Sequence record: PZ445498.1
Reading direction: 5' to 3' (one strand)
Origin: a phage
DNA length: 64,000 nt
The number at the start of each line of letters is the position of its first letter. Positions within the stretch are counted from its first letter, which is position 1. A model generated the notes under the pieces. The model saw nothing but the letters and a program-made list of their open reading frames with translations. It did no database searches and had not been told where the DNA came from. Positions 1 to 64,000 of this stretch are shown here, one piece after another. Position numbers and translations under genes: made by a program.

Positions 1-1512
1 TAGCTGTTGCAGGTTCAGCTTACCAGAAGAACTCAGACGACCAGAAGTAGTCATATGTTCATGGAAACCAGTACGAATGCAACCATCTGCATCAATGCTC
101 AGAAGAATCTTCTCAACATAAGTAGAGATCAGCTTAGTCAGCTTACGAATCTCTAGCAGAGTCTTAGCAATTGGATGCTGAGTAGCCAGTTCGTTCAGAG
201 CTTCTGCGTTTGTAGAATCTGCACCTGTATCCGTCAGTTTACCAGTTGGAGTCAAACCAACATAATCAAACAGAAGAACACGGAGTTGCTTAACAGAGTT
301 AGGGTTAAATGCTTCGTTCTGGTCTTTTTCTAGCTGAACGACTTCTGGATAAGTATACAGTTTCTCACGAGCCTTGTTCAGATTGTGAGTTAGCTGATAC
401 TGAGCTTCTTTCAAGCGATCAACAGAAATCGGTACACCACGATCTTCCACACGTTGCAAGAATACACAACCAGGCATCAGAACGTCATAGTATAGACTGC
501 AAAGCTTTTCATTCTTCTCAATTTTCGGTAAGAAGAAGTTATGCAGACGCAGAGTAGCATCGGTATCTTTTGCAGCATAAGGCCACATAATATCAAATGG
601 AATCAGATCATAGCTGAAATCCTCTTTTTTGATCTTATGTGCCTTGCAATAATCATCCTTGAACTTATCCAGTTCAAAGTCATAATCGCCCATGTCAGTA
701 TACTTCATAGCCAGAGATTTCAAGCCGTGAGTACCACGACGTTCATCAAGAACATAGTGTTGCAACATGGTATCATGAAGTCTACGCTCTTTATGTGCTT
801 TCTCGAAGGAAAGTCCTAGATGATAGGAGTAAAAGTGCATATCGAACTTCAAGTTATGAAAAACGATCTGATGATTCTTGCTATCCAGAATTTTCTGGAG
901 ATAATGTACAGCTACTTCGGTGATGCTATCAGAGTCAATATAAACACCCTGATACTCTTGGTGAGACATAGAAACACCAAGAAGATAACCATCACGAGCA
1001 TACAGAGCTGAGGTTTCGGAGTCGAATGCGATAGGTCCGATAACCATATTATACACCATCTTGATGTATTCTTCAGCTTCATCTGGATCAGTAATAGGGC
1101 GATAATCACCAGCTTTTGCAATCTTCTCACGACCATTAATAATGTCATGAATACTTTCTACAGTTGCATCGAAAACTGGTTTCATTTCAGGTTTAAAGTG
1201 TAACTGAGCTGGACTAATACTTGCAATCCAATTGGCATAGCCACCATGCTCTACACGTTTACCAGTATAATCACCGATACCTTTCTTACCTGCGAAATAC
1301 AGGAAAGGTTCAGCACCGACTAGCACAACAAAATCGTAATCATTCGGATCAAACGGGTTATCTGGAGTTCCGATTGTAATATGCTTTTTCAGCAAACGAC
1401 CAGATAACTTCTCGTTACACATATGGAATACATCAACTTCCTCCCCATAAAGCTGGAAGTGTTTATCATAACGAGTGTTATTTAGAGCTTTATCAACTAC
1501 TGCAATTTTCAA
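1..1512 (-). CDS. DNA polymerase, family A (T5-type), 5' part of gene; C-terminus lies beyond window start
   Basis: Minus-strand frame from TTG ~1510-1512 with AGGAG RBS reads MKIAVVDKALNN...; 3'-5' exonuclease motifs FDSETSALY and HNLKFDMHF, pol motif LLEIRKLTKL. Confidence 0.85.
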   Translation of the reverse strand, partial: MKIAVVDKALNNTRYDKHFQLYGEEVDVFHMCNEKLSGRLLKKHITIGTPDNPFDPNDYDFVVLVGAEPFLYFAGKKGIGDYTGKRVEHGGYANWIASISPAQLHFKPEMKPVFDATVESIHDIINGREKIAKAGDYRPITDPDEAEEYIKMVYNMVIGPIAFDSETSALYARDGYLLGVSMSHQEYQGVYIDSDSITEVAVHYLQKILDSKNHQIVFHNLKFDMHFYSYHLGLSFEKAHKERRLHDTMLQHYVLDERRGTHGLKSLAMKYTDMGDYDFELDKFKDDYCKAHKIKKEDFSYDLIPFDIMWPYAAKDTDATLRLHNFFLPKIEKNEKLCSLYYDVLMPGCVFLQRVEDRGVPISVDRLKEAQYQLTHNLNKAREKLYTYPEVVQLEKDQNEAFNPNSVKQLRVLLFDYVGLTPTGKLTDTGADSTNAEALNELATQHPIAKTLLEIRKLTKLISTYVEKILLSIDADGCIRTGFHEHMTTSGRLSSSGKLNLQQL

Positions 1513-1574
1513 ATTTAGTCTCCTTTTGGTAAGTAAGTATAACTTCAGTGTTTCTTCTCTAACTTACCAATATA

Positions 1575-2465
1575 TTATACCAAATCTTTGAGCGATTCGG
1601 CAACTAAAATTTCAATACGTTGAGCCAACATATCGATCTCTTCTTTATTTAAGTCACCTGGGTCTTTGCCTTCTGGAAGAAGGAAGTTACCAACTACAGG
1701 TGTTAAACGCGTTTTTGTACGAATTAGCTTCGCTAGTGCTTGTGCGGCTTTATTACCAGAGGCATCATTATCTAATAGGATAACTACTACTCTTACTCCA
1801 GCAATAATGTAAGGACTGAACTTATCGGCAATGTTATCAGATGTAAACTGATGTGTACCAAAGCAGCAAGAAGCATAATCCACACCGTTATCTTCTAGAT
1901 TTAACATATCAAAGATACCTTCAACTAGAACAAGAACTGGTGTATTATATCGTACAGGAAAAATCGGTGGTGAAACTTGTTTTGGTTTTACTAAGTATTT
2001 AGGAGGGGCAGAACTGTTTATAGAACGTCCCAGGAATAGGATATTGCGTCCAACAGCATCTGTTATTGGGAATACAATTCTGCCTTCCCAGTCTGCTTGA
2101 TGTTGGAAAGCAAAATATTTCTTCAAGGTCTTAGAACTGATACCTCGGAAATCACCTTCGAAAAGGTAAGCAGATTCAGGAATTGCAAGATTCGTAGATC
2201 CATTCCTAATCTCTGAAATCTTTTTACGTACTTGTGACAATCTTGGGGACTGTCTGTACTGAGTCTCATTAAAATAATGGTAAATGCTCGGTATTCCTCT
2301 ACCGAAGCCACAGCTCAAGCAATGCATAATACCTGATTCAGGATCAATACGCAAGCTTGGGTGTTTATCATCATGATCTGGATTGAGACAACAGATGAGG
2401 ATGTCCCCACCTGTGTCTTTGTATTCAATGCCTTTCAGATCAAGTAGTTCTGTTATTCTACTCAT
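1575..2465 (-). CDS. DNA primase (DnaG-like: zinc-binding plus TOPRIM)
   Basis: 296 aa ORF; Cys/His cluster CCLNPDH...CLSCGFG and acidic TOPRIM-like VLVEG / LLDNDASG motifs. Confidence 0.7.
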   Translation of the reverse strand: MSRITELLDLKGIEYKDTGGDILICCLNPDHDDKHPSLRIDPESGIMHCLSCGFGRGIPSIYHYFNETQYRQSPRLSQVRKKISEIRNGSTNLAIPESAYLFEGDFRGISSKTLKKYFAFQHQADWEGRIVFPITDAVGRNILFLGRSINSSAPPKYLVKPKQVSPPIFPVRYNTPVLVLVEGIFDMLNLEDNGVDYASCCFGTHQFTSDNIADKFSPYIIAGVRVVVILLDNDASGNKAAQALAKLIRTKTRLTPVVGNFLLPEGKDPGDLNKEEIDMLAQRIEILVAESLKDLV

Positions 2466-3934
2466 ATATCGCTGGCCTGTTCACCTGTTGAATTTTCAGC
2501 TTTGTCTTTCTTAGCACGTTTAGGTTGAGCTGGTTTATCCTTTTCAATAGGAATAACGAACTCAGCTTCCATTTGCGCAATATCTTCCATTGCTAGGTTG
2601 GTAGTGTTATCCATTCGCAGAGTTTCCCAGTTCATCTTAGGCATAAACTTCACACTATCAGAGGAACGAGTCTTAACGAAGTCAAACATAATAGCACCTT
2701 GACCATTATCAGCTTTTGCAGCATTAAGATTAGCAGCCATATCTGCGGAATCAAGAATCCCTTTAGACATACGCGTTCTACCATCTTGGTCAATCTGATA
2801 AGGAGCAACACCAGCCACGTTATGTTTCTGGCAGATAGATTTGAAAGACGAACTAACAACCATCTGTTCTTTCCAGTCATACATGTCAATGGTCTTTGAA
2901 TCTGGAAGTCTTGTTTGGTTAATATAGTCTAGAAGAGCTACAGTAACCTTATCACCATACTTAGCAACTAGTTTATTTAATTCTACGTCAACCGTCGTAA
3001 TAGACAGTTCAGGATCGTAAACGATGATCATAGGAGTGTGAAGCTCATAGCCTTCAAGGAGTTTACTTTCCATATCATAGAAGTCACTCATTTTAGCCAT
3101 AGTGTATTGCTTAACGAAGTTATCGAAAAGCTCTTCACCACCATTAAACATCCTAGCCCTAGTTCTGGCTAATCTCAACAGAGCAGCACCTTCAAGAGTG
3201 TTGTTACGCATTGCTAATGCAGATACTCCAGCTAACATAGCCAGATTACGTCTAAACACTTCGTGCTCTTTCATCTCAATTGAGAAATATGGAGCAATGT
3301 CTCCATTCAAATATTGCTGAACCTGTATGTTTGAGCAGATAATGGATTTACCAGTACCACGCCAACCACCAAGCAGTAACGTTTCTGTGCGAGCTAAACC
3401 AATTTGAGCGTCGAACTCATTACAAATACCAAGAGCGATCAAGTTCAGTTTGGTATCTTCTTCTCTCTGGAAAATACGCATTGTGTCTGCGTTGAATACC
3501 TTTCCAGTATTCGTTACTTTCTCTTCTAATTTTAAGTGAAGGGAGGCAACTCGGTTGAGAATTTCTCCCTGATCCAGCATTGTTAAATCTTGAAGCACGT
3601 CTGTTTCTAGAAGTTTCAGGAATAGATCCTGTGTATATTCGGCTTCTAGGACTTCAAGCGCCTGTTCCATGCTCACTTCTGGAATTTGAGTGTTAGCTAA
3701 GACGACAAGAGCTTGAGAAAGGCGGGCGTTCCTATTGGCCTCAAGCATCAGTGCGTCAATGGACGGCATTGCGTTATATTTCTTATAATAATTCTGGACG
3801 GCTTGGTAAATTGAGGAGAAAGCGTCATTAAAATGATCTTTATGCAGTTTTGAGAATGTTTCCAATGCTATTTGCTTCTGTTCAGAAGCGAGAAGCATCT
3901 TCAACACTACAGCTTGCACGTTAAACAAGGTCAT
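2462..3934 (-). CDS. replicative DNA helicase (DnaB-like)
   Basis: Walker A GGWRGTGKS; start placed at ATG 3934 with AAGGAGA RBS; track start 3985 would run through a terminator hairpin. Confidence 0.75.
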   Translation of the reverse strand: MTLFNVQAVVLKMLLASEQKQIALETFSKLHKDHFNDAFSSIYQAVQNYYKKYNAMPSIDALMLEANRNARLSQALVVLANTQIPEVSMEQALEVLEAEYTQDLFLKLLETDVLQDLTMLDQGEILNRVASLHLKLEEKVTNTGKVFNADTMRIFQREEDTKLNLIALGICNEFDAQIGLARTETLLLGGWRGTGKSIICSNIQVQQYLNGDIAPYFSIEMKEHEVFRRNLAMLAGVSALAMRNNTLEGAALLRLARTRARMFNGGEELFDNFVKQYTMAKMSDFYDMESKLLEGYELHTPMIIVYDPELSITTVDVELNKLVAKYGDKVTVALLDYINQTRLPDSKTIDMYDWKEQMVVSSSFKSICQKHNVAGVAPYQIDQDGRTRMSKGILDSADMAANLNAAKADNGQGAIMFDFVKTRSSDSVKFMPKMNWETLRMDNTTNLAMEDIAQMEAEFVIPIEKDKPAQPKRAKKDKAENSTGEQASDI

Positions 3935-3965
3935 TCTCCTTTGCACGCTTTCGTGCCTTCTAAAT

Positions 3966-4005
3966 GCAAAAAGGGGAAGGAGCATAGCCCCCTCCCCTTA
4001 GGTTT
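3966..4005 (-). terminator. rho-independent terminator (minus)
   Basis: G/C-rich hairpin GGGGAAGGAG...CCCCTCCCC with T-run on minus strand downstream of gene 4017-4784. Confidence 0.55.
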
Positions 4006-4016
4006 AATTTACCAGA

Positions 4017-4784
4017 TTATTCAGCAGCCGCAGCTTTTGCATCCAGTTTAGCACGCTTAGCGGCACCATCATAGTCCTTAGCAACCAGACCACGACGAGA
4101 CAGCATAGATTTAACACCGCGCTCAGACTTACCAGTTTTCTCAGCGATCTCAGCAACAGTCATGTTAGCCAGATCCAGACCTTCTAACAGATCTTCACGA
4201 GTTTTAGCACTTGAAGTTTCCTGTACCGGCATAGCAGCGATACGACCTTCACGAAGCAGGCTCAGAGCTTTACCACGGATCTGCTTAATATTGCGACCGA
4301 AGTGAGCAGCGATAGCTTCAATAGTAGCACCAGCAACAACCTGATTAACGAAATCAGTTTCTTCGTCAGGAGTGAAGGAACGAACAGCAGCAGCTTTTTC
4401 AGTTGGCTTAACAGAAGCGGTCATTTCCAGACTCAGGATCTTACCCTGTACCTGCTTAGCACCGAACTGACCACCAGCTACAGCAGCAGCGATTTCAGCG
4501 TAAGTATACTGACCAGCATGAGCGTTCAGGAAATCAACCAGTTCAGCTTCTTGTTCAGGAGTCCACGGGGATTTCTGTACTTCGTTAGCTTTCTGTACTT
4601 CGAAACCTTCTTTACGCAGCTTAGAGCCAACAGAGCGAGCGGTAACGTCTTTACCAGTCTCGGTAGCCAGTTCAGCAGCGATAGCAGCTACTTGTTCTTG
4701 AGAGATTACAGCAACACCCAGAGCAGTGGCTTTTGCTTTCAGAGACTCGGTTACACCTTCTACGTTCCAGTTCAGTTTAGACAT
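4017..4784 (-). CDS. Ala/Lys-rich putative DNA-binding protein (possibly T5 D5-like)
   Basis: 255 aa ORF with highly expressed-type codon usage and GGAG RBS; product assignment is a guess. Confidence 0.45.
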   Translation of the reverse strand: MSKLNWNVEGVTESLKAKATALGVAVISQEQVAAIAAELATETGKDVTARSVGSKLRKEGFEVQKANEVQKSPWTPEQEAELVDFLNAHAGQYTYAEIAAAVAGGQFGAKQVQGKILSLEMTASVKPTEKAAAVRSFTPDEETDFVNQVVAGATIEAIAAHFGRNIKQIRGKALSLLREGRIAAMPVQETSSAKTREDLLEGLDLANMTVAEIAEKTGKSERGVKSMLSRRGLVAKDYDGAAKRAKLDAKAAAAE

Positions 4785-5559
4785 TATTATTTTTCTCCAA
4801 TAGTTCTTTAATCGACAGGATTTCTATCCCATTCGTTTCGGCTTTCTTATAAGATGAGGAAGAACGTTTTGATTCATCCTCACAGATTAGGTATTTGACG
4901 TCTTTGGTAACGGACTTCTTAACCGTATATCCTAGACTTTCTAAATAGTTTGTTGCATCCGTTCGATTTGCAAAATCTTGCAAAGATCCGGTAATACAGA
5001 CCGTGATTCCATTTGGCTGGGCAACTAAATCATCAGTAATGATGATATCAGCTTTAGCACCTCGAATACCAGTTGAGAATTTCCACGGTAATTCAATAAC
5101 ATCCTTGCCTTGTGGGGAATTTAGCCAGGTTTTGTAATTTTCTCCAGCCTTGCCGTCAGCCTTCACATCGTGGAAGCTAGTGCAATTTTGGGACAGTTTC
5201 TTTGCTGCAACCTCTCCAATAAGAGGAATTCCTAAAGAACCGAGAACTGAACCAAAGTCAATGTCTCCGCGAACCTTAGTATTTAACTCGCTAATCAACT
5301 TAGTGGCAACCTTGCTACCCACAGCTCCGACCAAATCTTCTTCGGTCAGGTAAAACAGTTCTGAGATCTTAGTCAGTTCCAGCTTCTCAATAGTTTTTGG
5401 GCCAAAGCCCTTTAACTTCATTTTTGTGCAGAAGTTCTCGATTAACTTACTTGATTGCGCTGGACAGTTGGACTTATTCCTACAGAATAATTGCCCGTTG
5501 ACAAGATCTAGCTTAGAACCACAAGAGGGACATTGTGTTGGAATTTCGATTTTCATCAA
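4777..5559 (-). CDS. NAD-dependent DNA ligase, C-terminal fragment (Zn-finger, HhH, BRCT-like)
   Basis: CPSCGSKL...C..C zinc ribbon, helix-hairpin-helix and BRCT-like tail; own promoter and RBS upstream. Confidence 0.75.
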   Translation of the reverse strand: MMKIEIPTQCPSCGSKLDLVNGQLFCRNKSNCPAQSSKLIENFCTKMKLKGFGPKTIEKLELTKISELFYLTEEDLVGAVGSKVATKLISELNTKVRGDIDFGSVLGSLGIPLIGEVAAKKLSQNCTSFHDVKADGKAGENYKTWLNSPQGKDVIELPWKFSTGIRGAKADIIITDDLVAQPNGITVCITGSLQDFANRTDATNYLESLGYTVKKSVTKDVKYLICEDESKRSSSSYKKAETNGIEILSIKELLEKNNNV

Positions 5560-5586
5560 ATTTCTTCCTTATCAATTTATATAAAT

Positions 5587-5615
5587 ATTATAGCAAGTAT
5601 TTAAGCATTTAGCAA
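5587..5615 (-). promoter_or_regulatory. early promoter (minus) for ligase C-terminal fragment
   Basis: Reverse complement reads TTGCTA-17-TATAAT followed by ATTTATATAAATTGATAAGGAAG leader and ATG 5559. Confidence 0.7.
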
Positions 5616-5758
5616 CTACAATTTTAACTAACTTTGCTTACCCTCGCCATAACTTTCTATCCCTCAACTGAATGATAATAGTATATACCTAAGCGGCGAA
5701 AATGTCAATAACCACTTTATAATTCCGACATGGTAAACGGGTAGCAAAGGGTTACGAA

Positions 5759-6733
5759 TTAGTCGTATACTCGCTCTACTATACAAGGGATTACACCACC
5801 AGCACGAATCACTCGAATCTGGCAACCGATCTCTAAATCGAGAGCGTTAATATAATCAACGTTATTAAGAGTTGCTTTAACGATTGTGGCATCATCAATA
5901 ATCACCGGCTCGAAATAACCAACTGGAGTTACTTTACCAGAAGCCCCTACTTGCCATTCAACTTTAACAAGTGTGGTAATTTCGCCTTCTTCATCCTCTT
6001 TAATAGCAAATGCACCACGAGGAAATTTATTAGTCCAACCTTCACGGAAGAATTTATTGTTGTCGTTAATACGAACAACTTTACCGTCCGTCGGAATCCA
6101 TTTAAAAAAGGAACGAACATTAACAACTGTCAAGAAGTTCTCATTCTCTAGCCAAAGCATATCTTTTAAATAGGCTTCTGTAATACCGACTGTTTCCGCT
6201 GAACACTGTATACCATATGCAACGAAGATTAAACCACCTTCACCAATACGTTGCATGAAATCATCGCTGTCTTTCAGGTTAATAGCACCCGAAGCGTAGT
6301 TACGTTTGTTCTCTACTTCTTTAGTAATGAGAACTTCACCAGTGATTTGAGTTGGTACTTTTTGGGAAATAGTTTTGGGGATGTTCAGCATTTTAACATT
6401 ATGCGTTACATCATTCCCTAGAATACCGTTACCACGAGTTAACGCTTGAACAAACTCACCATTAATATATAATAGAGAAATCGCACAACCATCTAACTTA
6501 TCAGTTTCAACCTGACCAAGTGGGTTGAATGGAGCTTTATCACCACGATCGTAATAGACTTTCTGCAAAGAATACATACGATACAAATGAGGGATATCAC
6601 CTTTCGGTCCGATTTCTTCCTCTAGTGGGAATCTTTTAATCAGACGATCATATTCTTCATCGGAAATAAGACTCATTCCCTGGTAGTACGCTTCTTGACA
6701 ACGTTTAATAAAGTCTTTTACATTATTCATCAT
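5759..6733 (-). CDS. NAD-dependent DNA ligase, N-terminal adenylation-domain fragment
   Basis: KLDG adenylation lysine motif and OB-fold region; ends ~200 bp upstream of the C-terminal fragment ORF. Confidence 0.75.
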   Translation of the reverse strand: MMNNVKDFIKRCQEAYYQGMSLISDEEYDRLIKRFPLEEEIGPKGDIPHLYRMYSLQKVYYDRGDKAPFNPLGQVETDKLDGCAISLLYINGEFVQALTRGNGILGNDVTHNVKMLNIPKTISQKVPTQITGEVLITKEVENKRNYASGAINLKDSDDFMQRIGEGGLIFVAYGIQCSAETVGITEAYLKDMLWLENENFLTVVNVRSFFKWIPTDGKVVRINDNNKFFREGWTNKFPRGAFAIKEDEEGEITTLVKVEWQVGASGKVTPVGYFEPVIIDDATIVKATLNNVDYINALDLEIGCQIRVIRAGGVIPCIVERVYD

Positions 6734-6923
6734 CTGCGATTTCCATTTTGAGTTCTTTACTATACTGCGCAGCCATACCAGCTAAATCAGCAGCTTCTTT
6801 CAACCACGCATCTTTGTACGCTTTCTGGTTTGGAGTGCCGATACTATCCTGGTAATTGATTCTTGCTATGGAGAGCAAATTAAGTTTTGCTTGAATCTTT
6901 GGAAGTGTTATTATCATTGCCAT
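6723..6923 (-). CDS. hypothetical small protein
   Basis: ORF after minus-strand early promoter; start moved to ATG 6923 because track start lies in the conserved promoter leader box. Confidence 0.45.
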   Translation of the reverse strand: MAMIITLPKIQAKLNLLSIARINYQDSIGTPNQKAYKDAWLKEAADLAGMAAQYSKELKMEIADDE

Positions 6924-6952
6924 AATTGATCCTCTCATCAATTTATATAAAT

Positions 6953-6981
6953 ATTATATATGAAAACTGAGTCGAAAGCAA
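6953..6981 (-). promoter_or_regulatory. early promoter (minus)
   Basis: Reverse complement TTGCTT-17-TATAAT plus conserved ATAAATTGATGAGAGGA leader. Confidence 0.7.
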
Positions 6982-7008
6982 GTACATTTATAAAGAAAAA
7001 GCCAAGAA

Positions 7009-7317
7009 CTAGGCATTCTTGGCTTTGAGTTCTTCAGCTCGTTTCTGTACTTCATGCAAGACCTCTGATTCACTGAGGATTTGCGTAAAAGCGTAGAATA
7101 GCTGTGATGTAGTTTCTAGGGTATAAGGAAAAGAGAAGCCGGATTTCGTTGGAAACCACTCTCCAGTAATATCTTGGAGCCAGTAACGAATTCCCATGTA
7201 TAGATTCCCACGAAATTCAGATACGGTTAGTCTTACTTGTTCCCCCTCCTTCTCCCAAAGCATGATGGACTGGTCGTCAACGTGTCCTTCATAGTTTTGA
7301 TTTACTTGATCGCTCAT
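7009..7317 (-). CDS. hypothetical protein
   Basis: 102 aa ORF; terminator hairpin of upstream gene just 5' of it. Confidence 0.5.
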   Translation of the reverse strand: MSDQVNQNYEGHVDDQSIMLWEKEGEQVRLTVSEFRGNLYMGIRYWLQDITGEWFPTKSGFSFPYTLETTSQLFYAFTQILSESEVLHEVQKRAEELKAKNA

Positions 7318-7337
7318 TTACATATCCCAAATACACA

Positions 7338-7366
7338 AAAAGCCCCATATAGGGGCTAATTGGTTT
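7338..7366 (-). terminator. rho-independent terminator (minus)
   Basis: Hairpin AGCCCCTATATGGGGCT followed by T-run on minus strand. Confidence 0.65.
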
Positions 7367-7367
7367 C

Positions 7368-7664
7368 TTATCGGCCTACTGGAGAAGCACGATCTAACTC
7401 TGACTGGAGGCTCGTCACACGGCGAACTTTCGCAACAGGAATGAAACGGAAGCTATCATTAGTACGAGAGAAAACGAGGATTTCATCCTCTTTCGGCTTA
7501 CGGATGCGCTCACGTTTAATACGCTCAGCCAGGTATTTATCCTGAGCTGGATCAAATTCCATCGTACCCTGAAGGTACGTGGTTCCTTTCTGACGAAGTT
7601 TTTCGTAATGAAGATAAAACTCACCAAATTTTTCGCATTGAGCAATAATTTCAGCTTTATTCAT
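7368..7664 (-). CDS. hypothetical protein
   Basis: 98 aa ORF in operon context. Confidence 0.5.
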   Translation of the reverse strand: MNKAEIIAQCEKFGEFYLHYEKLRQKGTTYLQGTMEFDPAQDKYLAERIKRERIRKPKEDEILVFSRTNDSFRFIPVAKVRRVTSLQSELDRASPVGR

Positions 7665-7700
7665 AACTGTATTCCTTGTGTTGGTGGATTTATCTAAGAA

Positions 7701-8111
7701 TTACTTAGTAATAGCTCTGATAGCTTCTGCCAGATGAGCAGCTGCTTTACCGGTCAGCTTGTCGACGATCGTGTCGTCCAGGAAGTCCGGTGCTAAGCCA
7801 GCATCAGAGAATGCAGAGCGAAGATCGGAGTGAGCCTGAGCTTTGGAAGTACGAGAACCACCAGAAGCTTTTTCTCCAGTAGATGCGCTTGATTTAGAAG
7901 TAGAGCCAGCAGCTTTCTTGATATACAGACCTGCTTTGGTCAGCTTCATACGAAAACCGTTCGGAGTTACACCATTTTCCTGAGCAATTTCGCTAACAAT
8001 TTCCATGCTAACGCCCGGACGCTCATCTTCTGGGAATTGCTCCATACGAGCAACGTAGTCGGAAGACATTTTTTCGAACAGTTCATCAGTCCACTGAGTT
8101 GGAGTAGTCAT
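7701..8111 (-). CDS. hypothetical protein
   Basis: 136 aa ORF with AAGGAAA RBS and minus promoter at 8170-8198. Confidence 0.55.
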   Translation of the reverse strand: MTTPTQWTDELFEKMSSDYVARMEQFPEDERPGVSMEIVSEIAQENGVTPNGFRMKLTKAGLYIKKAAGSTSKSSASTGEKASGGSRTSKAQAHSDLRSAFSDAGLAPDFLDDTIVDKLTGKAAAHLAEAIRAITK

Positions 8112-8169
8112 ATTTTTCGATTTCCTTAATTAAGAATTAAACAGAATAGTTCTTTCAAACTATGAGAAT

Positions 8170-8198
8170 ATTATATCAAGAATTACAGGATTAAGCAA
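8170..8198 (-). promoter_or_regulatory. early promoter (minus) for gene 7701-8111
   Basis: Reverse complement TTGCTT-17-TATAAT. Confidence 0.65.
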
Positions 8199-8215
8199 CT
8201 GAAATTTTTCAGTAG

Positions 8216-8491
8216 TTACTCCACCAGGCCAACAGCAAGCATATCATCAATGCTGGCAATCTCCCAATCGTCGGCAATAGCTTCGCACACTGTTAACGTA
8301 ACAACCTCACTATAGGGATAATTACCAGCTACCCAGATATGTTGGGTAACTACATCTGAGTCAGCGTCTAAAGTTATTAACACTAAGCCATTATTGTCAT
8401 TATCCCAGCTTCTACGATATAGAGTTTTTACTTCCCCATCTTTAAGCAAATCTGTTAATTTACTCACTGCGTCTTCCTTTTTCTTTATCAA
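8216..8491 (-). CDS. hypothetical protein
   Basis: 91 aa ORF overlapping upstream gene end. Confidence 0.45.
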   Translation of the reverse strand: MIKKKEDAVSKLTDLLKDGEVKTLYRRSWDNDNNGLVLITLDADSDVVTQHIWVAGNYPYSEVVTLTVCEAIADDWEIASIDDMLAVGLVE

Positions 8492-9164
8492 GTTTCAGGG
8501 CAGCTTTAACAGCTTCATTGACTAATGTGATTACTTCTTCACGGCTATACTTGAATCCTAAAGCCTTAACATCGACTCCCAGCTCTTGAAGGTGTTTTAC
8601 AGAAGCTAACTCGTAATTCATATAGTGAACGTTCTGTTGTTTACCTTCTGATAACAACCAAACACGGTAGCAGCCAACTGGGTTAGTCATTGCTTTCTTG
8701 ATTTCACCAATACACTGATAGCCAGGAACCCAAACAAGTTCACCAACTTCAAATTCTTCCGCCATTGCATCATCTGGAATCAACGGAGGATTCAATGGAT
8801 CAACGATATCGTTAATTCGAAGCAGGGCACCATAACGTTCAAGAACAGATTTAACCATAGCTACGGAACGATAGTTACGATCGGCAATTTCTTCAAAAGA
8901 ATCGCCAGATAAATACTGTTCAATTACGTTTGCAAGCTCAACACCTTCAATCAGTGTTCCGCGCTTCTTCTTTTTCATTTCCGCAACCTGAACCTGACGA
9001 TCTCTCCATTCTTCGATCATTCGTTCCATAGTTGGGTTAGAAGAAACACCGAGCATTTCACATGCTGCTTTCTTAGTACCACCATTCTCCAGATGTTCAA
9101 TGACCTTTTTAAAGGTTTCATCAGGGATTTCATGGATAAGTTTCTTTCTACGAGAACCAGCCAT
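8460..9164 (-). CDS. HTH-domain protein, putative transcriptional regulator
   Basis: 234 aa; helix-turn-helix-like segment KKAACEMLGVSSNPTMERMIEEW; preceded by minus early promoter. Confidence 0.5.
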   Translation of the reverse strand: MAGSRRKKLIHEIPDETFKKVIEHLENGGTKKAACEMLGVSSNPTMERMIEEWRDRQVQVAEMKKKKRGTLIEGVELANVIEQYLSGDSFEEIADRNYRSVAMVKSVLERYGALLRINDIVDPLNPPLIPDDAMAEEFEVGELVWVPGYQCIGEIKKAMTNPVGCYRVWLLSEGKQQNVHYMNYELASVKHLQELGVDVKALGFKYSREEVITLVNEAVKAALKLDKEKGRRSE

Positions 9165-9196
9165 ATTTAAAACTCCTCTCTCAAATTTATGAATCT

Positions 9197-9225
9197 ATTA
9201 TACAGAAAATTTTTGCAAGATGCAA
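9197..9225 (-). promoter_or_regulatory. early promoter (minus) for HTH gene
   Basis: Reverse complement TTGCAT-17-TATAAT then ATTCATAAATTTGAGAGAGGAG leader, near-identical to the classic T5 early promoter leader. Confidence 0.75.
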
Positions 9226-9233
9226 GTAAATTT

Positions 9234-9467
9234 TTAGGATTCTTTGAGCAAAGAAGCAAGCTCAGCATAGACTTTATCTAACTCAAAGCCAATGCGAAGA
9301 GACACACGAGTCTTCCGTTGTTTAAGTAACCATATGGAGACGTTAGGGATGCCAGCGAGACGAGGTGGTACAACCCTACATAGTTTCTCCGCGGTATCGT
9401 AAACAGAAGTTTTACGTTCTTTTACTGGAAACTTCCTTGTTTCCCACTTTTTATTCTTCACTGTCAT
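9234..9467 (-). CDS. hypothetical small basic protein
   Basis: Start placed at ATG 9467 (GGAG RBS) just after the helicase stop. Confidence 0.4.
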   Translation of the reverse strand: MTVKNKKWETRKFPVKERKTSVYDTAEKLCRVVPPRLAGIPNVSIWLLKQRKTRVSLRIGFELDKVYAELASLLKES

Positions 9468-12240
9468 TTCTAGCTCCCAATTCAGCAAGAGCTTCCTCAT
9501 GCATCTGACGTTCTTCATCTGTCATAAACTTAACTGGAATCGGCATACATTCGATCTTACAGTAAGTTCTGTACCAGTCCACAATCTTTTCCGTATCCAG
9601 ATCTTTACCGATACCCATCATGCCAAGATACATACGGGCATATTTTGGGTTAGCGCTCTGACCTGTCTTAAGGAAGAAATCCTTCTTCTTATTCTTAAGA
9701 GCTTCGATAAACGGTTTGATTGTTACATTTGAACACTTCTTGATATCTTCCCAAAACATGTCGTGCATCTTATGGAAGAATGCAGCTCTATCGTTTGGTT
9801 TATCCTTGATATACTGTTCAACGTGTTCCACTGTTACATCTTTAATAGAATCCAGATGATAATAGCGAACCAGAAGTAACTTGGCTTCATAGGCATCTGC
9901 ATGACGTGGTGCGCAATATTCAGGAGTTGAGTACAAAATAGCTTTGATTCGCTCTTCTGTATACTCTTTGCCTGCACCTTCGATAGTTCCCCAGCTTTCA
10001 CTGAAAATATCAATAGTTGCACCCTGATCAAGTAGATAATAACGCAAAGTACTAGTATAGTTTCTAGATTCCAGCTCACGACGACGTGCGTACAGTTGTT
10101 GGGCTAACTCAATCCAACCTTCGTCAATATTATACTGCTCGGAACCGGCAGAAAATCCACTCGTAGATTTATCAATAAAATAATAAATGTTCTGAGCACC
10201 ACGGTCGCGCCTGATTGCTTGAAAACGCATGTTTGGCGCTTGGTTTGAGGTTCTAGTGATTACGAATACGTTATCAAAATAGTTAAAGTCAACACCACTC
10301 GTTACAGATGGACTACATAATAAACAATCAATCTGTTGATCAATTAGCTCATTAGTTGTATAATCCAGAATACGTCGGATATCTACATCAGACGTAGAGT
10401 TTGAGTGAATTTCTTTAACTAACGCACCAGTATTACGACGTAATGCCATTCCCTTCTCATTCAGTTCATCCGGGCCACAGTCAGATACTAGGATTGATTT
10501 CTCCCCCATCTCTAAAGATGTTTGAAGTGCAACCCAAATACTGGATTCATCAGGGAATTCATAAGCATGAGCTTTCGCCAGCATTTTACGGTGGTGATTA
10601 TAAAATGCGACTGGTTTATCAAAATCAATCAAAGAACCATAGGCTTCAATCGTTTCTGCACTGATATCACCATCGGATAAGATAACAGTTTTAGCAGTAA
10701 TAAGGATATCACGAAGAACCTGAATACATTCACGACGGTTTTTAACAACCGGAGCGAATAACAGATCATTCATTACTGCGTCACATTCATCAATAAAGAT
10801 CGTATCAATCTGACCCACAAAGCTCTTGAACTTATGGATAGAGTGAATAGTTGAAGACATACGATCAATGGCACCACGTTTGAAGTTCAGCATATCAACT
10901 GACTTATCATACTGACCAGCACCGAATTTCTTCGCGTTAGAAGATACAAGTGCCCTAGTATTTGTGATTGCAATAAAGTTTCCTGGAAGAACACCTGCAT
11001 CTAGCCACTTAGTTACTGCGGTAGTTTTACCCGTACCAAGACTTGCCTTAACAAATGTTAAATGTCCTTTTGGTGGTACAATGTTAATTTTCAGGTATGG
11101 AACTTCTGGTGGAGAATCTGTGTCTAGACGTTTTAATGGTACACCTTTTAAGTTTGGTGGAATCTCACGTTTGGAGTTATTTACAAAGGCTTTGAGAGCC
11201 TGCTTACGACCGTTATTAAAGTAATCTTGAATATTACGACTATTATCTTTAGTCGTAATATACTCAGATAAAGCTGGTTTAATCTCACGTTCTAACCACG
11301 TAAAGTCAACACCATCTTCTAACGCTCTGTGATAAAGTTTTGGGATAATACGCAGGTACACTCCATCCTCAGCTTCTTCTAGTTCGCTGATGGTTTCTTC
11401 CACTTTATCAGATGCAGCCTTCTTGCCTTTAATTTGATCAAGTAAGGAGTAGAACTCTTCTTTAAACTCACCTCTAGTTGTCTCAAAGTCAACTAGGTTA
11501 TTAGGTAGATTCACCTTCGAACCCTTAACATACACAAGGCGTGGTTTATTCTCCGCTTTAAACGGATCGACTATACCATCATCAAATAAGGGATCTGCGA
11601 AATAGTGAAGCTGAACAGAAGAATAATAAGCTAAGTCAGCAATATCAAAGCCATACTTTTGCTTACTACTGTCATTGATAGATGTAAATAAGAACTTTAA
11701 CTGTCCCTGCGTTACCTTGACATTAGATTCTAGCATTAAGTGCATTCGGATACCTGGTTTTAATCCAGCCGAAGACGATGCATGGGCAATAAACCCTGCA
11801 TCAAGAGGAAACATATCCTCACTAATACTATTCAACATCTTAATAATATGACGTGCCATGCCAACAAGATTAAACTTGTCATAGCCACCAGTATCTACAA
11901 TACCATCCACGTCCATAGCAATAATATGACTAGGATTGGATACGTTAAAGTTTCCCCTGGTACGACGCACATTATCTTTTGGAGCTAAACATTTACCACG
12001 AATAGCTACAATATGCGGGTCTTTGGTAAGACGACGCATGATAGGTAACATTTCAGCAAGGTTTTGCGGGTCAAGTTCTTCAAGTACATCAAATTTGAAG
12101 GGCATGGAAGCTGGTTTACCTTCTGGATGCTCTTTAGAGAATCGCTTTGCAAAGGTGTAATCTTCCACTTTGATCTCTTTCCAGATGCCAGTGGCTTTAT
12201 CTCTGGAAAATCCTGCGTGACCTTGTAGGATTGAGAACAC
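9451..12240 (-). CDS. SF2 helicase-like protein, putative replication origin-binding helicase
   Basis: Walker A LGTGKTT and Walker B FIDECD; start placed at GTG 12240 with AGGAGT RBS; track N-terminal extension looks non-coding. Confidence 0.7.
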   Translation of the reverse strand: MFSILQGHAGFSRDKATGIWKEIKVEDYTFAKRFSKEHPEGKPASMPFKFDVLEELDPQNLAEMLPIMRRLTKDPHIVAIRGKCLAPKDNVRRTRGNFNVSNPSHIIAMDVDGIVDTGGYDKFNLVGMARHIIKMLNSISEDMFPLDAGFIAHASSSAGLKPGIRMHLMLESNVKVTQGQLKFLFTSINDSSKQKYGFDIADLAYYSSVQLHYFADPLFDDGIVDPFKAENKPRLVYVKGSKVNLPNNLVDFETTRGEFKEEFYSLLDQIKGKKAASDKVEETISELEEAEDGVYLRIIPKLYHRALEDGVDFTWLEREIKPALSEYITTKDNSRNIQDYFNNGRKQALKAFVNNSKREIPPNLKGVPLKRLDTDSPPEVPYLKINIVPPKGHLTFVKASLGTGKTTAVTKWLDAGVLPGNFIAITNTRALVSSNAKKFGAGQYDKSVDMLNFKRGAIDRMSSTIHSIHKFKSFVGQIDTIFIDECDAVMNDLLFAPVVKNRRECIQVLRDILITAKTVILSDGDISAETIEAYGSLIDFDKPVAFYNHHRKMLAKAHAYEFPDESSIWVALQTSLEMGEKSILVSDCGPDELNEKGMALRRNTGALVKEIHSNSTSDVDIRRILDYTTNELIDQQIDCLLCSPSVTSGVDFNYFDNVFVITRTSNQAPNMRFQAIRRDRGAQNIYYFIDKSTSGFSAGSEQYNIDEGWIELAQQLYARRRELESRNYTSTLRYYLLDQGATIDIFSESWGTIEGAGKEYTEERIKAILYSTPEYCAPRHADAYEAKLLLVRYYHLDSIKDVTVEHVEQYIKDKPNDRAAFFHKMHDMFWEDIKKCSNVTIKPFIEALKNKKKDFFLKTGQSANPKYARMYLGMMGIGKDLDTEKIVDWYRTYCKIECMPIPVKFMTDEERQMHEEALAELGARNDSEE

Positions 12241-12736
12241 AACAATACTCCTATGTTGGTTATTCGGATATCTTTCTTTAGGACTATTCAAAAGAATAGA
12301 ACAACTATTACTACCATTTACACAAACATTAATCATCATCAAGCAGTATGAATAAGTTATCATACCTCAGTGCTGCGCTCTCTTAACTCTTATCCAGATC
12401 AGAACCTAGGTCATTGGCCGCTAAGCCGATTCTGATTGCCCTCACTATCCTATTGGTAGGTGGCTACTGGACGTGTCACCATTCGCTGCTCTTTTCGTTC
12501 GCACCCCCATATAAAGCTCTGCCTATATAACGAGCTAAATATGCACGGTTTGGATTTACCTTTCCGAATTCAGGGTACGCAGATCACTTAATTGATAATT
12601 AACTAATGCAGTATAAACACTAGTAATAGTTAAAACAACCCTTAATGGGGCAGCCTAACTGTTCCGTATTGCGGATTGTAAACAAGAAAAATTAGCAAAA
12701 TCAATTTTTACTAATGTCTCTCAATTCAATATAAAT

Positions 12737-12765
12737 ATTATATCAAGATTTTGAGCATCCTGCAA
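12737..12765 (-). promoter_or_regulatory. early promoter (minus) with ~490 nt leader before SF2 helicase gene
   Basis: Reverse complement TTGCAG-17-TATAAT plus ATTTATATTGAATTGAGAGA leader. Confidence 0.65.
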
Positions 12766-12856
12766 GTAAAATTTTTCCGAAGGTGCTATCAGTGTCTTTG
12801 AGCACAGAGAAAACCGAGCCAAAATGACTCGGTAATCAGGATTGGGCTAACGAAAA

Positions 12857-13252
12857 TCAATCATCATTTAGACCTGGGACATAGATCCCAATGCGATTTA
12901 ATTGACCTTTAGCTTCTTCGAGAATATCTTCGGTGTACTCCCAAATATCATCTTCTACTTGCAAAAGATAAGGGGATTCACCAGTTTCGGGGTCACGTGT
13001 AATGGCTAAGCCACGTGAATGGAATATAGAGAAGTTGAGGGCAACAATCAAGCCCATGCTGGACAATTCATTCCAGTCAGCTTCCCAACCATCATCTTCA
13101 TCTTCGTCCACAAATACACCTACACTAGGGTCTGTTACAGAAGTAAACGGAAATGTTACACTAACCTTGTCAACCCCCAACCAACGTGCAAGGAGCCCCT
13201 CAGCACGCTCTACCAAACTAGGATCTATCTGACGCCAAAATACTTGTTCCAT
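12857..13252 (-). CDS. hypothetical acidic protein (paralog 1 of tandem pair)
   Basis: 131 aa; shares C-terminal ...GxY(V/M)IPGL motif with the next ORF. Confidence 0.5.
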   Translation of the reverse strand: MEQVFWRQIDPSLVERAEGLLARWLGVDKVSVTFPFTSVTDPSVGVFVDEDEDDGWEADWNELSSMGLIVALNFSIFHSRGLAITRDPETGESPYLLQVEDDIWEYTEDILEEAKGQLNRIGIYVPGLNDD

Positions 13253-13261
13253 TCTGCCTCC

Positions 13262-13690
13262 TTAAGCAGTTAAACCTGGGATCATATACCCGAAACGACG
13301 AAGTTTCTGAATCCCCTCATTTACTTCCTCGGGCGAATATGACCAGCCATCACGTTCATTTACCTGGAAAGCAGGAGCTTCACCAGTGCGATAATTTACA
13401 ATAAGACGGTGATTTGCAGGCATAAACAGCTTATGATTCAAGGCAAAAACCAGACCCATTTCATCGAGTTCTTTCCAGTCTACAATCTCTTCTACTCCCT
13501 CCCCTAAATCCACGCTAACTCCAATACACGGAGCTTCCTCTAGCGGGCCTTTAAAGGATAAGAAGATATCGTTATTCTCACACCAAATCTTGAGCAGATT
13601 GATGGTTTCATTATACATACCATTAGGGAGAGAGCGCCAGAAGTTGAGAAGCATAGGATTTACCTCTTTCATGAAAATATTATTGAACAT
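13262..13690 (-). CDS. hypothetical acidic protein (paralog 2 of tandem pair)
   Basis: 142 aa; similar to 12857-13252 over the C-terminal half. Confidence 0.5.
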   Translation of the reverse strand: MFNNIFMKEVNPMLLNFWRSLPNGMYNETINLLKIWCENNDIFLSFKGPLEEAPCIGVSVDLGEGVEEIVDWKELDEMGLVFALNHKLFMPANHRLIVNYRTGEAPAFQVNERDGWSYSPEEVNEGIQKLRRFGYMIPGLTA

Positions 13691-13692
13691 GC

Positions 13693-14232
13693 TTATACCT
13701 TAAGTTTCTGAAGAGCCTTACACATTTCAAGATTTGGACTAAACTCCAGCATATAGCTGATAGCGTTTAAATCTTGAAGGTTTATTCCAGTCCTGCCGTT
13801 TACAATAACAGAAGGAAATTGATACATCATAGCACCAGCATCATCTAGGACACACCAATGCTTGAGCTTATATTTTTCTACAAAACGTAAAACAGAATTA
13901 CCCCGAGATAAACCACCTCCAGTAAAGTCTGTTGTACCAAGAAAACGATCGATCAAACCGAGTCCGGTCATAATCTGAACGTTCTCCATTTCATTTCGTA
14001 CAGAAAACCATGAAGATACCCCAACAATCATTATTGGGGGTGGCTTAAGAAAGTTCTGAAAAGCCTGGAGTAATGGCTTGTAAACCCAATCACCACCAAA
14101 GAATAGCTTCTCACTATCTGGAGCATGATGGTGAGAGATGCTCGAATTGAGCACCCCATCAATATCCAGGAAAATCACAGGAGTATTACTTATTTCCACC
14201 AGTAGCATCCCACGTCCAGACTTTAACTTCAT
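13693..14232 (-). CDS. HAD-superfamily phosphatase-like protein
   Basis: HAD motif I FLDIDGVL near the N-terminus. Confidence 0.55.
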   Translation of the reverse strand: MKLKSGRGMLLVEISNTPVIFLDIDGVLNSSISHHHAPDSEKLFFGGDWVYKPLLQAFQNFLKPPPIMIVGVSSWFSVRNEMENVQIMTGLGLIDRFLGTTDFTGGGLSRGNSVLRFVEKYKLKHWCVLDDAGAMMYQFPSVIVNGRTGINLQDLNAISYMLEFSPNLEMCKALQKLKV

Positions 14233-14371
14233 CAGTAAAAGGAACTGGAACCTTCAATTCACCTTTACCCCACATAACAGATAGGAACAGAGAATAAATG
14301 GTAATCATACCGATTAGGTTGACAAACCATACTAGACCTTTCCAGATACCCTTAAAAATCTTCTTCACCAT
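14186..14371 (-). CDS. hypothetical small membrane protein
   Basis: Start at ATG 14371 with AGGAGGG RBS; hydrophobic segment LVWFVNLIGMITIYSLFL. Confidence 0.4.
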   Translation of the reverse strand: MVKKIFKGIWKGLVWFVNLIGMITIYSLFLSVMWGKGELKVPVPFTDEVKVWTWDATGGNK

Positions 14372-14534
14372 ATTCTCCCTCCTTAATAAGGAACTCTTTC
14401 CATTCTGCTGTATCCTCATAGATAACGCAGAAATCATCACTCTTCCATGAGAAGTCATCAGTAGCAAATTCGAAACGGTAGCACCAACTACCATCTGGCC
14501 ATATTAAAAGATCACACATGCTTTTCTGGGACAT
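14352..14534 (-). CDS. hypothetical small protein
   Basis: Start at ATG 14534 with GGAGGG RBS; overlaps Sir2-like gene 3' end. Confidence 0.4.
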   Translation of the reverse strand: MSQKSMCDLLIWPDGSWCYRFEFATDDFSWKSDDFCVIYEDTAEWKEFLIKEGEYGEEDF

Positions 14535-15363
14535 AAATATTTCCCTCCATAAAAGCTTCAACTTGATCAATAAAGTGTTTATTACCAAAAACTTCGGCAG
14601 CTCCAGCACGCCATACAGTAACACCACGTTTCTCATACTCAAGCTGTTCGTCATAACGAACTTGTGGGTTAACAACCATCATCTTAGTTCCACGACATAC
14701 AGCAGGAAATAATTCCCAGTTGAAGTTGATAACTTGGTTACTACAACCCACCACAATAACCATGTCATTGCTAGTAAGAGTATCAAACAGGTTGATTTGA
14801 CCCATGTACCACGGAGCTGTCTCACCAAAGAACACCACGTTTGGTTTTACCCATTCGTAATCTTCAGGGGCAATCGCAGTATACCCAACATCTTCGATGA
14901 TTTGATTGCGACCCTGACGATAGATCACCTCTTTCAAGTACCCGTGAGCGTGAATTATTTCATCACGAGGGATACCAGCACGTTCCAGAAGGTCATCAAC
15001 GTTAGTAGTGAAGTTCTTCACGCTATCCGCACCATAACGCTGGAACCATTCTGCAATTCGCAGATGGGCAATGTTAGGCTCAACAGTCTGTAGTTCCTGA
15101 CGACGCATGTTGTAGAACTCATGAGTCTTGAGATACAGATCGTTACCATCTTCATCAATGCCAGGGAAACGAGCACTGAAGTAGTTAGGATCATCTTCAC
15201 CACAGAAGCGACGGAAGCCAGCTTCAAAGTTAGGCAAGCTACATACTTCCTCTAGATCGTACTCATCCCACAAGGATTTCCCACTAGCAGTATCAGTACG
15301 GAAAGCACGAACACCACTATCTACACTCAAACCTGCACCACTAACAACGATTAGTCTACGCAT
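14512..15363 (-). CDS. Sir2-family (sirtuin-like) NAD-dependent protein
   Basis: Sirtuin motifs GAGLSVDSGVRAFR, FTTNVDDL and HG. Confidence 0.65.
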   Translation of the reverse strand: MRRLIVVSGAGLSVDSGVRAFRTDTASGKSLWDEYDLEEVCSLPNFEAGFRRFCGEDDPNYFSARFPGIDEDGNDLYLKTHEFYNMRRQELQTVEPNIAHLRIAEWFQRYGADSVKNFTTNVDDLLERAGIPRDEIIHAHGYLKEVIYRQGRNQIIEDVGYTAIAPEDYEWVKPNVVFFGETAPWYMGQINLFDTLTSNDMVIVVGCSNQVINFNWELFPAVCRGTKMMVVNPQVRYDEQLEYEKRGVTVWRAGAAEVFGNKHFIDQVEAFMEGNIYVPEKHV

Positions 15364-15557
15364 TATACGATTCCTTGCTTGAATCCTTCGATGATATTTT
15401 GGAGCAGAATTGCTTCTTCTGGGCGAACCTTCTCTTGCTTAATAAGCATATCCAAACCAGCAATACAGGTAGCTACTCCAGCATTATACCCAGCATTCCA
15501 CTGCTCCATAAGCATATTTTCTAAATTACTTTTTAGATTCTGATTCAAGAAGTCCAT
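15363..15557 (-). CDS. hypothetical small protein
   Basis: Start placed at ATG 15557 with GGAGG RBS. Confidence 0.4.
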   Translation of the reverse strand: MDFLNQNLKSNLENMLMEQWNAGYNAGVATCIAGLDMLIKQEKVRPEEAILLQNIIEGFKQGIV

Positions 15558-15729
15558 AAAGTTTTTCCTCCAATTCCATAATACGATTTTCGTAAGAAGC
15601 ACGCAGCTTCTCGATGGACAAAGCACGAACTGTAACTTCATCTGAATTGATCGCTAGCTGAGCTAGATCTTCTGTTTCCATACGTCCGTTGTAAATTAAG
15701 CGATATTTAAGATGTTTTACGTTTTTCAT
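15526..15729 (-). CDS. hypothetical small protein
   Basis: 67 aa ORF in operon context. Confidence 0.4.
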   Translation of the reverse strand: MKNVKHLKYRLIYNGRMETEDLAQLAINSDEVTVRALSIEKLRASYENRIMELEEKLYGLLESESKK

Positions 15730-15738
15730 TCTTGTTCC

Positions 15739-16020
15739 TTAGTTCTGTACTGTAAATTCATTCTTATCACAGTGAGCATAATAATACCCATACATACGAT
15801 AAATTTTCACAGCCTTAGTAGACCCCTTCGATTCTTCATAATCAATCCAGAGCCACTTGTCTTTACCTACATAATGTACCCGAAACTTCTTAACTTTCTT
15901 ATCATTCCATGTTGCAACAACACGACGATAATCAAATCCGCCCAACCAATCTAGAGCCTTACGTTCTTCACTAGGCTCTCCAAGATAGGAAACATCTACT
16001 TTCGGAAGCAATTCGCTCAT
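15739..16020 (-). CDS. hypothetical protein
   Basis: 93 aa ORF directly downstream of minus early promoter at 16049-16077. Confidence 0.5.
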   Translation of the reverse strand: MSELLPKVDVSYLGEPSEERKALDWLGGFDYRRVVATWNDKKVKKFRVHYVGKDKWLWIDYEESKGSTKAVKIYRMYGYYYAHCDKNEFTVQN

Positions 16021-16048
16021 AGCTTTCTCCTCTCAAATTTATAAATCA

Positions 16049-16077
16049 ATTATACATAAGTTTTAGCTCGAAAGCAA
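16049..16077 (-). promoter_or_regulatory. early promoter (minus) for gene 15739-16020
   Basis: Reverse complement TTGCTT-17-TATAAT plus CATAAATTTGAGAGGAG leader. Confidence 0.7.
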
Positions 16078-16083
16078 ATAAAA

Positions 16084-16114
16084 TAAAAGCCAGATCGACT
16101 AGCGACCTGGCTGA
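16084..16114 (-). terminator. rho-independent terminator (minus) after nrdD
   Basis: Hairpin AGCCAGGTCGCTAGTCGATCTGGCT plus T-run on minus strand. Confidence 0.65.
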
Positions 16115-16118
16115 TTCA

Positions 16119-17993
16119 TTATTTAGCTCTTACATCTGCATGCTTGATTCGTCCCATAACCTCATGCTGTTTACCTGGGTTAAATGGGCGTGCACCTGGA
16201 TTACCAAGGTACCCACAAACACGACGTGTTACCTCAAGAGTCTCAGGATCATGGTTGCCACAAATTGGGCATTTAAATCCATCTTCAGAAGCAATTGTTT
16301 CGCCTAAGAATCCACACTCACCACAAGAATCAACTGGAGTATTAATACCAAAGTAGTGAACTTTACTTGCAGCATAGTTAATTACCCATTCTAGGGCATC
16401 TGGGAATTTCTTCATGTCAGGTAATTCCACGTAGGAAATGCACCCACCAGAAGCAATAGGAGTAAAGTTAGACTCATAATCAAATTTCACATTTGGAGCA
16501 ACCTTACGTTCTACATCAAGGTGATGGGAGTTAGTGTAATATCCTTTAGCCAGAATATCCTCATGCTCTGGGAAGTACTCACGGTCTAGACGACAGAAGC
16601 GATCACACAGAGATTCAGATGGTGTAGCATACAGACTATAACCTAACTGAGTCTCTTCCTTCTTCTGATCAGCACGATCACGCATATATTGTAGCACACG
16701 TTGAACGAACTTGATACAAGACTCAGACATTGTATCTACATCTTTACCAAACATGAGCTGCAACATTTCGTGGCAACCAATATATCCTAGAGATACGGAA
16801 GCACGCTTGTAGAAATGATCAAATACATATTCATCTGGCCCCAGACGTAATCCAAAGGCTCCTGACATATAGAGGATGGGCGCAGCTTTAGCTTGAATGT
16901 ATTTTAAGCGATCAACCCTCCACTCCAATGCTTTTAACGCGGTATCCACACGCAGCTCAAGCAGATCGAAGAATAGATCAATATTTCCTTCCGCTTCGAT
17001 AGCGATTCGAGGAAGGTTTACGGAAACAACGCCTAAGTTGTTACGACCAGAAGTTTCACCATCTTCCGCAGCAGCCAGGAATGAACGACAGCCCATAGAG
17101 ACTTTGTAGTCTCCCGTAACTTCTACAACCTTATCATAACTGATGTAGTCAGGATACATACGTTCAGCAGTACATTTCATAGCTAACTTCTTGATATCAT
17201 AGTTAACATCACCAGGTTTCATGTTTACGCCATCACGCAAAACAAATACCAGTTTAGGGAAGATAGCTGTACGTTTATTGATACCCAAACCATCCATACG
17301 CACTTCTAGGATTGCTTTCTGTACAAGACGTGCTTCCCAAGAAGTTCCTAGACCAAACCCAAAGGTAATAAACGGACTTTGACCATTAGAGTTGAACATC
17401 GTATTGATTTCATACTCCAGGCCCTGACAGGCATCGTAAACTTCTTTCTCAGTCATTTCCGTAGCCATTACAGATGCTTTGGCTTCATCCTTAGTCCAAC
17501 GTTTTGCAAACGCATGATTCTTATCATAAGACTTACGAACATAAGGAGCCAGTACTTCATCTAATCGGTCTACAGAAGTACCACCATATTGATGGGAGCT
17601 AACCTGAGTAATAATCTGAGCTGTAATAGCAGCCGCAGTAGTAATGGAGTTTGGCGTACTGATTTCAGCATTACCAACCTTCATACCGTTTTTCAACATA
17701 TCTTCCAAAGCAACCAGGCAACAGTTAGTCATACCTAATGCAGCGTAATCAGCATCATGGAAGTGAATATCACCAATCATGTGAGCATTTCGAATCTGGA
17801 TTGGCATTTCTTCCAGAATCAGATATTTACTCAATTCCCCTGCAAGCATATCCCTTTGTGTAGGGAAACGTTCTGAGGGCTTATTGGCATTATTAAACAG
17901 CAGCTCTTCATCTGCTGAACCTTCGATAATTTCTTTGCAGTTTCGAATTAAGGACTGCATTCCTTTATATTTTAGTTCTTCATTGCGATTCAT
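16119..17993 (-). CDS. nrdD: anaerobic ribonucleoside-triphosphate reductase
   Basis: 624 aa; C-terminal glycine-radical motif RVCGYLG and Cys cluster CGECGF...CPICG. Confidence 0.85.
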   Translation of the reverse strand: MNRNEELKYKGMQSLIRNCKEIIEGSADEELLFNNANKPSERFPTQRDMLAGELSKYLILEEMPIQIRNAHMIGDIHFHDADYAALGMTNCCLVALEDMLKNGMKVGNAEISTPNSITTAAAITAQIITQVSSHQYGGTSVDRLDEVLAPYVRKSYDKNHAFAKRWTKDEAKASVMATEMTEKEVYDACQGLEYEINTMFNSNGQSPFITFGFGLGTSWEARLVQKAILEVRMDGLGINKRTAIFPKLVFVLRDGVNMKPGDVNYDIKKLAMKCTAERMYPDYISYDKVVEVTGDYKVSMGCRSFLAAAEDGETSGRNNLGVVSVNLPRIAIEAEGNIDLFFDLLELRVDTALKALEWRVDRLKYIQAKAAPILYMSGAFGLRLGPDEYVFDHFYKRASVSLGYIGCHEMLQLMFGKDVDTMSESCIKFVQRVLQYMRDRADQKKEETQLGYSLYATPSESLCDRFCRLDREYFPEHEDILAKGYYTNSHHLDVERKVAPNVKFDYESNFTPIASGGCISYVELPDMKKFPDALEWVINYAASKVHYFGINTPVDSCGECGFLGETIASEDGFKCPICGNHDPETLEVTRRVCGYLGNPGARPFNPGKQHEVMGRIKHADVRAK

Positions 17994-18024
17994 TATACCC
18001 TCCTTCTCTAACTAAGACTACTAT

Positions 18025-18053
18025 TATAACTCATTAGAAGGCGGATGTCAACA
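18025..18053 (-). promoter_or_regulatory. sigma70 consensus promoter (minus) for nrdD
   Basis: Reverse complement TTGACA-17-TATAAT, then GGAGG RBS and ATG 17993. Confidence 0.7.
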
Positions 18054-18102
18054 ATATTTTACTATAAAGTTCTGTAACATGATCTGAGTCAAAAAATTTT
18101 AT

Positions 18103-18131
18103 TTGCCAACCTCTATTAAAAATAGTATAAT
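18103..18131 (+). promoter_or_regulatory. promoter (plus), distal of two upstream of phoH
   Basis: TTGCCA-17-TATAAT with AT-rich upstream tract. Confidence 0.6.
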
Positions 18132-18243
18132 CACGCGCCCGTGTACGCGATATAAAATGATTATCTAGTACCATACATCTCCCAATAAAAGCAAGCAAAT
18201 TTTTTATTTAAATGCAATATCATAGGCTTATTTAAAATTGTAG

Positions 18244-18272
18244 TTGCTTTCTCCCGTATATATTGGTATAAT
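18244..18272 (+). promoter_or_regulatory. promoter (plus), proximal to phoH
   Basis: TTGCTT-17-TATAAT. Confidence 0.65.
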
Positions 18273-18345
18273 ATATTTGTAAGTTGATAAACAAGATCTT
18301 TTTGTTGATCCTCTGTTAGCGAAGTACACTATAGGAGTGTTATTT

Positions 18346-19098
18346 ATGGGAAAAGCACGTCAAAAAAGAGAGAACCGCAATGGTTCAAGAAAGCGTGGCA
18401 ACAAGTATGAGAGTAACGTAATTCAAGCAGATTTCTCTGGTGATTACGCCAATCCAGTTGCTAAATCCCTAGTTGGTAAAAACCGTGAGCAAAAATCATA
18501 TATCAATATGATCAAGAACAACACAGTGACTGTGGGTATTGGTGAACCAGGTACTGGTAAAACCTTTATTCCGTCCGTTCTTGCAGCTCAGGAACTCGTA
18601 GACATTCACTCAGATATTGAGCAAGTGATCCTCGTGCGTCCGAACGAACCTCTAGGTAAATCTCTTGGTATGCTCCCAGGTGATCTGGCAGAAAAGCTAG
18701 AGCCTTGGTTGGAACCAATAGCCGATGGCATGAAATGGTCAATCGGTGATCACGCCTACAAAGGATATGTCGAACGTCAGAAAATTAAATTCCTGGCTAT
18801 CGAACATGCCCGTGGCCGAACTTTCAACAACTCCTATGTAATTGTCGATGAAGCTCAGAATATCTCCGTTGAAGCAATGATCTGTCTCTTGACTCGTGTA
18901 GGACAAGATTGTCGTTTAATTATCTGTGGGGATATAGCTCAGAAAGACATCAAGGGTGATTCAGGTCTAGCACTTCTTATGGAAGTCTATGAGAAGTACG
19001 AAAACTCTCCTTTCTCTATGATCGAACTGATCGACAACGTTCGCTCACCAGAGTCTAAAGCATTCTACGATATCTTTAAGGATATGGGGAAGGTGTAA
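18346..19098 (+). CDS. phoH: PhoH-like ATPase
   Basis: Walker A GEPGTGKT and Walker B VIVDEAQN; ATG 18346 with AGGAG RBS. Confidence 0.85.
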   Translation: MGKARQKRENRNGSRKRGNKYESNVIQADFSGDYANPVAKSLVGKNREQKSYINMIKNNTVTVGIGEPGTGKTFIPSVLAAQELVDIHSDIEQVILVRPNEPLGKSLGMLPGDLAEKLEPWLEPIADGMKWSIGDHAYKGYVERQKIKFLAIEHARGRTFNNSYVIVDEAQNISVEAMICLLTRVGQDCRLIICGDIAQKDIKGDSGLALLMEVYEKYENSPFSMIELIDNVRSPESKAFYDIFKDMGKV

Positions 19099-19099
19099 T

Positions 19100-19342
19100 A
19101 TGGGAAACGTCGTACATCTGCACCGCAAAACTAAGATCCACCGTACTTCATTGAGTGCTGCTAATATGATTACACGTAAGGAAGGGGAAGAAAGTCCTAA
19201 GACTACCCTAGCGTGGAAAATTGTAGCCTCTAATCCAAATCGGCCTTTCAACTATAATGAACTGAGTACTTCTATAGACATTCTTATGGCTAAGGAAATA
19301 CGACAGAAACTAACTGATATGACCGATAAACTTAAATGGTAA
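19100..19342 (+). CDS. hypothetical protein
   Basis: 80 aa ORF followed by terminator hairpin. Confidence 0.5.
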   Translation: MGNVVHLHRKTKIHRTSLSAANMITRKEGEESPKTTLAWKIVASNPNRPFNYNELSTSIDILMAKEIRQKLTDMTDKLKW

Positions 19343-19349
19343 GACAGAC

Positions 19350-19385
19350 GAGCCTGGGTATGAAAATATCCGGGCTCTTTTTATC
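19350..19385 (+). terminator. rho-independent terminator
   Basis: Hairpin GAGCCTGGG...CCGGGCTC followed by TTTTT. Confidence 0.6.
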
Positions 19386-19398
19386 TGTAAAATTGTAC

Positions 19399-19427
19399 TT
19401 GCAAAATGACTCAAAACAAAGTAGAAT
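19399..19427 (+). promoter_or_regulatory. promoter for nrdA
   Basis: TTGCAA-17-TAGAAT directly after terminator hairpin. Confidence 0.6.
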
Positions 19428-19465
19428 ATCTCCTAAATCCTGATAACTACAAAAAGGAAAGCCAA

Positions 19466-21799
19466 ATGAGCCATCGTATAGAAAAAGTAATTAAACGTGA
19501 CGGTACTGTTCAGGACTTTGCTCCTGAAAAACTCAATGATTGGGCTGCATGGGCATGTAAAGATACTGACGTAAGTTGGTCTGCCGTAGTTATGGCTGCC
19601 CTGAAAAATCTACCCAAAGGTGTTGTAGACTCCGATACACTCCAAGATGTGTTAATTAAAGCCGCTGAAGGTCTTATAAAAGACAATCCAGCATATGATA
19701 CTGTAGCAAAGGAATTACGTCTTGCGCAGATGCGTAAACGCCTATATGATTCCTTCGAACCACCTTCTCTGCGTTTCTTCCACGATCATATGGTTCGTGT
19801 TGGCGCTTGGGAAGACATGAGTGCATGGATTAGCGATGATCAGTTTGATGCTCTGAATCAAGTTATTGATCATGATCGCGATCGTTTATTCACTAGTGGT
19901 GGACTGAAACAGTTCTTCGACAAGTATTCCCGTCGTAATATTGCAACTGGTGAAATTTATGAAACTCCGCAGTTTGCCTACATGGGTATGGCAATGGCGA
20001 TGTTATCTCAACCTAACTGGACAATTCTAGATGCAATCGACCTCTACAATGCAATGTCGCTCCACAAAATCAACGTTCCTACGCCGCCACTGGTTGGTCT
20101 GCGCTCTAGTGACCGTGGATTTGCTAGTTGCTGCCTCGTGGATTCCACTGACACGCTGGATTCAATCGACACAGCCGAGCACATCGTCTTCAAAATGGTC
20201 GCAGCCAGAGCGGGAATCGGGTATCATCTTGAAAGCCGATCAATTGCTGATCCGGTGCGAAATGGGGCATTCCCGCATTCCGGAAAACTGCCATATTATC
20301 GACACATTGACCGATCAGTAAAAGCTAACACTCAGCAAACCCGTGGCGGTTCTGCTACTGTGTCTTATCCATACTTCGATCCTGAAATCATTCAGTTGAT
20401 GCAGGTTAAGCAGCAACGTGCTACAGACGAGAATAAAATCGATAAGATGGATTACTCTCTGAGCTTTAACAACCTTCTATTAAAACGTTACCTGAAAAAC
20501 GAAGATATTACGCTAATGTCCTACTTCTACGCACCAGAAGTTCATGAAGCGTTTTATGGCGAAGATGAGGCTAAGTTTGAAGAAATCTACGTGGCAGCGG
20601 AGAAACGTGTGGCTTCTCTTACAAAGATCGACCACGAAGGAAAAACAATTCCAGCAGCTCCTAGAATCTCTGCAAAAGAAATCCTAGATACTTGGTTACG
20701 TATCCGTATGGAAACAGGGCGTATGTATGCTCATCACATTGGTGAATCTAACCGTCATGGTAACTTCCTTGACCCGATTCGTATGACCAACCTATGTGTT
20801 GAAATTACTCAGCCAACCAGGCCATTCCATCACATTACGGAGCTGTATAAGACCCAAGATCAGTTAGATGATATGCGTCCAGAAGATATTGGCGAAGTAT
20901 CTCTGTGTAACTTAGGTGGAGTTGTACTAGGACGCATGGAATCTCTGGCTGAATGGGAAAAAACTTGCTACATTCTTCTGAAATTCGTTGATACCATCAT
21001 TGAAATTCAGGACTATCCGTTCCCTACTATGGAATACACGGCTAAGAAGCGTCGTAACGTAGGTATTGGTCTGATGAACGCAGCAGGTGCAATGGCAGCA
21101 GAAGGTCTGGCTTACGAAGGTGAAGAAGCCCGTAACTGGATTCACCGTGAAGCTGAGAAACTTTCTTACTTCCTGCATAAAGCCTCTGTACGTCTGGCTA
21201 AAGAACAAGGTGCATGTGACTGGTTTAATCGTACTAAACCATCCAAGGGGACTCTGGTAATCGACACGTATAAGAAAACTGTTGATGAACTGGTAACTGT
21301 AGATCTAGAAATGGATTGGGAATCTCTGCGTGCAGATATTCTGAAATATGGTATGCGTAACTCTGTTCTGACTGCTCAGATGCCCGGTGAAAGTTCCTCT
21401 GTACTGCTAGGTGTTACTAACTCTATCGAACCGCCTCGTAAGATTGTATCTATCAAGGGTAGTGCAGTGAATAAAGTAATTGCAATTGCTCCAGGTGCAA
21501 CTGATTGGGATACATTAATGAGTTATAAACTGGCTTATGATGTAGATCGTATCGAGTGGGTCAAATGGGTAGCAACCATGCAGAAATTCTTCAGTCAGTC
21601 TATAAGTACGAATATGTACTATGACTACACCAAGTTTGAGAATGAAATTATTCCTGGCCCAGTAGTAGTTCGTGATTTCATGACTGCTGTTAAGTACGGT
21701 TGGAAAACTTTCTACTATGCAAACTTTAACACCGAGAATGGTGGTGGTGCAGGGGAAGAAACTGCTGCTGGATGCGCATCTGGTGGTTGTCAATTATAA
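19466..21799 (+). CDS. nrdA: ribonucleoside-diphosphate reductase large subunit
   Basis: ATP-cone start MSHRIEKVIKRDG; start ATG 19466 after promoter 19399-19427 (track ATG 19406 lies inside the promoter spacer). Confidence 0.85.
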   Translation: MSHRIEKVIKRDGTVQDFAPEKLNDWAAWACKDTDVSWSAVVMAALKNLPKGVVDSDTLQDVLIKAAEGLIKDNPAYDTVAKELRLAQMRKRLYDSFEPPSLRFFHDHMVRVGAWEDMSAWISDDQFDALNQVIDHDRDRLFTSGGLKQFFDKYSRRNIATGEIYETPQFAYMGMAMAMLSQPNWTILDAIDLYNAMSLHKINVPTPPLVGLRSSDRGFASCCLVDSTDTLDSIDTAEHIVFKMVAARAGIGYHLESRSIADPVRNGAFPHSGKLPYYRHIDRSVKANTQQTRGGSATVSYPYFDPEIIQLMQVKQQRATDENKIDKMDYSLSFNNLLLKRYLKNEDITLMSYFYAPEVHEAFYGEDEAKFEEIYVAAEKRVASLTKIDHEGKTIPAAPRISAKEILDTWLRIRMETGRMYAHHIGESNRHGNFLDPIRMTNLCVEITQPTRPFHHITELYKTQDQLDDMRPEDIGEVSLCNLGGVVLGRMESLAEWEKTCYILLKFVDTIIEIQDYPFPTMEYTAKKRRNVGIGLMNAAGAMAAEGLAYEGEEARNWIHREAEKLSYFLHKASVRLAKEQGACDWFNRTKPSKGTLVIDTYKKTVDELVTVDLEMDWESLRADILKYGMRNSVLTAQMPGESSSVLLGVTNSIEPPRKIVSIKGSAVNKVIAIAPGATDWDTLMSYKLAYDVDRIEWVKWVATMQKFFSQSISTNMYYDYTKFENEIIPGPVVVRDFMTAVKYGWKTFYYANFNTENGGGAGEETAAGCASGGCQL

Positions 21800-21807
21800 T
21801 AAAAACA

Positions 21808-21838
21808 AGGAGATCTTCGGGTCTCCTTTTTCTTTGAA
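21808..21838 (+). terminator. rho-independent terminator after nrdA
   Basis: Hairpin AGGAGATC-TTCG-GGTCTCCT followed by TTTTTCTTT. Confidence 0.7.
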
Positions 21839-21845
21839 ATTTTAC

Positions 21846-21874
21846 TTGCTAATCGCTACCAGATTTGCTATAAT
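21846..21874 (+). promoter_or_regulatory. early promoter for HNH/nrdB unit
   Basis: TTGCTA-17-TATAAT; AAGGAGA RBS and GTG 21899 follow. Confidence 0.7.
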
Positions 21875-21898
21875 ATCTCTATATTAAGGAGATATACT

Positions 21899-22417
21899 GT
21901 GAAACCTCAACTAACAAAAGAATTTCTAGAGAAATATCTAGAACTCAGAGAAGATACTCTCTATTGGAAGCCAAGAGAGACTAATAAAGGTGGATTTAAT
22001 ACTAGATTTGCTGGAAAACCTGTAGGAGCCGTCAATGGAAATGGCTACCTATGCTTCCGACTTAACGTGGAAGGTTATAGATGGGAATTAAGAAATCATG
22101 TAGTAATCTTCTGTCTCTATTATGGATATTACCCAACTAAGACAGTAGACCATAAAGATACAAATAAACTTAATAACCATCCTTTAAATCTACGAGAATC
22201 AACCGATGCTGGTAATGCCCAAAATAGGGGAGCCGGTAAAAACAATACCCATGGACATAAAAACCTAGAGCCTCTTAGTTCAGGAAACTGGAGGGTTAGG
22301 ATAACACACAACGGTACTGTTTACAGATCTTCCGCAATGCCTCTAGAAAAAGCTCTAGAACATAGAGATATTAAACTTAAAGAATTTCATGGCGAATACG
22401 CTAATAATGGAGAATAA
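21899..22417 (+). CDS. HNH homing endonuclease with AP2-like DNA-binding domain
   Basis: GTG start after AAGGAGA RBS; HNH-like VDHKDTNKLNNH; wedged between nrdA and nrdB; paralogs at 36897 and 55342. Confidence 0.7.
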   Translation: MKPQLTKEFLEKYLELREDTLYWKPRETNKGGFNTRFAGKPVGAVNGNGYLCFRLNVEGYRWELRNHVVIFCLYYGYYPTKTVDHKDTNKLNNHPLNLRESTDAGNAQNRGAGKNNTHGHKNLEPLSSGNWRVRITHNGTVYRSSAMPLEKALEHRDIKLKEFHGEYANNGE

Positions 22418-22420
22418 TTA

Positions 22421-23566
22421 ATGACAACCTTACTAAATCTGAACTGGAATCCTGATTCTGAAGAGCTATTTCTCGGAGATGCCCTGGGAGTAGCAGACTA
22501 TGTTCGTGTTGCTCATCCAGAGCTAGAACGACTCGCACTATTACAGAGGAGCCAGTTTTGGACTGAAACTGAAATCAGTCTAGAAAGTGACAAAAAGCAA
22601 TGGCCTAATCTTCCAAGAGAAATACAAGAAATCACTCTGCTGAACTTAGCTTGGCAGGTTCAAACAGATTCTTTCATTAGTCGTGCTCCTGAGGCAGCTA
22701 TTATGCCACTTGTAAGCCGTCCTGAATTGGAAGGTATGCTCAAGCAGTGGAGCTACTTCGAAGATCTGCATAGCCGTGCATATAGTAACATTATTCGTAA
22801 CGTTCTGACTGATCCAGCAGAATTTATTGATTCTGTAACTAAAAACCAAGAAGCATTTGCACGTATCGCAGATTCTGTTGAACTGTTTGATGAATTGTAT
22901 CTGTTAGGCCAGTATTTCCTTGCAGTACGTGATCATCGTGGTGATAATACTTATCCAGAAACTGAGTTCCCTGAAGTTAAACGTGAAACTCAGGCTAAAC
23001 TGTTAGACGCTTACTTTGCAATCTACGGTCTGGAAGCAATGCAGTTCTACGCATCCTTTGCATGTACCTTTGCTCTAGCAGAGAACGATATTCTGCAAGG
23101 TATTGCTAAGAACCTGCAATTAATCGCTAAAGATGAAGCTCTACATACTCAAATGTCTAAAGCTATCATCCAGATTATGTTCCAGCAGTTTGATAAAGAT
23201 CTGGTAGATGAAGCATTAGCTAAAGCACCAACACAACTCCTAAAAACTCTGAAAACTGAGATTGAATGGGGTCACTTTATCTTTAAAGGCCGTAGTCTGA
23301 TTGGTTTGAACGCAGAACTGCTTGAAGAATACCTTTACTTTGTAGGACGTAACGCATTTATGCACATTGGTGTAGAATGGCCAAGCCACTTACCTGTAAT
23401 TACTAAGAACCCTATTCCGTGGATTATGAACTGGCTGGATACTACTTCCTTACAGCCTGCCCCACAAGAAATCCAGATTGGTGCAGCATATCGTGTGGGT
23501 CAGGTAACTGAAACTTCTGCTGATACCCTGAAAGATCTGGGTAACGAATTTGAGGGCATGTTCTAA
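22421..23566 (+). CDS. nrdB: ribonucleoside-diphosphate reductase small subunit
   Basis: 381 aa, R2 family iron-ligand and tyrosyl radical region; immediately after the HNH gene. Confidence 0.85.
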   Translation: MTTLLNLNWNPDSEELFLGDALGVADYVRVAHPELERLALLQRSQFWTETEISLESDKKQWPNLPREIQEITLLNLAWQVQTDSFISRAPEAAIMPLVSRPELEGMLKQWSYFEDLHSRAYSNIIRNVLTDPAEFIDSVTKNQEAFARIADSVELFDELYLLGQYFLAVRDHRGDNTYPETEFPEVKRETQAKLLDAYFAIYGLEAMQFYASFACTFALAENDILQGIAKNLQLIAKDEALHTQMSKAIIQIMFQQFDKDLVDEALAKAPTQLLKTLKTEIEWGHFIFKGRSLIGLNAELLEEYLYFVGRNAFMHIGVEWPSHLPVITKNPIPWIMNWLDTTSLQPAPQEIQIGAAYRVGQVTETSADTLKDLGNEFEGMF

Positions 23567-24096
23567 TGATAGCAGCAATCTATGCAACTGGGCCGAATGG
23601 GGAGTTCGGCCTCAATGGTAAACTCCCTTGGGGTTCTTTCAAAGAAGAACTAAATACTTTCTATGCTACTTTGGATTCTCTAGCACCTGATAATATTATT
23701 GTAGGAGCAGGAACTTGGTTAGCCTTCCCTGAGACTCTGCAAAAAAGAATACTAGGAGATTCTGACCTATTTATTTATGCAAATAGACCACTACCTAACT
23801 CTGTAGGATCAGCTACACGCATAAGCAACATTGGATACCGTCTGCCTGATTTTCTCAAGGAAGAGGTAACTGTAGTATTAGGGGGAGCAACTCTGCTTCT
23901 TGAAATGTATGTCAAAAATCATCTAGATATGGCGTATATCTCTACTATTACTTCAGCCACACCATTATCTGCTGATGTACATCTGCATCATCATATTACT
24001 TTAACTAATTCAATGGCAACTAGAATGGACTATGTGGCAGGACAGAATGCAGATAAAACGCTTTCATTCTTACAAGAATTGGTGATATTTAAATGA
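23566..24096 (+). CDS. frd: dihydrofolate reductase
   Basis: N-terminal [25 protein letters not shown] signature. Confidence 0.8.
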
Positions 24097-24947
24097 AGCA
24101 ATATATTGAAACTGGAAAACGTATTCTTGAAGAGGGTGTATGGGTAACGAATCCTAGAACAGGGGTTCGTTGCCTAACCATTATTGATGCAGACTTTACC
24201 TTTAACGTAGGAGCAGGAGAACTGCCGCTAGTAACTACTCGTAAAGCATTTGCTAAACAAGCAATAATGGAAATGATCGGATATCTCCGTGGGTACGACT
24301 CAGCAGCACAATTCCGCGCTATTGGTGTTAATACATGGAATGCTAATGCAAATGAAAATATTGCCTGGCTAGGTAATCCATTCCGTAAAGGCGAGGATGA
24401 TATGGGACGAGTTTATGGTGTTCAAGGACGTCATTGGACTAATTCTGATGGTATGGTATTTGATCAGTTAGCCAAAGTCTATCATAATTTGAAAAGAGGG
24501 ATTGACGATCGTGGAGAAATTTTAACTTTTTGGAACCCTGGGGAATTTCGTAAAGGATGCCTACGTCCATGTATGCATACCCATCAATTCTCTATTTTAG
24601 GTGATACACTATACCTAAACTCTTTCCAGAGGTCTAATGATTTCTTGCTGGGCCAAGTATTTAATATGGTGCAATGCTATGCACTTCTAGCTATTATGGC
24701 ACAGATTACAGGTCTTAAGCCAGGTATTGCTCGTCAAAAGATTATTAATCTTCATATCTATGAAGATCAGTATAATGTTCTGATGGAGCACAAGCAATTC
24801 GATCGTGAACCTTTTGCACCTCCTACTTTAGAAATCAATCCAAATATTAGAACTTTGGATGATGTATTAACGTGGGTAAGTAAGGATGATTTTACTGTTC
24901 GTGGCTATGAACACCATCCTGCTATTGCATATCCATTTACGGTGTAA
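24093..24947 (+). CDS. thyA: thymidylate synthase
   Basis: 284 aa; ThyA-like catalytic Cys region [10 protein letters not shown] and conserved flanks. Confidence 0.85.
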
Positions 24948-24950
24948 CAT

Positions 24951-25304
24951 ATGTTAATTATACTATTATTTGTCATATTCTTTCTAAAACATTTTATGGC
25001 CGATTATCCACTCCAAACACCATATATGCTAAGAAAGACGCATAAAATAGGGTGGAAACTTCCATTATTAACCCATTCGCTAGTACATGCTGGATTAACA
25101 TTTGCAATTCTAATCCTATTCACATCACCAGGAATGTCTATAGCTTTAGCTATTATGGAATTAATTCTACACTTTATTATAGATTATTGGAAAGCACAAC
25201 GCTGTAAATACGCTATAAGCGATGCTAAGTTTTGGATAGCTTTAGGATTTGATCAGTTACTACATTATCTGACATACGCCCTAATAATCTTGATTATAAT
25301 CTAA
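24951..25304 (+). CDS. hypothetical membrane protein
   Basis: 117 aa with three hydrophobic segments; terminator follows. Confidence 0.5.
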   Translation: MLIILLFVIFFLKHFMADYPLQTPYMLRKTHKIGWKLPLLTHSLVHAGLTFAILILFTSPGMSIALAIMELILHFIIDYWKAQRCKYAISDAKFWIALGFDQLLHYLTYALIILIII

Positions 25305-25332
25305 TTCAAATAGCCCTTCGGGGCTATTATAT
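25305..25332 (+). terminator. rho-independent terminator
   Basis: Hairpin TAGCCC-TTCG-GGGCTA followed by T-rich tract. Confidence 0.65.
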
Positions 25333-25343
25333 TTAAATTTCAT

Positions 25344-25372
25344 TTGCTTACTGAGTGAAATTCAAATATAAT
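25344..25372 (+). promoter_or_regulatory. early promoter
   Basis: TTGCTT-17-TATAAT after terminator. Confidence 0.7.
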
Positions 25373-25402
25373 ATACTTCTAATTTGACAGAAGGATTTAA
25401 TA

Positions 25403-25981
25403 ATGACAGCCATAGTAGCATTTAAATATAAAGATAAAGTATACTTAGCTGGTGATCGTATGGGTTCTAATGGCTATACGAAACTGCTGGTTAAAAATCC
25501 GAAAGTATTCAAAATCTCTGATGATTTGTACTTCGGATACACTAGTTCCTTCTACATGGGACAATTACTAGAGCATAGCTTTACTGTACCACCACGTTTA
25601 GCAGATATTTCTGATGATAAATATTTATACACGGAAATAGTACCTAAATTACGTGATATGTTTAACCAGAAAGATTTTGGCGAAAAGAAAAATGAAAAAT
25701 ATGCTGAACCTAATCTGGGACAATTTATTATGCTCTACAAAGGAAGAATCTTTATTTTCCAATCTAATGCTTCTATTCTAGAAGTTGAATATGCCGGTGT
25801 AGGCTGTGGAGGAGAAGATGTACTTTCCAGTATTCGTACAGGTTTAGCTATTGCGGATTGTCGAGCCACAGATTTAGATGTAGATGATATATTTGAAATC
25901 ATTGATCTGGCTTTTACGCATTGTGCAGATTATATGTGTGGTGTATCTTCTCAACATGATGTTTTAGTAATTGGAGAATAA
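25403..25981 (+). CDS. hypothetical protein, possibly Ntn-hydrolase (HslV/proteasome-like)
   Basis: N-terminus MTAIVAF... resembles Thr-1 nucleophile start of HslV-type peptidases; weak. Confidence 0.4.
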   Translation: MTAIVAFKYKDKVYLAGDRMGSNGYTKLLVKNPKVFKISDDLYFGYTSSFYMGQLLEHSFTVPPRLADISDDKYLYTEIVPKLRDMFNQKDFGEKKNEKYAEPNLGQFIMLYKGRIFIFQSNASILEVEYAGVGCGGEDVLSSIRTGLAIADCRATDLDVDDIFEIIDLAFTHCADYMCGVSSQHDVLVIGE

Positions 25982-25983
25982 AT

Positions 25984-26253
25984 ATGTCTATTCTTTTATC
26001 TGCTCTAGAAGCAAAACAAAATACTATTGCTAGCATTAAAAAGGAAGTAATTGACCTAGAATCACTTATTGCCGTAGAGATTGACAAAGCTATTAAAGAT
26101 AAAGAATTTAATTGTCACATCCAGGGATTAACTGAATACTCAGAAAACGCTAGAAATAGCGTCATGCAAAAACTTAGCAAACTAGGTTATGTTGTGGAAG
26201 CTAAGTATGAGCAACGTGAAGGTTTTTGGCTTGAAATTGATTGGAGCAAATAA
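25984..26253 (+). CDS. hypothetical protein
   Basis: 89 aa ORF. Confidence 0.5.
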   Translation: MSILLSALEAKQNTIASIKKEVIDLESLIAVEIDKAIKDKEFNCHIQGLTEYSENARNSVMQKLSKLGYVVEAKYEQREGFWLEIDWSK

Positions 26254-26729
26254 TGTCGGTTTTCCACATATATACAGATGGTGCATGTAAAGGCAATCCT
26301 GGTTTAGGTGCGTGGGGATTCGTTGTCTATAATGATAATGATGATCGTATTGGCTCTAAATCTGGCTTCAGCCCTAAAACTACTAATAACGAAATGGAAC
26401 TTACTGCAATTGTAGAAGTTCTTCGTTGGTCTACTAAGAAAGATAATCGTCCAGTAATTATCTACACTGATTCTGCTTACTGCAAAAATGGTATGGAAAG
26501 CTGGATGTGGTCTTGGCAGAAGAAAGGCTGGAAGAAGGGAGATGGTGAAACTCCTCTTAATCTAGAACTCTGGCAAGAAGCATTTAAACTAACTCAACAG
26601 TATATTAACTTCCATGATACCAATCCAACCTTTGTTAAGGTTAAAGGTCACTCAGGTATTCGTGGTAATGAAGAAGTTGATGCTCTATGCAATACTGTAA
26701 TTACTGAGCAAGAACTTGCTGAGATGTAA
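26253..26729 (+). CDS. rnhA: ribonuclease H
   Basis: RNase H motifs YTDGACKGNPG, TDSAY, GHSGIRGNEEVD; ATG 26253 with GGAG RBS. Confidence 0.8.
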   Translation: MSVFHIYTDGACKGNPGLGAWGFVVYNDNDDRIGSKSGFSPKTTNNEMELTAIVEVLRWSTKKDNRPVIIYTDSAYCKNGMESWMWSWQKKGWKKGDGETPLNLELWQEAFKLTQQYINFHDTNPTFVKVKGHSGIRGNEEVDALCNTVITEQELAEM

Positions 26730-26749
26730 TAAATAATTTAAAAATTCAC

Positions 26750-26778
26750 TTGCTTAAAGCCCTCGAATTTAGTATAAT
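26750..26778 (+). promoter_or_regulatory. early promoter
   Basis: AAAAATTCAC-TTGCTT-17-TATAAT. Confidence 0.7.
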
Positions 26779-26805
26779 ATTCGTATTGAAAGTGAGGAGG
26801 GCTTT

Positions 26806-27084
26806 ATGCGAATTTACAACTCAAATTCATTAGGATTTAAACCTTTGAGAAAACGCGCACAATCTCCGCGTCAGATCAGAAAGGCAAATATTGGTGAGCC
26901 AGAAACTAGGCTTCCACCACCTCCGGAGCAGCGTCTAGTTTATCTAGATGAAGAATTAGCCGAAAGGGAACGCAAAGCTCAAGAAGAAATTGAGCGCAAG
27001 AAACTGTGTACTGCTCCTGCATATAACAAGGGTGGTTATCAGTACGTTTCCAGTGAGGAACAAGCTAAGATGATCGGCAGATAA
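26806..27084 (+). CDS. hypothetical protein
   Basis: 92 aa ORF after early promoter. Confidence 0.5.
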   Translation: MRIYNSNSLGFKPLRKRAQSPRQIRKANIGEPETRLPPPPEQRLVYLDEELAERERKAQEEIERKKLCTAPAYNKGGYQYVSSEEQAKMIGR

Positions 27085-27100
27085 TTTTTAAAAAATTCAT

Positions 27101-27129
27101 TTGCTAAACGCTTCAAAATTTCGTATAAT
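27101..27129 (+). promoter_or_regulatory. early promoter
   Basis: TTGCTA-17-TATAAT plus CTCATAAATTGATCAAC leader. Confidence 0.75.
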
Positions 27130-27167
27130 ATATCTCATAAATTGATCAACAAAAAGGAAAACAAATA

Positions 27168-27683
27168 ATGGCTAAGCAGAAAAACGCAAAAACTCAGGCA
27201 GCTCCGGCAGTTAAAACTTTCGCTCAGACCGAAGCCAATCGTAAGGCTCGTCTGGAACGTCATCTGCGTAAGCATCCTACTGATGCTCAGGCTCAGACTG
27301 CCCTGAAGTCTGCGGCTCCGGTTCGCCAGAAGCCGAAGGCCAAGAACTCTACTCGCGCAACTGCTAAGCAGGTTGTGTTCATCAAGGGTGAAGGTCATAA
27401 GTCTGTACCTGTAACTCTGAGCTTTAACGGCGGTGCTGAGATGTTCGCCCGCAACGGTATGGCTCTGAAAGACTACGAAAAAGCAGTCAATCAGAAGCGT
27501 AAGCCAATGGCTGACGTAATGCGTGAATCCCGTGGACAGTTTGGCTCCGTTAAACCGAATATTTTCGGTGTAGAGTATAGCCGTGACAACGTTCGCGCTC
27601 TGTGCTACGGTATCGGTATTAAGTTTACTGGTGCTTCTGATCGTAAATCCGCTAAACCTACTCGTAAGCGTAAAGCGAAGTAA
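27168..27683 (+). CDS. hypothetical basic (Lys/Arg-rich) protein
   Basis: 171 aa; promoter and RBS on plus strand; the overlapping 190 aa minus-strand ORF is taken as shadow. Confidence 0.55.
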   Translation: MAKQKNAKTQAAPAVKTFAQTEANRKARLERHLRKHPTDAQAQTALKSAAPVRQKPKAKNSTRATAKQVVFIKGEGHKSVPVTLSFNGGAEMFARNGMALKDYEKAVNQKRKPMADVMRESRGQFGSVKPNIFGVEYSRDNVRALCYGIGIKFTGASDRKSAKPTRKRKAK

Positions 27684-27690
27684 TGATTGA

Positions 27691-27705
27691 GGGGGCGAAA
27701 GCCCC
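27691..27705 (+). terminator. GNRA-loop hairpin, possible terminator/attenuator (copy 1)
   Basis: GGGGGCGAAAGCCCC; identical copy at 27970-27984; weak T-run. Confidence 0.4.
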
Positions 27706-27744
27706 ATATACTAACTCTTTCTCTGACTAATCAAGGATATTTTT

Positions 27745-27960
27745 ATGTTCTCTAAGAAACCACGTTCCGTTACTGAAATCGTTGCTTCCTTTACCACTAT
27801 TACTGATGAACTTCAAGCTCGTATTGAAGCTGACCAGAAAACTGCTGCTGATATTCAGAAACAGCAGGAAGAACTCGCTCTGAAACTGGCTGAAACCAAT
27901 AAGAGTGAAAAATCTGCTCAAACTATTAAGGAAAATATCCTTAAACTGCTGGGCAAGTAA
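27745..27960 (+). CDS. hypothetical small coiled-coil protein
   Basis: 71 aa ORF flanked by two identical GGGGGCGAAAGCCCC hairpins. Confidence 0.5.
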   Translation: MFSKKPRSVTEIVASFTTITDELQARIEADQKTAADIQKQQEELALKLAETNKSEKSAQTIKENILKLLGK

Positions 27961-27969
27961 TTTAAATCA

Positions 27970-27984
27970 GGGGGCGAAAGCCCC
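27970..27984 (+). terminator. GNRA-loop hairpin, possible terminator/attenuator (copy 2)
   Basis: GGGGGCGAAAGCCCC followed by TCTTATTT. Confidence 0.45.
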
Positions 27985-28001
27985 TCTTATTTGGAGAAAC
28001 T

Positions 28002-28214
28002 ATGCGTAACTTCGTTGCAAAGAATGATTTTAACCGTGCTAGCACTCACAAGTCTGCTAGAGACTACACTCGTCTTTCTAAACATGAGCTTCTAGAAGAG
28101 ATCATGGAAGAAAACTGGGATGTTAACGAAAATGGAACAGACCTGTTTGAAGAAGAGGAACTTCCTCTGAAAGACCCCAAACAGTGGGAGTCTATTAAAG
28201 AGACAGCTCTTTAA
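28002..28214 (+). CDS. hypothetical small acidic protein
   Basis: 70 aa ORF. Confidence 0.45.
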   Translation: MRNFVAKNDFNRASTHKSARDYTRLSKHELLEEIMEENWDVNENGTDLFEEEELPLKDPKQWESIKETAL

Positions 28215-28244
28215 TAGTTTTCTACAACAATAAAGGACATAATT

Positions 28245-28946
28245 ATGAAATTCAAGCCCTTTGGTATGCTGGACATTGAATCTCTAGGTACTCCAGGAAA
28301 TTGCGGTACTACTCATATTGCAATGCCTTCTTTCGCTTTTGTAGCTATGCACGGAATTGATAAAGATCCTGATCTGGTATTCGTTACTCTAGACGTTCAA
28401 GATCAGCTTAATGCGGGTGCTAAGGTAACTGCCTCTACTATTGCATTCTGGATGGATCAAGCTAAAAACAGTCCATCTGCGCTCCATATTATGGAGGCTC
28501 TGAACGGTCGCAATCCAAAACTGATTGCCTTCCGTGATGGTAAGCATCACTGCACTAATGATGTAGGCTCCAATTACGCTGCCTTCTCTATGGCTCAGAA
28601 CATTATGGAATTGTCTCTAGGAGATAATGCTCTGTATTACGGCAATGGCCCAGAGTTTGATATGACTATCTACTCTGCAAATACGTTCCATGCCGGAACC
28701 CATGAAGAAATAGTTCCGTGGAAATTCTGGAACTTAGGTAACGTTCGATCTTTCCGTAATCAGTGGATGCAAGCTGGTTATACTTATAAAGATCTAGAAG
28801 CCGAAGGTGCTAGCTGGGCAAAAGCTAAAATGGAAAAGATGGACACCATTCGTTATGGAATCTATCCTGTGAAGCATGATCCAGCATTTGATGCTTTAGT
28901 TGAAAGTTATTGTGTAGCCGTCATGATCGAAAAAATCAAAATTTGA
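28245..28946 (+). CDS. hypothetical protein, possible DEDD-type 3'-5' exonuclease
   Basis: N-terminal LDIESLG and C-terminal H..D pattern; weak. Confidence 0.45.
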   Translation: MKFKPFGMLDIESLGTPGNCGTTHIAMPSFAFVAMHGIDKDPDLVFVTLDVQDQLNAGAKVTASTIAFWMDQAKNSPSALHIMEALNGRNPKLIAFRDGKHHCTNDVGSNYAAFSMAQNIMELSLGDNALYYGNGPEFDMTIYSANTFHAGTHEEIVPWKFWNLGNVRSFRNQWMQAGYTYKDLEAEGASWAKAKMEKMDTIRYGIYPVKHDPAFDALVESYCVAVMIEKIKI

Positions 28947-28947
28947 T

Positions 28948-28976
28948 TTGCTTTCAGCTCCAAAATTCTGTATAAT
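28948..28976 (+). promoter_or_regulatory. early promoter
   Basis: TTGCTT-17-TATAAT plus TCATAAATTTGAGAGAAC leader. Confidence 0.75.
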
Positions 28977-29016
28977 ATATTCATAAATTTGAGAGAACAA
29001 CAAAAGGAAAATAATT

Positions 29017-29199
29017 ATGCCAGTATCTAAAAACGTCCGTAAAAATGGTAAAGTAGCAAAACGTAACCTGGGTCTGCGTCGTATGGCTGAGCGTCAGTCC
29101 GGCATCCAGAAAATCTTTAATGTGCTGAATCGCGCCAACCCGAATATTGATAACAGTTCTGATACTGTTCTGCGCACTCTGCTGGCAATCGGTCTGTAA
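29017..29199 (+). CDS. hypothetical small basic protein
   Basis: 60 aa ORF after promoter 28948-28976. Confidence 0.45.
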   Translation: MPVSKNVRKNGKVAKRNLGLRRMAERQSGIQKIFNVLNRANPNIDNSSDTVLRTLLAIGL

Positions 29200-29251
29200 T
29201 AGACTGTTTTTTAAAACAAATTCAAATCTCAAACTTCATATAAGGAAGCAA

Positions 29252-29893
29252 ATGATGACTACTCGTATCTCTAAAACTCGTGCTCTGGCAACTATCAAGT
29301 CTCTGGAATCTAAAATCCGTAAAGCTACTGAACAACAGCTTTTGATTGCTGTTGGTGAAGGTAAAGACAAGAATCAAGTTGTCGTTGGTGCTGCAATCGA
29401 AGTAGATGCTCTGTCTACTCGTATTAAAACTGATTTCCAGTCTCTGCTGGATATGATGACCCAGCGTGATCAGCTGAAAGCAGCGCTGATCAAGAGCAAT
29501 GCTGAAACTGTTGTAGAGATCGGTTCCCGCTCTATGACTGTTGCGGAAGCAATCGAAGCTAAGCGTTCTATGGAACTCAAAGCTCAGTTGCTGGCTAACA
29601 TGCGTAAGCAGTTCCATGCTGCTACTGTTAAGTTTAACACTCAGAAGGCTCAGTTTGATGCCAAGTATGAGCGTTTGCAGGATACCATGGCTACCCGCGA
29701 CAAGAAGACTTCCGAGGATGAAGTTAAGATGCAGCTTAACCTGCTGGAACTCAAGAACACTCCATTCCTGATCGATCCGCTGGAGCTGGAAAAGCTGATC
29801 AAGCAACACGACGAAGAATACCAGGACTTTGCAACCAACGTTGACTTTGTTCTGTCTGAGTCCAACGCCTCTACTTTTATCGAAGTAGAGTAA
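29252..29893 (+). CDS. hypothetical coiled-coil protein
   Basis: Start ATG 29252 after TAAGGAAG RBS; highly expressed-type codon usage. Confidence 0.55.
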   Translation: MMTTRISKTRALATIKSLESKIRKATEQQLLIAVGEGKDKNQVVVGAAIEVDALSTRIKTDFQSLLDMMTQRDQLKAALIKSNAETVVEIGSRSMTVAEAIEAKRSMELKAQLLANMRKQFHAATVKFNTQKAQFDAKYERLQDTMATRDKKTSEDEVKMQLNLLELKNTPFLIDPLELEKLIKQHDEEYQDFATNVDFVLSESNASTFIEVE

Positions 29894-30273
29894 TAATTTA
29901 AAAGACTAGTAAATCGGTAGACGAAAGCCCAAGCATCTTACCTCGCAGCAGCGGTTGAAATACGAGGTTAAATAAGACCGCTGACCATACTATAAAGTAT
30001 AATCTATTGGAGATTATGTTTATTACACCAGCCTCTTAAGCTGAACTGTAAAAACGGTCGTTGGTAGTACCAACACAACTTCAAAGATCAACGCTCAAGT
30101 ATGAAAGCTGAAAAGTTAAAAGCACTCAAACTTCTAACCTTCTAAAGCTAAAAGATGCAAAGTATTCGTTGATGATTCAAACCCTAGATCAAAGGTACAT
30201 GGCTCATAAGATATGGCCTGTGGCGCCTCTAGGCTGTTTATCGGTTTACTAGTCTCTCAATTTAAAAATGTAT

Positions 30274-30302
30274 TTGCTAATTAGTTTAGTTTTCTATATA
30301 AT
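30274..30302 (+). promoter_or_regulatory. early promoter
   Basis: TTGCTA-17-TATAAT plus TAAATTGATGAGACGAGG leader. Confidence 0.7.
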
Positions 30303-30332
30303 ATATTTTTAAATTGATGAGACGAGGCTATT

Positions 30333-30650
30333 ATGATTTTTCATATTCTAATTGATGATGTTCGTGACCTACATGGGATGGATATTATCATTCGAACCCC
30401 CGAAGCCGCTATTGAGTTTCTGAATACAACCGATACCACCGGACATTTCGTTTATATGGATAACGATCTGGCTGTAGATGGTATGGAAGGTTATCAAATT
30501 CTTCGTTTACTCCTAAAATTTGGTCAGAGACCCAAGAAAGTGGTACTAGTAACCTCGAACCCAGTAGCTAAAGAGACCATGCGTAATGATCTCTTAGACG
30601 AAGGGTATCAAGAAAGCCCTAATCGTATTGAGTACGATTGGCCGGAGTAA
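30333..30650 (+). CDS. hypothetical protein
   Basis: 105 aa ORF after promoter 30274-30302. Confidence 0.5.
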   Translation: MIFHILIDDVRDLHGMDIIIRTPEAAIEFLNTTDTTGHFVYMDNDLAVDGMEGYQILRLLLKFGQRPKKVVLVTSNPVAKETMRNDLLDEGYQESPNRIEYDWPE

Positions 30651-30655
30651 ATAAA

Positions 30656-31105
30656 ATGAAGGCAGCTTTGCTTTTAATAGCTGCCCTAACCTATAGCTTC
30701 AATAGTCATGCGACCTACGACTCAAAGCAGATTGATTGCATTGCAAAAAATATCTACTTCGAAGCACGAGGTGAGGGCACTAAAGGAATGATCGCAGTTG
30801 CACAGGTTACTAAAAACCGTGTTAACTCTGGTACTTTTCCTGATTCTTACTGTAAAGTAGTATATCAGTCTAACCAGTTCTCTTGGGTGGCCAAGAGACC
30901 AAAAGTTGATAAAACCGATGAGGCTTGGCAAGTTGCTAAGAATTTAGCTAGAGTGATATACTACGTTGATTTACCACAAGATCCAACACATGGAGCGTTA
31001 TACTTCCATAGTGGTAAAGATAAACCGTACTGGACAAAGAAGTTTAAGAAAACAACGAAGATTCAAGGCCATACGTTTTACAAGCCTGTGGTTAAGAAAA
31101 CTTAA
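30656..31105 (+). CDS. secreted cell-wall hydrolase-like protein (SleB/Hydrolase_2-like)
   Basis: Signal peptide MKAALLLIAALTYSFNSHA; motif FEARGE...GMIAVAQVTKNR...QFSW typical of SleB-type hydrolases. Confidence 0.6.
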   Translation: MKAALLLIAALTYSFNSHATYDSKQIDCIAKNIYFEARGEGTKGMIAVAQVTKNRVNSGTFPDSYCKVVYQSNQFSWVAKRPKVDKTDEAWQVAKNLARVIYYVDLPQDPTHGALYFHSGKDKPYWTKKFKKTTKIQGHTFYKPVVKKT

Positions 31106-31114
31106 AAAATTCGA

Positions 31115-31143
31115 TTGCTTAAAGCCTTAAATTTCTGTATAAT
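31115..31143 (+). promoter_or_regulatory. early promoter
   Basis: TTGCTT-17-TATAAT plus TATAAATTGATGAGAGGAAAG leader. Confidence 0.75.
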
Positions 31144-31175
31144 AACTGTATAAATTGATGAGAGGAAAGCGAACA

Positions 31176-31346
31176 ATGAAAACCTTAGTAATTATTGGTG
31201 TTAACACTCACGGTATTCGTACTACGAAAACAGTTAAAACTACTAACGTTGCTGAAATTACTACAAATCCTAAGAAGTTTGATTTCGCCAAAGTCTCAGC
31301 AGTTATGACAGAACAATCTTTTAACCAAGCACTGGGAATTAAATAA
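31176..31346 (+). CDS. hypothetical small protein
   Basis: 56 aa from ATG 31176 after GAGAGGA RBS. Confidence 0.4.
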   Translation: MKTLVIIGVNTHGIRTTKTVKTTNVAEITTNPKKFDFAKVSAVMTEQSFNQALGIK

Positions 31347-31789
31347 TGGAAGAGAATATTCTAGATGTTTTGCGTAGGGCTTTGCAGGAATCCAAGTTTA
31401 ATGGTTCTGATAAAGAAGTAGCTAAAAGCTACCAGACCATAATCGGAGATCTTCAGCGTGTTGATAAAGACTTCATTACTTCTGAACAGTTTGTATCTTA
31501 TCTAAAAGCTCAACTGAAAAGCATTAATCAGACGAAAGCTAAACTTCACGGTCAAGACCTTGATAATTATAGCTTGCAGTCTGCTCAGTATGAATATATA
31601 CTGAACAAATGGTTACAGCAGTATCTGCCGCCTCAGTTATCTGATTCTGAGATTCGCAAATACTTTGCAGAATTAGTTAAGTTGAATCCTGGGATTACAA
31701 AAGGTATGCTGATGAAAGCGATTAAGGAAGAGTTTCCTGGTCGTTACGACGGTGGCATTGCTGCTCAGGTTGCTGGCGAATTTAATTAA
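31346..31789 (+). CDS. hypothetical protein
   Basis: 147 aa ORF. Confidence 0.5.
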   Translation: MEENILDVLRRALQESKFNGSDKEVAKSYQTIIGDLQRVDKDFITSEQFVSYLKAQLKSINQTKAKLHGQDLDNYSLQSAQYEYILNKWLQQYLPPQLSDSEIRKYFAELVKLNPGITKGMLMKAIKEEFPGRYDGGIAAQVAGEFN

Positions 31790-31797
31790 AAATTGAT

Positions 31798-31826
31798 TTG
31801 CTAAACGCCTCAAAATTCTGTATAAT
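31798..31826 (+). promoter_or_regulatory. early promoter with no ORF downstream
   Basis: TTGCTA-17-TATAAT plus TCATAAATTAGAGAACAG leader, but no RBS/ATG; drives the ORF-free 1 kb segment. Confidence 0.7.
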
Positions 31827-31832
31827 AGATTC

Positions 31833-32854
31833 ATAAATTAGAGAACAGCGAGCCGATTACGCTGAGTGAGTTTAGTGATTCCTACTAGGATAGCTATTCC
31901 ACTGAATAGAGTCGGTGAGTTTAGAATGATCACCTGTTAGAGTTCCGAGTCCAGTCCGGTATATCCGGCCAAGTGACTAGAGTAACGAATATAGGTTCGA
32001 GACTTCTTGTAAAACTCGGGAGCTGTCCCGAAACCTCGTAAACTCTTCTCTAATTTATACAAAACGATGGTTCTCAACATGAGCTAGGCACAGTGTGAAA
32101 TACGGTGCGTGTCCCAGAGGTAGAAGACTGAAGGTTGGGCTTGAGAAAACCATGTAACTTTCAACGCTGACCCGTCTAGGATGCAAGTCAAGACGTATGT
32201 ATACCACAATGCGGCGATTGTCCATCGAATAGTGGGGTGTCGAACCGACTTATGTGATAACACTGCCAGATGCTCACAGGCTGACATTGAGCTTCGCTGC
32301 TCCTTCTGGAAAGAATCGGATAACTCGGGCTTATACCGGATAAGCATTCGCTGCTGGAGTACATACTATGACGGTTCAGGAGGTACGCCGCCTGATCAGT
32401 ATTAGGTTAGAATCGAAACAGCTAAACCACGAAAGGACTGGGATGCTTGCTGAGCTACCCCTACCTGATACATGCCTCAGCTAACTTCGCATCGAAAATC
32501 GGAGGTGCGATTTAACCAGACCGCGTAACTATGAGAGTGGGAAATGGTAAACTGTATAGCTTGACTCTAACTTAGTTAGGTGGCTACAGAGCCTTAATGG
32601 GACAGTCTAGATACTTAGTGAACCGCGGATAACGCTAAGAATACTGTGAAAATACTATGGGAGTCATGACCCGGATGTTGCCCGATCGCTATAGTGGCGA
32701 ATAACCACGAAGTCACCTTGACTTAAACTGGAAGATATTGTTCGACGGAAGGGCTGAAGAGCTTAATCTGAGGGGGCTGACCCTACCTACCGCCGGGTAT
32801 CTTTAAGAGTTCTTACGAGAGTTCTTAAACATACCTAAACATTAAGGAATACTA
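31833..32854 (+). ncRNA. candidate large non-coding RNA (promoter-driven ORF-free segment)
   Basis: Consensus early promoter at 31798-31826 with no RBS or ORF for ~1 kb; stops in all frames; G+C higher than flanks. Confidence 0.3.
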
Positions 32855-33364
32855 ATGAATCTAGGAACTACTTGTATATTTGATCACAGAGAAATGTGTT
32901 GCCCACATATCCTCTACGTAGTTCACTTTGCAGAGCGTCTTACGCTGGATGAAGCTCGTGAGAAAATGAGTGGAATTACTGGATATGACTTCCGTGAAGG
33001 TGAATACTTTAGCGTTGCTCTTGATTACATTGACAATACCCGTCTTTATCATCTAGTGCAGCTAGGGGAAGAAACTGATGAAGTGAAAATGGCGAAAGAT
33101 ACTTTACGTCGTTATCGTCCTCAGATTCTAGAACGTACACTTCGTGGTGAGTTCAGTGACCCATTCTTTTTGAAGTGTTATGATGCAGACGCTAATGAGT
33201 ACTTGGGGCGACAAAGGTTTTACAAAGAAATCAAAGAGTTTGTGGGTGAAAAATACGAAGCACTACTCGTTGATTCTAGAGCACGACGTGCAGCTAAAAA
33301 TGCTGAGAAATCAGCTAAAGCAGCACTAGAAAGTCAAACCAAACTGAACGAAATCGTTAAGTGA
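32855..33364 (+). CDS. hypothetical protein
   Basis: 169 aa ORF with AAGGAAT RBS. Confidence 0.5.
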   Translation: MNLGTTCIFDHREMCCPHILYVVHFAERLTLDEAREKMSGITGYDFREGEYFSVALDYIDNTRLYHLVQLGEETDEVKMAKDTLRRYRPQILERTLRGEFSDPFFLKCYDADANEYLGRQRFYKEIKEFVGEKYEALLVDSRARRAAKNAEKSAKAALESQTKLNEIVK

Positions 33365-33372
33365 TCTAATTT

Positions 33373-33447
33373 CGGGGTGTAGTCTAAGGGATAGGCAGGA
33401 GTCTTCTAAATTCCTTTATGCAGGTTCGAATCCTGTCACCTCGGCCA
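33373..33447 (+). tRNA. tRNA-Arg (anticodon TCT)
   Basis: Acceptor CGGGGTG/CACCTCG, D stem GTCT/AGGC, anticodon arm GGAGT-CTTCTAA-ATTCC, T arm GCAGG-TTCGAAT-CCTGT, GCCA 3' end. Confidence 0.8.
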
Positions 33448-33480
33448 ACTTTAATAACTGTAACTAAACAAAGGAAATAT

Positions 33481-34425
33481 ATGTTTACTAAAAACACTAA
33501 AGAACTAACTTCTGAGCAAAAAGTAATTCGTACTATTAAACGTTGGGGTGTTGGTGCTGCTGTTGGTCTTGGTGCTCTTATTCTGGCTCTCAATTCCTAT
33601 ACAGTTGTTCAGGATGGTACTGTTAAGACCCAAACCTTCCTGGGTAAAGTTAGCCCTAATCCTGTATTGCCAGGCTTCCATATTGTTAACCCATTTGCTT
33701 CTTTTGATACTTTTAGTACGAAAGATATTTCCATGAAACTGGATAAACTTCAGGTGCCTAGCCAGGATAAGTTTAAGTCTACTGTTGACATTACCGTTAT
33801 GTTGCAGTTTGATGGTGCTAAAGCTCCTATGAACCGTGTTAACGCAGGTACTCAGGATCAAGCTCTGAACAAGTACGTTGAAGAGAAGATGCTGTCTACG
33901 ATTCGTGAGTTTGGTAAGTCTGTACCAAAAGCACAAGATCTGTTCGACGCTAAGATTCAGGCTCAACTGCAAACCGCTATTCAGCAAGAAGTAGAAGAGT
34001 ACGCGCGTCCTTATGGCTACACCGTTAAGCAAGTATTCCTTCAGGATATTACTCTGCCACCGGTAATCATGGAACAGGTACAGAACACTAAAGTTCGTGA
34101 AGAACAAGTTAACGCTGCAAAAGCTGAACTAGCTCGTGTTGAACAAGAAGCACAGCAGAAAGTTAAGCAAGCTGAAGCTGATCGTTCTGCTCGTGAAAAT
34201 ATGGCAGTAGCTAACGAACGTGACGCAGATGCTAAACTGTACGCAGCTAAGAAAGAAGCTGAAGCTAACGCCGCTCTGCAACGTACCATTACTCCTGAAA
34301 TGATTCGTTGGAAGCAGCTGGAAGTTGAAATGCTTCGTGCTGAAAAATACCAAGGTGGTGTACCGCAGACTGTTGTTGGTACTGGCTACGATGGTCAAAT
34401 GATCATGGATATGCGTAACAAGTAA
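33481..34425 (+). CDS. SPFH/band-7 (prohibitin/HflK-like) membrane protein
   Basis: N-terminal TM anchor then PHB-like domain and long coiled-coil; start ATG 33481 (track ATG 33418 lies inside the tRNA). Confidence 0.7.
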   Translation: MFTKNTKELTSEQKVIRTIKRWGVGAAVGLGALILALNSYTVVQDGTVKTQTFLGKVSPNPVLPGFHIVNPFASFDTFSTKDISMKLDKLQVPSQDKFKSTVDITVMLQFDGAKAPMNRVNAGTQDQALNKYVEEKMLSTIREFGKSVPKAQDLFDAKIQAQLQTAIQQEVEEYARPYGYTVKQVFLQDITLPPVIMEQVQNTKVREEQVNAAKAELARVEQEAQQKVKQAEADRSARENMAVANERDADAKLYAAKKEAEANAALQRTITPEMIRWKQLEVEMLRAEKYQGGVPQTVVGTGYDGQMIMDMRNK

Positions 34426-34448
34426 TAGTTACACGTAATCTTCGAACC

Positions 34449-34485
34449 AAGCCCGCGTTCCCTCCGAGAGCGCGGGCTTTTCTGT
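34449..34485 (+). terminator. rho-independent terminator after SPFH gene
   Basis: Hairpin AAGCCCGCG...CGCGGGCTT followed by TTTCTG. Confidence 0.65.
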
Positions 34486-34629
34486 ATTTAAGGCAAAAGA
34501 AAAGCCCATAAGTTATTCAACTAAGGTCTTTAGTATTTAATTCTTTAGAATCGCATACTATTGTTGCTGCAACAACGTGCTACCATTAAATGCCCTGAGA
34601 TTTTTCCACTAAAAAGTTTAAAAATTCGT

Positions 34630-34658
34630 TTGCTTGAATGCTAAATTCTCTGTATAAT
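34630..34658 (+). promoter_or_regulatory. early promoter for nadR-pnuC
   Basis: TTGCTT-17-TATAAT plus TTATAAATTTGAGAGAGGAATC leader. Confidence 0.75.
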
Positions 34659-34688
34659 ATATTTATAAATTTGAGAGAGGAATCAAAC

Positions 34689-35744
34689 ATGATTAAGACT
34701 GGTCTAGTAATTGGTAAGTTCGCACCCTTAACGCGTGGCCATATTAACCTAATAAATACAGCAGCAACTATGTGTGAACGAGTTATTATTGTAGTTAGTC
34801 ATGATAATCGTTGGCTGGATAAGCAGAACACACGTGATCAGGAAGTATTACAGTTAAAGAATCGTCTTCGTTGGTTAGAACAAACTTACGCGGATATTGA
34901 GCACGTTTCGGTAGAGTATATTATTGAAGATGATATTCCTGAATATCCGAATGGTTGGCCGGAATATGCTAGAATCCTTAATGAAAATTACGGACATTTA
35001 CCTGAGATCACCATTTTCTCTAGCGAACTAGACTATGATGCAGAATATAAGAAATATCTGCCGAAGTTTGGTCATTATATTGTAGATTCTGATCGGACTC
35101 GTGTTCCAATCTCAGCTACAATGATTCGTAATGATCTTATGAAGTATTGGGAGTTTCTTCCTAGCGTAGTTCGTAAAGATTACGTGCGTAGGGTTGTAAT
35201 CATTGGGACTGAAAGCTCAGGAAAGACTACTTTAACAAAATACCTTGCGAAGCTATACAACACTTCGTGGGTAGAAGAATATGGTCGAACGTATTGTGAA
35301 GTTGATCTAGTTGGTAACGAAAATCTGCTTACCAGCGAAGATTATAGTAAAATTGCGTTCAGACACAAAGAGCTAGAGTTTGAGGCAGAACGTACTGCAA
35401 ATAAGATCATGTTTGTGGATACAAATGCTTTTATTACTGAGTTCTACCACAGACTTTATGAACATCGTAAGAACCCTGTGGTTACAGCAATTGCAAAAGA
35501 AGAACATTACGATTTAGTAATTGTTCTAGCGCCCACTGTCAAGTGGGTAGATGATGGTTTACGTATTAACTCCGATCGTTCAATTACTTCTGAACTGTTC
35601 GAGCAGATGAAGAAAGAATTTCCAAATCAGTTCCCTGAAGGGCGTACTGTGTACATCGACTCCCCGGACTACAAAGTTCGTATGGACGAAGCAGTAAACG
35701 CAGTAGACTGGCTGATTCATCACTTTAACGTTGGAGAGTTTTAA
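34689..35744 (+). CDS. nadR: NadR-like bifunctional NMN adenylyltransferase / ribosylnicotinamide kinase
   Basis: Nucleotidyltransferase motif GKFAPLTRGH, ISATMIR motif, C-terminal P-loop GTESSGKTT. Confidence 0.8.
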   Translation: MIKTGLVIGKFAPLTRGHINLINTAATMCERVIIVVSHDNRWLDKQNTRDQEVLQLKNRLRWLEQTYADIEHVSVEYIIEDDIPEYPNGWPEYARILNENYGHLPEITIFSSELDYDAEYKKYLPKFGHYIVDSDRTRVPISATMIRNDLMKYWEFLPSVVRKDYVRRVVIIGTESSGKTTLTKYLAKLYNTSWVEEYGRTYCEVDLVGNENLLTSEDYSKIAFRHKELEFEAERTANKIMFVDTNAFITEFYHRLYEHRKNPVVTAIAKEEHYDLVIVLAPTVKWVDDGLRINSDRSITSELFEQMKKEFPNQFPEGRTVYIDSPDYKVRMDEAVNAVDWLIHHFNVGEF

Positions 35745-35745
35745 T

Positions 35746-36423
35746 ATGACTAACTATCTCGTAAATGACTTTAAAAACTGGAAACCTCTGGAATATCTGT
35801 GGCTGTTCATAGCGGTTGCCTTCATTAGTTTAGCTAACTATAATGGTACACCTCTAGATTGGGCTACTGCGATAACCAACGTAGTTTGTGTTATTTTGGT
35901 TGCTAAAGGACGTGTTTCTAACTATATTTGGGGCTTAGTTGGTGTTCTTACCTATGGTATTACAGCTTTAAACGCAGATCTTTATGGTAACGCTGCACTA
36001 AACCTGCTATACTACGTTCCTATGCAGTTTTATGGAATGTACTTATGGCATAAAAATAAGCCAAGTAATCTGCCAGATGTTCCAACTAAGATTCTGACTA
36101 AAGTCCAAGCTCTGCTGACTCTAGGGATTCTAGCAGTAGCCACGTTAGGGTATGGTAGTTTCTTAGCTACTACGGCTGATCCATTCCCAATGTTGGATGC
36201 ATTTACTGCGGTAGGTAGTGTGATCGCTATGTGGCTTATGGTTAAGCAGTATGCCGAGCAGTGGCTGATCTGGATTGCTATTAACATTGGTACTGTGTAC
36301 ATTTGGCTTGTAACTACTCAATCTACAGGTGCATCTTATGCAATCCTAGCAATGTGGCTAGTATTCTTAGGTAACTCTATTATGGGAGCCTATAAAGGAT
36401 ACTTTGTACGCGTTAACAAATAA
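35746..36423 (+). CDS. pnuC: PnuC-like nicotinamide riboside transporter
   Basis: Multi-pass membrane protein with PnuC-like ...LYYVPMQFYGMYLW... region; translationally coupled to nadR. Confidence 0.75.
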   Translation: MTNYLVNDFKNWKPLEYLWLFIAVAFISLANYNGTPLDWATAITNVVCVILVAKGRVSNYIWGLVGVLTYGITALNADLYGNAALNLLYYVPMQFYGMYLWHKNKPSNLPDVPTKILTKVQALLTLGILAVATLGYGSFLATTADPFPMLDAFTAVGSVIAMWLMVKQYAEQWLIWIAINIGTVYIWLVTTQSTGASYAILAMWLVFLGNSIMGAYKGYFVRVNK

Positions 36424-36431
36424 AGTAGTTA

Positions 36432-36458
36432 TAGCCCTCTAAGCGAGGGCTATTATAC
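36432..36458 (+). terminator. rho-independent terminator after pnuC
   Basis: Hairpin AGCCCTC-TAAGC-GAGGGCT followed by ATTATA; T-run weak. Confidence 0.55.
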
Positions 36459-36470
36459 AGAAATTTTCAC

Positions 36471-36499
36471 TTGCTTAATATAGAAAATTTCTATATAAT
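36471..36499 (+). promoter_or_regulatory. early promoter
   Basis: TTGCTT-17-TATAAT plus TTATAAATTCGAGAGAGGAATC leader. Confidence 0.75.
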
Positions 36500-36529
36500 A
36501 TATTTATAAATTCGAGAGAGGAATCAAAC

Positions 36530-36826
36530 ATGAAACGCATTGTACTTGCACTGACTCTAGTATCTACTTCTGTATTTGCTGCTCCGCAACAGGAACTTTG
36601 TCAAGTTCAGGTTTGTAATAAGTTAGAACGATTTACTTTGGATATTTGGTCACACATTAAAGATAATATGGGTGAACAGTGTTTTGATATTGTTCTGCCA
36701 AAAGAGCAGGCTGTTCCTGGTGCTATTCTTAGCTCAGAGTCACGTTGGTGGCAGGGTTCTTCTATCAATCCAACTAAGAAGTCAGTGACACGTATCAAAC
36801 AAGTATATCAGTGCAAGGTTCAGTAA
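36530..36826 (+). CDS. hypothetical secreted protein
   Basis: Signal peptide MKRIVLALTLVSTSVFA; 98 aa. Confidence 0.5.
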   Translation: MKRIVLALTLVSTSVFAAPQQELCQVQVCNKLERFTLDIWSHIKDNMGEQCFDIVLPKEQAVPGAILSSESRWWQGSSINPTKKSVTRIKQVYQCKVQ

Positions 36827-36834
36827 AATTTCAC

Positions 36835-36863
36835 TTGCTTAATGTCGAAATTTTCTGTATAAT
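36835..36863 (+). promoter_or_regulatory. early promoter for HNH gene and first tRNAs
   Basis: TTGCTT-17-TATAAT plus TCATAAATTCGGAAGATTAGG leader. Confidence 0.7.
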
Positions 36864-36896
36864 ATATTCATAAATTCGGAAGATTAGGAACTATTT

Positions 36897-37406
36897 ATGC
36901 TAGACTATGAGTCTATACTTTATAGATTCCGTTTAGAAGATGGTGTGCTGGTGTGGAATCCGCTCTCCGGAAACTCCAGAGAGGAGAAGATATTTAATAC
37001 TAAGTTTGCCAATAAACCTGCGGGATCTTTGCACAAAAGCTCTGGGTATATCAGAGTTAACGTTGATCACCAAGATTACTTAGCTCATATCATAGTATTT
37101 ATACTATATTATGGGTATAGGCCGGAAATGATTGATCATAAAGACTGCAATAAGTTAAACATACATCCTTTAAATTTAAGAGCAGCGGATAGTACCACTA
37201 ATACTCATAATGCTAGTAAATCTTCTAGGAATACTAGCGGATTTAAGGGAGTATCCTACCACAAAGCATCTGGTCAGTGGCAGGGTAGAATAATGTTTAA
37301 AGGTAAGTCATACTCCGCAGGGCTGCACAGTACTCCTGAAGCAGCAAATGAAGCTCTAATTCAACTGAGAGAGAAACTTCATGGGGAATACGCCCGAAAT
37401 AATTAA
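36897..37406 (+). CDS. HNH homing endonuclease with AP2-like domain
   Basis: Paralog of 21899-22417 (IDHKDCNKLN, GEYARNN tail); directly upstream of the tRNA cluster. Confidence 0.7.
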   Translation: MLDYESILYRFRLEDGVLVWNPLSGNSREEKIFNTKFANKPAGSLHKSSGYIRVNVDHQDYLAHIIVFILYYGYRPEMIDHKDCNKLNIHPLNLRAADSTTNTHNASKSSRNTSGFKGVSYHKASGQWQGRIMFKGKSYSAGLHSTPEAANEALIQLREKLHGEYARNN

Positions 37407-37495
37407 GGAAGAATAGCATAACGGTATTGCAGCAGATTGCTAATCTGTCGGTTTGAAACATAGCCTTGTGGGTTCGAATCCCACTTCTTCCTCCA
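37407..37495 (+). tRNA. tRNA-Ser (anticodon GCT)
   Basis: Acceptor GGAAGAA/TTCTTCC, anticodon arm GCAGA-TTGCTAA-TCTGT, long variable arm, T arm GGGTTCGAATCCC, CCA. Confidence 0.8.
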
Positions 37496-37500
37496 AATTT

Positions 37501-37578
37501 GGTTCTCAAGCTCATTTGGTATGAGCCGTCGCCTCATAAGCGAAAGGTAGGTAGGTTCGAATCCTCCGGGAGCCACCA
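37501..37578 (+). tRNA. tRNA with CAT anticodon (Met or Ile-lysidine type)
   Basis: Acceptor GGTTCTC/GGGAGCC, D stem GCTC/GAGC, anticodon loop CTCATAA, T loop TTCGAAT, CCA; one T-stem mismatch. Confidence 0.6.
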
Positions 37579-37595
37579 ATTAACTAGGAGACTAT

Positions 37596-37781
37596 ATGTC
37601 TAAGTTTCAAGAGCTTAAACAAGAACTAGAAGAGTGCATGTGTACTCACTGCCAAGGAACAGGTACTATTAATGATGCTGAACCTGGCGATATGCGTTTT
37701 GAAGAGTGGGAATGCGCAGCATGTAATGGTTCTGGTATTAATCCAGAATTTGGAATTTCTCTAGATATTGATCGAGGTTAA
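37596..37781 (+). CDS. hypothetical small Zn-ribbon protein
   Basis: 61 aa with CTHCQGTG and CAACNGSG Cys pairs. Confidence 0.5.
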   Translation: MSKFQELKQELEECMCTHCQGTGTINDAEPGDMRFEEWECAACNGSGINPEFGISLDIDRG

Positions 37782-37782
37782 C

Positions 37783-38115
37783 ATGGATATTTACACTACT
37801 CCAGCAGTAAATCTGATTGGCTCTTGCCTTGTGCATTTCCGCTTCTTCCAAACGGATGATAGCAAAGAGGAATATACTTATCCTCTGATGGATTTTCAGA
37901 TTGAGGATTTCTTTCGTGAAGTTCGTAATATTTCTGGAAACTTCTTCTATGGTATGGATAAGGAAGATTTTGACATTGAGTTCCCTATAATCTCTCGTTA
38001 TTTCCTAGAACAGTCTGACGCTCATTTTAGTAAGATTGAGCATATGGAAGTAGCATGGGCAATTCAGTTCGAGATTACTGGTTTTGCTCGATATATTCAG
38101 GGTTACGAACTCTAA
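37783..38115 (+). CDS. hypothetical protein
   Basis: Start ATG 37783 overlapping upstream stop. Confidence 0.45.
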   Translation: MDIYTTPAVNLIGSCLVHFRFFQTDDSKEEYTYPLMDFQIEDFFREVRNISGNFFYGMDKEDFDIEFPIISRYFLEQSDAHFSKIEHMEVAWAIQFEITGFARYIQGYEL

Positions 38116-38124
38116 AGATTACAT

Positions 38125-38201
38125 GGGGGTGTAATCGAATTGGCATAGGTACTGGACTTAAAATTCAGGTTTTGTGGGTTCGAATCCCACCACCCCTACC
38201 A
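38125..38201 (+). tRNA. tRNA, class-I length, anticodon TAA (Leu-type anticodon)
   Basis: Acceptor GGGGGTG/CACCCCT, anticodon arm CTGGA-CTTAAAA-TTCAG, T arm GTGGG-TTCGAAT-CCCAC, A73, CCA; imperfect D stem. Confidence 0.5.
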
Positions 38202-38216
38202 AATTAAGGAAATAAA

Positions 38217-38339
38217 ATGAAAGCTATTAAGAAAGCACTACGTAAATTTATGTACTGTCGTTTTCATAGCATCAAGACTTCAACTAATGGTACGACTTAT
38301 GATCGCTATGATCCTAAGTTTGGCTTACATTCTAAATAA
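38217..38339 (+). CDS. hypothetical small basic peptide
   Basis: 40 aa ORF with AAGGAAATAAA RBS right after the tRNA; speculative. Confidence 0.3.
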   Translation: MKAIKKALRKFMYCRFHSIKTSTNGTTYDRYDPKFGLHSK

Positions 38340-38352
38340 CTGGAGAAAACAA

Positions 38353-38559
38353 ATGGCTAATCCTGAAATTACGGCACAACGCTTTATGCTGAAAGGAATT
38401 ATTGCTGAAGCAGGCATGACAGAAGAAGTTACAGATTTTCAAAAGCAATTCCTCAATATTCTCACTCAAGCTAAAGAGCTAGGAGAGAAGGAACATGGCG
38501 CGGCTATTATGGCAATCACGTTGGTTGGGCTTGATCTGGCTGAAGAATCAGGAGTTTAA
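38353..38559 (+). CDS. hypothetical small protein
   Basis: ATG 38353 after GGAG RBS; track ORF 38287 is an in-frame upstream extension. Confidence 0.45.
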   Translation: MANPEITAQRFMLKGIIAEAGMTEEVTDFQKQFLNILTQAKELGEKEHGAAIMAITLVGLDLAEESGV

Positions 38560-38589
38560 CTCCTCCAAGCAGAAATTTTAAAAATGTAC

Positions 38590-38619
38590 TTGCTTTTTAC
38601 TTAAGATTTCTGTTATAAT
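38590..38619 (+). promoter_or_regulatory. early promoter
   Basis: TTGCTT-18-TATAAT plus TATAAATTGATGAAGGAG leader. Confidence 0.65.
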
Positions 38620-38649
38620 AGTTATATAAATTGATGAAGGAGTTAACGA

Positions 38650-38925
38650 ATGCAAAATCGTGTTATAACAACTGGTATTGAAAGTGCAATCTGTAAATCC
38701 TGGGAAGGCTGGGAAGGTGAGATTGAATGGCTTTATTTCTATGATGTAGAACTTCTGCCGGAAATTAAAGCTAAATGTGTTGAAGCTGGCATGGCTCCAG
38801 ATGCTACGGCTGATGTTGAGATTAGCATGAATAAGTTAGAGGGTCGGGTAATCACTGTTAGTGATGAGGGTGAAGAAGTTTTTGAACTTCCGTTCTCCTT
38901 AACTGTCACTCCTAAGTTCGACTAA
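38650..38925 (+). CDS. hypothetical protein
   Basis: 91 aa ORF after promoter 38590-38619. Confidence 0.5.
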   Translation: MQNRVITTGIESAICKSWEGWEGEIEWLYFYDVELLPEIKAKCVEAGMAPDATADVEISMNKLEGRVITVSDEGEEVFELPFSLTVTPKFD

Positions 38926-38961
38926 CTGATACAGCACTGAGCAAGTTCTTTAAAGTTTGAC

Positions 38962-38991
38962 TTGCTCAAGTGCCTTAAAACTTGATATAAT
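38962..38991 (+). promoter_or_regulatory. promoter for tRNA operon (Tyr-Glu-Trp-Phe)
   Basis: TTGCTC-18-TATAAT; ~120 nt leader then tRNA-Tyr. Confidence 0.6.
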
Positions 38992-39115
38992 ATTTATCTA
39001 ATTTGGAAACATATCTGAATGAGAAGTAATTAAGCGAGTTGCTTTTAGGGGTAAAGTCAGGAAATCCTGAAATATTCCACCTTGAGTTTAACCGACTTAC
39101 TTTTCATTCAAATAT

Positions 39116-39196
39116 GGGGGATTGGCTCAGTGGCGACGGCGCCTGGCTGTAGACCGGGTATATCACGCGGAGGTTCGAGTCCTCCATCCCCCACCA
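39116..39196 (+). tRNA. tRNA-Tyr (anticodon GTA)
   Basis: Acceptor GGGGGAT/ATCCCCC, anticodon arm CCTGG-CTGTAGA-CCGGG, 10 nt variable region, T arm GGAGG-TTCGAGT-CCTCC, CCA. Confidence 0.65.
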
Positions 39197-39204
39197 AATT
39201 TAAT

Positions 39205-39279
39205 GCACCTATCGTCTAATGGTTAGGACATCAGGATTTCAATCTGAGAATCGGAGTTCAATTCTCCGTGGGTGTGCCA
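39205..39279 (+). tRNA. tRNA-Glu (anticodon TTC)
   Basis: Acceptor GCACCTA/TGGGTGT, D stem GTCT/GGAC, anticodon arm TCAGG-ATTTCAA-TCTGA, T arm CGGAG-TTCAATT-CTCCG, CCA. Confidence 0.8.
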
Positions 39280-39288
39280 ATTAATAAT

Positions 39289-39359
39289 TGGGGTACGCAT
39301 AGGTTGCTAGTGGGCCTCCAAAACCCATGAAAAGGTTTCGAATACCTTTACCCCTGCCA
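39289..39359 (+). tRNA. tRNA-Trp (anticodon CCA), short form
   Basis: Anticodon loop CTCCAAA, T arm AAGGT-TTCGAAT-ACCTT, 3' end TACCCCT-G-CCA; 1-72 is U-U and D arm short. Confidence 0.55.
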
Positions 39360-39365
39360 ATATTT

Positions 39366-39440
39366 GCACCTTTAGCTGAGATGGATTAGCGCTTGCCTGA
39401 AGAGCTTGAGAGGTTCGTTCAATTCGAACAGGGTGCACCA
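39366..39440 (+). tRNA. tRNA-Phe (anticodon GAA)
   Basis: Acceptor GCACCTT/AGGGTGC, D stem GCTG/TAGC, anticodon loop CTGAAGA, T arm GTTCG-TTCAATT-CGAAC, CCA. Confidence 0.75.
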
Positions 39441-39457
39441 ATTTGAAGGAGATGCTG

Positions 39458-39730
39458 ATGCATCCTGAAAACTTCTTTATATACTGTACTAGTCTTTTGC
39501 TTAAACGCCGGATTAATAAAGTATATCACTACAGAGCTAGTCAACAGCCTTATGTTTATGATTCTAGTGGAGATCATATTCCACTTGAGCAACTAGGGAC
39601 TGATTATATGGTTTTGAAGCACTTTAATGAGGCGAATATCTCTAGCGTTCATAACCGACAAAACTCTAAAACGTGGTGGCATAAGAAGCGTAAGAAAGGC
39701 ATCAAATTTCTTAAAAATGTAGTTGCTTAA
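39458..39730 (+). CDS. hypothetical protein
   Basis: ATG 39458 after AAGGAG RBS. Confidence 0.45.
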   Translation: MHPENFFIYCTSLLLKRRINKVYHYRASQQPYVYDSSGDHIPLEQLGTDYMVLKHFNEANISSVHNRQNSKTWWHKKRKKGIKFLKNVVA

Positions 39731-39751
39731 ATCCTTAAAGTTCTGTATAAT
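39724..39751 (+). promoter_or_regulatory. early promoter
   Basis: TTGCTT-16-TATAAT plus CATAAATTGAACTGGAG leader; -35 overlaps upstream ORF end. Confidence 0.6.
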
Positions 39752-39779
39752 TATTACATAAATTGAACTGGAGAACTAG

Positions 39780-39968
39780 ATGAAAGCACCTAAACCGAAA
39801 TTAGTTAAGTTCGACTGCTGTGATACTGAAATCTTATTTACTAAGTTTGGTGAATTTAAGATGTGTGAATGTGGAACATGTGGTTACGATCATGGTGATG
39901 GATATTATTGCAGAACCCTAGGGCCTTCTGAACTAATCCACTTCTCATGGCCGGAAAGTAAAGAATAA
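39780..39968 (+). CDS. hypothetical small Zn-ribbon protein
   Basis: 62 aa with CC...CEC..C Cys cluster. Confidence 0.5.
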   Translation: MKAPKPKLVKFDCCDTEILFTKFGEFKMCECGTCGYDHGDGYYCRTLGPSELIHFSWPESKE

Positions 39969-39970
39969 TA

Positions 39971-40046
39971 CGACCGTTGGCTGAATGGCTTAGGCGGAGG
40001 CCTGCAAAACCTCCTTATGTGAGTTCGAATCTCATGCGGTCGTCCA
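39971..40046 (+). tRNA. tRNA-Cys (anticodon GCA)
   Basis: Acceptor CGACCGT/GCGGTCG, anticodon loop CTGCAAA, T arm GTGAG-TTCGAAT-CTCAT, U73 discriminator, CCA. Confidence 0.75.
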
Positions 40047-40053
40047 AATTTTA

Positions 40054-40136
40054 GGGTCGTTAGCCAAGCGGTTTGGCGGGGGACTGTTAATCCATGTCGA
40101 AAGACAACGTAGGTTCGAATCCTACACGGCCCGCCA
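40054..40136 (+). tRNA. tRNA with Asn-type anticodon arm (GTT) but 13 nt variable arm
   Basis: Acceptor GGGTCGT/ACGGCCC, D stem GCCA/TGGC, anticodon arm GGGGA-CTGTTAA-TCCAT, variable hairpin GTCGAAAGAC, T arm GTAGG-TTCGAAT-CCTAC, CCA. Confidence 0.6.
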
Positions 40137-40163
40137 ATTTCATTAACAACTGAGGAAATAGAT

Positions 40164-40349
40164 ATGACAACTCGTGCAATTGCTCGACTAGAAGCTGATC
40201 GTGATAATCTGATTAATAATATTAAGGTTCGTGATAATATTATTAAGGCTCTGAAAGCTGAACTTCTTGAAGAACTTCAAGGTCAAGTAGAGCGTCGTGA
40301 AGCTCTAAAAGAGGTTGAGGAAGCTATCGAAAAACTCAAGGCTGAATAA
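40164..40349 (+). CDS. hypothetical small coiled-coil protein
   Basis: 61 aa ORF. Confidence 0.45.
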   Translation: MTTRAIARLEADRDNLINNIKVRDNIIKALKAELLEELQGQVERREALKEVEEAIEKLKAE

Positions 40350-40352
40350 ATT

Positions 40353-40934
40353 ATGCACGGAATATCCTTACCCATTCCAGGGTTTGAGGAGTACTTAGTA
40401 AGTTTGGATGGGTTAGTATTTAGTATCAAATCAAACAAAATACTAACCCCAATAACCAGTAATTACGGATACTTATCTATACGTCTCCATAAAAATGGTC
40501 AACAGAGAAATACCGGTGTACATAGGATTTTAGCATGTGCATTTAAGAAATTACCAAGTCTAGACTCTGAACTAGAAGTTGACCATATTAACACAGACAT
40601 TACTTATTGGGGTCTTAATAACTTACAAGTGCTCACAAAAGAGCAGCATCTAGAAAAGACTTTAAAAGACAAAGGATTTAGTAAACTAAACCATGATAAT
40701 TGTTGTAAGGATTGTGGTAAAGCTATTTCTTTAAAAGCTGAAAAATGTCAGGAGTGCTCTTCATATAAACCAAAAGATATCTCTATAACTAAAGAAATAA
40801 TCGAGGTTACAGTAAGAGAGCTAGGCTGGTCAGGTGCAGGGAGAAAGTTAAGTTATTCAGATAATGGGTTGCGTAAAAGATACACTTCTTTAGGAGGCAA
40901 TCCTAAAGAACTTAAAAAGTTAAAGGTACTATAG
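40353..40934 (+). CDS. HNH homing endonuclease
   Basis: HNH core ELEVDHINTD and C-terminal Cys4 CCKDCGK...CQEC; stop codon lies in first bases of tRNA-Asp. Confidence 0.7.
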   Translation: MHGISLPIPGFEEYLVSLDGLVFSIKSNKILTPITSNYGYLSIRLHKNGQQRNTGVHRILACAFKKLPSLDSELEVDHINTDITYWGLNNLQVLTKEQHLEKTLKDKGFSKLNHDNCCKDCGKAISLKAEKCQECSSYKPKDISITKEIIEVTVRELGWSGAGRKLSYSDNGLRKRYTSLGGNPKELKKLKVL

Positions 40935-40999
40935 TCTAACGGTTAGGATACTCCCCTGTCACGGGAGAGGTAGGGTTTCGATTACCCTTAGTACCGCCA
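40925..40999 (+). tRNA. tRNA-Asp (anticodon GTC)
   Basis: Acceptor GGTACTA/TAGTACC, anticodon arm CTCCC-CTGTCAC-GGGAG, T arm AGGGT-TTCGATT-ACCCT, G73, CCA. Confidence 0.85.
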
Positions 41000-41005
41000 A
41001 ATTAT

Positions 41006-41081
41006 ACATCCATAGCTCAATTGGTTAGAGCTACCGCCTCTTAAGCGGTAGGTTCTAGGTTCAAGTCCTAGTGGGTGTACC
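41006..41081 (+). tRNA. tRNA-Lys (anticodon CTT)
   Basis: Acceptor ACATCCA/TGGGTGT, D stem GCTC/GAGC, anticodon arm ACCGC-CTCTTAA-GCGGT, T arm CTAGG-TTCAAGT-CCTAG, CCA. Confidence 0.8.
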
Positions 41082-41295
41082 AAACATCAGAGCAGCGTGA
41101 TGTACTGCAAAGACCCAAAGTCCGGGGTGGACTTCTTGATTCAAAGGAGCAGGCATTAATTATCATTCTAGCGTGGTGGAGAGGGGACACCAGCTTGCCG
41201 AGGGTAGAAGCTCGTTCGATTCGAGTGAAAGAATGGTTCTCGTAAATCCGCACAAGTGATAGTAGGTTCAAGTCCTACCTAGATTGACTCATTAT

Positions 41296-41369
41296 GCGTT
41301 CGTAGTTAAAAGGTATAATTTTTGGTTGCCAACCAGAAGTTGAGGGTTCGATTCCCTCCGACCGCACCA
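41296..41369 (+). tRNA. tRNA-Gly (anticodon GCC)
   Basis: Acceptor GCGTTCG/CGACCGC (one mismatch), D stem GTTA/TAAT, anticodon arm TTTGG-TTGCCAA-CCAGA, T arm GAGGG-TTCGATT-CCCTC, CCA. Confidence 0.7.
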
Positions 41370-41624
41370 AATCTTTGTAGGTCGCGTCACTTATAATGGG
41401 ACTACAGGGTAAACAAGGCGATGAGTTTCCGGCCGGTTCTAGTCGCTGAAAATCCTCCCGACCAGGTAGGTGTAGGTAAACGAAAGTTTACTTATTGAGT
41501 AGGTTCCGATAGATCGGCGAGTCTATTCTGGCATTTAAGAGAAGTCTCGCAAACTTCTTTGTCAGCCGTGGGGCTTGAACCCTCCAGGTGGCCTACGCAA
41601 TAAGTAAATTTATTAAAAATTCAT

Positions 41625-41653
41625 TTGCTATTTTGCTTAATTCTCTGTATAAT
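41625..41653 (+). promoter_or_regulatory. early promoter
   Basis: TTGCTA-17-TATAAT plus TTATAAAGTGTTGAGAAGGAAAG leader. Confidence 0.7.
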
Positions 41654-41685
41654 ATATCTTATAAAGTGTTGAGAAGGAAAGCAAA

Positions 41686-41883
41686 ATGAAAAAAGTTATG
41701 TTACTATCTGTATTCTTACTCACTGGTTGCTTTAAATTTGATTCAACCATTAACAAGGAGTATGAATTTGCAAAAAATTTCTGTGGTGGAGAGAGTAAAA
41801 TACAAAACTTCAGTATACACTCTACAATTCCTAGTACCATTTACTGCGTAGATGGACGGAATATTAATATTCCACCACAATAA
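41686..41883 (+). CDS. hypothetical lipoprotein
   Basis: Signal peptide with lipobox LLTGC. Confidence 0.5.
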   Translation: MKKVMLLSVFLLTGCFKFDSTINKEYEFAKNFCGGESKIQNFSIHSTIPSTIYCVDGRNINIPPQ

Positions 41884-41892
41884 AAGAATATT

Positions 41893-41969
41893 CTCCGATT
41901 AGCTCAATTGGCTAGAGTACACCGTTTGGGGCGGTGGGGTTGAAGGTTCGAGTCCTTCATTGGAGACCA
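41893..41969 (+). tRNA. tRNA-Pro (anticodon TGG)
   Basis: Acceptor CTCCGAT/ATTGGAG, anticodon arm CACCG-TTTGGGG-CGGTG, T arm GAAGG-TTCGAGT-CCTTC, CCA. Confidence 0.85.
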
Positions 41970-41975
41970 AACAAT

Positions 41976-42053
41976 TGCGGGTTAGATCTTTGGTAGAGAT
42001 CGCTAGTCTCATAAGCTAGAAAGAGGTAGGTTCGATTCCTACACCCGCTTCCA
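41976..42053 (+). tRNA. tRNA with CAT anticodon (Met or Ile-lysidine type)
   Basis: D stem GATC/GATC, anticodon arm CTAGT-CTCATAA-GCTAG, T arm GTAGG-TTCGATT-CCTAC, CCA; 1-72 is U-U. Confidence 0.7.
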
Positions 42054-42074
42054 ATTTAATAGAAGGATTTCGAA

Positions 42075-42239
42075 ATGAAATTATTTCGTTTAAAGGTAAG
42101 TGATCTACGATCTAGCAAAGATCGTAAGAAGTATCCACTAGCCCATTACGGTAAAGATAAAAACGAAGTGATGGCGGAATTAGGAATCAATCATCCTTAC
42201 TTGAAAGTCTACTCTATTAAGGAAGTCTATGCTAATTAA
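42075..42239 (+). CDS. hypothetical small basic protein
   Basis: 54 aa ORF with AAGGA RBS between tRNA and endonuclease gene; below track size cutoff. Confidence 0.4.
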   Translation: MKLFRLKVSDLRSSKDRKKYPLAHYGKDKNEVMAELGINHPYLKVYSIKEVYAN

Positions 42240-42702
42240 TAAAGTTTTAGCTGCCTTAAACCTTCCTGATAACTTCATTATAGATGATAAGCTCATAAGA
42301 GCTTATATGAGCAAATATAACGAAATTTCGGGTAAAGAAGGTAAGTTAAAAACTTCAGAGTTTAGATTCTGTTATCGAATGGCAGCCTTAAATCTCTTAA
42401 AGTATAAAAGGGAGCATAAAATACCTATAACGGAAGGTTTTGTATATGTAATTGGTAATCCAGCATGGCCAGGCATGTATAAAATAGGTATGACTATAGA
42501 TGTGAATGAGAGGTTAGCAAGTTATCAAACTTATTCACCTAATAGAGACTACAAGCTATACCATTTCAGATTTTCGTCGGATAAAAGACGTACAGAGAAA
42601 GAATTACATAATCTTCTTAAAGATTATAGAGTATCTGGAGAGTGGTTTGAAGTACCTGTACTAGATGCTTTTAAATTATTAGTAGAAAAATTGGATTGCT
42701 AG
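42229..42702 (+). CDS. T5orf172 / GIY-YIG-like domain protein, putative homing endonuclease
   Basis: Motif GFVYVIGN...YKIGMT...ERLASY characteristic of the T5orf172 family; stop codon lies in tRNA-Lys 5' end. Confidence 0.65.
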   Translation: MLINKVLAALNLPDNFIIDDKLIRAYMSKYNEISGKEGKLKTSEFRFCYRMAALNLLKYKREHKIPITEGFVYVIGNPAWPGMYKIGMTIDVNERLASYQTYSPNRDYKLYHFRFSSDKRRTEKELHNLLKDYRVSGEWFEVPVLDAFKLLVEKLDC

Positions 42703-42770
42703 CTCAACTGGATAAGAGTAGCGGACCTTTAATCCGTCAGTTCTGGGTTCGAATCCCAGGCAATCCACCA
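42693..42770 (+). tRNA. tRNA-Lys (anticodon TTT)
   Basis: Acceptor GGATTGC/GCAATCC, anticodon arm GCGGA-CCTTTAA-TCCGT, T arm CTGGG-TTCGAAT-CCCAG, CCA. Confidence 0.85.
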
Positions 42771-42774
42771 AATT

Positions 42775-42848
42775 GCTCGGTTAGTTTAATGGTAGAACCC
42801 CGTCTTTACACGGCGGTTGCGATAGTTCGATTCTATCACCGAGTACCA
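42775..42848 (+). tRNA. tRNA-Val (anticodon TAC)
   Basis: Acceptor GCTCGGT/ACCGAGT, anticodon arm CCGTC-TTTACAC-GGCGG, T arm GATAG-TTCGATT-CTATC, CCA. Confidence 0.8.
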
Positions 42849-42874
42849 ATTAACTCAAAATAAGGAATTGCAAA

Positions 42875-43228
42875 TGCAATTATCAAGCAAGGTTCAAGGC
42901 TATTTCGGTCATGTAACAATGGAGTTCGCTATCTCTTAAAGGTTGGGACTTCGAACAAGATCTAGCTGAATTCTACAAAGATATTGATCTGAACGTACCA
43001 TACATAGGACTCTCCACTGGTCAAGAGATTACAGAAGCCGATGTATTCAAGGCAAGTCAAGGTGAGGTAACACCTAGTTTTGCCGAGTTCTGGTTAGGTA
43101 TCACACTGAAAGAAGATGCACCGGATGGTGGTGTGGTTATGCAGAGTATGCACTCTGGAAGCTCTGATTACCTTTTCGTTAGCGACGTTAAGGAACTACA
43201 AGAAATCGCTAAAAATGTACTTGCTTGA
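42875..43228 (+). pseudogene. ORF interrupted by in-frame TAA (21 codons, stop at 42938-42940, then ~95 more codons)
   Basis: ATG 42875 with AAGGA RBS; in-frame TAA; downstream frame stays open to TGA 43226-43228 with no ATG near its start. Confidence 0.35.
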
Positions 43229-43239
43229 TGCTTAATTTC
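43211..43239 (+). promoter_or_regulatory. early promoter ahead of ORF-free leader and tRNA-Ala/Leu
   Basis: TTGCTT-17-TATAAT plus TATAAATTGATGTGAAAATAG leader. Confidence 0.7.
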
Positions 43240-43604
43240 TTGTTATAATATTTATATAAATTGATGTGAAAATAGCTGCCTAGATATCAGGTGTATGACG
43301 TCTACACTAGCAGAGCTACCGAAAAAGAGATCCTCAGGATAAACGCCGTAGCAAAATTAGTCTGATATCCATCAATTTAGTTCACTAAGGTATTAGCTCG
43401 ACCTAGGACTGGCTGCCAAAAAGCACAGTTGCAATTAGACCCCCTAATGGCGGGGGATGCTTTGCAATAAGTTCTAGATTAGTCCACTAGATTCAGCGGC
43501 TACTGAATAGTGTATTGGGTTTGCGAGATGACGCGGTTCCTTCCGCTCGAAGCGAAGGTGCTGTAGTTACGCCGAGCTAATAGCCTTAGTAAACTAAAGA
43601 ATTT

Positions 43605-43679
43605 GGGCGGTTAGTTTATCTGGGAAAATACCTGACTTGCACTCAGGAGTGAGGAGTTCGACTCTCCTACTGTCCACCA
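43605..43679 (+). tRNA. tRNA-Ala (anticodon TGC)
   Basis: Acceptor GGGCGGT/ACTGTCC with G3-U70 wobble, anticodon arm CCTGA-CTTGCAC-TCAGG, T arm AGGAG-TTCGACT-CTCCT, CCA. Confidence 0.85.
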
Positions 43680-43684
43680 AATTC

Positions 43685-43769
43685 GGGGCTATGCTGGAAC
43701 TGGTAGACAATACGGCCTTAGATTCCGTAGCTTAAATGCGTGGGAGTTCGAGTCTCCCTAGCCCCACCA
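43685..43769 (+). tRNA. tRNA-Leu (anticodon TAG)
   Basis: Acceptor GGGGCTA/TAGCCCC, anticodon loop CTTAGAT, long variable arm, T arm GGGAG-TTCGAGT-CTCCC, A73, CCA. Confidence 0.7.
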
Positions 43770-43785
43770 ACTTATAGGATAATGT

Positions 43786-44370
43786 ATGCAGTTTGTACCA
43801 ATAAAAGATGCACCAGGGTATTTAGTAAATGAAACAGGGGATGTGTTATCTACATTTACTAATAAAATTTTATCAAGATATATAGTTGATGGATACCCTG
43901 CTGTAAAATTACAGATAAATGGTAAGCAAACTTCGGTACTTATACACCGAATTATTTCCCATGTATTTGGGGACTTATATAATCTATTTGATCCTGAATT
44001 AGAAGTAGATCACAAGGATAGAGATAGGCTGAATCTATCTAAAGATAATCTTCAAGTTTTATCAAAAATAGAACATCAGAAGAAAACTAATAAAGATAAT
44101 GGATGGTCTGATAGTAGAGTACCTTGCCCCTTATGTGGAAATCTAATGCTTCAGAGATCAGTAACATGTACAAATTGTAAGCCAAAACCTACAGGAAAGT
44201 TAATAAAACCAGAATTGTCCTTAGAAGACATAACTGAAAAGGTTTTATTAATGGGGTGGGTTAAGGCAGCTAAAGATCTAGAAGTATCAGAGTCCACTTT
44301 ACGTAGACGATATACTAAACTAACCGGATTAAGCCCAAAAGTATTAACAGAACAACGGAAAAGCAAATAG
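43786..44370 (+). CDS. HNH homing endonuclease
   Basis: Paralog of 40353-40934 (ELEVDHKDRDRLN, Cys4 cluster); 3' end overlaps tRNA-Ser. Confidence 0.7.
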   Translation: MQFVPIKDAPGYLVNETGDVLSTFTNKILSRYIVDGYPAVKLQINGKQTSVLIHRIISHVFGDLYNLFDPELEVDHKDRDRLNLSKDNLQVLSKIEHQKKTNKDNGWSDSRVPCPLCGNLMLQRSVTCTNCKPKPTGKLIKPELSLEDITEKVLLMGWVKAAKDLEVSESTLRRRYTKLTGLSPKVLTEQRKSK

Positions 44371-44450
44371 ACTGGTGACTAAACCCGATTGGAAATCGGT
44401 TGAGGGGTAGCAATACCGCCTTATGGGTTCAACTCCCATCTTTTCCGCCA
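44357..44450 (+). tRNA. tRNA-Ser (anticodon GGA)
   Basis: Acceptor GGAAAAG/CTTTTCC, anticodon arm CCGA-TTGGAAA-TCGG, long variable arm, T arm ATGGG-TTCAACT-CCCAT, G73, CCA; overlaps HNH stop. Confidence 0.7.
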
Positions 44451-44462
44451 AACAATTTATAT

Positions 44463-44557
44463 GGTAGGTCAATCCAATGGCTGGCGCTGGACTCCGACTT
44501 GAAATCGGTTGATCGTAGTGATACGGTGTAAGGGTTCGATCCCCTTACCTACCTCCA
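44463..44557 (+). tRNA. tRNA-Ser (anticodon TGA)
   Basis: Acceptor GGTAGGT/ACCTACC, anticodon arm CCGA-CTTGAAA-TCGG, long variable arm, T arm AAGGG-TTCGATC-CCCTT, CCA. Confidence 0.7.
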
Positions 44558-44938
44558 AATCTTGAAGTATGCCGGAATCGGTAGACGGGGCTTCCTAAAG
44601 GGCGTAAGGGGAACATCCACTCCTCATAAGATACCCGAAAATGAGGCTGAGATAAATGGTCTATCTCATGAAGGTTCAAGTCCTTCTGCTTCTTGATACA
44701 TTAATGGCTCAAAGTGTAACGGTGCTATTTGATGTTCTTAGTAAGACTTTCCCGACATGCGTTCGGGAGTAAGCTGCTAAGGCTAGAGTAGAAGAGTTTC
44801 GGAGAGCCGCCACAATTGAGTATTATTAGAGAGCATTCGCAAGAAAGAATCAGGAGAAAAACCTGTGCGCAGAATGACTAACTTTGGTACCTTAGACGGC
44901 CAAATGGAGGACTGATCATCCCCTAATAGTATTCAATT

Positions 44939-45015
44939 GTGGCTATATCATAATTGGTTAATGATCCTGATTGTGAATCAGGCCTATGTGGATTCGAATT
45001 CTACTAGCCACCCCC
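44939..45015 (+). tRNA. tRNA-His (anticodon GTG)
   Basis: Acceptor GTGGCTA/TAGCCAC, D stem TCAT/ATGA, anticodon arm CCTGA-TTGTGAA-TCAGG, T arm GTGGA-TTCGAAT-TCTAC, C73; 3' tail reads CCCA. Confidence 0.8.
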
Positions 45016-45022
45016 AAATATA

Positions 45023-45097
45023 GCGTCCTTATTTCAACGGAAAGAATGTAAAGCTACGAACTTTACGATCGGGGTTCGATTCCCTGAGGATGCACCA
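45023..45097 (+). tRNA. tRNA-Arg (anticodon ACG)
   Basis: Acceptor GCGTCCT/AGGATGC, anticodon arm TAAAG-CTACGAA-CTTTA, T arm CGGGG-TTCGATT-CCCTG, A73, CCA. Confidence 0.8.
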
Positions 45098-45121
45098 ATT
45101 AACTTAAACAGGAAATAAAAT

Positions 45122-45322
45122 ATGGCTGATTTCTGCAAAGAATGCTCTATTGATATGTGGGGAAGAGATACTGGTGATCTTTCTGGTCTGATTACAGAAG
45201 CCGAAGTTAAAGAAGGCTATGGTGCTGTTGTAATCTGTGAAGGTTGTGGCATTATCCGTGTTGATCATAATGGTAAACGTCTAGAAGAACCTGATCCAAT
45301 CGCCACGGTTCCTGTAGAATAA
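45122..45322 (+). CDS. hypothetical small Zn-binding protein
   Basis: 66 aa with CKEC and CEGC Cys pairs. Confidence 0.5.
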   Translation: MADFCKECSIDMWGRDTGDLSGLITEAEVKEGYGAVVICEGCGIIRVDHNGKRLEEPDPIATVPVE

Positions 45323-45330
45323 AAAATTAT

Positions 45331-45406
45331 TGGAGTGTAGCTCAACTGGCAGAGCGACGGTTTCTGACACCGTAGGTTTCTAGTTCGATCCTAGACATTC
45401 CAGCCA
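45331..45406 (+). tRNA. tRNA-Gln (anticodon CTG)
   Basis: Acceptor TGGAGTG/CATTCCA (U1-A72), D stem GCTC/GAGC, anticodon arm ACGGT-TTCTGAC-ACCGT, T arm TCTAG-TTCGATC-CTAGA, G73, CCA. Confidence 0.85.
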
Positions 45407-45412
45407 AACAAT

Positions 45413-45490
45413 TGGGGATTAGCTTAGCTTGGCCTAAAGCTTCGGCCTTTGAAGTCGAGATCATTGGTTCAAATCCAATATCCCCTGCCA
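45413..45490 (+). tRNA. tRNA-Gln (anticodon TTG)
   Basis: Anticodon arm TCGGC-CTTTGAA-GTCGA, T arm ATTGG-TTCAAAT-CCAAT, CCA; 1-72 is U-U and D loop is long. Confidence 0.7.
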
Positions 45491-45498
45491 AACAATAA

Positions 45499-45574
45499 GC
45501 GGTTAAGCACACGGGTTGTGCCGCAGGCCTTCCAAGCCCCGCTGAGTAGGGTTCGATTCCCTCTAGCCGCTCCA
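45499..45574 (+). tRNA. tRNA-Gly (anticodon TCC)
   Basis: Acceptor GCGGTTA/TAGCCGC, anticodon loop CTTCCAA on a weak stem, T loop TTCGATT, U73, CCA. Confidence 0.6.
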
Positions 45575-45591
45575 ACTTTAAGGAAACATTT

Positions 45592-45813
45592 ATGCACGTT
45601 TTTGAGTTTCGTGATAAAAGTAACAATAAACGAGTTATTGTTATTGGAGAAACATACCTAGCATACGAACAAACTGACGGCTCTGTTATCTTGAATGATG
45701 AGAAAGCAAATTTTAGCTTTTATCCAGAAGAACCTTATGAAGAGTTTCGTACTAAGTTTCTTTTACCAGACTGGCTAGCAGTAGCCGAGCAACTAGAATC
45801 CGAAGATGGCTGA
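45592..45813 (+). CDS. hypothetical protein
   Basis: 73 aa ORF right after tRNA-Gly. Confidence 0.5.
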   Translation: MHVFEFRDKSNNKRVIVIGETYLAYEQTDGSVILNDEKANFSFYPEEPYEEFRTKFLLPDWLAVAEQLESEDG

Positions 45814-45970
45814 TAACCTGAGACTAAAGGTTGACAAACAAAAGAAACGTGTAGAGATTGAGCTTGGTGACGAACGCCTAGCACTATCCTTCGAGTTTCT
45901 TCAGCAGTTGGCGATGACAGTAATGTCTGATAAGTCTCCTGTATTTGAAAAAGAAATCCCGTTGAAATGA
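45806..45970 (+). CDS. hypothetical small protein
   Basis: 54 aa ORF with ATGGCTGA start-stop overlap; below track cutoff. Confidence 0.35.
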   Translation: MADNLRLKVDKQKKRVEIELGDERLALSFEFLQQLAMTVMSDKSPVFEKEIPLK

Positions 45971-45980
45971 CGGGTTTATT

Positions 45981-46055
45981 GCTCCTAAAGCATTGCTGGC
46001 GATGCAGTTGCCTTGTAAGCATCTGAACTGGGTTCGACTCCTGGTGGGAGCACCA
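45981..46055 (+). tRNA. tRNA-Thr (anticodon TGT)
   Basis: Acceptor GCTCCTA/TGGGAGC, D stem GCAT/ATGC, anticodon loop CTTGTAA, T arm CTGGG-TTCGACT-CCTGG, CCA. Confidence 0.8.
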
Positions 46056-46070
46056 AATTTAAAAATTCAT

Positions 46071-46099
46071 TTGCCTTCTCTCTTATTTCTTGTTATAAT
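46071..46099 (+). promoter_or_regulatory. early promoter
   Basis: TTGCCT-17-TATAAT plus TATAAATTAATGAGAGGGAAACC leader. Confidence 0.7.
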
Positions 46100-46129
46100 A
46101 TTTATATAAATTAATGAGAGGGAAACCAA

Positions 46130-46423
46130 ATGAAACGTTATCTTTCTGTCGTGTTCCAAACTGGTGGTCAACGCTACACTTATGAATTTCCTGAGTCCTG
46201 GAAAATTAAAGAAGGTGATCAAGTTGTTGTATTAACACCTCGTGAAGGCTTCAAAGTAGTAACGGTTAAACAAGTCTTTCCAAAAGATCACGAACCATCT
46301 AAGTCTATTCAGTACAAGATGATTCACGGTCTGGTACGAAAAGTACCTAGAACAGAAGTCGAAGTAGATAAAACTGGGGAAGCTAAATACCAGTATACTT
46401 CTTACTTGGATGAAATGATGTAA
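46130..46423 (+). CDS. hypothetical protein
   Basis: 97 aa ORF after promoter 46071-46099; stop abuts tRNA-Ile. Confidence 0.55.
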   Translation: MKRYLSVVFQTGGQRYTYEFPESWKIKEGDQVVVLTPREGFKVVTVKQVFPKDHEPSKSIQYKMIHGLVRKVPRTEVEVDKTGEAKYQYTSYLDEMM

Positions 46424-46424
46424 T

Positions 46425-46500
46425 GCTCTGATAGTTCAACAGGTTAGAACAGGCGACCGATAATCGTCAAATCTTGGTTCGATCCCAAGTCGGAGTACCA
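46425..46500 (+). tRNA. tRNA-Ile (anticodon GAT)
   Basis: Acceptor GCTCTGA/TCGGAGT, D stem GTTC/GAAC, anticodon arm GGCGA-CCGATAA-TCGTC, T arm CTTGG-TTCGATC-CCAAG, CCA. Confidence 0.75.
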
Positions 46501-46506
46501 AATTAT

Positions 46507-46582
46507 AGTTAGTTGGCAGAGTGGTTATGCACCTCCTTCATACGGAGCGACTACAGTGGTTCAACTCCACTACTAACTACCA
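46507..46582 (+). tRNA. tRNA with CAT anticodon (Met or Ile-lysidine type)
   Basis: Acceptor AGTTAGT/ACTAACT, anticodon arm CTCC-TTCATAC-GGAG, T arm AGTGG-TTCAACT-CCACT, CCA. Confidence 0.7.
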
Positions 46583-46765
46583 AAGATAAGATCAGGCCTT
46601 TGTGCCAGATCTCTGTGTTTATTAAACTGAATGGGACTATCAATCCACAAGCCGGACTACGAGCGATTATCGGGTATTCACTTAATAAACAGCCTGCCTC
46701 CCAGTTTTTATCTTGCTTCTGGGTTAACAAAAAGCTGAGCCAAATTCTAACATCAGGGAGATCTA

Positions 46766-47134
46766 ATGAAAGCATATCAAAGTCTTAAGTCTGGCGTAAT
46801 TAACCTTGTTCATGATAACCAGATCATTCAGCTATATTCTAAAGATGGTGAACTTAAACAAAAGGTTCTAGTTGAAGATCTAGAGGGTATCACACCTCAT
46901 TTTGACCCTGAGGCCTTCCGCATTGTAGATGTAGAAGTGGTTCCTCAAGTCGAGGGTGGTCAGCACCTAAATGTCAATGTGTTAAGCCGTGATCAGCTTT
47001 TGGATGCACAGAAACATCTTGAAAAATATCCTCAGTTGACCATCCGTGTCTCTGGCTATGCTGTTCGATTTAACGCATTGACGCGTGAACAACAGAACGA
47101 CGTTATTAGTCGTACATTTACTCAGGCGATATAA
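46766..47134 (+). CDS. hypothetical protein
   Basis: 122 aa ORF with GGGAG RBS. Confidence 0.5.
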
Positions 47135-47215
47135 TGGGGTTTGGATACGATTTCTCCCAACTACGCAAGGTAGTCGAGCAAACTCCATTTATCTCCCAAG
47201 TTTTAGGAGAAATGT

Positions 47216-47515
47216 GTGGATCGAGCAGTAAGACGCCATCACCGGCAACGTGTGAAAAACAATCGCAAGAAGTATTGGACAGTCTTCCCACATGAAGAAA
47301 GCCCTAAGAGGTTAGGCATTATCACTACCACTCCTTGCATCTGTTCTTGTTGGATGTGTGGGAATCCTCGCAAATACTATAAGAATAGTAAAGCAGGCAT
47401 GAAAATTTCGGAGATTAAAAAGATGGATGCAATGATTATGGGCATCACCTTTACAGGTGGTATCTCTGATGAATTCGACGGTTTTGTAACTCAGGATATT
47501 GTCGAAATTATCTAA
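47216..47515 (+). CDS. hypothetical protein
   Basis: 99 aa ORF; terminator hairpin follows. Confidence 0.5.
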   Translation: MDRAVRRHHRQRVKNNRKKYWTVFPHEESPKRLGIITTTPCICSCWMCGNPRKYYKNSKAGMKISEIKKMDAMIMGITFTGGISDEFDGFVTQDIVEII

Positions 47516-47525
47516 TTAATAATAA

Positions 47526-47560
47526 ACCCCAGCTATTGAATACGTAGTCTGGGGTTTTCT
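47526..47560 (+). terminator. rho-independent terminator
   Basis: Hairpin CCCCAG...CTGGGG followed by TTTTCTT. Confidence 0.65.
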
Positions 47561-47579
47561 TGTATATAGGATTTTCGAA

Positions 47580-47765
47580 ATGAAAATTTTTAAAGTGAAC
47601 TATAGCGGCCTGTGGTTAGGTGGTACAGCTATTGTTGTTGCGGAAACTGCGGAAGAAGCAATCGAACTGGCTAGAAATCATAGAAGTTCTATAGAATTCG
47701 AGAATGTGACAGCAGAAGAACTCCCTAGCAGTGGGGTAGTATACAACGATAACGGAGACTACTAA
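47580..47765 (+). CDS. hypothetical small protein
   Basis: 61 aa ORF. Confidence 0.45.
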   Translation: MKIFKVNYSGLWLGGTAIVVAETAEEAIELARNHRSSIEFENVTAEELPSSGVVYNDNGDY

Positions 47766-47824
47766 ATGTTATATTTTGAAGTTAGACCACATTAAGTTAC
47801 TTTAACAGACTTAATGGAGGTATT

Positions 47825-48178
47825 ATGAGCCGTACATATCGTAAACAATCGGGAAATCGTCACTGGCGTGATGCACATCGTTCTAAATTCAACTTTACTC
47901 TTGGGTACAATCGTCGTTTCTTTGCTTTGAAGGAGCCAGCAGTCCCGTATACTAGAGAAGAAGTTGAAAAGGAATTACAAGACCATATCATTAAATATGA
48001 GAAGAAGGATGGTTACAACTGGGATTCTATCAGCCAAGCCGTCAAGTGGCACTCTAACAAAATGGTTCGTCAAGGAAACCGTATGGAACTGCATCGTGTT
48101 ATGCAAGATCCGGAAAATTACGACTACAACTGCGATCATGACCTACGTAAGCGTGGGTTATGGTGGTGCTACGACTAA
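47825..48178 (+). CDS. hypothetical protein
   Basis: 117 aa ORF with GGAGG RBS. Confidence 0.5.
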   Translation: MSRTYRKQSGNRHWRDAHRSKFNFTLGYNRRFFALKEPAVPYTREEVEKELQDHIIKYEKKDGYNWDSISQAVKWHSNKMVRQGNRMELHRVMQDPENYDYNCDHDLRKRGLWWCYD

Positions 48179-48195
48179 TTTCGTAAATAATTCAT

Positions 48196-48224
48196 TTGCT
48201 AAAACCCTCTCCTTTTGATATAAT
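48196..48224 (+). promoter_or_regulatory. early promoter
   Basis: TTGCTA-17-TATAAT plus TATAAATTGATGAGAGGGC leader. Confidence 0.75.
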
Positions 48225-48254
48225 ATTTATATAAATTGATGAGAGGGCTTTGAA

Positions 48255-48536
48255 ATGAAAACTCGCCTAGACTGTGCTGTTCACGTACTTGAGCATGATG
48301 TTGTTGGGACTTGTATGTCTTATCATGAAGCAGGTAAAATGATTGTTAAACGTGTTGCTGATGTTTGTAGTTTGAAAATCACCGAAGATGAAGCAGACGA
48401 ACTGCTTGGACAGGCAATAGAGAAAACAGAAATTTTCTTGTGCGATTCTTGTTCTTGGTGGTGTGAAGCTCACGAACATTCTTTCAATGATTATGATGTA
48501 TGCCGTGACTGTAAAGAGGACGATGAAGATGAATAA
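48255..48536 (+). CDS. hypothetical Cys-rich protein
   Basis: 93 aa after promoter 48196-48224; CDSCSWWC and CRDC motifs. Confidence 0.5.
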   Translation: MKTRLDCAVHVLEHDVVGTCMSYHEAGKMIVKRVADVCSLKITEDEADELLGQAIEKTEIFLCDSCSWWCEAHEHSFNDYDVCRDCKEDDEDE

Positions 48537-48828
48537 GTTTATTATTGCTCTGGTAATTTCAGCAGTCAGTTTCGGTTCTCTGGCATCTACCAAAGTTTCT
48601 ATGAAGAATGGTAATGTTAAAGTTCAGCAGAATGGCATTACCACCGAATATGGTAAAGTACGTGGTGTAAAAGAACGTAATGGCAAAGTAGAAATATATA
48701 CTAATAAAAACTTCTCTACTCCGGCTGTTACTGTTAGTAAACGTGGTGAAATCACTACTCAACGTACTAATAGTTCTGATTCTTTTACTTGCCGTTATGA
48801 CTGCGGCTTTGAAGGTGAAGATGAGTAA
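48523..48828 (+). CDS. hypothetical secreted protein
   Basis: Signal peptide MKMNKFIIALVISAVSFGSLAS; start placed at ATG 48523. Confidence 0.5.
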   Translation: MKMNKFIIALVISAVSFGSLASTKVSMKNGNVKVQQNGITTEYGKVRGVKERNGKVEIYTNKNFSTPAVTVSKRGEITTQRTNSSDSFTCRYDCGFEGEDE

Positions 48829-49240
48829 TTTAGACCCTAGAATTAAACATGCAGTTGAAGAAATCCAAGATCAAATCGATGAGGATTTCACTGTTTGGTC
48901 AAGATTTGGTAATGGTGAAGGTTGTCAGCTTTATAGCATGAAAATGGGTATCTCGATTGAACTTAGTATCAATCCCGAGGGTAACGTAGAAGCCCAACCC
49001 CTGTTCAGTGTTCCAGGCTTCTCTGGATTTGTTATGGGCATGAAACTATGTCTACCAAATAAACATCTTTACCGTGTTATCTGTCAGCTAGAAACAATTA
49101 AACATTTCTTGCCAGAAGATAACATTAATGACTACTATCATGAAGTTGTAGCAGCTTACATGATGAAAGAACGCAAACGTCGGAGAGCAGAACGTGAAAG
49201 AGCTAAATCTCAACAGTCTAGTACAGATTCCAGCAACTGA
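48821..49240 (+). CDS. hypothetical protein
   Basis: Start ATG 48821 overlapping upstream stop. Confidence 0.5.
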   Translation: MSNLDPRIKHAVEEIQDQIDEDFTVWSRFGNGEGCQLYSMKMGISIELSINPEGNVEAQPLFSVPGFSGFVMGMKLCLPNKHLYRVICQLETIKHFLPEDNINDYYHEVVAAYMMKERKRRRAERERAKSQQSSTDSSN

Positions 49241-49487
49241 TGCTGTACTAGAATATCTTAGAAAGGATCATGTTAAATTCTGGACTGATTATAGCTACGA
49301 TCATAACTCAGATTTAGCTACTGATTTTGCAAATAAACGAATAGCTGAGTATAAAGATCCTAGAGTTAAAAATGGTATGATTACCTTACCACTTTGGGAT
49401 GTAATGGAAAAGTTTGGTAAAGATTTGTGCCCAGGTTGTATACCATTGTTTGTTACTATTCTAATTGACGAAAAGGATCTTAAATGA
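49194..49487 (+). CDS. hypothetical protein
   Basis: GTG start with GGAGAG RBS; overlaps upstream gene end. Confidence 0.4.
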   Translation: MKELNLNSLVQIPATDAVLEYLRKDHVKFWTDYSYDHNSDLATDFANKRIAEYKDPRVKNGMITLPLWDVMEKFGKDLCPGCIPLFVTILIDEKDLK

Positions 49488-49768
49488 TTATCTCTCCATT
49501 TGCTTTGTGGTTTGTTATTGGTGCAGTTGTCGCGATTTATAGCCTGATTGATGATCTGTATATCTCTAAAAATAAAGATGTTATTCTTTATGTTATAAAC
49601 AAATATCGTACACCAGAATTAGCAGAATTTGACGATGAAAAGATGTTCAAATTCATTATGTCAGGTATGCTTATTATGGACACCTTGTTCGGGCCAGTAG
49701 CTACTTATTTCTTCTTTCGTAAAACTCGTAAGATGAAAAAATTCCGTGCTGAAATGCAGAGCAAGTAA
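49484..49768 (+). CDS. hypothetical membrane protein
   Basis: Two hydrophobic helices. Confidence 0.5.
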   Translation: MIISPFALWFVIGAVVAIYSLIDDLYISKNKDVILYVINKYRTPELAEFDDEKMFKFIMSGMLIMDTLFGPVATYFFFRKTRKMKKFRAEMQSK

Positions 49769-49884
49769 AGAACTCGCGTAGGACCGAGTTGCGTCACCTG
49801 CAACTGTTACGGATAAGGGAGTCGTGCCCCTTAGTGCGGTAAGTGGTGAGTTGGTCGCGGACCTCAACTTTAACTGGAGATATC

Positions 49885-50232
49885 ATGAGCTTTATTTTAT
49901 TCATTGTAGCAGCATGGTTTATTATTGGTTTAGGCTATGCTATTGCAGTTATTCGTCATCTGGATGAATATTCTGCTGAATGGTTTATTAAGTACCTACG
50001 TTTAGACGATCAAGAATATGAGTTCGACAGTGATGAGGAAAGGCAGGCTGTCCAGTCAATGACTCCCAAAGAATGCTTGCTCTACATGCGTGTAATTGGT
50101 TTCTTTGGACTGTTGGTAGCAGGACCGCTAGGTCTTACTATTGCTCCTTACAAAGACGTTATTGACGACATTAAACTATGGAGAACCGCTGGATCGCTAC
50201 GTCGTGCTAGAGAATTAAGTAAACAAGAGTGA
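49885..50232 (+). CDS. hypothetical membrane protein
   Basis: Start ATG 49885 after GGAG RBS; hydrophobic N-terminus. Confidence 0.5.
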   Translation: MSFILFIVAAWFIIGLGYAIAVIRHLDEYSAEWFIKYLRLDDQEYEFDSDEERQAVQSMTPKECLLYMRVIGFFGLLVAGPLGLTIAPYKDVIDDIKLWRTAGSLRRARELSKQE

Positions 50233-50267
50233 TGATAATCACCTCCTAGCAAGAATAATAATGACAA

Positions 50268-50303
50268 AGCCCAGTCGCAAAATTGCAGGCTGGGCTATTT
50301 TTT
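50268..50303 (+). terminator. rho-independent terminator
   Basis: Hairpin AGCCCAG...CTGGGCT followed by ATTTTTTG. Confidence 0.65.
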
Positions 50304-50317
50304 GTAATAAAATTTCA

Positions 50318-50346
50318 GTTGCTCAGATGCCACAAGTATTATATAA
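50318..50346 (+). promoter_or_regulatory. early promoter
   Basis: TTGCTC-17-TATAAT plus TTTATAGATTGAGGCAAGAGG leader. Confidence 0.65.
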
Positions 50347-50378
50347 TATGTTTATAGATTGAGGCAAGAGGATTAAAT

Positions 50379-51059
50379 ATGAGAATTATTAGTAAATGGG
50401 CAGATGTATACGATTTGCAGAACAGCTTGTTTGACCCCGATCGTGCTTGGGAGCGTAAAACTGAAGAGCTAACAATAAAGGCTCCAGATGATGGCAACTA
50501 CATGATTATGCAAGAACGTATGATTGCTCGTGTTGGTGAAAAGAAAGGCTATTTTAAAATTCTACCGTTTTTCCTAGCAGGAGAGATTTATTGGATGTAC
50601 CATATTGATGTATTGGATACTCAAGTAAAAACTTTCAATCTAGACAAAGCATTAGAAGTTTTGAAAGAGAATGGATGGTCAACGGGATTTTCTCTACTAG
50701 ATATAAATAGAGGAAAGCCAAAAGAATCTATTCTATCCTGGCAAGAGGAAGTTACCTCTAAAGCTGAAGAGGCCTTAGCTGAGTTAAGAGTACCTTTAGC
50801 GGTTCTAGACTCAGTAGTTCCAAATGATAAAGATAGTAATAAGTATTTCAAGGTTATAACTAACCCACGCCTACATCTATCAGGTATTCCGTGGCAGGAA
50901 GTTGAAAGCAACTTATACCGATTACACCAGAGAATTGAACAATATATCTGGGGCGTACTTGGAACAGGAGAACCAGATATTATTACCATTTCTGATAAAG
51001 ACCGCCTAGCAGCACATGGATTTGATACGGTTACGTCATTCAGGAATATGAAAAGATGA
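50379..51059 (+). CDS. hypothetical protein
   Basis: 226 aa ORF after promoter 50318-50346. Confidence 0.55.
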   Translation: MRIISKWADVYDLQNSLFDPDRAWERKTEELTIKAPDDGNYMIMQERMIARVGEKKGYFKILPFFLAGEIYWMYHIDVLDTQVKTFNLDKALEVLKENGWSTGFSLLDINRGKPKESILSWQEEVTSKAEEALAELRVPLAVLDSVVPNDKDSNKYFKVITNPRLHLSGIPWQEVESNLYRLHQRIEQYIWGVLGTGEPDIITISDKDRLAAHGFDTVTSFRNMKR

Positions 51060-51499
51060 TAAAAAACTTTATTAGTTCTCTATGGCAAGGTAAGTGGTAT
51101 ATCCTGGGAGCTGGTCTTGCGATAGGTATCGGATTCGGTGCTTATCATTTAGTAAATAAGGTCGAAACTTTAGCGGGAGATCTTGCAGTTGCGACTAAAA
51201 AGATCTCCACTCTAGAGACTTCTCTTAATAAAGTGAAAACTGAGAGTGAACTTCGTGAGACTCGAATGAACCAGTATTTTACAATGAATAATATTTCGCA
51301 AGCAGATCTAGACAAAAAGATTAAGCAGTTAGATAAAGCTCTTAGTCGTCAAGATGTTATTGCTGCAAAGCCTGGATTGGTAACATTAATTGCTAAAAAG
51401 CAGAATAAAGAGTTCGAGGAAAGATTAGCATGTTTAACTGGAAACTTGGAGTACTGCTCGCAGCCGCAATCACAATCACAGGCTGTGCAGAAGAAATAA
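51056..51499 (+). CDS. hypothetical membrane-anchored coiled-coil protein
   Basis: N-terminal TM helix then coiled-coil. Confidence 0.5.
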   Translation: MIKNFISSLWQGKWYILGAGLAIGIGFGAYHLVNKVETLAGDLAVATKKISTLETSLNKVKTESELRETRMNQYFTMNNISQADLDKKIKQLDKALSRQDVIAAKPGLVTLIAKKQNKEFEERLACLTGNLEYCSQPQSQSQAVQKK

Positions 51500-51783
51500 A
51501 ACCGGAGCCATCCCATGAGTTAAAGCAAGCTCATGTAGATTGGCCTAAAGTACTTCAGCCGTGTAGCTTTGATTTCAAATTCGAAAAGAAATTAGCTACA
51601 AATGGTGAAGATGGCGTAGTAGTTGTTGTACCTTACAAAGATTGGAATGCAAAAGCAAAATGCGAGGAAGCAGTTTACTCTTACATTTCACGACTGACCG
51701 GTATGGTTTGCTTCTATCGTCAAGATTTACAAGAAAAACGTTGCTTAGTTTATTATCCACCCATTACAAATAGGAAAGATTAA
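51430..51783 (+). CDS. hypothetical lipoprotein
   Basis: Lipobox ITGC after signal peptide. Confidence 0.5.
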   Translation: MFNWKLGVLLAAAITITGCAEEIKPEPSHELKQAHVDWPKVLQPCSFDFKFEKKLATNGEDGVVVVVPYKDWNAKAKCEEAVYSYISRLTGMVCFYRQDLQEKRCLVYYPPITNRKD

Positions 51784-52535
51784 TGTCAGTATTAGTCGGT
51801 TTACATGGTGAGGCTGGTGCGGGAAAAGATACCGTTGCAGAATTAATGATTGACTGGTGTAATGACACGTTCCCAACGTGTTCATCCCGTCGTTATAGTT
51901 TTGCTAAACCCGTTTACGAACTTGCATCCGTAATCCTTGGGGTAACTCCAGAGTTTCTGGGAGAGCGCAGGGGAAAAGAGATTGACCAATGGTTTACAGT
52001 CACACAATCTCAATTGGAGCGAGCTAGAGACGTATGGTTTAAGTATGGTATCGATAAGTTTGAGGACTTCTCGTACGTTTGGCCGATATTTGAAGGAAAA
52101 TACCTTGATCCTCAGCAGTTAATTGGGCAAGCTGATGATGCGCTGTATAGCGTATTTATCTCCCCAAGAAAAATGCTACAGCTTGTAGGTACTGAGTTAG
52201 GAAGGCAGCTGGTGCATGAACGCATTTGGCTCATAATTCTGGAGCAATCCATCGATAAAGACGACCCAGACGTCGCAATAGTTACCGATGTGCGTTTCCC
52301 CAATGAGGGAGAACTAATCATGGAAACCAATACTCTAGATATGGATTCCATGCTTATTAAGGTTGAATCTGGTATTACTAATAAGTATCGCATCGAGACA
52401 GATCATCCGTCTGAAAGCGGTATTCCTGAAAAATACATTTCTCATAAATTTGAGAATACCTTCAACGGACTTGATGCACTTCGTACCGATGTGTACCACT
52501 TCTGTGACTTAGAGCTAGAACCACTAGTTGGATAA
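51783..52535 (+). CDS. dnk: deoxynucleoside monophosphate kinase
   Basis: P-loop GEAGAGKDT at N-terminus and VTDVRFPNE motif resembling phage dNMP kinases. Confidence 0.65.
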   Translation: MSVLVGLHGEAGAGKDTVAELMIDWCNDTFPTCSSRRYSFAKPVYELASVILGVTPEFLGERRGKEIDQWFTVTQSQLERARDVWFKYGIDKFEDFSYVWPIFEGKYLDPQQLIGQADDALYSVFISPRKMLQLVGTELGRQLVHERIWLIILEQSIDKDDPDVAIVTDVRFPNEGELIMETNTLDMDSMLIKVESGITNKYRIETDHPSESGIPEKYISHKFENTFNGLDALRTDVYHFCDLELEPLVG

Positions 52536-52547
52536 TTAAGGATCACT

Positions 52548-53147
52548 ATGACTAACAAGAAAGAAGAAAAGACTAACCTGTTTCACACTGTTCGCCAATC
52601 TAATGAGTATACCTTTTTCTTTGACGAAGAGTTAGGCTCACCGGATGAGTATCGTGATCTATCAATGATACTTATGCAGGCTGGTGAAGATGATGAAATT
52701 AATCTGATGATTAATGGGCCTGGTGGTTATGTTGATACTGCTGCACAGCTATCTAACCTAATCGCTAACTGTCGTGGAACGGTTATTGGACACCTGCTCG
52801 GTCCTAGTGCTTCTGCTTACTGCACAATCTTCCTATCTTGCCACGGTTGGGTTGTACATCCACATGCTACGCTTATGGGGCATACGTTCTCTGGCGGATT
52901 CTGTGAGAAAGGTCAAGAAATCAAGAAAGCCTATGAATCCTACAACCAGTTTGTAGAAGATATGATGCTAGATATTTACTTTCCGTTCTTCTCTGTAGAC
53001 GAAATCGAGGACATGGTAAAAGAGAATAAGAATATCTATCTCAACAGCAAAGAAATCAATAAGCGTATTGAAATTTTGGCGAATTATCGTAAAGAGCAGT
53101 GTAGTAAAGCTCAAGCCCCGCATCCAGAAGAACATGGAGAAGTGTAA
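52548..53147 (+). CDS. ClpP-like serine protease
   Basis: INGPGGY and GPSASAY(Ser) segments align with ClpP active-site region; His and Asp downstream. Confidence 0.55.
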   Translation: MTNKKEEKTNLFHTVRQSNEYTFFFDEELGSPDEYRDLSMILMQAGEDDEINLMINGPGGYVDTAAQLSNLIANCRGTVIGHLLGPSASAYCTIFLSCHGWVVHPHATLMGHTFSGGFCEKGQEIKKAYESYNQFVEDMMLDIYFPFFSVDEIEDMVKENKNIYLNSKEINKRIEILANYRKEQCSKAQAPHPEEHGEV

Positions 53148-53156
53148 GTAGTTTTA

Positions 53157-53190
53157 AGCCAGAGTTTAACGACTCTGGCTTTTCTTTTGC
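53157..53190 (+). terminator. rho-independent terminator after ClpP-like gene
   Basis: Hairpin AGCCAGAG-TTTAACGA-CTCTGGCT followed by TTTCTTTT. Confidence 0.7.
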
Positions 53191-53250
53191 CTAAAATTCT
53201 TCTTGACAACGACAAAAAATTGTGCTCCAGAAGTGATCTTAAAAAACACA

Positions 53251-53279
53251 TTGTAATTTTACTCTAGAATTAGTATAAT
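53251..53279 (+). promoter_or_regulatory. promoter
   Basis: TTGTAA-17-TATAAT, with an additional TTGACA at 53203-53208; GAGGAGG RBS and GTG 53304 follow. Confidence 0.55.
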
Positions 53280-53303
53280 GGTAGTGGTTAGAGGAGGTTA
53301 CAA

Positions 53304-53960
53304 GTGGAAAAGTTTATACAACTATTAACGATACTGCTACAAGAAGCGAAAGATCCAGCTTCGCTACTAAAACGTCTGCTAACTATCTTAGTTGCTGTCA
53401 TTATTTTCTTGTTTGTAAGTAACACTAGCGAGGTGATGTCATTTTTAAAGACTTTCTCCACGTCTTCGGTTTTACAGGATGTTCAAACCCAAAGGATAGA
53501 TAACTTTCCTAATGTAGCACGAGAAAAGAGTATGATTCTTTTCTCCCAGACTGGTGCGGATGCCGTTTTTGTAGTAAAATATAAACCAGATGCTATAAAT
53601 GATTATTCAAACATTATTGCATGGGAAAGCAATGCGCAATTGGATAGGGCTGACTTGGCCGATAAAGCAGTAAATAAGACGTCTGAACTTTATAGACGTC
53701 ACCTGGAAGGCTTTAACTACGCTGCGGATTTAAGTGTAAAAGTAAATAAATATACTGGGTCAAATATACCAGCATTTAAGAACATTACTTTTAATTACGT
53801 CTACACTTGTCCATATTTCAACCTAAATAATATCTATGCTGGATACATAGGTATTGCATGGAAGGATAAACCCGTAGATACAGCTGATTCGGAACAATTT
53901 AATGAGTACTTAGCAAAGCTCTGTTCCCCACAACGGAGATCATTAGGTAGATCTATATGA
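53304..53960 (+). CDS. hypothetical membrane-anchored protein
   Basis: GTG start after GAGGAGG RBS; N-terminal TM helix. Confidence 0.5.
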   Translation: MEKFIQLLTILLQEAKDPASLLKRLLTILVAVIIFLFVSNTSEVMSFLKTFSTSSVLQDVQTQRIDNFPNVAREKSMILFSQTGADAVFVVKYKPDAINDYSNIIAWESNAQLDRADLADKAVNKTSELYRRHLEGFNYAADLSVKVNKYTGSNIPAFKNITFNYVYTCPYFNLNNIYAGYIGIAWKDKPVDTADSEQFNEYLAKLCSPQRRSLGRSI

Positions 53961-54370
53961 GTTTTAAATTTGGTAAAAATAGCGAAAAACAATTAGCAAC
54001 TGTTAAGCCCGAGCTACAAAAGGTAGCTCGTAGGGCTTTAGAATTATCTCCATATGATTTCACAATCGTACAGGGTATTCGTACAGTAGCACAAAGTGCC
54101 CAAAACATTGCTAATGGTACTTCATTTTTGAAAGACCCTAGCAAGAGTAAGCATGTAACTGGAGACGCTATCGATTTTGCACCATATATTAATGGAAAGA
54201 TTGATTGGAAAGATCTGGAAGCATTTTGGGCTGTTAAGAAGGCTTTTGAACAAGCTGGTAAGGAACTTGGTATCAAACTTCGTTTTGGTGCCGACTGGAA
54301 TAGTTCTGGTGATTATCATGATGAGATCGATCGTGGTACTTACGACGGTGGTCACGTAGAATTAGCCTGA
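53957..54370 (+). CDS. lys: endolysin, L-alanyl-D-glutamate peptidase (peptidase M15 family)
   Basis: 137 aa; zinc-ligand motifs HVTGDAIDF and DGGHVE typical of M15 peptidases. Confidence 0.8.
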   Translation: MSFKFGKNSEKQLATVKPELQKVARRALELSPYDFTIVQGIRTVAQSAQNIANGTSFLKDPSKSKHVTGDAIDFAPYINGKIDWKDLEAFWAVKKAFEQAGKELGIKLRFGADWNSSGDYHDEIDRGTYDGGHVELA

Positions 54371-54376
54371 TAATAA

Positions 54377-54400
54377 ATCAAGGCGGGAGTTACCCCGCCT
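54377..54400 (+). terminator. rho-independent terminator after endolysin
   Basis: Hairpin GGCGGG-AGTTAC-CCCGCC followed by TTTT. Confidence 0.65.
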
Positions 54401-54445
54401 TTTAAAGCAAAGGGGGCTTTAAAAACTTAATGATAGGAGAAAGCC

Positions 54446-54862
54446 ATGTTTGCAGAACTATTCACCATGATGTTACTAGGAATATGGAAGATAAGCCTAG
54501 TAGTTTTCATTTTAATGATAATTCTTACGGTTGTCGCACTAGTTACCCAAAATGACACATTAAAGAAAGTCGTTCATGGGCTAGAGTATATAATTATGGG
54601 CACATTCGGCGTTTGCAAATGCAACTGCCAGAGAAATACGAAATATTGTTGGCTTTGGATGGAGTTAGAGAACTGCATCACAGTAGCCCTGGCTGTCTCA
54701 TTCGGTATGATTCTTATGGCCCTTACTCTAGCATTGATACCACTGATGTTAGCTGGGGGAGTCACGGCTTATTTCACCCTTTTCTCCCCTATACTTATGT
54801 ATTCAATATATCCAATAACAATGTACTTAGTTAGGAAGAGATTCCCACATCAAGCACATTAA
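54446..54862 (+). CDS. hypothetical multi-pass membrane protein, holin candidate
   Basis: Four predicted TM segments, adjacent to endolysin. Confidence 0.45.
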   Translation: MFAELFTMMLLGIWKISLVVFILMIILTVVALVTQNDTLKKVVHGLEYIIMGTFGVCKCNCQRNTKYCWLWMELENCITVALAVSFGMILMALTLALIPLMLAGGVTAYFTLFSPILMYSIYPITMYLVRKRFPHQAH

Positions 54863-54875
54863 TATAAAAAAGTGT

Positions 54876-54904
54876 TTGACTTTCCGCTGAAATTTTTATA
54901 TAAT
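54876..54904 (+). promoter_or_regulatory. early promoter
   Basis: TTGACT-17-TATAAT plus TGTATAAATTGAATCAGAGGAG leader. Confidence 0.7.
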
Positions 54905-54937
54905 ATTTGTATAAATTGAATCAGAGGAGTTTCACAA

Positions 54938-55345
54938 ATGTCAGATCGTTACTATACTCAGATGGCTAACCATTACAATATGGCTCCGTATGAATTGAAC
55001 ATCGCATTACGTGACCTCGATTCACCAGAGCGTGCAAAACTTGATAAAAAGGCGGGAATTCGTATGTCTAGCAAGGGCAAGAAACTTACTCGTATTGACT
55101 TAAATACCATGCTAATGGAAGAGCTTGGCGTGAATATTGAAGGTCAGAAGTTGCCTCTCAATGTTCTTGAAACGATGCTGGATAAAGTCAAAAAGAAAAC
55201 CTATAAGAAAGTACAAGTACCGGAAGGCAGGCTAAAAGCCCCTTATCAGGCTGCTGTATCTGAGTGCTTAGGTGCTACCTTAGATCTTAGCACTGCAACT
55301 GTTAAAGTGATGCGTGCGTTTTTAGAGGCAGTTAATAAATTGTGA
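54938..55345 (+). CDS. hypothetical protein
   Basis: 135 aa after promoter 54876-54904. Confidence 0.5.
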   Translation: MSDRYYTQMANHYNMAPYELNIALRDLDSPERAKLDKKAGIRMSSKGKKLTRIDLNTMLMEELGVNIEGQKLPLNVLETMLDKVKKKTYKKVQVPEGRLKAPYQAAVSECLGATLDLSTATVKVMRAFLEAVNKL

Positions 55346-55869
55346 TTACCCAAGAAAGATTGAAGGAGCTTCTAGAGTACAATCCAGATACAGGGATATT
55401 TATATGGAAGAGCCGAAAGATAGATAGAAGTGGTTTTAACAAGCAATTCGCAGGAAAAGTTGCTGGCAATCCTCAAAATAACGGTTATATCAATATTACT
55501 GTTGATTCCGAAGTTCATGGGGCACATAGATTAGCTTTTCTTTACATGGAAGGCTATATGCCTGCAAGGGTAGACCACGAAAACATGGTTAGGTCTGATA
55601 ACAAATGGCTTAACCTACGAGAAGCTACAGTCTCTCAAAATGGTGCTAATGCGTTAAAGTATTCGAATAATAGTTCTGGATATAAGAACGTATACTGGAC
55701 AAAGAAAACGTGTAAATGGCAAGTACAGGTTATGAAAGATGGTAAATCCTACTCGGGAGGATACTTCACAAACCTCAAAGATGCTGTAGAAACTGCCAAT
55801 GAGTTAAGATTTGAATTATTTGGGGAATTTGCCCTATATGAACCATTTAAAGGAGATAAACATGAGTAA
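55342..55869 (+). CDS. HNH homing endonuclease with AP2-like domain
   Basis: Third paralog of 21899 and 36897 genes (VDHENMVRSDNKWLNLREAT, GEFALYEPF tail). Confidence 0.7.
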   Translation: MITQERLKELLEYNPDTGIFIWKSRKIDRSGFNKQFAGKVAGNPQNNGYINITVDSEVHGAHRLAFLYMEGYMPARVDHENMVRSDNKWLNLREATVSQNGANALKYSNNSSGYKNVYWTKKTCKWQVQVMKDGKSYSGGYFTNLKDAVETANELRFELFGEFALYEPFKGDKHE

Positions 55870-56152
55870 ATTAGTATATCTATTAAAGGGATCTACCTGC
55901 AATCCTTGTAAACTTTTCGAGCCTGTATTCGATAAAGTAGTACAGGACTACAGTCTAGAAGTTCATAAAGAGACTGATAATACAGAACTTATGCAGAAAT
56001 TTGGCGTTCGTCAGGTTCCTGTAGTAGTTTTAGCAGATCGTCTCCCGAATGGTCGTGTGGAAGCCAACCACATTCTGATTGGTCGTCAACTTCGTAAAGA
56101 AACTATGCATGACGCAATCAAAAACTTCCTGGAAGATAATCCAGAAGATTAA
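55862..56152 (+). CDS. thioredoxin/glutaredoxin-like protein
   Basis: Start ATG 55862; N-terminal CNPC redox motif in thioredoxin-fold context. Confidence 0.55.
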   Translation: MSKLVYLLKGSTCNPCKLFEPVFDKVVQDYSLEVHKETDNTELMQKFGVRQVPVVVLADRLPNGRVEANHILIGRQLRKETMHDAIKNFLEDNPED

Positions 56153-56159
56153 TAAATCT

Positions 56160-56193
56160 AACCCAGATCTTAGCTGATCTGGGTTTTTCTTTA
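56160..56193 (+). terminator. rho-independent terminator
   Basis: Hairpin ACCCAGATC-TTAGCT-GATCTGGGT followed by TTTTCTTT. Confidence 0.7.
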
Positions 56194-56194
56194 T

Positions 56195-56223
56195 TTGCCA
56201 AACGCCTAAAATTTTGATATAAT
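56195..56223 (+). promoter_or_regulatory. early promoter
   Basis: TTGCCA-17-TATAAT plus TTATAAATTGATGAGAGGAG leader. Confidence 0.75.
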
Positions 56224-56254
56224 ATATTTATAAATTGATGAGAGGAGTATCACA

Positions 56255-56635
56255 TTGAATTACGCATATCTTATAATACATAATAACGTGGTCTGTGGTA
56301 CTCGTGCTGTAGAAATGGGAATCACAGAAGAAAAATATAAGTCACTGCCTGAAAAGGAGCAAGAATATTATGTTGAGCAAGCTGCTTGGGAATATGCTGA
56401 GGCTTATCCCGAAGAACGTGAAGGCCGTGTTACTATTGTTGTTACTTTGGGGCTGGTGGGCTGTGATACCGAAGTTGATACAGATATAGAAACACTTGAA
56501 GAATGGGAAGAGTTGGATATTGCAGAACAAAATGCTATCATCCATCAATCTTTCTGGGAAGCAGTAGACTGTCACGTTGTCTTTGAGCCAAACGATACAG
56601 AAGCTGAAAAACACACTAATTGGATGACTCGATAA
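56255..56635 (+). CDS. hypothetical acidic protein
   Basis: TTG start 6 nt after GAGAGGAG RBS. Confidence 0.45.
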   Translation: MNYAYLIIHNNVVCGTRAVEMGITEEKYKSLPEKEQEYYVEQAAWEYAEAYPEEREGRVTIVVTLGLVGCDTEVDTDIETLEEWEELDIAEQNAIIHQSFWEAVDCHVVFEPNDTEAEKHTNWMTR

Positions 56636-57498
56636 TGAAAAAAGAATTTAACCTGCACGAAATGTTAGTAGTACCAGACGATGTTAACCTGTTCTTCGTA
56701 GGAGATATTCACGGCTGTAATGATATGCTGGAAGATGCTCTTAAACTAGCAGGATATAAAGAAAAGCGTGACTATGTTGTCTGTGTTGGCGACTTAATTG
56801 ACCGTGGCCCGCAGAACTTACAGGTTCTAGCCAAATTCTTATATAACCCACGCTTCCGTAGCGTTCGTGGCAATCATGATCAGTTTATGATTGCCGGGGA
56901 TTATGCCAACTGGATGTATAATGGTGGAATGTGGGCAATGAATGATCTGGATACCAATACAATTAAAGGTATCGCAGAAGATATGGCAGTTAAAATGCCA
57001 GTATTCATGACTGTACTCCATCGTGGCATGAAATACGGTGTTGTTCATGGTGGAATACCCTTCCAGTATAAAGATGCGGGATTCGATGTACATACACCTA
57101 ATTGGGACGATATTATCGATCATATCGCTGCAAGTGAAAATGATCCTAATGATCATCCTAGTTATTACATTGAGCCATATCTATTGGATCGTGATGTAAT
57201 TCAGGAAATTGGTTTTCATCTGTCTAAGCAAGGTGCAGAGCACCCCTATTTCCAGCGTTATGCAGGATTTAAAGATGAATTGACTGTGGAAGTACCAGAA
57301 GTTGAGAGTGTGGATTTCGTATTCCACGGACACACTGGTGTTCCTTACCCAATTCTGTACAAGAACCGTGTTTATCTCGATACTGGCGGTGTTTTCAACG
57401 GGCAGTTGACGGTTGCGCAAGTTAATGATGAAGCCGGTAAGATCATGACATTTACCACAGATAAAAATGATAGCTGTGGTGTACAGAGGATTCTGTAA
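56635..57498 (+). CDS. serine/threonine protein phosphatase (PPP-family metallophosphoesterase)
   Basis: Motifs GDIHGC, GDLIDRG, RGNHD. Confidence 0.8.
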   Translation: MKKEFNLHEMLVVPDDVNLFFVGDIHGCNDMLEDALKLAGYKEKRDYVVCVGDLIDRGPQNLQVLAKFLYNPRFRSVRGNHDQFMIAGDYANWMYNGGMWAMNDLDTNTIKGIAEDMAVKMPVFMTVLHRGMKYGVVHGGIPFQYKDAGFDVHTPNWDDIIDHIAASENDPNDHPSYYIEPYLLDRDVIQEIGFHLSKQGAEHPYFQRYAGFKDELTVEVPEVESVDFVFHGHTGVPYPILYKNRVYLDTGGVFNGQLTVAQVNDEAGKIMTFTTDKNDSCGVQRIL

Positions 57499-57782
57499 TG
57501 GAAAAACCTATTATACCAACAATTACTAAGTATTGTAACTTTGAGTCTCTAGGCTGGGCTGGCTTTATTGATGTTGAGGGGATACGATCTATATCCCCCG
57601 CATTTGAAGAAGATAATAGGCTCTTTATTATTATCTCGTATGAGAAGGGAGAACCAGTAAAACTTTACGCTAAAACACTAGAGAATGCTAACGATTTAGC
57701 CAAACATATCTTTAATCATATGAATGAATTTAAAGATAAGTGGAATCGCTATCAATATGAGCACCATATGTATTGGTTATAA
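57498..57782 (+). CDS. hypothetical protein
   Basis: 94 aa ORF, start overlaps upstream stop. Confidence 0.5.
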   Translation: MEKPIIPTITKYCNFESLGWAGFIDVEGIRSISPAFEEDNRLFIIISYEKGEPVKLYAKTLENANDLAKHIFNHMNEFKDKWNRYQYEHHMYWL

Positions 57783-57798
57783 CTAAAAAGAGGTATTA

Positions 57799-58005
57799 AT
57801 GAAAAAGCTGGTATTCTTATCTACATTGCTGTTAGCTGGATGTGATTCCTACGACGATAATATGAGATTTACTGCAGAAGATACAAAACACTTATGTGAT
57901 GTAGCTGGAGGTGAGCTAGATTATTCCAGTATTCAAATTGGACTCACAAAAGGTATATTCTACGATAGTTATACTATTACATCCACATGTGTAAGGGATA
58001 AATAA
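57799..58005 (+). CDS. hypothetical lipoprotein
   Basis: Lipobox LLAGC after signal peptide. Confidence 0.5.
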   Translation: MKKLVFLSTLLLAGCDSYDDNMRFTAEDTKHLCDVAGGELDYSSIQIGLTKGIFYDSYTITSTCVRDK

Positions 58006-58595
58006 TGAAAGTTAAATTCTGGTCGGATTTGCACTTAGACCACCCTGGAACTCTTCGCTTCCGTCCGTGGTTTAAGAATATGAAAGAACATGATGAATAT
58101 ATCCTAGATACTTTGTCCAAGCACATTGGCAAGCGTATTAAGCTCGTCTTGCTAGGGGATATTGCCGTGGGGCGTGAAGGGTTGGCTAAATTAAAGTCGG
58201 TTATCCACAATGTGCCTAACCAGTTAATCATGGGCAACCACGATGCTGAACGTCAGGGTCTGCGTATTAAAGATCTTGTAGACGTTTATGATGATATTCA
58301 GGCTCTAGGTAAGCAAACAGGTGGTGGCAAGAAGTTTTGGCTGTCACATTGTCCATTGCACGAAGCAGAACTTCGTGGTAGGCTAAACATTCACGGACAT
58401 GTGCACACTAATTCTGTGCGTGACCCACGTTATATCAACGTCTCTTTTGAGATGAGCAAGACTCCTATTCCTCTAGAGGATATTGTGTCTGGCAAATTCA
58501 CAAGCTATGATAAAGTGGTTAACTGCACTACTGGTGAAGTACTCCAAATCGATGAAGATGTGGCAGCGGTATTGAGTGGAGATATCAATGTTTGA
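58005..58595 (+). CDS. calcineurin-like metallophosphoesterase
   Basis: Motifs LGDIAVG, GNHD, GHVHT. Confidence 0.65.
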   Translation: MKVKFWSDLHLDHPGTLRFRPWFKNMKEHDEYILDTLSKHIGKRIKLVLLGDIAVGREGLAKLKSVIHNVPNQLIMGNHDAERQGLRIKDLVDVYDDIQALGKQTGGGKKFWLSHCPLHEAELRGRLNIHGHVHTNSVRDPRYINVSFEMSKTPIPLEDIVSGKFTSYDKVVNCTTGEVLQIDEDVAAVLSGDINV

Positions 58596-58654
58596 TTTTG
58601 ATGGAATGACTCGTGATATAGTTATAACAGCAGCAATAATTGTTGTTGTTTCTT

Positions 58655-58690
58655 TCTTACTTGGCCTAGGCTTAGGCCTTTTATTTTAAA
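58655..58690 (+). terminator. rho-independent terminator
   Basis: Hairpin GGCCTAGGCTTAGGCC followed by TTTTATTTT. Confidence 0.6.
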
Positions 58691-58697
58691 ACTTCAT

Positions 58698-58726
58698 TTG
58701 CTAAAACTCTTAGTTTTCTGTATAAT
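58698..58726 (+). promoter_or_regulatory. early promoter
   Basis: TTGCTA-17-TATAAT plus TTATAAATTGATGAGAAGGAATC leader. Confidence 0.75.
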
Positions 58727-58756
58727 TACTTTATAAATTGATGAGAAGGAATCAAA

Positions 58757-59188
58757 ATGCAAAAGATTGATAAAGCACTCTTAATCGCAACAGCTGATAA
58801 GTTTGAGCAAGTTAAAGCTACTTTTAAGGCAGTCTTTCAGTCCTATGTTCAAGACAAATCGAACCCTATTTCTGAGCGTTTGATGATGTGGGAATGTTTT
58901 GCTTGCAATGCTCTGCTAATTTCCGATTATAAGGGAGAAGTATCTGAGGAATTGCATGAGATCTTTATTAATGAGGATACTCCACGCTATCAGTTAGTGA
59001 ACTTCCAAGATTTAGCTGAGCAAGTTATTCCTGATGATCTTTGGGACAAGTATTACGGTGATCCTGAAGAAGATGGTATGGAACCTGAGAAGTGCATCGA
59101 ACTGATCTGTAAGGATCATCCTGAAATTGCTGAGAAATTTGAGTTAGTATTTGCTTCTGAGTTCTCAGGTTTCGTTAACGATTGGTAA
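58757..59188 (+). CDS. hypothetical acidic protein
   Basis: 143 aa after promoter 58698-58726. Confidence 0.5.
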   Translation: MQKIDKALLIATADKFEQVKATFKAVFQSYVQDKSNPISERLMMWECFACNALLISDYKGEVSEELHEIFINEDTPRYQLVNFQDLAEQVIPDDLWDKYYGDPEEDGMEPEKCIELICKDHPEIAEKFELVFASEFSGFVNDW

Positions 59189-59205
59189 GTAAATAAAAAA
59201 TTCAG

Positions 59206-59234
59206 TTGCTTTTAGCTTTAAAATTCTGTATAAT
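59206..59234 (+). promoter_or_regulatory. early promoter
   Basis: TTGCTT-17-TATAAT plus TCATAAATTAATGAGAGAGGAAATTC leader. Confidence 0.75.
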
Positions 59235-59266
59235 AAGTTCATAAATTAATGAGAGAGGAAATTCTA

Positions 59267-59518
59267 ATGGAAAACATGACTAAAACTGAAATGGCTAACG
59301 TTCTGGCAATTCTCCTCGATATGCAGGGTTTTGAAGGTCAGCTCATGAAGATGTCTATTCCGGCAATGAAAAAGATGTACGATTCTCTGAATAAGAATGC
59401 TATGGCATTCAACCTCGCAAAACAGGAAGCACGTTTTGCGAAAGAGCATCAAGCAACTGCCGAACGTCGTGCAGCATCTTTTGAGCGTGAAGTTAAGCAA
59501 CTAAAAGGTAAGAAATAA
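59267..59518 (+). CDS. hypothetical protein
   Basis: Start ATG 59267 after GAGAGAGGA RBS; track ATG 59249 is the ATG embedded in the promoter leader box. Confidence 0.5.
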   Translation: MENMTKTEMANVLAILLDMQGFEGQLMKMSIPAMKKMYDSLNKNAMAFNLAKQEARFAKEHQATAERRAASFEREVKQLKGKK

Positions 59519-59937
59519 TGACTAACGGAAAATTCTTACTTGTACTAGGGCTGAATGCCCTAGTTTCCCTGGCTATCACGCTTGGTGTTACCGATTTCAC
59601 GCTCAACCAGCGTGATAAAGTTGACGAAGACGCACCAGTATCAATTTCAGTAACTGAATATATCTATCCAGAAGTTAAAGAAAGGGCAGAACGTAATAAA
59701 GTGCTCGCAGAAGCAGAAGTTATACGCCAACAAGCTAATCTAGACGAAGCTCTTTCAAAATATTCCGGCGTAGAGGTTTTTGATGCGTATAAGCTAAATG
59801 ATATTATTGAAGCAAAACTTCAAATTGAAGAAGGTAAACGCTTTTGTAACGCAAGTGGTGCATCCCTAGTAAAGATTAAATTTTACCAAATGACAAGCCC
59901 CTACATTAAATGTAGTAATGGAGTAATAGATAAATGA
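59518..59937 (+). CDS. hypothetical membrane-anchored protein
   Basis: N-terminal TM helix. Confidence 0.5.
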   Translation: MTNGKFLLVLGLNALVSLAITLGVTDFTLNQRDKVDEDAPVSISVTEYIYPEVKERAERNKVLAEAEVIRQQANLDEALSKYSGVEVFDAYKLNDIIEAKLQIEEGKRFCNASGASLVKIKFYQMTSPYIKCSNGVIDK

Positions 59938-60215
59938 TAACGGAAATTCTAATTGGATTGCTAGTAATTACAACAATAGCAGCAATCGGTGGTATAATTG
60001 GCATCATTAATGCTAGTAAAAATATGGAAGCTATGAAGCTTACCAACGAAGGCTTACACAAACGTCTGGTCGAGCAAGAAGAAGCTATTGAAATGGCTCA
60101 ACGTAGATCAGATATTCTTAAAGATAAACTGACAACTATCGAATCAATAGCAGGGAATACGAAATTGCCTCCTAAAATCCTTCGTTCCCAGATAATTACG
60201 GAGATTAAGAAATGA
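59934..60215 (+). CDS. hypothetical membrane-anchored protein
   Basis: N-terminal TM helix, coiled-coil. Confidence 0.5.
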   Translation: MITEILIGLLVITTIAAIGGIIGIINASKNMEAMKLTNEGLHKRLVEQEEAIEMAQRRSDILKDKLTTIESIAGNTKLPPKILRSQIITEIKK

Positions 60216-60457
60216 TCATGTTTCTCTTAGCGATGTACATTGTAGTTATTGCAGTTTTGGTTCAAAAATATCATACTTGGTCAATTAAGAATGTTGCAAA
60301 AGTAGCACTATTCATTATTCCGGTTCCAGTTCTTATTATTGCTCTAGCCTTGACAATGATCGCAGGCAAGATCACTAAGACCAATGTTAAACGAATTATC
60401 GACGAAATCCAGCAATCTTCTGACCTAATTGAGGATATCCTGAAAGATGAAGCTTAA
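60212..60457 (+). CDS. hypothetical membrane protein
   Basis: Two TM helices. Confidence 0.5.
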   Translation: MIMFLLAMYIVVIAVLVQKYHTWSIKNVAKVALFIIPVPVLIIALALTMIAGKITKTNVKRIIDEIQQSSDLIEDILKDEA

Positions 60458-60776
60458 TCATTTAGAAGCAACTTTACTGCACGAGTTCTTGGGTTTTGTT
60501 ACAGATGGTTTCATTCAAACAGATACTCAAACTACTGAAGTTTTAACTCGGATTCGTGGAAAGCTAGAAGGCACATTGGAAGATTTCTGGAGACCACTGT
60601 CTGAACTGCCTCCACTTCATCTGAAAGTTATTGTTAAAGATATTGAGACTGGCGAAGAACGTGAAATGATCCGCAAAGAATATGCGGATAGTTATTCTCC
60701 AGCTTCTATGGTTATGCATCATGATGATGAAGCAGAAACTCTTTGGACAGCCCATTACAAATGGCGCCTCCCGTGA
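60447..60776 (+). CDS. hypothetical protein
   Basis: 109 aa ORF. Confidence 0.5.
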   Translation: MKLNHLEATLLHEFLGFVTDGFIQTDTQTTEVLTRIRGKLEGTLEDFWRPLSELPPLHLKVIVKDIETGEEREMIRKEYADSYSPASMVMHHDDEAETLWTAHYKWRLP

Positions 60777-60876
60777 TTGAATTATCAACTGTTACGGCAA
60801 TCCTAGTCTTCGGCTTAGTGGTTGCCGTTTTCATCATCGTGGAGCAAGCCAAAGTAATAAGGAGACTTAAAAATAA

Positions 60877-61074
60877 ATGTTAAGGTTATACACTCAGTTT
60901 CCCCAGCTATTGACCGAATACTTTGAGCTACTACCTCAAATTATGTTTTTAGCTAGTTTAGTGAATATCACGTTCAGACAACTAGGATTTGATGTTCCAC
61001 CATTCAATATTACCGAAGTTCTTCCAGTTATGTACGAAGGCATTATAGTAGCGTTTAACGGAGTTCGCAAATGA
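60877..61074 (+). CDS. hypothetical small protein
   Basis: 65 aa ORF. Confidence 0.4.
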   Translation: MLRLYTQFPQLLTEYFELLPQIMFLASLVNITFRQLGFDVPPFNITEVLPVMYEGIIVAFNGVRK

Positions 61075-61538
61075 CAGCACTGCAAAGATTACAGAATTAC
61101 TGGTTTGATGGACAATTTAATGATTTATTCATTCAGTTGTTTGTCGAAACAAATGGACGCTTCAATTATCGCTTCTTCAATACATTCCATGAGTCGAAAT
61201 ACTCCCACACAGAAATTAATGCAGCGATTCAAGACCTCACAGGTTCTAAGGTAATTCCTTATCGTGATGTAGATTTCGCACCTGACTGTTTTGGTTTTGA
61301 ATTGTTTAAGAAGGCATATAAATTCGGTAAGTTCGAAGATGCACGACATTGGGTTCATGACTTCTGGTATAATACTGATATCGTTCCTAGCCGTGTACTG
61401 ATCCTCAACTGGATTGCAAAACAACATCCGCCGAAGGCACAATCGGCATTCCTTCCAACTGATACAGGAAATCTTTACCATGACACAAAAGAAAAATCCA
61501 GTGCTAGAGCAGATGAAGCAGTTGGAGAAGCGGATTGA
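61071..61538 (+). CDS. hypothetical protein
   Basis: 155 aa ORF. Confidence 0.5.
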   Translation: MTALQRLQNYWFDGQFNDLFIQLFVETNGRFNYRFFNTFHESKYSHTEINAAIQDLTGSKVIPYRDVDFAPDCFGFELFKKAYKFGKFEDARHWVHDFWYNTDIVPSRVLILNWIAKQHPPKAQSAFLPTDTGNLYHDTKEKSSARADEAVGEAD

Positions 61539-61863
61539 GGAAGGTACTCTAGAAGGTCGAGATATTGTTAATCATGCCTTCGATCTTACTACAGACCATG
61601 CTGACCCAATCGTTGCAGGTGAAACAGCAGATCTTATTGGTCTCTTAATGGCAGTTGGCCAGTTAATGGACATTACTCAGGAAGAGATTGATAATGGTGA
61701 AGAAGTTACTGTTCAAGATGTTCTTGGTGCTGTAGATCTGGTTGTTAATGCCTATGCTTATAAACGTCGCCATGCAATTAATGAGTATTCAGTATCTCGT
61801 GAGATTACTGAATCTCTTCTAGAAACTGCTGATATGGCCTTAAACGGCAAGAAACTTCACTAA
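61480..61863 (+). CDS. hypothetical acidic protein
   Basis: Start tentatively ATG 61480; overlaps upstream gene end. Confidence 0.4.
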   Translation: MTQKKNPVLEQMKQLEKRIEEGTLEGRDIVNHAFDLTTDHADPIVAGETADLIGLLMAVGQLMDITQEEIDNGEEVTVQDVLGAVDLVVNAYAYKRRHAINEYSVSREITESLLETADMALNGKKLH

Positions 61864-61873
61864 GGAAATAATT

Positions 61874-62296
61874 ATGCAATTTAACGTTATATCTGCTTTT
61901 CCAGGGTGTGGTAAGACTTACTTTACTAAGTGTTTTCCACGTGTACTAGATTCAGATTCTTCTAAGTTCCCGAAGGATAACTTTCCAGCGAACTATATTG
62001 AGCACATTTCACAAGCTATAGAAGAAGGTAAACTGATCTTAGTTTCTAGCCATAAAGAAGTACGGGATGCTCTTCATGCTGCTGGAATAAATTTTATTCT
62101 GCTTTATCCAGAACGAGAGCTAAAAGAAGAATATTTAGCTAGGTATAAAGAAAGAGGAAGTCCTGATAGCTTTATCTCTTTACTTGATAGTAAATGGGAT
62201 GAATGGATAACCTCCTGTGAATGTGACCCTGCGATCTCTATTCCTATGGAATCAGGTGAATTTATAACGGATTTAGTGAGCATTGATGCTACCTAA
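61874..62296 (+). CDS. P-loop NTPase-like protein
   Basis: N-terminal Walker A FPGCGKTY; terminator follows. Confidence 0.5.
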   Translation: MQFNVISAFPGCGKTYFTKCFPRVLDSDSSKFPKDNFPANYIEHISQAIEEGKLILVSSHKEVRDALHAAGINFILLYPERELKEEYLARYKERGSPDSFISLLDSKWDEWITSCECDPAISIPMESGEFITDLVSIDAT

Positions 62297-62299
62297 TTT

Positions 62300-62335
62300 C
62301 TAGAGGCCAGGACTTAATTGTTCTGGCCTTTCGTG
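62300..62335 (+). terminator. rho-independent terminator
   Basis: Hairpin GGCCAGGACTTAATTGTTCTGGCC followed by TTT. Confidence 0.6.
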
Positions 62336-62860
62336 TATATTATGAGAGATAAAATAAACGAATTACTTTATGAGGAAGCACTACAATTCCCCCTAAATAG
62401 GTTCACTAAATCAGATGGATCTATTAATAGAACTAAGCTCAAACAACTTCATCCAGACTTCCAGCAAGATGCACTTAATCTTATCTTTATTAGAAGAGCT
62501 GTTGAAGCACATGGTAAGTTCTTTGGGTATGAAAGAGTTAAATATAGAACGATGCAACAGCAGGTTGAGATATATTGTCCAGATCACGATGGTTACTTCT
62601 TGCAAACTGCACGGTCTCACTTAGAAGGACATGGTTGCCGATTATGTGCTCATAAAGTTGTGACACGCTTAACAGAATATGGAGTGTACACCGTACCAGC
62701 ACCTTTCCACAAATTTGTAGTTGACGGTGAGCACATAATTTGGTATAATAAAGATCAAAAGTTAAAACAGGAGTTAAAGAAAGATGGAGTACGTAGTCTG
62801 GTCAAACCCCTTAGCTCTACTCTCCCACAAACTATTCAAGACGACGTGGGGGAGGCATGA
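62318..62860 (+). CDS. hypothetical protein
   Basis: 180 aa ORF; Cys/His pairs CPDHDG and HGCRLC. Confidence 0.5.
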   Translation: MFWPFVYIMRDKINELLYEEALQFPLNRFTKSDGSINRTKLKQLHPDFQQDALNLIFIRRAVEAHGKFFGYERVKYRTMQQQVEIYCPDHDGYFLQTARSHLEGHGCRLCAHKVVTRLTEYGVYTVPAPFHKFVVDGEHIIWYNKDQKLKQELKKDGVRSLVKPLSSTLPQTIQDDVGEA

Positions 62861-63071
62861 GATAACTGTTAATGAGAATCCACTTAATCATCAACATCCT
62901 TTAGTCCCAACTCTCTATAAGATTATTATAAATGATACAGAATACTTATTAGATGATTTTGGTAAAGAGTTTGTACAAAAAGCCATAGACGACAATAATG
63001 TTTCTATGGGCGAATTAATTAATAGAGCATCTAATTTTGATAAGAGTTGGATGTTAATTTGGAGTAACTAA
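62784..63071 (+). CDS. hypothetical protein
   Basis: 95 aa ORF overlapping upstream gene end. Confidence 0.4.
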   Translation: MEYVVWSNPLALLSHKLFKTTWGRHEITVNENPLNHQHPLVPTLYKIIINDTEYLLDDFGKEFVQKAIDDNNVSMGELINRASNFDKSWMLIWSN

Positions 63072-63304
63072 TGGAAATTGTAGCAAGCGTCTTAGTAGTT
63101 ATGTTATTCATAGTAATACTCGTATCTTTCGTTATTATGCGTAGAGCCAGAGAATTAGCAGAGGATCTAACAAAGTTACGTGGAGAGGTGGCTACTCTTA
63201 AATTACAACGTGAATCTCTCAAGCTATTCGTGGCCCAAGGTAGCCTAGAACATACAGCAGAAGACTTCATAGTATATCTTAAACGTTACATGGGAATCAA
63301 ATAA
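63071..63304 (+). CDS. hypothetical membrane-anchored protein
   Basis: N-terminal TM helix then coiled-coil. Confidence 0.5.
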   Translation: MEIVASVLVVMLFIVILVSFVIMRRARELAEDLTKLRGEVATLKLQRESLKLFVAQGSLEHTAEDFIVYLKRYMGIK

Positions 63305-63489
63305 TGGAAACATTACTTCTTGTACTACTAGGCGGCTCACTCTTAACTATTCTAGGCTTGATAATTGTATGTAGTCGCCTCAATGTTAAGAATCTAGAAT
63401 TAGATAGTGAGAATCAGATTCTTAACCGAGAAATTAAACAACATAATATCGCAGCTCGTAAGCTGTTAGATAAACTGGAGAATAGATAA
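63304..63489 (+). CDS. hypothetical membrane-anchored protein
   Basis: N-terminal TM helix. Confidence 0.5.
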   Translation: METLLLVLLGGSLLTILGLIIVCSRLNVKNLELDSENQILNREIKQHNIAARKLLDKLENR

Positions 63490-64000
63490 TGTTTACACAA
63501 CAAACCATTAAAGTAGTTGCAGATCATGAACTCGACACATGGGATTATAGCTTTAAAGATCTGACTGCTACAGTACAGTTTAAATCTATGCAACTGTCGT
63601 TTTTGCACATTGATCTTCAGGCTTGCAAAGAGTTTCAGGCTAAGCTCATGAATGCTCGTAAGATCTTTGGCACAGCTCGCATCCCGGCTGATAATCTGAT
63701 TAATGCACTAATCGATGCAGGATACAAACTCGTGAAGACTGAGGTGAATCGCCCTAGTACTCCAGTGACTATTCGAGATCCGTGGCAGTCTGGACCAATC
63801 ACGATGTTAAATAATTCTGATAAAAGATTAATGTCGGATATGCACAATGTTCCTTGTGGTGGCGTGGTAAGCAATACGCAATCATATAAGTTTGGGGAGG
63901 ATTGCAGTCCTTCTGTACAATTGAAACATACTCAAGAAGCTCTTGAATCTGATATGCGAAGCGTAGCACCAGCGGATGCTGGAGTTTCTAGGAACTCATA
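63489..64000 (+). CDS. hypothetical protein, 3' end beyond window
   Basis: ATG 63489; frame open to window end. Confidence 0.5.
   Translation, partial: MFTQQTIKVVADHELDTWDYSFKDLTATVQFKSMQLSFLHIDLQACKEFQAKLMNARKIFGTARIPADNLINALIDAGYKLVKTEVNRPSTPVTIRDPWQSGPITMLNNSDKRLMSDMHNVPCGGVVSNTQSYKFGEDCSPSVQLKHTQEALESDMRSVAPADAGVSRNS

What the first reader, a model, noticed from the sequence alone, without database searches (positions are those of the whole stretch)
42875..43228. ORF interrupted by an in-frame TAA
A well-initiated ORF (AAGGA RBS, ATG 42875) hits TAA after 21 codons (42938-42940), but the same frame stays open for ~95 more codons to TGA 43226-43228, with no plausible start after the stop. 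This could be a recent nonsense mutation, a sequencing error, or programmed readthrough. No tRNA with a UUA anticodon was found in the cluster, so readthrough by a phage suppressor tRNA is not supported.
Basis: seen in the sequence. Interest (0 to 1): 0.5.

Follow-up and report, generated by a model that had tools for sequence, protein, structure and literature searches.

The report
One-base insertion breaks small phage gene
A small accessory gene of unknown function in this T5-like phage is cut in two by a single extra T (a frameshift, not an in-frame stop), which is an ordinary recent gene knockout or an assembly error and not programmed recoding.

Summary
The feature is real but was misdescribed. 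The ATG is at 42874 (not 42875) and its ORF ends at TAA 42937-42939. The long open stretch ending at TGA 43226-43228 is in the +1 frame, so the TAA is not in frame with it. ATG to TGA spans 355 nt, which is 3n+1. The window is an Epseptimavirus (T5-like, Demerecviridae). S114, EPS7 and ende annotate a 354-nt intact CDS here reading ATC TCT AAA GGT (phiR201: 375 nt, same junction). All 60 listed full-length matches span one base fewer than the query. The window reads ATC TCT TAA AGG, with one extra T. The repaired 117-aa protein matches PHROG 7572 (unknown function) end to end and folds as one confident domain. Helix 1 of that domain is the 21-codon stub. The insertion allele is absent from every collection searched. 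Four other deposited relatives carry different, independent lesions in this gene, and T5 lacks the gene entirely. It is the only gene split across two frames among 99 genes shared with phage ende. There is no suppressor tRNA, shifty site, stimulatory element or downstream start. Best reading: recent loss-of-function frameshift (about 0.66) or sequencing error (about 0.27) in a dispensable accessory gene. Ordinary.

The parts
42862..42866 (+). AAGGA ribosome-binding site, 7 nt upstream of the ATG
   Evidence: Read directly from the sequence. Identical in all aligned relatives. Annotated as an RBS in phiR201.
42874..42939 (+). N-terminal stub ORF: 21 codons (MQLSSKVQGYFGHVTMEFAIS) plus TAA created by the frameshift
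   Evidence: 100% identical to residues 1-21 of ende_115. Corresponds to helix 1 (residues 5-21) of the predicted fold. Contains invariant F11 and H13.
42936..42937 (+). Site of the single extra T (TCT-AAA in relatives becomes TCT-T-AAA here). Which of the two Ts is the inserted one cannot be decided.
   Evidence: DNA alignments with S114, EPS7, phiR201, ende, PMBT27, KKP_3822 and MET_P1-88. Whole-window alignment against ende.
42938..43228 (+). Orphaned C-terminal 96 codons (KGWDF...KNVLA) plus TGA, in the +1 frame, with no start codon of their own
   Evidence: tblastn matches in relatives begin exactly at K = AAA 42938. 99% identical to residues 22-117 of ende_115. No ATG/GTG/TTG in this frame before 43133.
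43199..43266 (+). P13b-like promoter overlapping the 3' end of the gene. It drives the downstream RNA2H-like/tRNA-Ala/tRNA-Leu unit and is not part of the lesion.
   Evidence: 90% identity to T5 promoter P13b (annotation). Annotated as 'Putative P13b-like' in S114.

Best explanation
The locus is the ortholog of a conserved 117-aa Epseptimavirus accessory protein (ende_115 / EPS7 AGC_0071 / PHROG 7572, function unknown). In this genome it carries a single-base T insertion after codon 21.

Shown: the insertion shifts the frame by +1, creates a TAA immediately, and leaves the remaining 96 codons without a start codon.

Inferred: ribosomes starting at ATG 42874 make only a 21-residue peptide, which is helix 1 of a one-domain protein, and the rest is not translated. 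The gene is therefore functionally knocked out.

Inferred: the phage tolerates this because the gene is a dispensable cassette in the tRNA region. The event is very recent. Apart from the insertion, the gene differs from its closest relative by only one substitution.
For: (1) Frames: ATG 42874 is in frame 1 and ends at TAA 42937. The open stretch to TGA 43226 is in frame 2. The span is 355 nt.

(2) Relatives: S114, EPS7 and ende annotate a 354-nt CDS and phiR201 a 375-nt CDS, all with the junction ATC TCT AAA GGT. The window has one extra T. All 60 listed full-length megablast matches span one base fewer than the query stretch they cover.

(3) One protein, one fold: the repaired protein matches PHROG 7572 over 1-116 of 117 residues, E = 3.6e-59. 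All 289 tblastn records cover at least 80% of it. The AlphaFold model of the intact ortholog has pLDDT 93.7 and pTM 0.85, a single domain, with helix 1 at residues 5-21. Invariant residues lie on both sides of the break.

(4) Real gene: pN/pS = 0.16 among intact orthologs.

(5) Private and recent: the insertion allele has 0 hits in IMG/VR, JGI metagenomes and GTDB genomes, against 7 IMG/VR hits for the intact allele. Compared with ende there are 0 synonymous and 1 nonsynonymous differences.

(6) Dispensable and repeatedly broken: PMBT27 has TAC to TAG at codon 43. KKP_3822 has two 1-nt deletions. MET_P1-88 has a 1-nt deletion. TrudiRoth has a T5 to T6 insertion. T5 lacks the gene altogether. 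T5 variants that have lost 11 or 17 of 24 tRNA genes are viable (PMC12409363).

(7) Assembly quality: the indels in this assembly look real, not random errors. Net non-3n indels against ende are depleted from coding DNA (8 of 23 against 87.6% expected, P = 5e-9). Only this gene of 99 shared CDSs is split across frames.
Against: Without reads, a real mutation cannot be told apart from a single assembly or base-calling error at this position. The near-identity of the rest of the gene to ende fits both. Non-expression of the C-terminal part is inferred from the lack of a start codon and of recoding signals. It was not measured.
Confidence: 0.66

Rival explanations
1. Sequencing or assembly artefact. 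The phage really has the intact 354-nt gene, and the extra T is a base-calling or consensus error.
For: The allele is a singleton in all collections searched. The remainder of the gene is nearly identical to intact orthologs, with no secondary decay. A 1-nt indel is a typical consensus error. Several other deposited genomes also show 1-nt indels in this gene, and some of those could be errors too.
Against: The site is not a long homopolymer (T1 to T2 in CTCT-AAA). The assembly shows no general indel-error signature. Non-3n indels against ende avoid coding DNA (P = 5e-9), and no other shared gene is frame-split. PMBT27 carries a substitution (nonsense) in the same gene, which shows genuine inactivation does occur.
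Confidence: 0.27
2. Programmed or fortuitous +1 ribosomal frameshifting at UCU-UAA-A, resembling antizyme UCC-UGA-U or prfB CUU-UGA-C. The ribosome pauses at the stop, skips the U, and makes the full-length protein.
For: The geometry is formally right. A sense codon followed by a stop, then skipping one base, restores exactly the ancestral reading ...AIS-KGWDF. The phage encodes its own tRNA-Ser(GGA).
Against: The site is not conserved: every relative examined at this junction (S114, EPS7, phiR201, ende, PMBT27, KKP_3822, MET_P1-88 and seven IMG/VR contigs) reads it in frame with no extra T. The only SD-like GGAG is 9 nt upstream of the UCU codon, not about 3 nt as in prfB. The 100 nt downstream fold less stably than shuffles, z = +1.0. 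tRNA-Ser cannot re-pair with the +1 codon CUU (inference from pairing rules). Lesions at four other positions in other phages cannot all be recoding sites.
Confidence: 0.03
3. Stop-codon readthrough by a suppressor tRNA or recoded TAA.
For: The phage carries 26 tRNA genes. In the T5 record, many tRNAs carry the note that replacing the anticodon with 5'-CAU-3' converts them into amber suppressors.
Against: The TAA is not in frame with the conserved downstream sequence. Readthrough adds only 9 unrelated codons before TGA 42967. No tRNA has a UUA, CUA or UCA anticodon.
Confidence: 0.005
4. Two separate functional genes: a 21-aa micropeptide plus an independently initiated C-terminal protein.
For: Annotators of PMBT27, KKP_3822 and TrudiRoth called two CDSs at their broken copies.
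Against: There is no ATG, GTG or TTG in frame 2 before 43133, which would give at most a 31-aa tail. No SD-like sequence precedes the near-cognate codons. The fold is a single domain with helix 1 packed into it. Intact single CDSs are the rule.
Confidence: 0.02

Closest known systems
ende_115 (YP_011112877.1, Salmonella phage ende) = EPS7 AGC_0071 (ACB97514.1) = S114 orf94; PHROG 7572 / pVOG VOG6934, hypothetical protein
   Same: Same position (between tRNA-Val(UAC) and the P13b-like promoter). Same RBS and start. 99% amino-acid identity on both sides of the break. Full-length profile match once the extra T is removed.
   Different: The window's copy has one extra T after codon 21, so it is split across two frames. 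It also has M44I.
Independently inactivated copies of the same gene in Salmonella phages PMBT27, KKP_3822 and MET_P1-88 and Escherichia phage TrudiRoth (Bas30)
   Same: Same gene, disrupted by a small lesion in an otherwise well-conserved sequence and annotated as split or truncated CDSs.
   Different: Each lesion is at a different position and of a different kind: nonsense at codon 43, 1-nt deletions, and a T5 to T6 insertion. None shares the window's insertion.
Programmed +1 frameshift sites (E. coli prfB CUU-UGA-C; antizyme UCC-UGA-U)
   Same: A sense codon, then an in-frame stop, then restoration of the ORF by skipping one base (sequence).
   Different: There is no conservation, no correctly spaced SD-like stimulator, no downstream structure and no shift-prone P-site codon. 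This is a resemblance of geometry only.

Membership tests
PHROG 7572 / VOG6934 (Demerecviridae 117-aa protein of unknown function) | Full-length sequence match to the family profile | tested here: met
   The repaired protein matches profile positions 1-119 of 119, E = 3.6e-59. 24 homologs were found, all unnamed and without Pfam domains.
PHROG 7572 / VOG6934 (Demerecviridae 117-aa protein of unknown function) | Conserved synteny: between tRNA-Val(UAC) and the P13b-like promoter/tRNA-Ala | tested here: met
   Same neighbours in S114, EPS7, phiR201, ende, PMBT27 and TrudiRoth.
PHROG 7572 / VOG6934 (Demerecviridae 117-aa protein of unknown function) | Single uninterrupted ORF encoding the whole domain (a functional member) | tested here: not met
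   A 1-nt insertion splits it into frame 1 (codons 1-21) and frame 2 (codons 22-117). It is a disrupted member, that is, a pseudogene or an erroneous sequence.
Programmed +1 ribosomal frameshift site | The frameshift configuration is conserved among homologs | tested here: not met
   All aligned relatives read in frame with no extra base, and the allele has 0 hits in three large collections.
Programmed +1 ribosomal frameshift site | Stimulatory element (SD-like sequence about 3 nt upstream, or a downstream structure) | tested here: not met
   GGAG lies 9 nt upstream. The downstream 100 nt have MFE -13.6 against a shuffle mean of -16.9, z = +1.0.
Programmed +1 ribosomal frameshift site | Measured production of the trans-frame protein | not testable with these tools
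   Needs a reporter assay or proteomics.
Stop-codon readthrough / suppressor-tRNA recoding | The stop codon is in frame with the conserved downstream coding sequence | tested here: not met
   TAA 42937 is in frame 1 and the downstream ORF in frame 2. The frame-1 continuation stops after 9 codons.
Stop-codon readthrough / suppressor-tRNA recoding | A cognate suppressor tRNA is present | tested here: not met
   ARAGORN finds 26 tRNAs, all with sense anticodons.

The most novel reading that the evidence does not exclude
This gene may be a hotspot for loss of function. At least five independent lesions were seen, at different positions in five phages (out of 289 matching records, which include GenBank/RefSeq duplicates of the same phages). 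The recurrence might reflect selection rather than neutral decay. For example, the small acidic protein (pI 4.2, a fold with no solved relative, invariant SMHSGSSDYL motif) could be sensed by a host defence system or be toxic on some propagation hosts, so that knockouts are escape mutants. The window's insertion would then be one such adaptive knockout.
Probability: 0.08. Interest if true: 0.55.

Novelty: already known. Interest (0 to 1): 0.1.

Why it matters
It matters mainly for annotation. The locus should be annotated as a frameshifted pseudogene (or corrected after checking the reads), not as two genes or as a recoding event. It also illustrates how an off-by-one count can turn a frameshift into an apparent 'in-frame stop'.

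The only wider point is modest. This conserved T5-like accessory protein has a confident predicted fold with no solved relative, and it is broken repeatedly in sequenced isolates. That marks it as dispensable and possibly counter-selected on some hosts.

Tried and rejected
- **In-frame stop and readthrough:** rejected from the frames.
- **Suppressor tRNA:** none among 26 tRNAs.
- **+1 programmed frameshift:** no conservation, no SD at the right spacing, no downstream structure.
- **Internal re-initiation:** no canonical start before 43133, and near-cognate codons lack an SD.
- **Transcriptional slippage:** no long A or T run at the site (sequence).
- **Shared allele elsewhere:** exact-match scans for the insertion allele in IMG/VR, JGI metagenomes and GTDB genomes all returned 0. 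Scans for the window's other private change (ATG to ATA at codon 44) also returned 0, so no nearer relative was found.
- **Function of the protein:**
  - Pfam gave nothing significant.
  - PADLOC gave nothing credible.
  - Foldseek against PDB had a best E of 3.9.
  - BFVD returned only uncharacterised proteins of T5-like phages.
  - The afdb50 library was unavailable.
- **Rfam on 42600-43800:** only the four tRNAs passed threshold.
- **Generally error-prone assembly:** rejected.
- **Other apparent anomalies:** the Sir2-like stop and the ende_141 C-terminal shift were checked and turned out to be trivial C-terminal differences.

Full report
**1. Checking the observation**

The sequence shows AAGGA at 42862-42866 and an ATG at 42874-42876, not 42875. 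From that ATG, 21 sense codons (MQLSSKVQGYFGHVTMEFAIS) run to TAA at 42937-42939.

The long stop-free stretch that ends at TGA 43226-43228 is not in that frame. It is in the +1 frame, open from 42917 to 43225 (103 codons), and overlaps the short ORF by 23 nt. ATG to TGA spans 355 nt, which is 3n+1.

The feature is real, but it is a frame break, not an in-frame TAA.

About 2.7 open stretches of this length are expected from base composition alone in 64 kb. Homology, not length, is what makes this one meaningful.

**2. What the locus is**

The window is an Epseptimavirus (Demerecviridae, T5-like). Hundreds of Salmonella and Escherichia phage records match at 85-99%, but none is identical, so the window's own genome is not in the phage collection. 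The gene sits in the tRNA cluster (26 tRNA genes), between tRNA-Val(UAC) and a P13b-like promoter.

In S114, EPS7 and ende the same position carries one annotated 354-nt CDS for a 117-aa hypothetical protein. In phiR201 the CDS is 375 nt. DNA alignments show relatives reading ATC TCT AAA GGT where the window reads ATC TCT TAA AGG, a single extra T at 42936/42937. All 60 listed full-length megablast matches span one base fewer than the query stretch they cover.

tblastn with ende_115 splits the window's copy cleanly. Residues 1-21 fall in frame 1 at 100% identity, and residues 22-117 in frame 2 at 99%.

**3. Both halves belong to one protein**

- With the T removed, the 117-aa product matches PHROG 7572 (unknown function) over its whole length, E = 3.6e-59. 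It also matches 289 phage records, all at 80% coverage or more.
- An alignment of 21 homologs has invariant residues on both sides of the break: F11, H13, G23-W24-D25, and the motif SMHSGSSDYL.
- AlphaFold2 on that alignment gives a confident single domain (pLDDT 93.7, pTM 0.85). Its first helix, residues 5-21, is essentially the 21-codon stub.
- Intact orthologs evolve under purifying selection, with mean pN/pS of 0.16 over 54 pairs. The gene is therefore genuine and functional in most relatives.

**4. How recent and how private the change is**

The insertion allele has no exact match in IMG/VR, JGI metagenome contigs or GTDB genomes. The intact junction occurs in 7 IMG/VR contigs.

Apart from the T, the window's gene differs from ende's by one nonsynonymous change (ATG to ATA, M44I) and no synonymous change. 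That substitution is also private. No secondary decay has accumulated, so the event is either very recent or an artefact.

**5. Dispensability and recurrence**

Four other deposited relatives carry different lesions in the same gene:

| Phage | Lesion |
|---|---|
| PMBT27 | TAC to TAG at codon 43 |
| KKP_3822 | two separate 1-nt deletions |
| MET_P1-88 | one 1-nt deletion |
| TrudiRoth (Bas30) | T5 to T6 insertion, annotated as two CDSs |

Phage T5 itself lacks the gene. There, tRNA-Val runs directly into promoter P13b, and tblastn finds no homolog in the 22-kb tRNA region. T5 deletion variants that have lost 11 or 17 of the 24 tRNA genes are viable (PMC12409363). The gene is an accessory cassette that can be lost.

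**6. Real mutation or error?**

I tested the assembly's general quality against phage ende.

- Of 111 ende CDSs, 87 are full length in a single frame in the window, 12 are absent (mosaic accessory genes), and the rest are cut by the window ends or differ at their C-termini. Only the ende_115 ortholog is split across two frames.
- In 48.8 kb of alignment at 93% identity or more, which is 87.6% coding, only 8 of 23 net non-3n indel groups touch a CDS (binomial P = 5e-9). Only two lie more than 30 nt from a CDS end.
- One of those two is the finding. The other is a 34-nt difference at an ORF junction where both window ORFs are intact.

The indels in this assembly are therefore mostly real and selection-filtered, and the assembly is not error-prone. 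The site is also not a long homopolymer. This favours a genuine mutation, but one isolated consensus error cannot be excluded without reads. I put the real frameshift at about 0.66 and the artefact at about 0.27.

**7. Recoding alternatives**

- **Readthrough:** impossible as a rescue. The frame-1 continuation past the TAA ends after 9 codons, and no suppressor tRNA exists.
- **+1 frameshifting:** UCU-UAA-A has the right geometry and resembles antizyme UCC-UGA-U (resemblance recalled from general knowledge). It fails the defining tests. It is not conserved. The only SD-like GGAG is 9 nt upstream. The downstream RNA folds less stably than shuffled controls, z = +1.0. tRNA-Ser cannot re-pair with CUU (inference).
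- **Internal initiation:** there is no canonical start in frame 2 before 43133.

**8. Function of the lost protein**

It is a small acidic protein (pI 4.2, 13 kDa) encoded in the tRNA region of the phage. By inference only, it may act as a host-interaction or accessory factor.

**9. Verdict**

This is an ordinary single-base frameshift, either a recent pseudogenisation or an assembly error, in a dispensable conserved hypothetical gene of a T5-like phage. It is not programmed readthrough or recoding. Interest is low.

The one speculative angle is that five independent knockouts of the same small gene might reflect selection for loss, such as escape from a host defence. I give that about 8%.

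Noticed in passing
[not shown]
   Followed up: partly
PMBT27 PP554578 (L013), KKP_3822 OQ674104 (L014), MET_P1-88 PV804860 (L015), TrudiRoth MZ501109 (L016): Four other deposited Epseptimavirus genomes carry independent disruptions of the same gene at different positions: a nonsense mutation, 1-nt deletions, and a T5 to T6 insertion. Their annotators called split or truncated CDSs.
   Followed up: yes
window 43369-43600: The spacer between the broken gene and tRNA-Ala is about 86% identical to the T5 region annotated as 'RNA2H, stable RNA with unknown functions'. Rfam has no family for it. Window 43199-43266 matches T5 promoter P13b.
   Followed up: partly
window 14512-14514 (minus strand): The Sir2-like gene (ortholog of ende_72) ends at a TGA where ende has CGA. 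This trims the last 7 residues. It is a trivial C-terminal difference, not a disruption.
   Followed up: yes
window ~54844: A 1-nt deletion in a C run (CCCC to CCC) 24 nt before the stop of the ende_141 ortholog (putative membrane protein). It changes only the last 6 residues and shortens the protein by 2 residues.
   Followed up: yes
window 51051-51084: A 34-nt length difference from ende at the junction of the ende_135 and ende_136 (i-spanin) orthologs. In the window the two ORFs (50379-51059 and 51056-51499) are intact and overlap by 4 nt, against 44 nt in ende.
   Followed up: partly
window 42229-42702 / 42693-42770 and 43786-44370 / 44357-44450: Two homing-endonuclease-type ORFs overlap the 5' ends of tRNA genes by about 10-14 nt. 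One is a T5orf172-type ORF, called 'putative homing endonuclease' in TrudiRoth, and it overlaps tRNA-Lys(UUU). The other is an HNH endonuclease of the TflI/hegC type, and it overlaps tRNA-Ser(GGA). The same arrangement is annotated in T5 and relatives.
   Followed up: no
L003 (Yersinia phage phiR2-01) 485-859: phiR201's ortholog has a divergent 3' end that gives a 124-aa product with a different C-terminal tail (…AISCISLMLNFLL). This looks like another small indel-driven change in this gene.
   Followed up: no

What the first reader, a model, noticed from the sequence alone, without database searches (positions are those of the whole stretch)
43240..43604. 365 nt ORF-free leader between an early promoter and tRNA-Ala
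The promoter at 43211-43239 is followed not by a gene but by ~365 nt without an ORF before tRNA-Ala. It contains a perfect hairpin CCCCC-TAATGG-CGGGGG (~43435-43452). This is a candidate precursor-derived small RNA or processing element.
Basis: seen in the sequence. Interest (0 to 1): 0.5.

Follow-up and report, generated by a model that had tools for sequence, protein, structure and literature searches.

The report
T5 "RNA2H" stable RNA gene
The ORF-free stretch between an early promoter and tRNA-Ala is this T5-like phage's copy of "RNA2H", a strongly folded, conserved small RNA already annotated in phage T5 as a stable RNA of unknown function, so it is real but not a new kind of element.

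Summary
The window is the tRNA region of a T5-like phage (Demerecviridae). A T5-type early promoter (-35 43221-43226, -10 43244-43249) is followed by about 350 transcribed nt with no ORF over 24 aa, up to tRNA-Ala (43605).

The same slot in T5 (NC_005859) and Salmonella phage 5 (AJ604531) is annotated "rna2H, stable RNA with unknown functions" (172 nt). The window's orthologue is 43391-43585 (195 nt).

It folds as a four-way junction closed by a 24-bp stem, P1 (43376-43400 / 43573-43598). Folding z-score is -5.6. Across three phage lineages 35 of 60 pairs change on both sides. Wobble pairs and the covariance-model score (219 vs 38 bits) point to the + strand.

A 94-nt domain after the start site is also lineage-specific and unannotated.

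The T5 annotated ends lie staggered across P1 like an RNase III cut. The excised lower half of P1 still covaries. I infer RNase III excision, then RNase P at tRNA-Ala.

A covariance model finds homologues in Klebsiella Sugarlandvirus and Pectobacterium phage My1. Rfam has no match. Function is unknown, and viable T5 mutants lack the region.

The parts
43221..43249 (+). Early sigma-70 promoter, orthologue of T5 P13b: -35 TTGCTT 43221-43226, 17-nt spacer, -10 TATAAT 43244-43249. Inferred start site about 43256.
   Evidence: Sequence. Aligns to the annotated T5 P13b and to the S114 'P13b-like' promoter. About 20 similar promoter copies in the window. The same promoter type precedes the homologues in Spivey and My1.
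43257..43379 (+). P0 leader domain. Closing stem 43257-43266 / 43370-43379. Inner helices 43283-43290 / 43362-43369, 43291-43295 / 43303-43307, 43315-43319 / 43348-43352 and 43330-43333 / 43337-43340. It holds a roughly 94-nt insertion relative to T5, where P0 is a small GAAA-loop hairpin.
   Evidence: Perfect 10-nt inverted repeat. Consensus fold of 6 alleles. A U-A / U-G / C-G series occurs at one pair, with one C-A exception. The insertion is present in 85 phage records at 95% identity or more, always at this locus. It is unannotated in AJ604531. Folding alone is not significant (z = -1.0).
43376..43400 (+). P1 5' strand. The long closing stem has 24 bp, one C-A mismatch and one bulged G. 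The inferred cleavage is between G43390 and U43391.
   Evidence: 10 of 21 P1 pairs change on both sides across three phage lineages.
43573..43598 (+). P1 3' strand, with the conserved bulged G43583. The inferred cleavage follows C43585. The strand ends 6 nt before tRNA-Ala.
43391..43585 (+). Orthologue of mature T5 RNA2H: 195 nt here, 172 nt in T5. The difference is the 23-nt P2b extension.
   Evidence: BLAST of T5 RNA2H against the window covers query 1-172 and maps to 43391-43585. Alignments. Covariance model R1 scores 218.9 bits on + and 37.6 on -.
43403..43477 (+). P2 arm. 8-bp stem 43403-43410 / 43470-43477 with an invariant G-U. It holds the nearly invariant motif GGCUGCCAAAAAGCAC (43411-43426) and hairpin P2b.
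   Evidence: A version of the motif is retained in Spivey, KKP_3711 and My1.
43428..43468 (+). P2b variable hairpin. 7-bp stem 43428-43434 / 43462-43468, plus the tip hairpin CCCCC 43440-43444 / GGGGG 43452-43456.
   Evidence: It replaces the short CCC/GGG hairpin of T5, with compensatory changes. The long form is found in 123 records.
43485..43512 (+). P3 arm. CACUA / UAGUG (43485-43489 / 43508-43512) plus UUCAG / CUGAA (43492-43496 / 43503-43507), with loop CGGCUA.
43523..43572 (+). P4 arm, allele 'A'. GCG / CGC 43523-43525 / 43570-43572 and a long bulged hairpin 43529-43547 / 43551-43569. Other phages carry a non-alignable allele 'B' that folds the same way.
   Evidence: 7 of 11 pairs change on both sides between alleles. 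Within allele A there is a C-G to U-G to U-A series and a G-U to A-U change.
43586..43604 (+). 19-nt spacer. It is the 3' half of lower P1 and would become the 5' leader of tRNA-Ala after cleavage.
   Evidence: Same 19-nt gap between the RNA2H 3' end and tRNA-Ala in T5. Sequence.
43605..43769 (+). Co-transcribed tRNA-Ala(UGC) 43605-43679 and tRNA-Leu(UAG) 43685-43769.
   Evidence: ARAGORN and Rfam. No terminator-like site on the + strand between the promoter and the tRNAs.

Best explanation
The leader encodes this phage's RNA2H, a conserved, highly structured non-coding RNA that is co-transcribed with tRNA-Ala and tRNA-Leu from the early promoter P13b.

The primary transcript starts near 43256. 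It folds into a 5' domain, P0, and then a four-way junction (P2, P3, P4) closed by a 24-bp stem, P1.

I infer that host RNase III cuts both strands in the middle of P1, between G43390 and U43391 and after C43585. This would release a roughly 195-nt RNA whose ends form a 10-bp stem with a short 3' overhang. It would also leave a 19-nt single-stranded leader on tRNA-Ala, which RNase P then removes.

The excised RNA probably acts in trans through its invariant junction core, most plausibly by binding a protein. It is an accessory rather than an essential function.

Sub-confidences: identity as the RNA2H orthologue about 0.9; + strand RNA structure about 0.9; RNase III as the excising enzyme about 0.5; a trans-acting role of any kind about 0.5. 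The specific function is unknown.
For: Identity
- T5 and phage 5 records annotate rna2H as a 'stable RNA' in the same slot.
- The alignment is end to end.
- Covariance model R1 gives one hit in the window, at 218.9 bits.

Structure
- Folding z-score is -5.55.
- In 44 distinct T5-like sequences, 99.7% of cells are paired, against 31-44% when partners are slid. Covariation is 0.161 against 0.079 in shuffles.
- With the Sugarlandvirus and My1 homologues added, 35 of 60 pairs change on both sides (shuffled mean 14.3, 0 of 500 shuffles as high). Covariation is 0.344 against 0.066 or less when slid.

Strand
- An invariant G-U sits in P2, and one-sided changes are mostly wobble-compatible on +.
- The model scores 219 bits on + and 38 on -.
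- The strand matches the promoter, the tRNAs and the T5 annotation.

Processing
- The T5 annotated ends (5' UAUUAGCUCG..., 3' ...CGAGCUAAUAGCC) fall in the middle of P1 with a 2-bp 3' stagger plus the bulged G.
- P1 keeps 21-22 bp, the bulged G and the GG/CC pairs at the cut site in all three lineages.
- The lower half of P1 is removed from the mature RNA yet still shows compensatory changes (columns 10/275, 11/274 and 13/272). This suggests it is needed in the precursor.

Function in the core
- The P2 and P3 junction sequence is nearly invariant, while the peripheral hairpins P0, P2b and P4 are swapped like modules.

Accessory role
- Viable T5 mutants T5-123 (deletion 29191-32442) and T5Mos (deletion 30661-38625) span the rna2H coordinates, assuming the paper numbers T5 as NC_005859 does (PMC11464382).
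Against: - The basis of the T5 end annotation (experiment or prediction) could not be checked. The original papers are not in the library.
- No RNA-level data exist for this phage.
- The annotated 3' overhang is 3 nt (GCC), not 2, unless the bulged G is discounted.
- The alignment was fitted to the model and leans towards the structure.
- Nothing here shows a trans function. The conserved core could serve folding or processing only.
Confidence: 0.7

Rival explanations
1. It is a purely cis-acting processing or insulating module. The long stem is an RNase III site that detaches the promoter-proximal leader and prepares tRNA-Ala for RNase P. The excised piece is a by-product that happens to be stable and has no function of its own.
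For: P1 ends 6 nt before tRNA-Ala, or 2 nt before tRNA-Leu in My1. The lower half of P1 covaries although it is discarded. The element is always promoter-proximal in a tRNA or ORF transcription unit. It is dispensable in the laboratory.
Against: A processing stem does not need about 170 nt of junction. Yet P2, P3 and the linker motifs (GGCUGCCAAAAAGCAC, AGUGUA) are nearly invariant within T5-like phages and recognisable in Sugarlandvirus and My1. In Eps7-type phages the RNA is followed by an ORF, not a tRNA.
Confidence: 0.25
2. It is a giant tRNA-like molecule matured like a tRNA, by RNase P at the 5' end and trimming at the 3' end, possibly with A added to ...GCC. It would act as a tRNA mimic, for example a decoy for tRNA-targeting host nucleases or tRNA-binding enzymes.
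For: It has cloverleaf-like connectivity. Four helices meet with linkers of 2, 1, 4 and 0 nt, and the closing stem carries a 3' GCC tail. Neighbouring T5 stable RNAs are tRNA-like or end in GCCA or ACCA (RNA1, RNA2, RNAI, RNA3). The P3 loop in Sugarlandvirus is CUGGUAA, which resembles an anticodon loop. T5 tRNAs are known counter-defence factors (PMC11464382; PMC11555353, title and abstract).
Against: ARAGORN and the Rfam tRNA models find nothing here. There is no T-loop motif. An alternative T-arm pairing in P4 is contradicted by 12 sequences carrying A-C. In the precursor the GCC tail is base-paired to the 5' leader, which disfavours RNase P. Only the fragment that also carried the tRNA-Pro/fMet/Lys/Val genes partly rescued the PARIS-sensitive mutant, and tRNA-Lys alone rescued it fully.
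Confidence: 0.15
3. It is a promoter-proximal RNA that modifies RNA polymerase, as HK022 put RNA does (processive antitermination), so that transcription reads through the highly structured tRNA cluster.
For: It always lies directly downstream of a strong early promoter, within 5 nt of the start site in Spivey. It is followed by long arrays of structured tRNA genes.
Against: It is annotated as a discrete stable RNA. It has no similarity to any Rfam antitermination RNA. Other tRNA transcription units in the same window lack it.
Confidence: 0.05
4. It is a DNA-level element (an inverted-repeat mobile element, a replication or nicking site, or a homing-endonuclease target), or an RNA from the minus strand.
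For: It has a 24-bp inverted repeat. The minus strand folds slightly better in silico (z = -6.0). HNH endonuclease genes abound nearby.
Against: Conserved G-U pairs and wobble-type substitutions would be A-C mismatches on the other strand or irrelevant in duplex DNA. The covariance model is strongly asymmetric, at 219 vs 38 bits. There is a single copy per genome at a fixed syntenic site. No minus-strand promoter context was found.
Confidence: 0.03

Closest known systems
Phage T5 RNA2H (gene rna2H, T5s04, NC_005859 31808-31979; also 'RNA 2H' in Salmonella phage 5, AJ604531)
   Same: Orthologous sequence across the full length. Same promoter (P13b), same strand, same neighbours (tRNA-Val upstream, tRNA-Ala and tRNA-Leu downstream), same P1, P2, P3 and P4 fold.
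   Different: It also has a roughly 94-nt expansion of the 5' leader hairpin P0 that T5 lacks and AJ604531 leaves unannotated. Its combination of modules (long P0, long P2b, P4 allele A) was not seen in the roughly 50 loci sampled. The best database identity over the leader is 92%.
Other stable RNAs in phage tRNA clusters: T5 RNAI, RNAIII, RNAIV, RNA1, RNA2, RNA3; T4 species 1 and 2 RNAs (rnaC, rnaD; from my own knowledge)
   Same: Small stable RNAs of unknown function, co-transcribed with and excised from tRNA precursors. Their 5' and 3' ends pair in a terminal stem with a short 3' tail.
   Different: No sequence similarity to any of them. RNA2H lacks the T-arm that makes RNA1 and RNA2 tRNA-like. 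It is the only one whose terminal stem continues about 12 bp beyond the mature ends.
RNase III processing stems of bacterial rRNA operons and T7 early transcripts (established knowledge)
   Same: A long duplex is formed by sequences flanking a structured RNA. A staggered double cut releases the RNA and frees adjacent tRNAs for RNase P.
   Different: The enzyme assignment here is inferred only from geometry and conservation. No cleavage data exist.
Bacterial Y RNAs (YrlA) and large phage-associated structured RNAs near tRNAs (GOLLD, ROOL)
   Same: Structured non-coding RNAs, often phage-borne or next to tRNAs, with a long terminal stem and a multi-helix junction.
   Different: No Rfam match even at E <= 10. 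No tRNA-like T-arm as in YrlA. RNA2H is much smaller than GOLLD or ROOL.

Membership tests
T5 RNA2H stable RNA family | Sequence homology to T5 rna2H over its whole length | tested here: met
   BLAST covers query 1-172 and maps to 43391-43585. Alignments. Covariance model score 218.9 bits.
T5 RNA2H stable RNA family | Synteny and strand: directly downstream of promoter P13b, upstream of tRNA-Ala and tRNA-Leu(UAG), on the tRNA strand | tested here: met
T5 RNA2H stable RNA family | Shared secondary structure (P1 closing stem plus three arms) | tested here: met
T5 RNA2H stable RNA family | Accumulates as a discrete stable RNA in infected cells | not testable with these tools
   Known only from the GenBank annotation of T5 and phage 5. 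There are no RNA data for this phage.
RNase III substrate | Roughly two turns (about 20 bp or more) of near-perfect dsRNA | tested here: met
   P1 has 24 bp with one mismatch and one bulge. It has 21-22 bp in all lineages.
RNase III substrate | Staggered double-strand cut leaving a 2-nt 3' overhang | tested here: inconclusive
   The T5 annotated ends give a 2-bp stagger plus one bulged nt, so the tail is 3 nt, GCC. The experimental basis of those ends is unknown.
tRNA or tRNA-like RNA | Detected by tRNA models; T-loop and D-loop signature | tested here: not met
   No ARAGORN or Rfam tRNA hit in 43240-43604. No GTTCRANYC motif. Only the four-way connectivity resembles a cloverleaf.
Any Rfam 15 family (riboswitch, T-box, 6S, Y RNA, HEARO, GOLLD, ROOL, ribozymes) | Covariance-model match | tested here: not met
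   Zero matches at E <= 10 on the leader alone.
Transcription attenuator or intrinsic terminator leader | G+C hairpin followed by a U-run before the downstream gene | tested here: not met
   No + strand terminator-like site in 43240-43604. The G/C hairpin is followed by AUGCUUUGCAA, not a U-run.
Base-pairing small RNA | A conserved single-stranded seed with complementary targets | tested here: inconclusive
   Complements of the two invariant motifs occur in the window only at chance level. The host genome was not searched.

The most novel reading that the evidence does not exclude
RNA2H is an old Demerecviridae RNA, shared by Markadamsvirinae, Sugarlandvirus and Mccorquodalevirinae. After RNase III excision it would act in trans as a cloverleaf-shaped decoy or sponge. 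It could neutralise a host tRNA-targeting defence nuclease, or it could sequester a host RNA-binding or RNA-processing protein. The swappable peripheral hairpins (P0, P2b, and P4 alleles A and B) would reflect an arms race with such a partner.
Probability: 0.15. Interest if true: 0.7.

Novelty: new member of a known kind. Interest (0 to 1): 0.3.

Why it matters
T5 is a classic model phage, and its tRNA region has recently been shown to hold counter-defence factors: tRNA-Lys against PARIS and tRNA-Tyr against retron Eco7. Its 'stable RNAs' were found around 1980 and remain without a function, a structural model or an Rfam family.

This analysis gives RNA2H several things it lacked:
- a secondary structure supported by covariation;
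- a testable maturation pathway, RNase III followed by RNase P;
- a modular map of a conserved core and variable periphery;
- homologues in two further phage lineages.

That makes a small, old open question directly testable. For the scan itself the result is modest. The finding is a genuine RNA gene, but one already annotated in the reference phage.

Tried and rejected
- **Rfam.** Searches of 32-48 kb at E <= 1 and of the leader alone at E <= 10 found nothing in the leader.
- **tRNA or tmRNA in the leader.** None found.
- **Coding potential.** The largest ORFs are 24 and 21 aa with no ribosome-binding site. A 'hypothetical protein' annotated over the P0 insert in one record is probably spurious.
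- **Paralogues in the window.** Only the promoter is repeated. The covariance model finds a single copy.
- **Homology to other T5 stable RNAs.** None. The idea that '2H' means 'RNA2 homologue' is therefore not supported.
- **Terminator or attenuator reading of the G/C hairpin.** There is no U-run.
- **Minus-strand RNA.** Rejected on the wobble pattern and covariance-model asymmetry, despite a slightly better in-silico fold.
- **Alternative T-arm-like pairing in P4.** Contradicted by sequence variation (analysis).
- **Possible GCAC/GUGU tertiary pairing.** This would link the P2 loop to the P3/P4 linker. It could not be tested because both sides are nearly invariant, and it overlaps the P3 stem.
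- **Base-pairing targets within the window.** Matches are at chance level.
- **Literature.** No open paper describes RNA2H. Glukhov et al. 2018 is not held.
- **More distant Demerecviridae.** Model R2 found nothing in Providencia phage PR1 (20-50 kb) or Vibrio phage pVp-1 (15-60 kb). Default filters were used and only parts of the genomes were searched, so absence is not proven.
- **Spivey promoter match.** The match proved to be an unrelated promoter copy near the ligase genes.

Full report
**Context.** The window carries 26 tRNA genes on the + strand between about 33 and 47 kb. The region around the finding matches several hundred T5-like phage genomes (Demerecviridae: Tequintavirus and Epseptimavirus). 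The window is therefore the early tRNA region of a T5-like phage.

**Checking the observation.** No ORF longer than 24 aa lies on either strand inside 43240-43604. tRNA-Ala(UGC) begins at 43605.

It consists of -35 TTGCTT 43221-43226, a 17-nt spacer and -10 TATAAT 43244-43249. It aligns base for base with the annotated T5 promoter P13b and with the 'P13b-like' promoter of phage S114. The same promoter type recurs about 20 times in the window. The generic scan missed it because TTGCTT matches only 3 of 6 bases of TTGACA. From the spacing of T5 promoters I infer a start site near 43256, which gives about 349 transcribed nt.

This is about 5 nt downstream of the stated position, and it has 5 bp.

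The region is far more structured than chance allows. The core 43375-43603 folds with z = -5.55 and the whole leader with z = -3.5.

**What it is.** In the T5 reference record (NC_005859), the slot between P13b and tRNA-Ala holds a misc_RNA named rna2H (T5s04). It is described as 'RNA2H, stable RNA with unknown functions', is 172 nt long and lies on the tRNA strand. The tRNA-region record of Salmonella phage 5 (AJ604531) annotates the same 'RNA 2H'. T5 RNA2H aligns end to end with window 43391-43585. The finding is therefore the orthologue of a known, annotated stable RNA whose function is uncharacterised.

The window also holds orthologues of other T5 stable RNAs:
- RNA2 at 41164-41288
- RNAIV at 41499-41599
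- RNA1 at 44561-44705
- RNAI at 44706-44812

Rfam 15 has no family matching the leader, even at E <= 10.

**Anatomy.** The parts, with coordinates, are as follows.
- **P0 (43257-43379).** This domain begins one nt after the inferred start site. It is closed by a perfect 10-bp stem, 43257-43266 / 43370-43379. In T5 and My1, P0 is a small hairpin, and in Sugarlandvirus it is absent. Here it carries a roughly 94-nt branched insertion, found in 85 phage records at 95% identity or more and always at this locus. The insertion is unannotated even in AJ604531.
- **P1 (43376-43400 / 43573-43598).** This closing stem has 24 bp, one C-A mismatch and one bulged G (G43583).
- **P2 (43403-43410 / 43470-43477).** This 8-bp stem holds the nearly invariant motif GGCUGCCAAAAAGCAC (43411-43426) and the variable hairpin P2b (43428-43468).
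- **P3 (43485-43512).** This is a two-part hairpin with loop CGGCUA.
- **P4 (43523-43572).** This is a long bulged hairpin.
- **Junction linkers.** The linkers between the four helices are 2, 1, 4 and 0 nt.

P2b, P4 and P0 behave as exchangeable modules. T5 has a short P2b, and the long form occurs in 123 records. P4 exists as two non-alignable alleles, A and B, that fold alike. The modules occur in different combinations in different phages. The window's combination (long P0, long P2b, P4-A) was not seen among the sampled loci. This explains why the best database identity over the leader is only 92%.

**Evidence that this is a functional + strand RNA structure.** In 44 distinct T5-like sequences, 99.7% of pair cells are standard pairs. 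With slid partners the figure is 31-44%. Covariation is 0.161 against 0.079 in shuffles (0 of 500 as high), and 7 of 11 P4 pairs change on both sides.

One-sided substitutions are mostly wobble-compatible on the + strand. Examples are the series C-G to U-G to U-A and the change G-U to A-U in P4, and A-U to G-U changes in P1 and P3. P2 also has an invariant G-U. These would be A-C mismatches on the other strand.

A covariance model built from the alignment (R1) scores 218.9 bits on + and 37.6 bits on -. It finds no second copy in the window.

**Wider distribution.** R1 detected a homologue in Klebsiella phage Spivey (Sugarlandvirus) at 68.4 bits, E = 2e-19. The context is the same: a T5-type promoter, then the RNA, then tRNA-Ala and tRNA-Leu. 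BLAST shows this form in about 81 Klebsiella and Enterobacter phage records.

R1 also hit Pectobacterium phage My1 (Mccorquodalevirinae) at 40 bits, which is close to the score of reverse-strand hits. The locus confirms the homology in four ways:
- a TTGCTT-17-TATAAT promoter;
- a P0 hairpin;
- a 22-bp P1 with the same bulged G and the same GG/CC pairs;
- the motifs GGCUUGCAAAACGCAC and UAGUGUAA, followed by an unannotated tRNA-Leu(UAG)-like sequence.

Across the three lineages, 35 of 60 pairs change on both sides (shuffled mean 14.3, 0 of 500 as high). Covariation is 0.344 against 0.066 or less when slid. In P1, 10 of 21 pairs are compensatory. The caveat is that this alignment was fitted to the model, although P1 aligns without gaps.

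A broader model, R2, found nothing in the tRNA regions of Providencia phage PR1 or Vibrio phage pVp-1.

**How it most likely works.**

*Shown:* the promoter homology, the absence of a terminator before the tRNAs, the conserved fold, and the annotated T5 ends.

*Inferred:* the T5 ends are 5' UAUUAGCUCG... and ...CGAGCUAAUAGCC 3'. They fall in the middle of P1. The 5' end pairs 10 bp into the stem, and the 3' end extends past its partner by the bulged G plus two C residues. Those two C residues pair with the two G residues just upstream of the 5' end. This is the staggered geometry of an RNase III cut in a duplex of about 22 bp.

Two comparative facts support a dsRNA-processing signal. P1 keeps its length, the bulged G and the GG/CC pairs in all three lineages. 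The lower half of P1 is absent from the mature RNA, yet it still shows compensatory substitutions. After such a cut, the 19 nt at 43586-43604 would become a free 5' leader for RNase P at tRNA-Ala.

The junction core is nearly invariant while the periphery is swapped. This suggests the excised RNA has a function of its own, most simply recognition by a protein.

The function is dispensable in the laboratory. Viable T5 mutants T5-123 (deletion 29191-32442) and T5Mos (deletion 30661-38625) span the rna2H coordinates, assuming the paper numbers T5 as NC_005859 does (PMC11464382). In that study, rescue from PARIS was traced to tRNA-Lys alone. Only the fragment that also carried the tRNA-Pro, fMet, Lys and Val genes gave partial rescue.

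**Rivals.**
- **A purely cis-acting processing module.** This is plausible, but it does not explain the conserved 170-nt core or the Eps7-type arrangement, where an ORF follows instead of a tRNA.
- **A tRNA-like molecule matured by RNase P.** It has cloverleaf connectivity and a GCC tail, and its neighbouring T5 RNAs are tRNA-like. However, no tRNA model matches, it has no T-loop, and the tail is paired in the precursor.
- **A put-like antitermination RNA.** The only support is its promoter-proximal position.
- **A DNA-level element or a minus-strand RNA.** The wobble pattern, the covariance-model asymmetry and the single fixed locus argue against this.

**Verdict.** The element is not a new kind of thing. 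It is a new allele of T5 RNA2H, a long-known but functionally unexplained stable RNA.

Four points appear to go beyond what the records say:
- the structure supported by covariation;
- the RNase III-like processing logic;
- the modular variability, including the unannotated P0 insertion;
- the extension of the family to Sugarlandvirus and My1.

Interest is modest, at 0.3.

Noticed in passing
window 42874-43228: The 117-aa ORF conserved upstream of P13b in relatives (S114 orf94, DaisyDussoix bas31_0109) is broken here by a 1-nt insertion (extra T in ATCTCTTAAAGG, about 42934). This leaves 23-aa and 31-aa fragments. It is either a frameshift pseudogene or a sequencing error. Its stop codon overlaps the -35 box of P13b.
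   Followed up: partly
window 41164-41288, 41499-41599, 44561-44705, 44706-44812, 32229-32839: Orthologues of other T5 'stable RNAs of unknown function' are present: RNA2, RNAIV, RNA1, RNAI and fragments of the 719-nt RNAX. No RNAIII match was found by BLAST in 44813-44938, just before tRNA-His.
   Followed up: partly
window 44463-44557: A weak tRNA-Sec-model hit (37.6 bits, below the gathering score) was not called by ARAGORN. Its 3' half matches T5 tRNA-Ser(UGA) at 84%, so it is probably a degenerate tRNA-Ser. A second weak tRNA-like hit lies at 45498-45571 (28.5 bits).
   Followed up: partly
L053 (Providencia phage PR1, KY363465) 18365-18696, minus strand: A 332-nt ORF-free stretch lies between an annotated promoter and tRNA-Lys. 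It folds (z = -3.9) into a roughly 24-bp closing stem around a multibranch domain with a T-arm-like hairpin (GGGUUCGAGUCCC). The RNA2H models do not hit it. It is an analogous 'stem-bounded leader RNA' in another genus.
   Followed up: partly
L052 (Pectobacterium phage My1, JX195166) about 14290-14360, minus strand: Directly after the My1 RNA2H homologue lies an unannotated tRNA-Leu(UAG)-like sequence (GGGGTTATGCTGGAACTGGTAGAC...CTTAGAATCTG...). It overlaps or abuts the annotated ORF My1_054.
   Followed up: no
L025, L016, L026 (Eps7-type phages), just after RNA2H: In Eps7-type genomes RNA2H is followed by an 87-aa ORF, not tRNA-Ala. The ORF's ribosome-binding site (AGAAGGAA) starts inside the end of the P1 3' strand. 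The Eps7 record labels the ORF 'Rho-associated coiled-coil kinase 2', which is surely a mis-annotation.
   Followed up: no
L043 (Salmonella phage S126) 826-1035: A 7-nt tandem duplication (TGAATAG) in the 3' strand of P3 lengthens the RNA to 210 nt. It is the only indel seen in the otherwise invariant P3.
   Followed up: no
window 43445-43451; P4 allele B in L001, L048 and others: The P2b tip loop (UAAUGGC) and the conserved loop of P4 allele B (UGGCUAAU) both resemble the P1 3' strand (GCUAAUAGCC). The P4-B loop could pair with the P1 5' strand (AUUAGCU). This may be an alternative pairing or a trace of duplication. It was not tested.
   Followed up: no

What the first reader, a model, noticed from the sequence alone, without database searches (positions are those of the whole stretch)
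44558..44938. 380 bp ORF-free stretch with a tRNA-like T arm but no acceptor or CCA
Between tRNA-Ser and tRNA-His there is no ORF. The segment has a string of hairpins (CCTCAT...ATGAGG, GAGATA-AATGGTC-TATCTC) and a canonical-looking T arm GAAGG-TTCAAGT-CCTTC (~44671-44687) that is not followed by CCA and has no matching 5' acceptor strand. It also carries the second copy of AATCGGTAGACG. It may be a tRNA remnant, a tRNA-like structural RNA, or part of a larger structured RNA.
Basis: seen in the sequence. Interest (0 to 1): 0.55.

Follow-up and report, generated by a model that had tools for sequence, protein, structure and literature searches.

The report
Three known T5-phage stable RNAs
The 380-bp "empty" stretch in this T5-like phage's tRNA cluster holds three small structured RNA genes already catalogued in phage T5 (a tRNA look-alike with an over-long anticodon arm, a rod-shaped RNA ending in CCA, and a hairpin-closed RNA); their function has never been worked out.

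Summary
The window is a T5-like phage (Demerecviridae) and the finding lies in its tRNA array. T5 reference records AY543070 and AY692264 annotate three stable RNAs of unknown function at this spot: rna1 ("tRNA-like stable RNA"), rnaI and rnaIII. Window 44561-44705 is the RNA1 ortholog (80% identity). It is a full class II, tRNA-Leu-like cloverleaf whose anticodon arm is extended by about 41 nt. Covariation in 23 sequences supports it: 95.4% of cells paired, 13 pairs with compensatory changes. Window 44706-44812 is the RNAI ortholog (90.7%), a 107-nt rod ending GAGCC-G-CCA. Window 44817-44937 fills the RNAIII slot with an unrelated sequence that keeps the same 18-bp closing helix. This allele is in 55 GenBank phages and is annotated in none. 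At least six different interiors share that helix. RNA1 is not a decoding tRNA, a pseudogene, an intron-containing tRNA or a tmRNA. A viable T5 deletion removes all three genes. No Rfam family covers them. Function is still unknown. My best guess is that tRNA-processing enzymes excise them and that RNA1 acts as a tRNA mimic. Verdict: already known, moderately interesting.

The parts
44462..44557 (+). Left flank: tRNA-Ser(UGA), class II, with encoded CCA. It corresponds to T5 tRNAS1.
   Evidence: Missed by default ARAGORN and by Rfam at gathering threshold. Found as a 37.6-bit tRNA-clan hit and counted as Ser(tga) by ARAGORN at -ps80. T5 annotates tRNAS1(UGA) in the same position.
44561..44705 (+). 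RNA1 ortholog: a tRNA-like stable RNA. Ends are set by analogy with T5 rna1. The cloverleaf core is 44563-44694.
   Evidence: 80% identity to T5 rna1 over 145 nt. T5 annotation. Covariation.
44563..44569 (+). RNA1 acceptor stem, 5' strand. It pairs with 44687-44693. Position 1:72 is U.U, followed by 6 bp.
   Evidence: helix 1: four pairs with double changes. U.U at 1:72 in 22 of 23 sequences. The Klebsiella version GAUGCCG/CGGGGUU pairs at 6 of 7 positions with different bases.
44572..44588 (+). RNA1 D arm: 3-bp stem CCG/CGG and loop GAAUCGGUAGA, of tRNA-Leu type. U8 is at 44570.
   Evidence: Invariant in 23 sequences. Best local match is the phage's tRNA-Leu(tag) D region, 16 of 19 positions. 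The RNA1 model's best non-self hit in the window is tRNA-Leu(tag) at 42.4 bits.
44590..44647 (+). RNA1 extended anticodon arm, three helices: 44590-94/44643-47, 44600-03/44633-36 and 44607-12/44621-26. The invariant 8-nt apical loop ACAUCCAC is at 44613-44620. There is no 7-nt anticodon loop.
   Evidence: helices 3-5: 8 pairs with double changes. The apical loop is invariant in Salmonella, Escherichia, Klebsiella and Pectobacterium phages, apart from one T5 record with A to G.
44649..44667 (+). RNA1 long variable arm: 6-bp stem and invariant loop AAUGGUC.
   Evidence: helix 6: 100% paired, one pair with double changes (A-U, U-A, C-G).
44670..44686 (+). RNA1 T arm GAAGG-UUCAAGU-CCUUC.
   Evidence: helix 7: 100% paired.
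44706..44812 (+). RNAI ortholog: a 107-nt rod-like RNA. The terminal stem GGCUC/GAGCC is followed by an unpaired G-CCA.
   Evidence: 90.7% identity to T5 rnaI over all 107 nt. T5 annotation. Folds. 95.8% of cells paired against 34-50% when slid, but covariation is not significant. The Pectobacterium terminal stem GGGCC/GGCUC is compensatory.
44817..44937 (+). Slot-3 RNA ('type C'). It occupies the position of T5 RNAIII, with an unrelated interior of three hairpins. Ends are predicted by analogy with T5 RNAIII.
   Evidence: T5 RNAIII gives no BLAST match in the window. The architecture is the same as T5 RNAIII. Fold z-score is -3.6. Present in 55 GenBank records at 95% identity or more, annotated in none.
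44812..44829 (+). Slot-3 closing helix, 5' strand. It pairs with 44923-44940: 18 bp including 2 G.U pairs. The outer pairs use the end of RNAI's CCA and the first bases of tRNA-His.
   Evidence: The same helix closes six different interiors, with compensatory changes (CAAUUG to CAAGUG/CACUUG in Pectobacterium, to CAAUUA/UAAUUG in L312).
44939..45014 (+). Right flank: tRNA-His(GUG).
   Evidence: 56.5 bits.

Best explanation
The stretch holds three consecutive genes for small non-coding RNAs on the tRNA-coding strand of a T5-like phage. They are the counterparts of T5 RNA1, RNAI and RNAIII.

Identity (shown). RNA1 (44561-44705) derives from a class II, tRNA-Leu-like gene. It keeps the features that build the tRNA L-shape: acceptor stem, U8, a D loop with GG, a long variable arm and a UUCAAGU T loop. 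Its anticodon loop is replaced by a ~48-nt two-helix extension capped by an invariant ACAUCCAC loop. It has a U.U mismatch at position 1:72 and no encoded CCA. It therefore cannot decode and is unlikely to be charged. RNAI (44706-44812) is a rod-like hairpin with a tRNA-style terminal stem plus G-CCA. The third RNA (44817-44937) is three hairpins closed by an 18-bp helix that bridges the 3' end of RNAI and the 5' end of tRNA-His.

Processing (inferred). All three are made as part of the polycistronic tRNA precursor and cut out by host tRNA-processing enzymes. RNase P would cut at the 5' ends of RNA1, RNAI and tRNA-His. An RNase III-type staggered cut in the long helix would release the third RNA. 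The annotated T5 RNAIII ends leave exactly a 2-nt 3' overhang on that helix.

Function (inferred, roughly 30-35% each). RNA1 may be an uncharged tRNA mimic that binds a protein through its two invariant loops, for example a host tRNA-binding or tRNA-targeting factor. The slot-3 helix may mainly be a processing element whose interior is free to vary, so that 'RNAIII' is a stable by-product.

The RNAs are accessory: T5 grows without them in the laboratory.
For: Identity: T5 records annotate rna1, rnaI and rnaIII as stable RNAs between tRNA-Ser1 and tRNA-His. The window matches rna1 at 80% and rnaI at 90.7% over full length, in the same order and on the same strand.

RNA1 structure: ARAGORN with introns allowed gives a cloverleaf. 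RNAalifold finds 40 pairs, 8 of them compensatory. The explicit class II model on 23 distinct sequences gives 95.4% of cells paired against 40-50% when slid, and 13 pairs with double changes against 1-3, with 0 of 500 shuffles as high. The Klebsiella homolog has a wholly different but still pairing acceptor stem.

tRNA-Leu origin.

Not a decoder: no 7-nt loop, and the residues flanking the anticodon stem differ between relatives. There is no RF00005 hit at E up to 10.

RNAI: G-CCA end and rod fold. The termini are conserved across two interior types, and the Pectobacterium terminal stem is compensatory.

Slot 3: closing helices of 17-19 bp around unrelated interiors, with G.U pairs that work only on the + strand RNA. 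The interior ranges from a ~32-nt plain hairpin to a junction of three hairpins.

Annotated T5 RNAIII ends and the 2-nt overhang: derived.

Dispensability: the viable T5-123 deletion, 29191-32442, spans 30284-30644 (PMC11464382).

Distribution: RNA1 is found only in T5-like phages.
Against: There are no expression data for this phage. 'Stable RNA' rests on the T5 annotation, and I could not read the primary papers. RNAI is 97% identical among the type-1 sequences, so its fold has no significant covariation. The third RNA has no sequence similarity to T5 RNAIII, so homology is only positional and structural. The RNase P and RNase III steps are inferred from ends and shapes and were not tested. 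The annotated T5 RNA1 starts 2 nt before position 1 of the acceptor stem and runs to the 5' end of RNAI, which fits poorly with clean tRNA-type trimming. The decoy idea has no direct support, and no binding partner is known. Only module C folds clearly better than shuffled sequence (z -3.6). RNA1 and RNAI alone give z -1.4 and -0.8.
Confidence: 0.85

Rival explanations
1. RNA1 is only a tRNA-shaped 'punctuation mark'. Its sole role would be to recruit RNase P and 3' processing enzymes so that neighbouring RNAs are released from the long precursor, as with mitochondrial tRNA punctuation or the mascRNA at the MALAT1 3' end. The stable RNA itself would do nothing.
For: RNA1 keeps the acceptor stem and T arm, which are the RNase P recognition module. 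Its annotated 3' end in T5 abuts the 5' end of RNAI. It sits inside a dense tRNA array. It is dispensable.
Against: Punctuation does not explain three things: the invariant ACAUCCAC apical loop and AAUGGUC variable loop across three host genera; the covarying ~48-nt extension; or RNA1 surviving alone, without RNAI or tRNA-His, in Klebsiella phages at ~90% core identity. RNAI also has its own tRNA-like end.
Confidence: 0.25
2. RNA1 is a decaying tRNA-Leu pseudogene that picked up an insertion.
For: Its body is most like tRNA-Leu. It lacks an anticodon loop and CCA, and has a U.U mismatch at 1:72. Standard tRNA finders reject it.
Against: There are 13 compensatory pair changes, including inside the 'insertion'. 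The loops are invariant. The core is ~90% identical where the flanks are unalignable. It is present in 500 or more phage records. T5 annotates it as a stable RNA.
Confidence: 0.03
3. RNA1 is a real tRNA gene interrupted by an intron in the anticodon loop, spliced to give tRNA-Leu(UAA) or tRNA-Phe. One GenBank record and ARAGORN with the -i option imply this.
For: ARAGORN -i calls tRNA-Phe(aaa) with a 41-nt intron. Phage JLBYU40 annotates the homolog as a 134-nt tRNA-Leu(taa).
Against: Bacterial and phage tRNA introns are self-splicing group I introns of roughly 200 nt or more. This insert is 41 nt and gives no Intron_gpI hit at E up to 10. The implied anticodon changes with the phage and the tool. 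There is no CCA, the discriminator is U, and 1:72 is mismatched. T5 lists the unspliced 144-nt form as the stable species.
Confidence: 0.03
4. The slot-3 RNAs, and perhaps the alternative RNAI interiors, are interchangeable functional 'cargo' RNAs: an RNA version of a phage accessory or anti-defence gene island. Each interior type would target a different host factor, and the shared helix would be only the delivery frame.
For: At least six unrelated interiors sit in one frame, and RNAI has two interiors. Each type is nearly invariant: T5-type at 97-100% and type C at 95% or more in 55 records. T5 tRNA-region genes are known to counter tRNA-targeting defences (PMC11464382). HNH homing endonuclease genes nearby could drive cassette exchange.
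Against: One variant is a bare ~32-nt hairpin with no cargo, so the frame alone is enough in some phages. High identity within a type may reflect recent spread rather than selection. No target is known. The RNAs are dispensable in the laboratory.
Confidence: 0.15
5. The region is a tmRNA or another already catalogued structured RNA.
For: ARAGORN at an 80% threshold reports 'tmRNA' candidates overlapping the region.
Against: Default ARAGORN finds none. Rfam 15 gives no hit in 44558-44938 even at E up to 10, apart from a chance snoRNA match at E = 0.14.
Confidence: 0.01

Closest known systems
Phage T5 stable RNAs RNA1, RNAI and RNAIII (GenBank AY543070 / AY692264 misc_RNA features rna1, rnaI, rnaIII)
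   Same: Same genomic slot (tRNA-Ser ... tRNA-His), same strand and same order. RNA1 is 80% and RNAI 90.7% identical over full length. The cloverleaf with an extended arm and the G-CCA-ended rod are the same. The third RNA has the same closing helix and the same layout of three hairpins.
   Different: The third RNA's interior is unrelated in sequence to T5 RNAIII and is about 15 nt longer. The small ORF T5.063 that separates tRNA-Ser1 from rna1 in T5 is absent here; only 3 nt separate them.
Phage T4 'species 1' and 'species 2' stable RNAs (rnaC 139 nt, rnaD 119 nt, NC_000866)
   Same: They are also a pair of dispensable-looking stable RNAs of unknown function inside a phage tRNA cluster. One has a canonical T arm, an imperfect acceptor-like stem and two long hairpins. 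The other is rod-like and ends in CACCA.
   Different: There is no detectable sequence or model similarity; the RNA1 model gives no hit in the T4 locus. T4 species 1 has no D arm. The order is reversed: in T4 the CCA-ended RNA comes first. This is an analogy, and homology is not shown.
Class II tRNA-Leu
   Same: 3-bp D stem with a GAAUYGGUAGA loop, a long variable arm, a UUCAAGU T loop and U8. The best model hit in the window is tRNA-Leu(tag).
   Different: No 7-nt anticodon loop, about 41 extra nt, U.U at 1:72, a U rather than A discriminator, no CCA, and no RF00005 hit.
Bacterial Y RNA-like tRNA mimics (YrlA), from my own knowledge of the family
   Same: A non-decoding RNA that copies the tRNA elbow and is joined to an extra long helix. 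It is thought to act by binding proteins.
   Different: In YrlA the 5' and 3' ends form the protein-binding stem and the tRNA-like part is internal. Here the ends form the acceptor stem. No Rfam hit was found at E up to 10.

Membership tests
T5 RNA1 (tRNA-like stable RNA, AY543070 rna1) | Sequence homology to T5 rna1 over its full length | tested here: met
   80% identity over 145 nt, E = 1e-30.
T5 RNA1 (tRNA-like stable RNA, AY543070 rna1) | Position downstream of tRNA-Ser(UGA) and upstream of RNAI and tRNA-His, on the tRNA strand | tested here: met
T5 RNA1 (tRNA-like stable RNA, AY543070 rna1) | Shared secondary structure: cloverleaf with an extended anticodon arm | tested here: met
   95.4% of cells paired and 13 compensatory pairs on 23 sequences that include T5.
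T5 RNA1 (tRNA-like stable RNA, AY543070 rna1) | Accumulates as a stable ~144-nt RNA in infected cells | not testable with these tools
   Known only from the T5 record's annotation.
T5 RNAI (AY543070 rnaI) | Sequence homology over the 107-nt RNA, including the 5' GGCUC and the 3' GAGCC-GCCA | tested here: met
   90.7% identity over positions 1-107; alignment A5.
T5 RNAI (AY543070 rnaI) | Conserved rod-like fold | tested here: inconclusive
   95.8% paired against 34-50% when slid, but only one double change and 169 of 500 shuffles as good. The compensatory terminal stem in Pectobacterium supports it.
T5 RNAIII (AY543070 rnaIII) | Sequence homology to T5 rnaIII | tested here: not met
   T5 RNAIII hits 25 other loci at 97-100% identity but not the window or phage bux. 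Module C hits only its own 55-record group.
T5 RNAIII (AY543070 rnaIII) | Position between the RNAI CCA end and tRNA-His, a closing helix of about 18 bp, and three internal hairpins | tested here: met
   The outer helix sequence CACAAUUGA/UCAAUUGUG is shared.
Canonical tRNA (Rfam RF00005) | Acceptor stem, D arm and T arm | tested here: met
Canonical tRNA (Rfam RF00005) | 5-bp anticodon stem closed by a 7-nt loop with a conserved anticodon | tested here: not met
   48 nt lie between the anticodon-stem strands, and no candidate anticodon is conserved.
Canonical tRNA (Rfam RF00005) | Score at or above the family threshold in the covariance model | tested here: not met
   No RF00005 hit in 44558-44700 even at E up to 10. 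Default ARAGORN is negative.
Canonical tRNA (Rfam RF00005) | 3' CCA, encoded or added, and aminoacylation | not testable with these tools
   CCA is not encoded; UUGAUA follows the acceptor stem. Addition and charging need experiments.
tRNA gene with a group I intron | Self-splicing intron of roughly 200 nt or more with the group I core, inserted in the anticodon loop | tested here: not met
   The insert is 41 nt, and there is no Intron_gpI hit at E up to 10.
tmRNA | tRNA-Ala-like domain, a resume codon with a tag reading frame, and detection by ARAGORN or Rfam | tested here: not met
   None found at default settings. There are only relaxed-threshold artefacts that overlap real tRNAs.
T4 species 1 / species 2 RNAs | Sequence or model homology | tested here: not met
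   The RNA1 model gives no hit in the T4 locus L259. Only the architecture is similar.

The most novel reading that the evidence does not exclude
The interval between RNA1 and tRNA-His in T5-like phages may be a hypervariable island of RNA cassettes. A constant frame, made of the RNAI termini and a ~18-bp helix that is probably cut by RNase III, would carry alternative, individually conserved structured RNAs (at least six slot-3 interiors, two RNAI interiors and an optional fourth RNA). Together with the tRNA mimic RNA1, these would act as decoys or inhibitors against host RNA- or tRNA-directed immunity, as an RNA counterpart of protein anti-defence islands.
Probability: 0.12. Interest if true: 0.75.

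Novelty: already known. Interest (0 to 1): 0.38.

Why it matters
T5-like phages are widely used in phage therapy and biocontrol work, and their tRNA region has recently been shown to counter tRNA-cleaving host defences (PARIS, retron Eco7). The three stable RNAs in that region are recorded in the T5 reference annotations, but none of the modern genome annotations I inspected mark them; one mislabels RNA1 as 'tRNA-Leu' and several call 'hypothetical proteins' over them. They have no Rfam family and no known function. This analysis gives a covariation-supported structure for RNA1. It shows that RNA1 is under strong selection across several genera of T5-like phages. It also shows that the neighbouring slots hold interchangeable RNA cassettes inside a conserved helix. 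Together these make the old question 'what are the T5 stable RNAs for?' directly testable. For the scan itself, the result is that this finding is an already catalogued feature, not a new class.

Tried and rejected
1. Rfam at gathering threshold over the whole window, and at E up to 10 over 44340-45110. Nothing was found in the finding apart from a chance snoRNA match.

2. ARAGORN at default settings (negative), with introns allowed (a cloverleaf with a 41-nt insert), and at a relaxed threshold (spurious tmRNA and tRNA-Ser(cga) calls, rejected).

3. Protein coding. Only ORFs of 44 aa or fewer are present. I looked at a short ORF after the SD-like AGGAGA in the slot-3 RNAs, but it is not shared by all variants.

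4. The repeated 12-mer AATCGGTAGACG as a sign of a second tRNA-like gene at 29912. Rejected as a chance repeat with no tRNA context.

5. Relatives do not conserve it.

6. Viral-contig scans with the T-arm 17-mer and the apical-loop 14-mer. Both were too unspecific and returned mostly unrelated contigs.

7. Bacterial genome scan for the RNA1 core. The 19 hits match chance expectation (about 16, my calculation), and the RNA1 model confirmed none of them.

8. Metagenome scan. It returned only close T5-like relatives and added no diversity.

9. RNA1 model search for distant homologs in about 0.9 Mb of viral loci. It found only ordinary class II tRNAs.

10. Promoter and terminator scan. Counts were not above those in shuffled sequence, and the one '+' strand terminator in the region is simply the T arm.

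11. Literature. No open-access paper describing the T5 stable RNAs was found. The Glukhov 2018 deletion paper is not held.

12. Kissing-loop or target complementarity for the invariant loops, checked by eye only. I found nothing longer than 3-6 nt and did not pursue it.

Full report
**Context.** BLAST of the region against GenBank phages shows that the window comes from a T5-like phage (Demerecviridae, close to Salmonella phages bux and KKP_3822). The finding lies inside the phage's tRNA array, where ARAGORN finds 26 tRNAs between 33.3 and 46.6 kb. The left neighbour, tRNA-Ser(UGA) at 44462-44557, is real. Default ARAGORN and Rfam at its gathering threshold both miss it.

**What the stretch is.** The T5 reference records AY543070 and AY692264 annotate three misc_RNA genes between tRNA-Ser1(UGA) and tRNA-His, on the tRNA strand:
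- rna1, 144 nt, "tRNA-like stable RNA with unknown functions"
- rnaI, 107 nt, "stable RNA with unknown functions"
- rnaIII, 106 nt, abutting tRNA-His

Local BLAST with these T5 sequences places RNA1 at window 44561-44705 (80% identity) and RNAI at 44706-44812 (90.7% over all 107 nt). T5 RNAIII has no match in the window. Folding the whole 381 nt gives three independently closed domains with the same boundaries. The finding is therefore three adjacent small RNA genes. It is not one element, and it is not junk.

**RNA1.** With introns allowed, ARAGORN draws a complete cloverleaf at 44563-44694: acceptor stem, D arm, anticodon stem, long variable arm and T arm, with 41 extra nt in the anticodon loop. 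I aligned 23 distinct homologs, including a Klebsiella phage and a Pectobacterium phage from another subfamily. I then scored an explicit class II cloverleaf whose anticodon arm is extended by two further helices.
- 95.4% of cells form standard pairs, against 40-50% when the 3' partners are slid by 1-3 columns.
- 13 of 36 pairs show compensatory double changes, against 1-3 in the slid controls.
- No shuffle out of 500 reaches the observed covariation.

It covaries: it is GGAAUA/UGUUCC in T5, and an entirely different GAUGCCG/CGGGGUU in Klebsiella phages. The 1:72 position is a U.U mismatch in 22 of 23 sequences.

The D loop (GAAUCGGUAGA), the variable-arm loop (AAUGGUC), the T loop (UUCAAGU) and the 8-nt apical loop of the extension (ACAUCCAC, 44613-44620) are essentially invariant. 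The body is most like tRNA-Leu.

There is no 7-nt anticodon loop. The residues next to the anticodon stem differ between relatives. No CCA is encoded, and the base after the stem is U. Rfam's tRNA model does not hit it even at E up to 10. RNA1 is therefore a selected, non-decoding tRNA mimic. It is not a pseudogene and not an intron-containing tRNA; the 134-nt "tRNA-Leu(taa)" annotated in phage JLBYU40 is this RNA.

A model-based search found RNA1 only in T5-like phages. The bacterial-genome scan gave hits at chance level only.

**RNAI.** This RNA is a 107-nt rod closed by GGCUC/GAGCC and followed by an unpaired G-CCA, like a tRNA 3' end. The type-1 sequences are 97% identical. The fold is consistent with them (95.8% paired against 34-50% when slid), but covariation has no statistical power. 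Cross-lineage evidence helps. A second interior type of 100 nt (STWB21, L238, Pectobacterium) keeps the same first and last ~20 nt. The Pectobacterium terminal stem GGGCC/GGCUC pairs with different bases.

**Slot 3.** In the window, an unrelated ~121-nt sequence replaces T5-type RNAIII. It folds the same way as RNAIII: an 18-bp closing helix (44812-44829 with 44923-44940, including two G.U pairs) around three hairpins. The fold z-score is -3.6, against -4.7 for T5 RNAIII. This "type C" allele is found in 55 GenBank phage records at 95% identity or more, and none of them annotates it. T5-type RNAIII is 97-100% identical in most other relatives.

Across the loci I collected, at least six different interiors occupy the slot, ranging from a bare ~32-nt hairpin to elaborate multi-hairpin folds. 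All of them sit inside the same helix, CACAAUU(G/A)A.../...U(C/U)AAUUGUG, with compensatory changes. The G.U pairs mean that selection acts on the + strand RNA. When the annotated T5 RNAIII ends are placed on this helix, they leave a 2-nt 3' overhang, which is the signature of an RNase III cut. This is my inference.

**Mechanism.**
- Shown: the identity, the boundaries by homology, the RNA1 fold and the conserved closing helix.
- Inferred: co-transcription with the tRNAs, and excision by RNase P (5' ends of RNA1, RNAI and tRNA-His) and by RNase III (slot-3 helix).
- Speculative: RNA1 as a protein-binding tRNA decoy acting through its invariant loops, and the slot-3 RNA as mainly a processing hairpin with a free-to-vary interior.

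The viable T5 deletion mutant T5-123 lacks 29191-32442. That interval spans rna1, rnaI and rnaIII, so all three are accessory (PMC11464382). The same paper shows that T5 tRNA-region genes counter a tRNA-cleaving defence system, which makes an anti-defence role conceivable but does not prove it.

**Comparison with known systems.** The closest known are the T5 RNAs themselves. Membership is met for RNA1 and RNAI. For RNAIII the link is positional and structural only. The T4 tRNA cluster holds an analogous pair: species 1 RNA has a T arm, an imperfect acceptor-like stem and two long hairpins, and species 2 RNA is rod-like and ends in CACCA. There is no detectable homology between the T4 and T5 RNAs. 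No Rfam family covers any of these RNAs.

**Verdict.** It is partly wrong: the acceptor stem exists, one hairpin is not conserved, and the 12-mer repeat is chance. The feature is real but already catalogued. The new points are the covariation-backed RNA1 structure, the unannotated type C allele, and the cassette-like variability of the locus. Interest is moderate (0.38).

Noticed in passing
window 44462-44557: tRNA-Ser(UGA) is a genuine class II tRNA with encoded CCA, but default ARAGORN and Rfam at gathering threshold both miss it. It scores only 37.6 bits against the tRNA-Sec model. Automatic annotation of these phages will under-count tRNAs.
   Followed up: partly
window 43391-43585: This is a homolog of a fourth T5 stable RNA, rna2H (172 nt in T5, 'stable RNA with unknown functions'). 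It is 83.6% identical and aligns over 195 nt here, about 23 nt longer than in T5. It lies just upstream of tRNA-Ala.
   Followed up: no
L001 (phage bux) 1860-1973; also L258 (STWB21) and L238: An extra ~110-nt ORF-free insert lies between RNA1 and RNAI in some relatives. It has a GUGC...GCAC hairpin, a conserved TATAAACTATATGA motif and further hairpins. It could be a fourth small RNA or an internal promoter. It is absent from the window.
   Followed up: no
L258 1462-1561, L238, L257: RNAI exists in a second form of 100 nt. It has the same terminal ~20 nt at each end but an unrelated interior, so recombination breakpoints lie inside the RNA gene.
   Followed up: partly
L312 and L314, upstream of tRNA-His: In some T5-like phages the slot-3 RNA is a bare ~32-nt hairpin (L312) or a ~68-nt element (L314), inside the same closing helix. 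The helix, not the interior, is the constant part.
   Followed up: partly
window 43786-44370: The HNH homing endonuclease ORF (194 aa, ortholog of T5 F-TflI/hegC) overlaps the first 14 nt of tRNA-Ser(GGA), which starts at 44357. Such endonucleases could drive the mosaic exchange seen in the neighbouring RNA slots.
   Followed up: no
window 29894-30332: A ~440-bp stretch without ORFs of 40 aa or more holds the other copy of AATCGGTAGACG. It has no tRNA-like features and was not examined further.
   Followed up: no
window 45122-45322: A 66-aa ORF with two CxxC pairs (MADFCKEC...CEGCG), probably a zinc ribbon, lies right after tRNA-Arg. It is conserved in T5 (T5.062), and the T5 record notes similarity to Felix O1 p023/p024. 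Function unknown.
   Followed up: no
L093 349-529, L047 5036-5210, L028 12243-12439, L014 2419-2608: The RNA1 model gives weak full-length hits of 175-197 nt in unrelated viral contigs. These could be class II tRNAs carrying insertions or introns. Not examined.
   Followed up: no
L125/L243 (T5 AY543070) versus L003 (T5 AY587007), RNA1 apical loop: The two T5 reference sequences differ at one base inside the otherwise invariant RNA1 apical loop (CAUCCGCUCC versus CAUCCACUCC). This is either a strain difference or a sequencing error.
   Followed up: no
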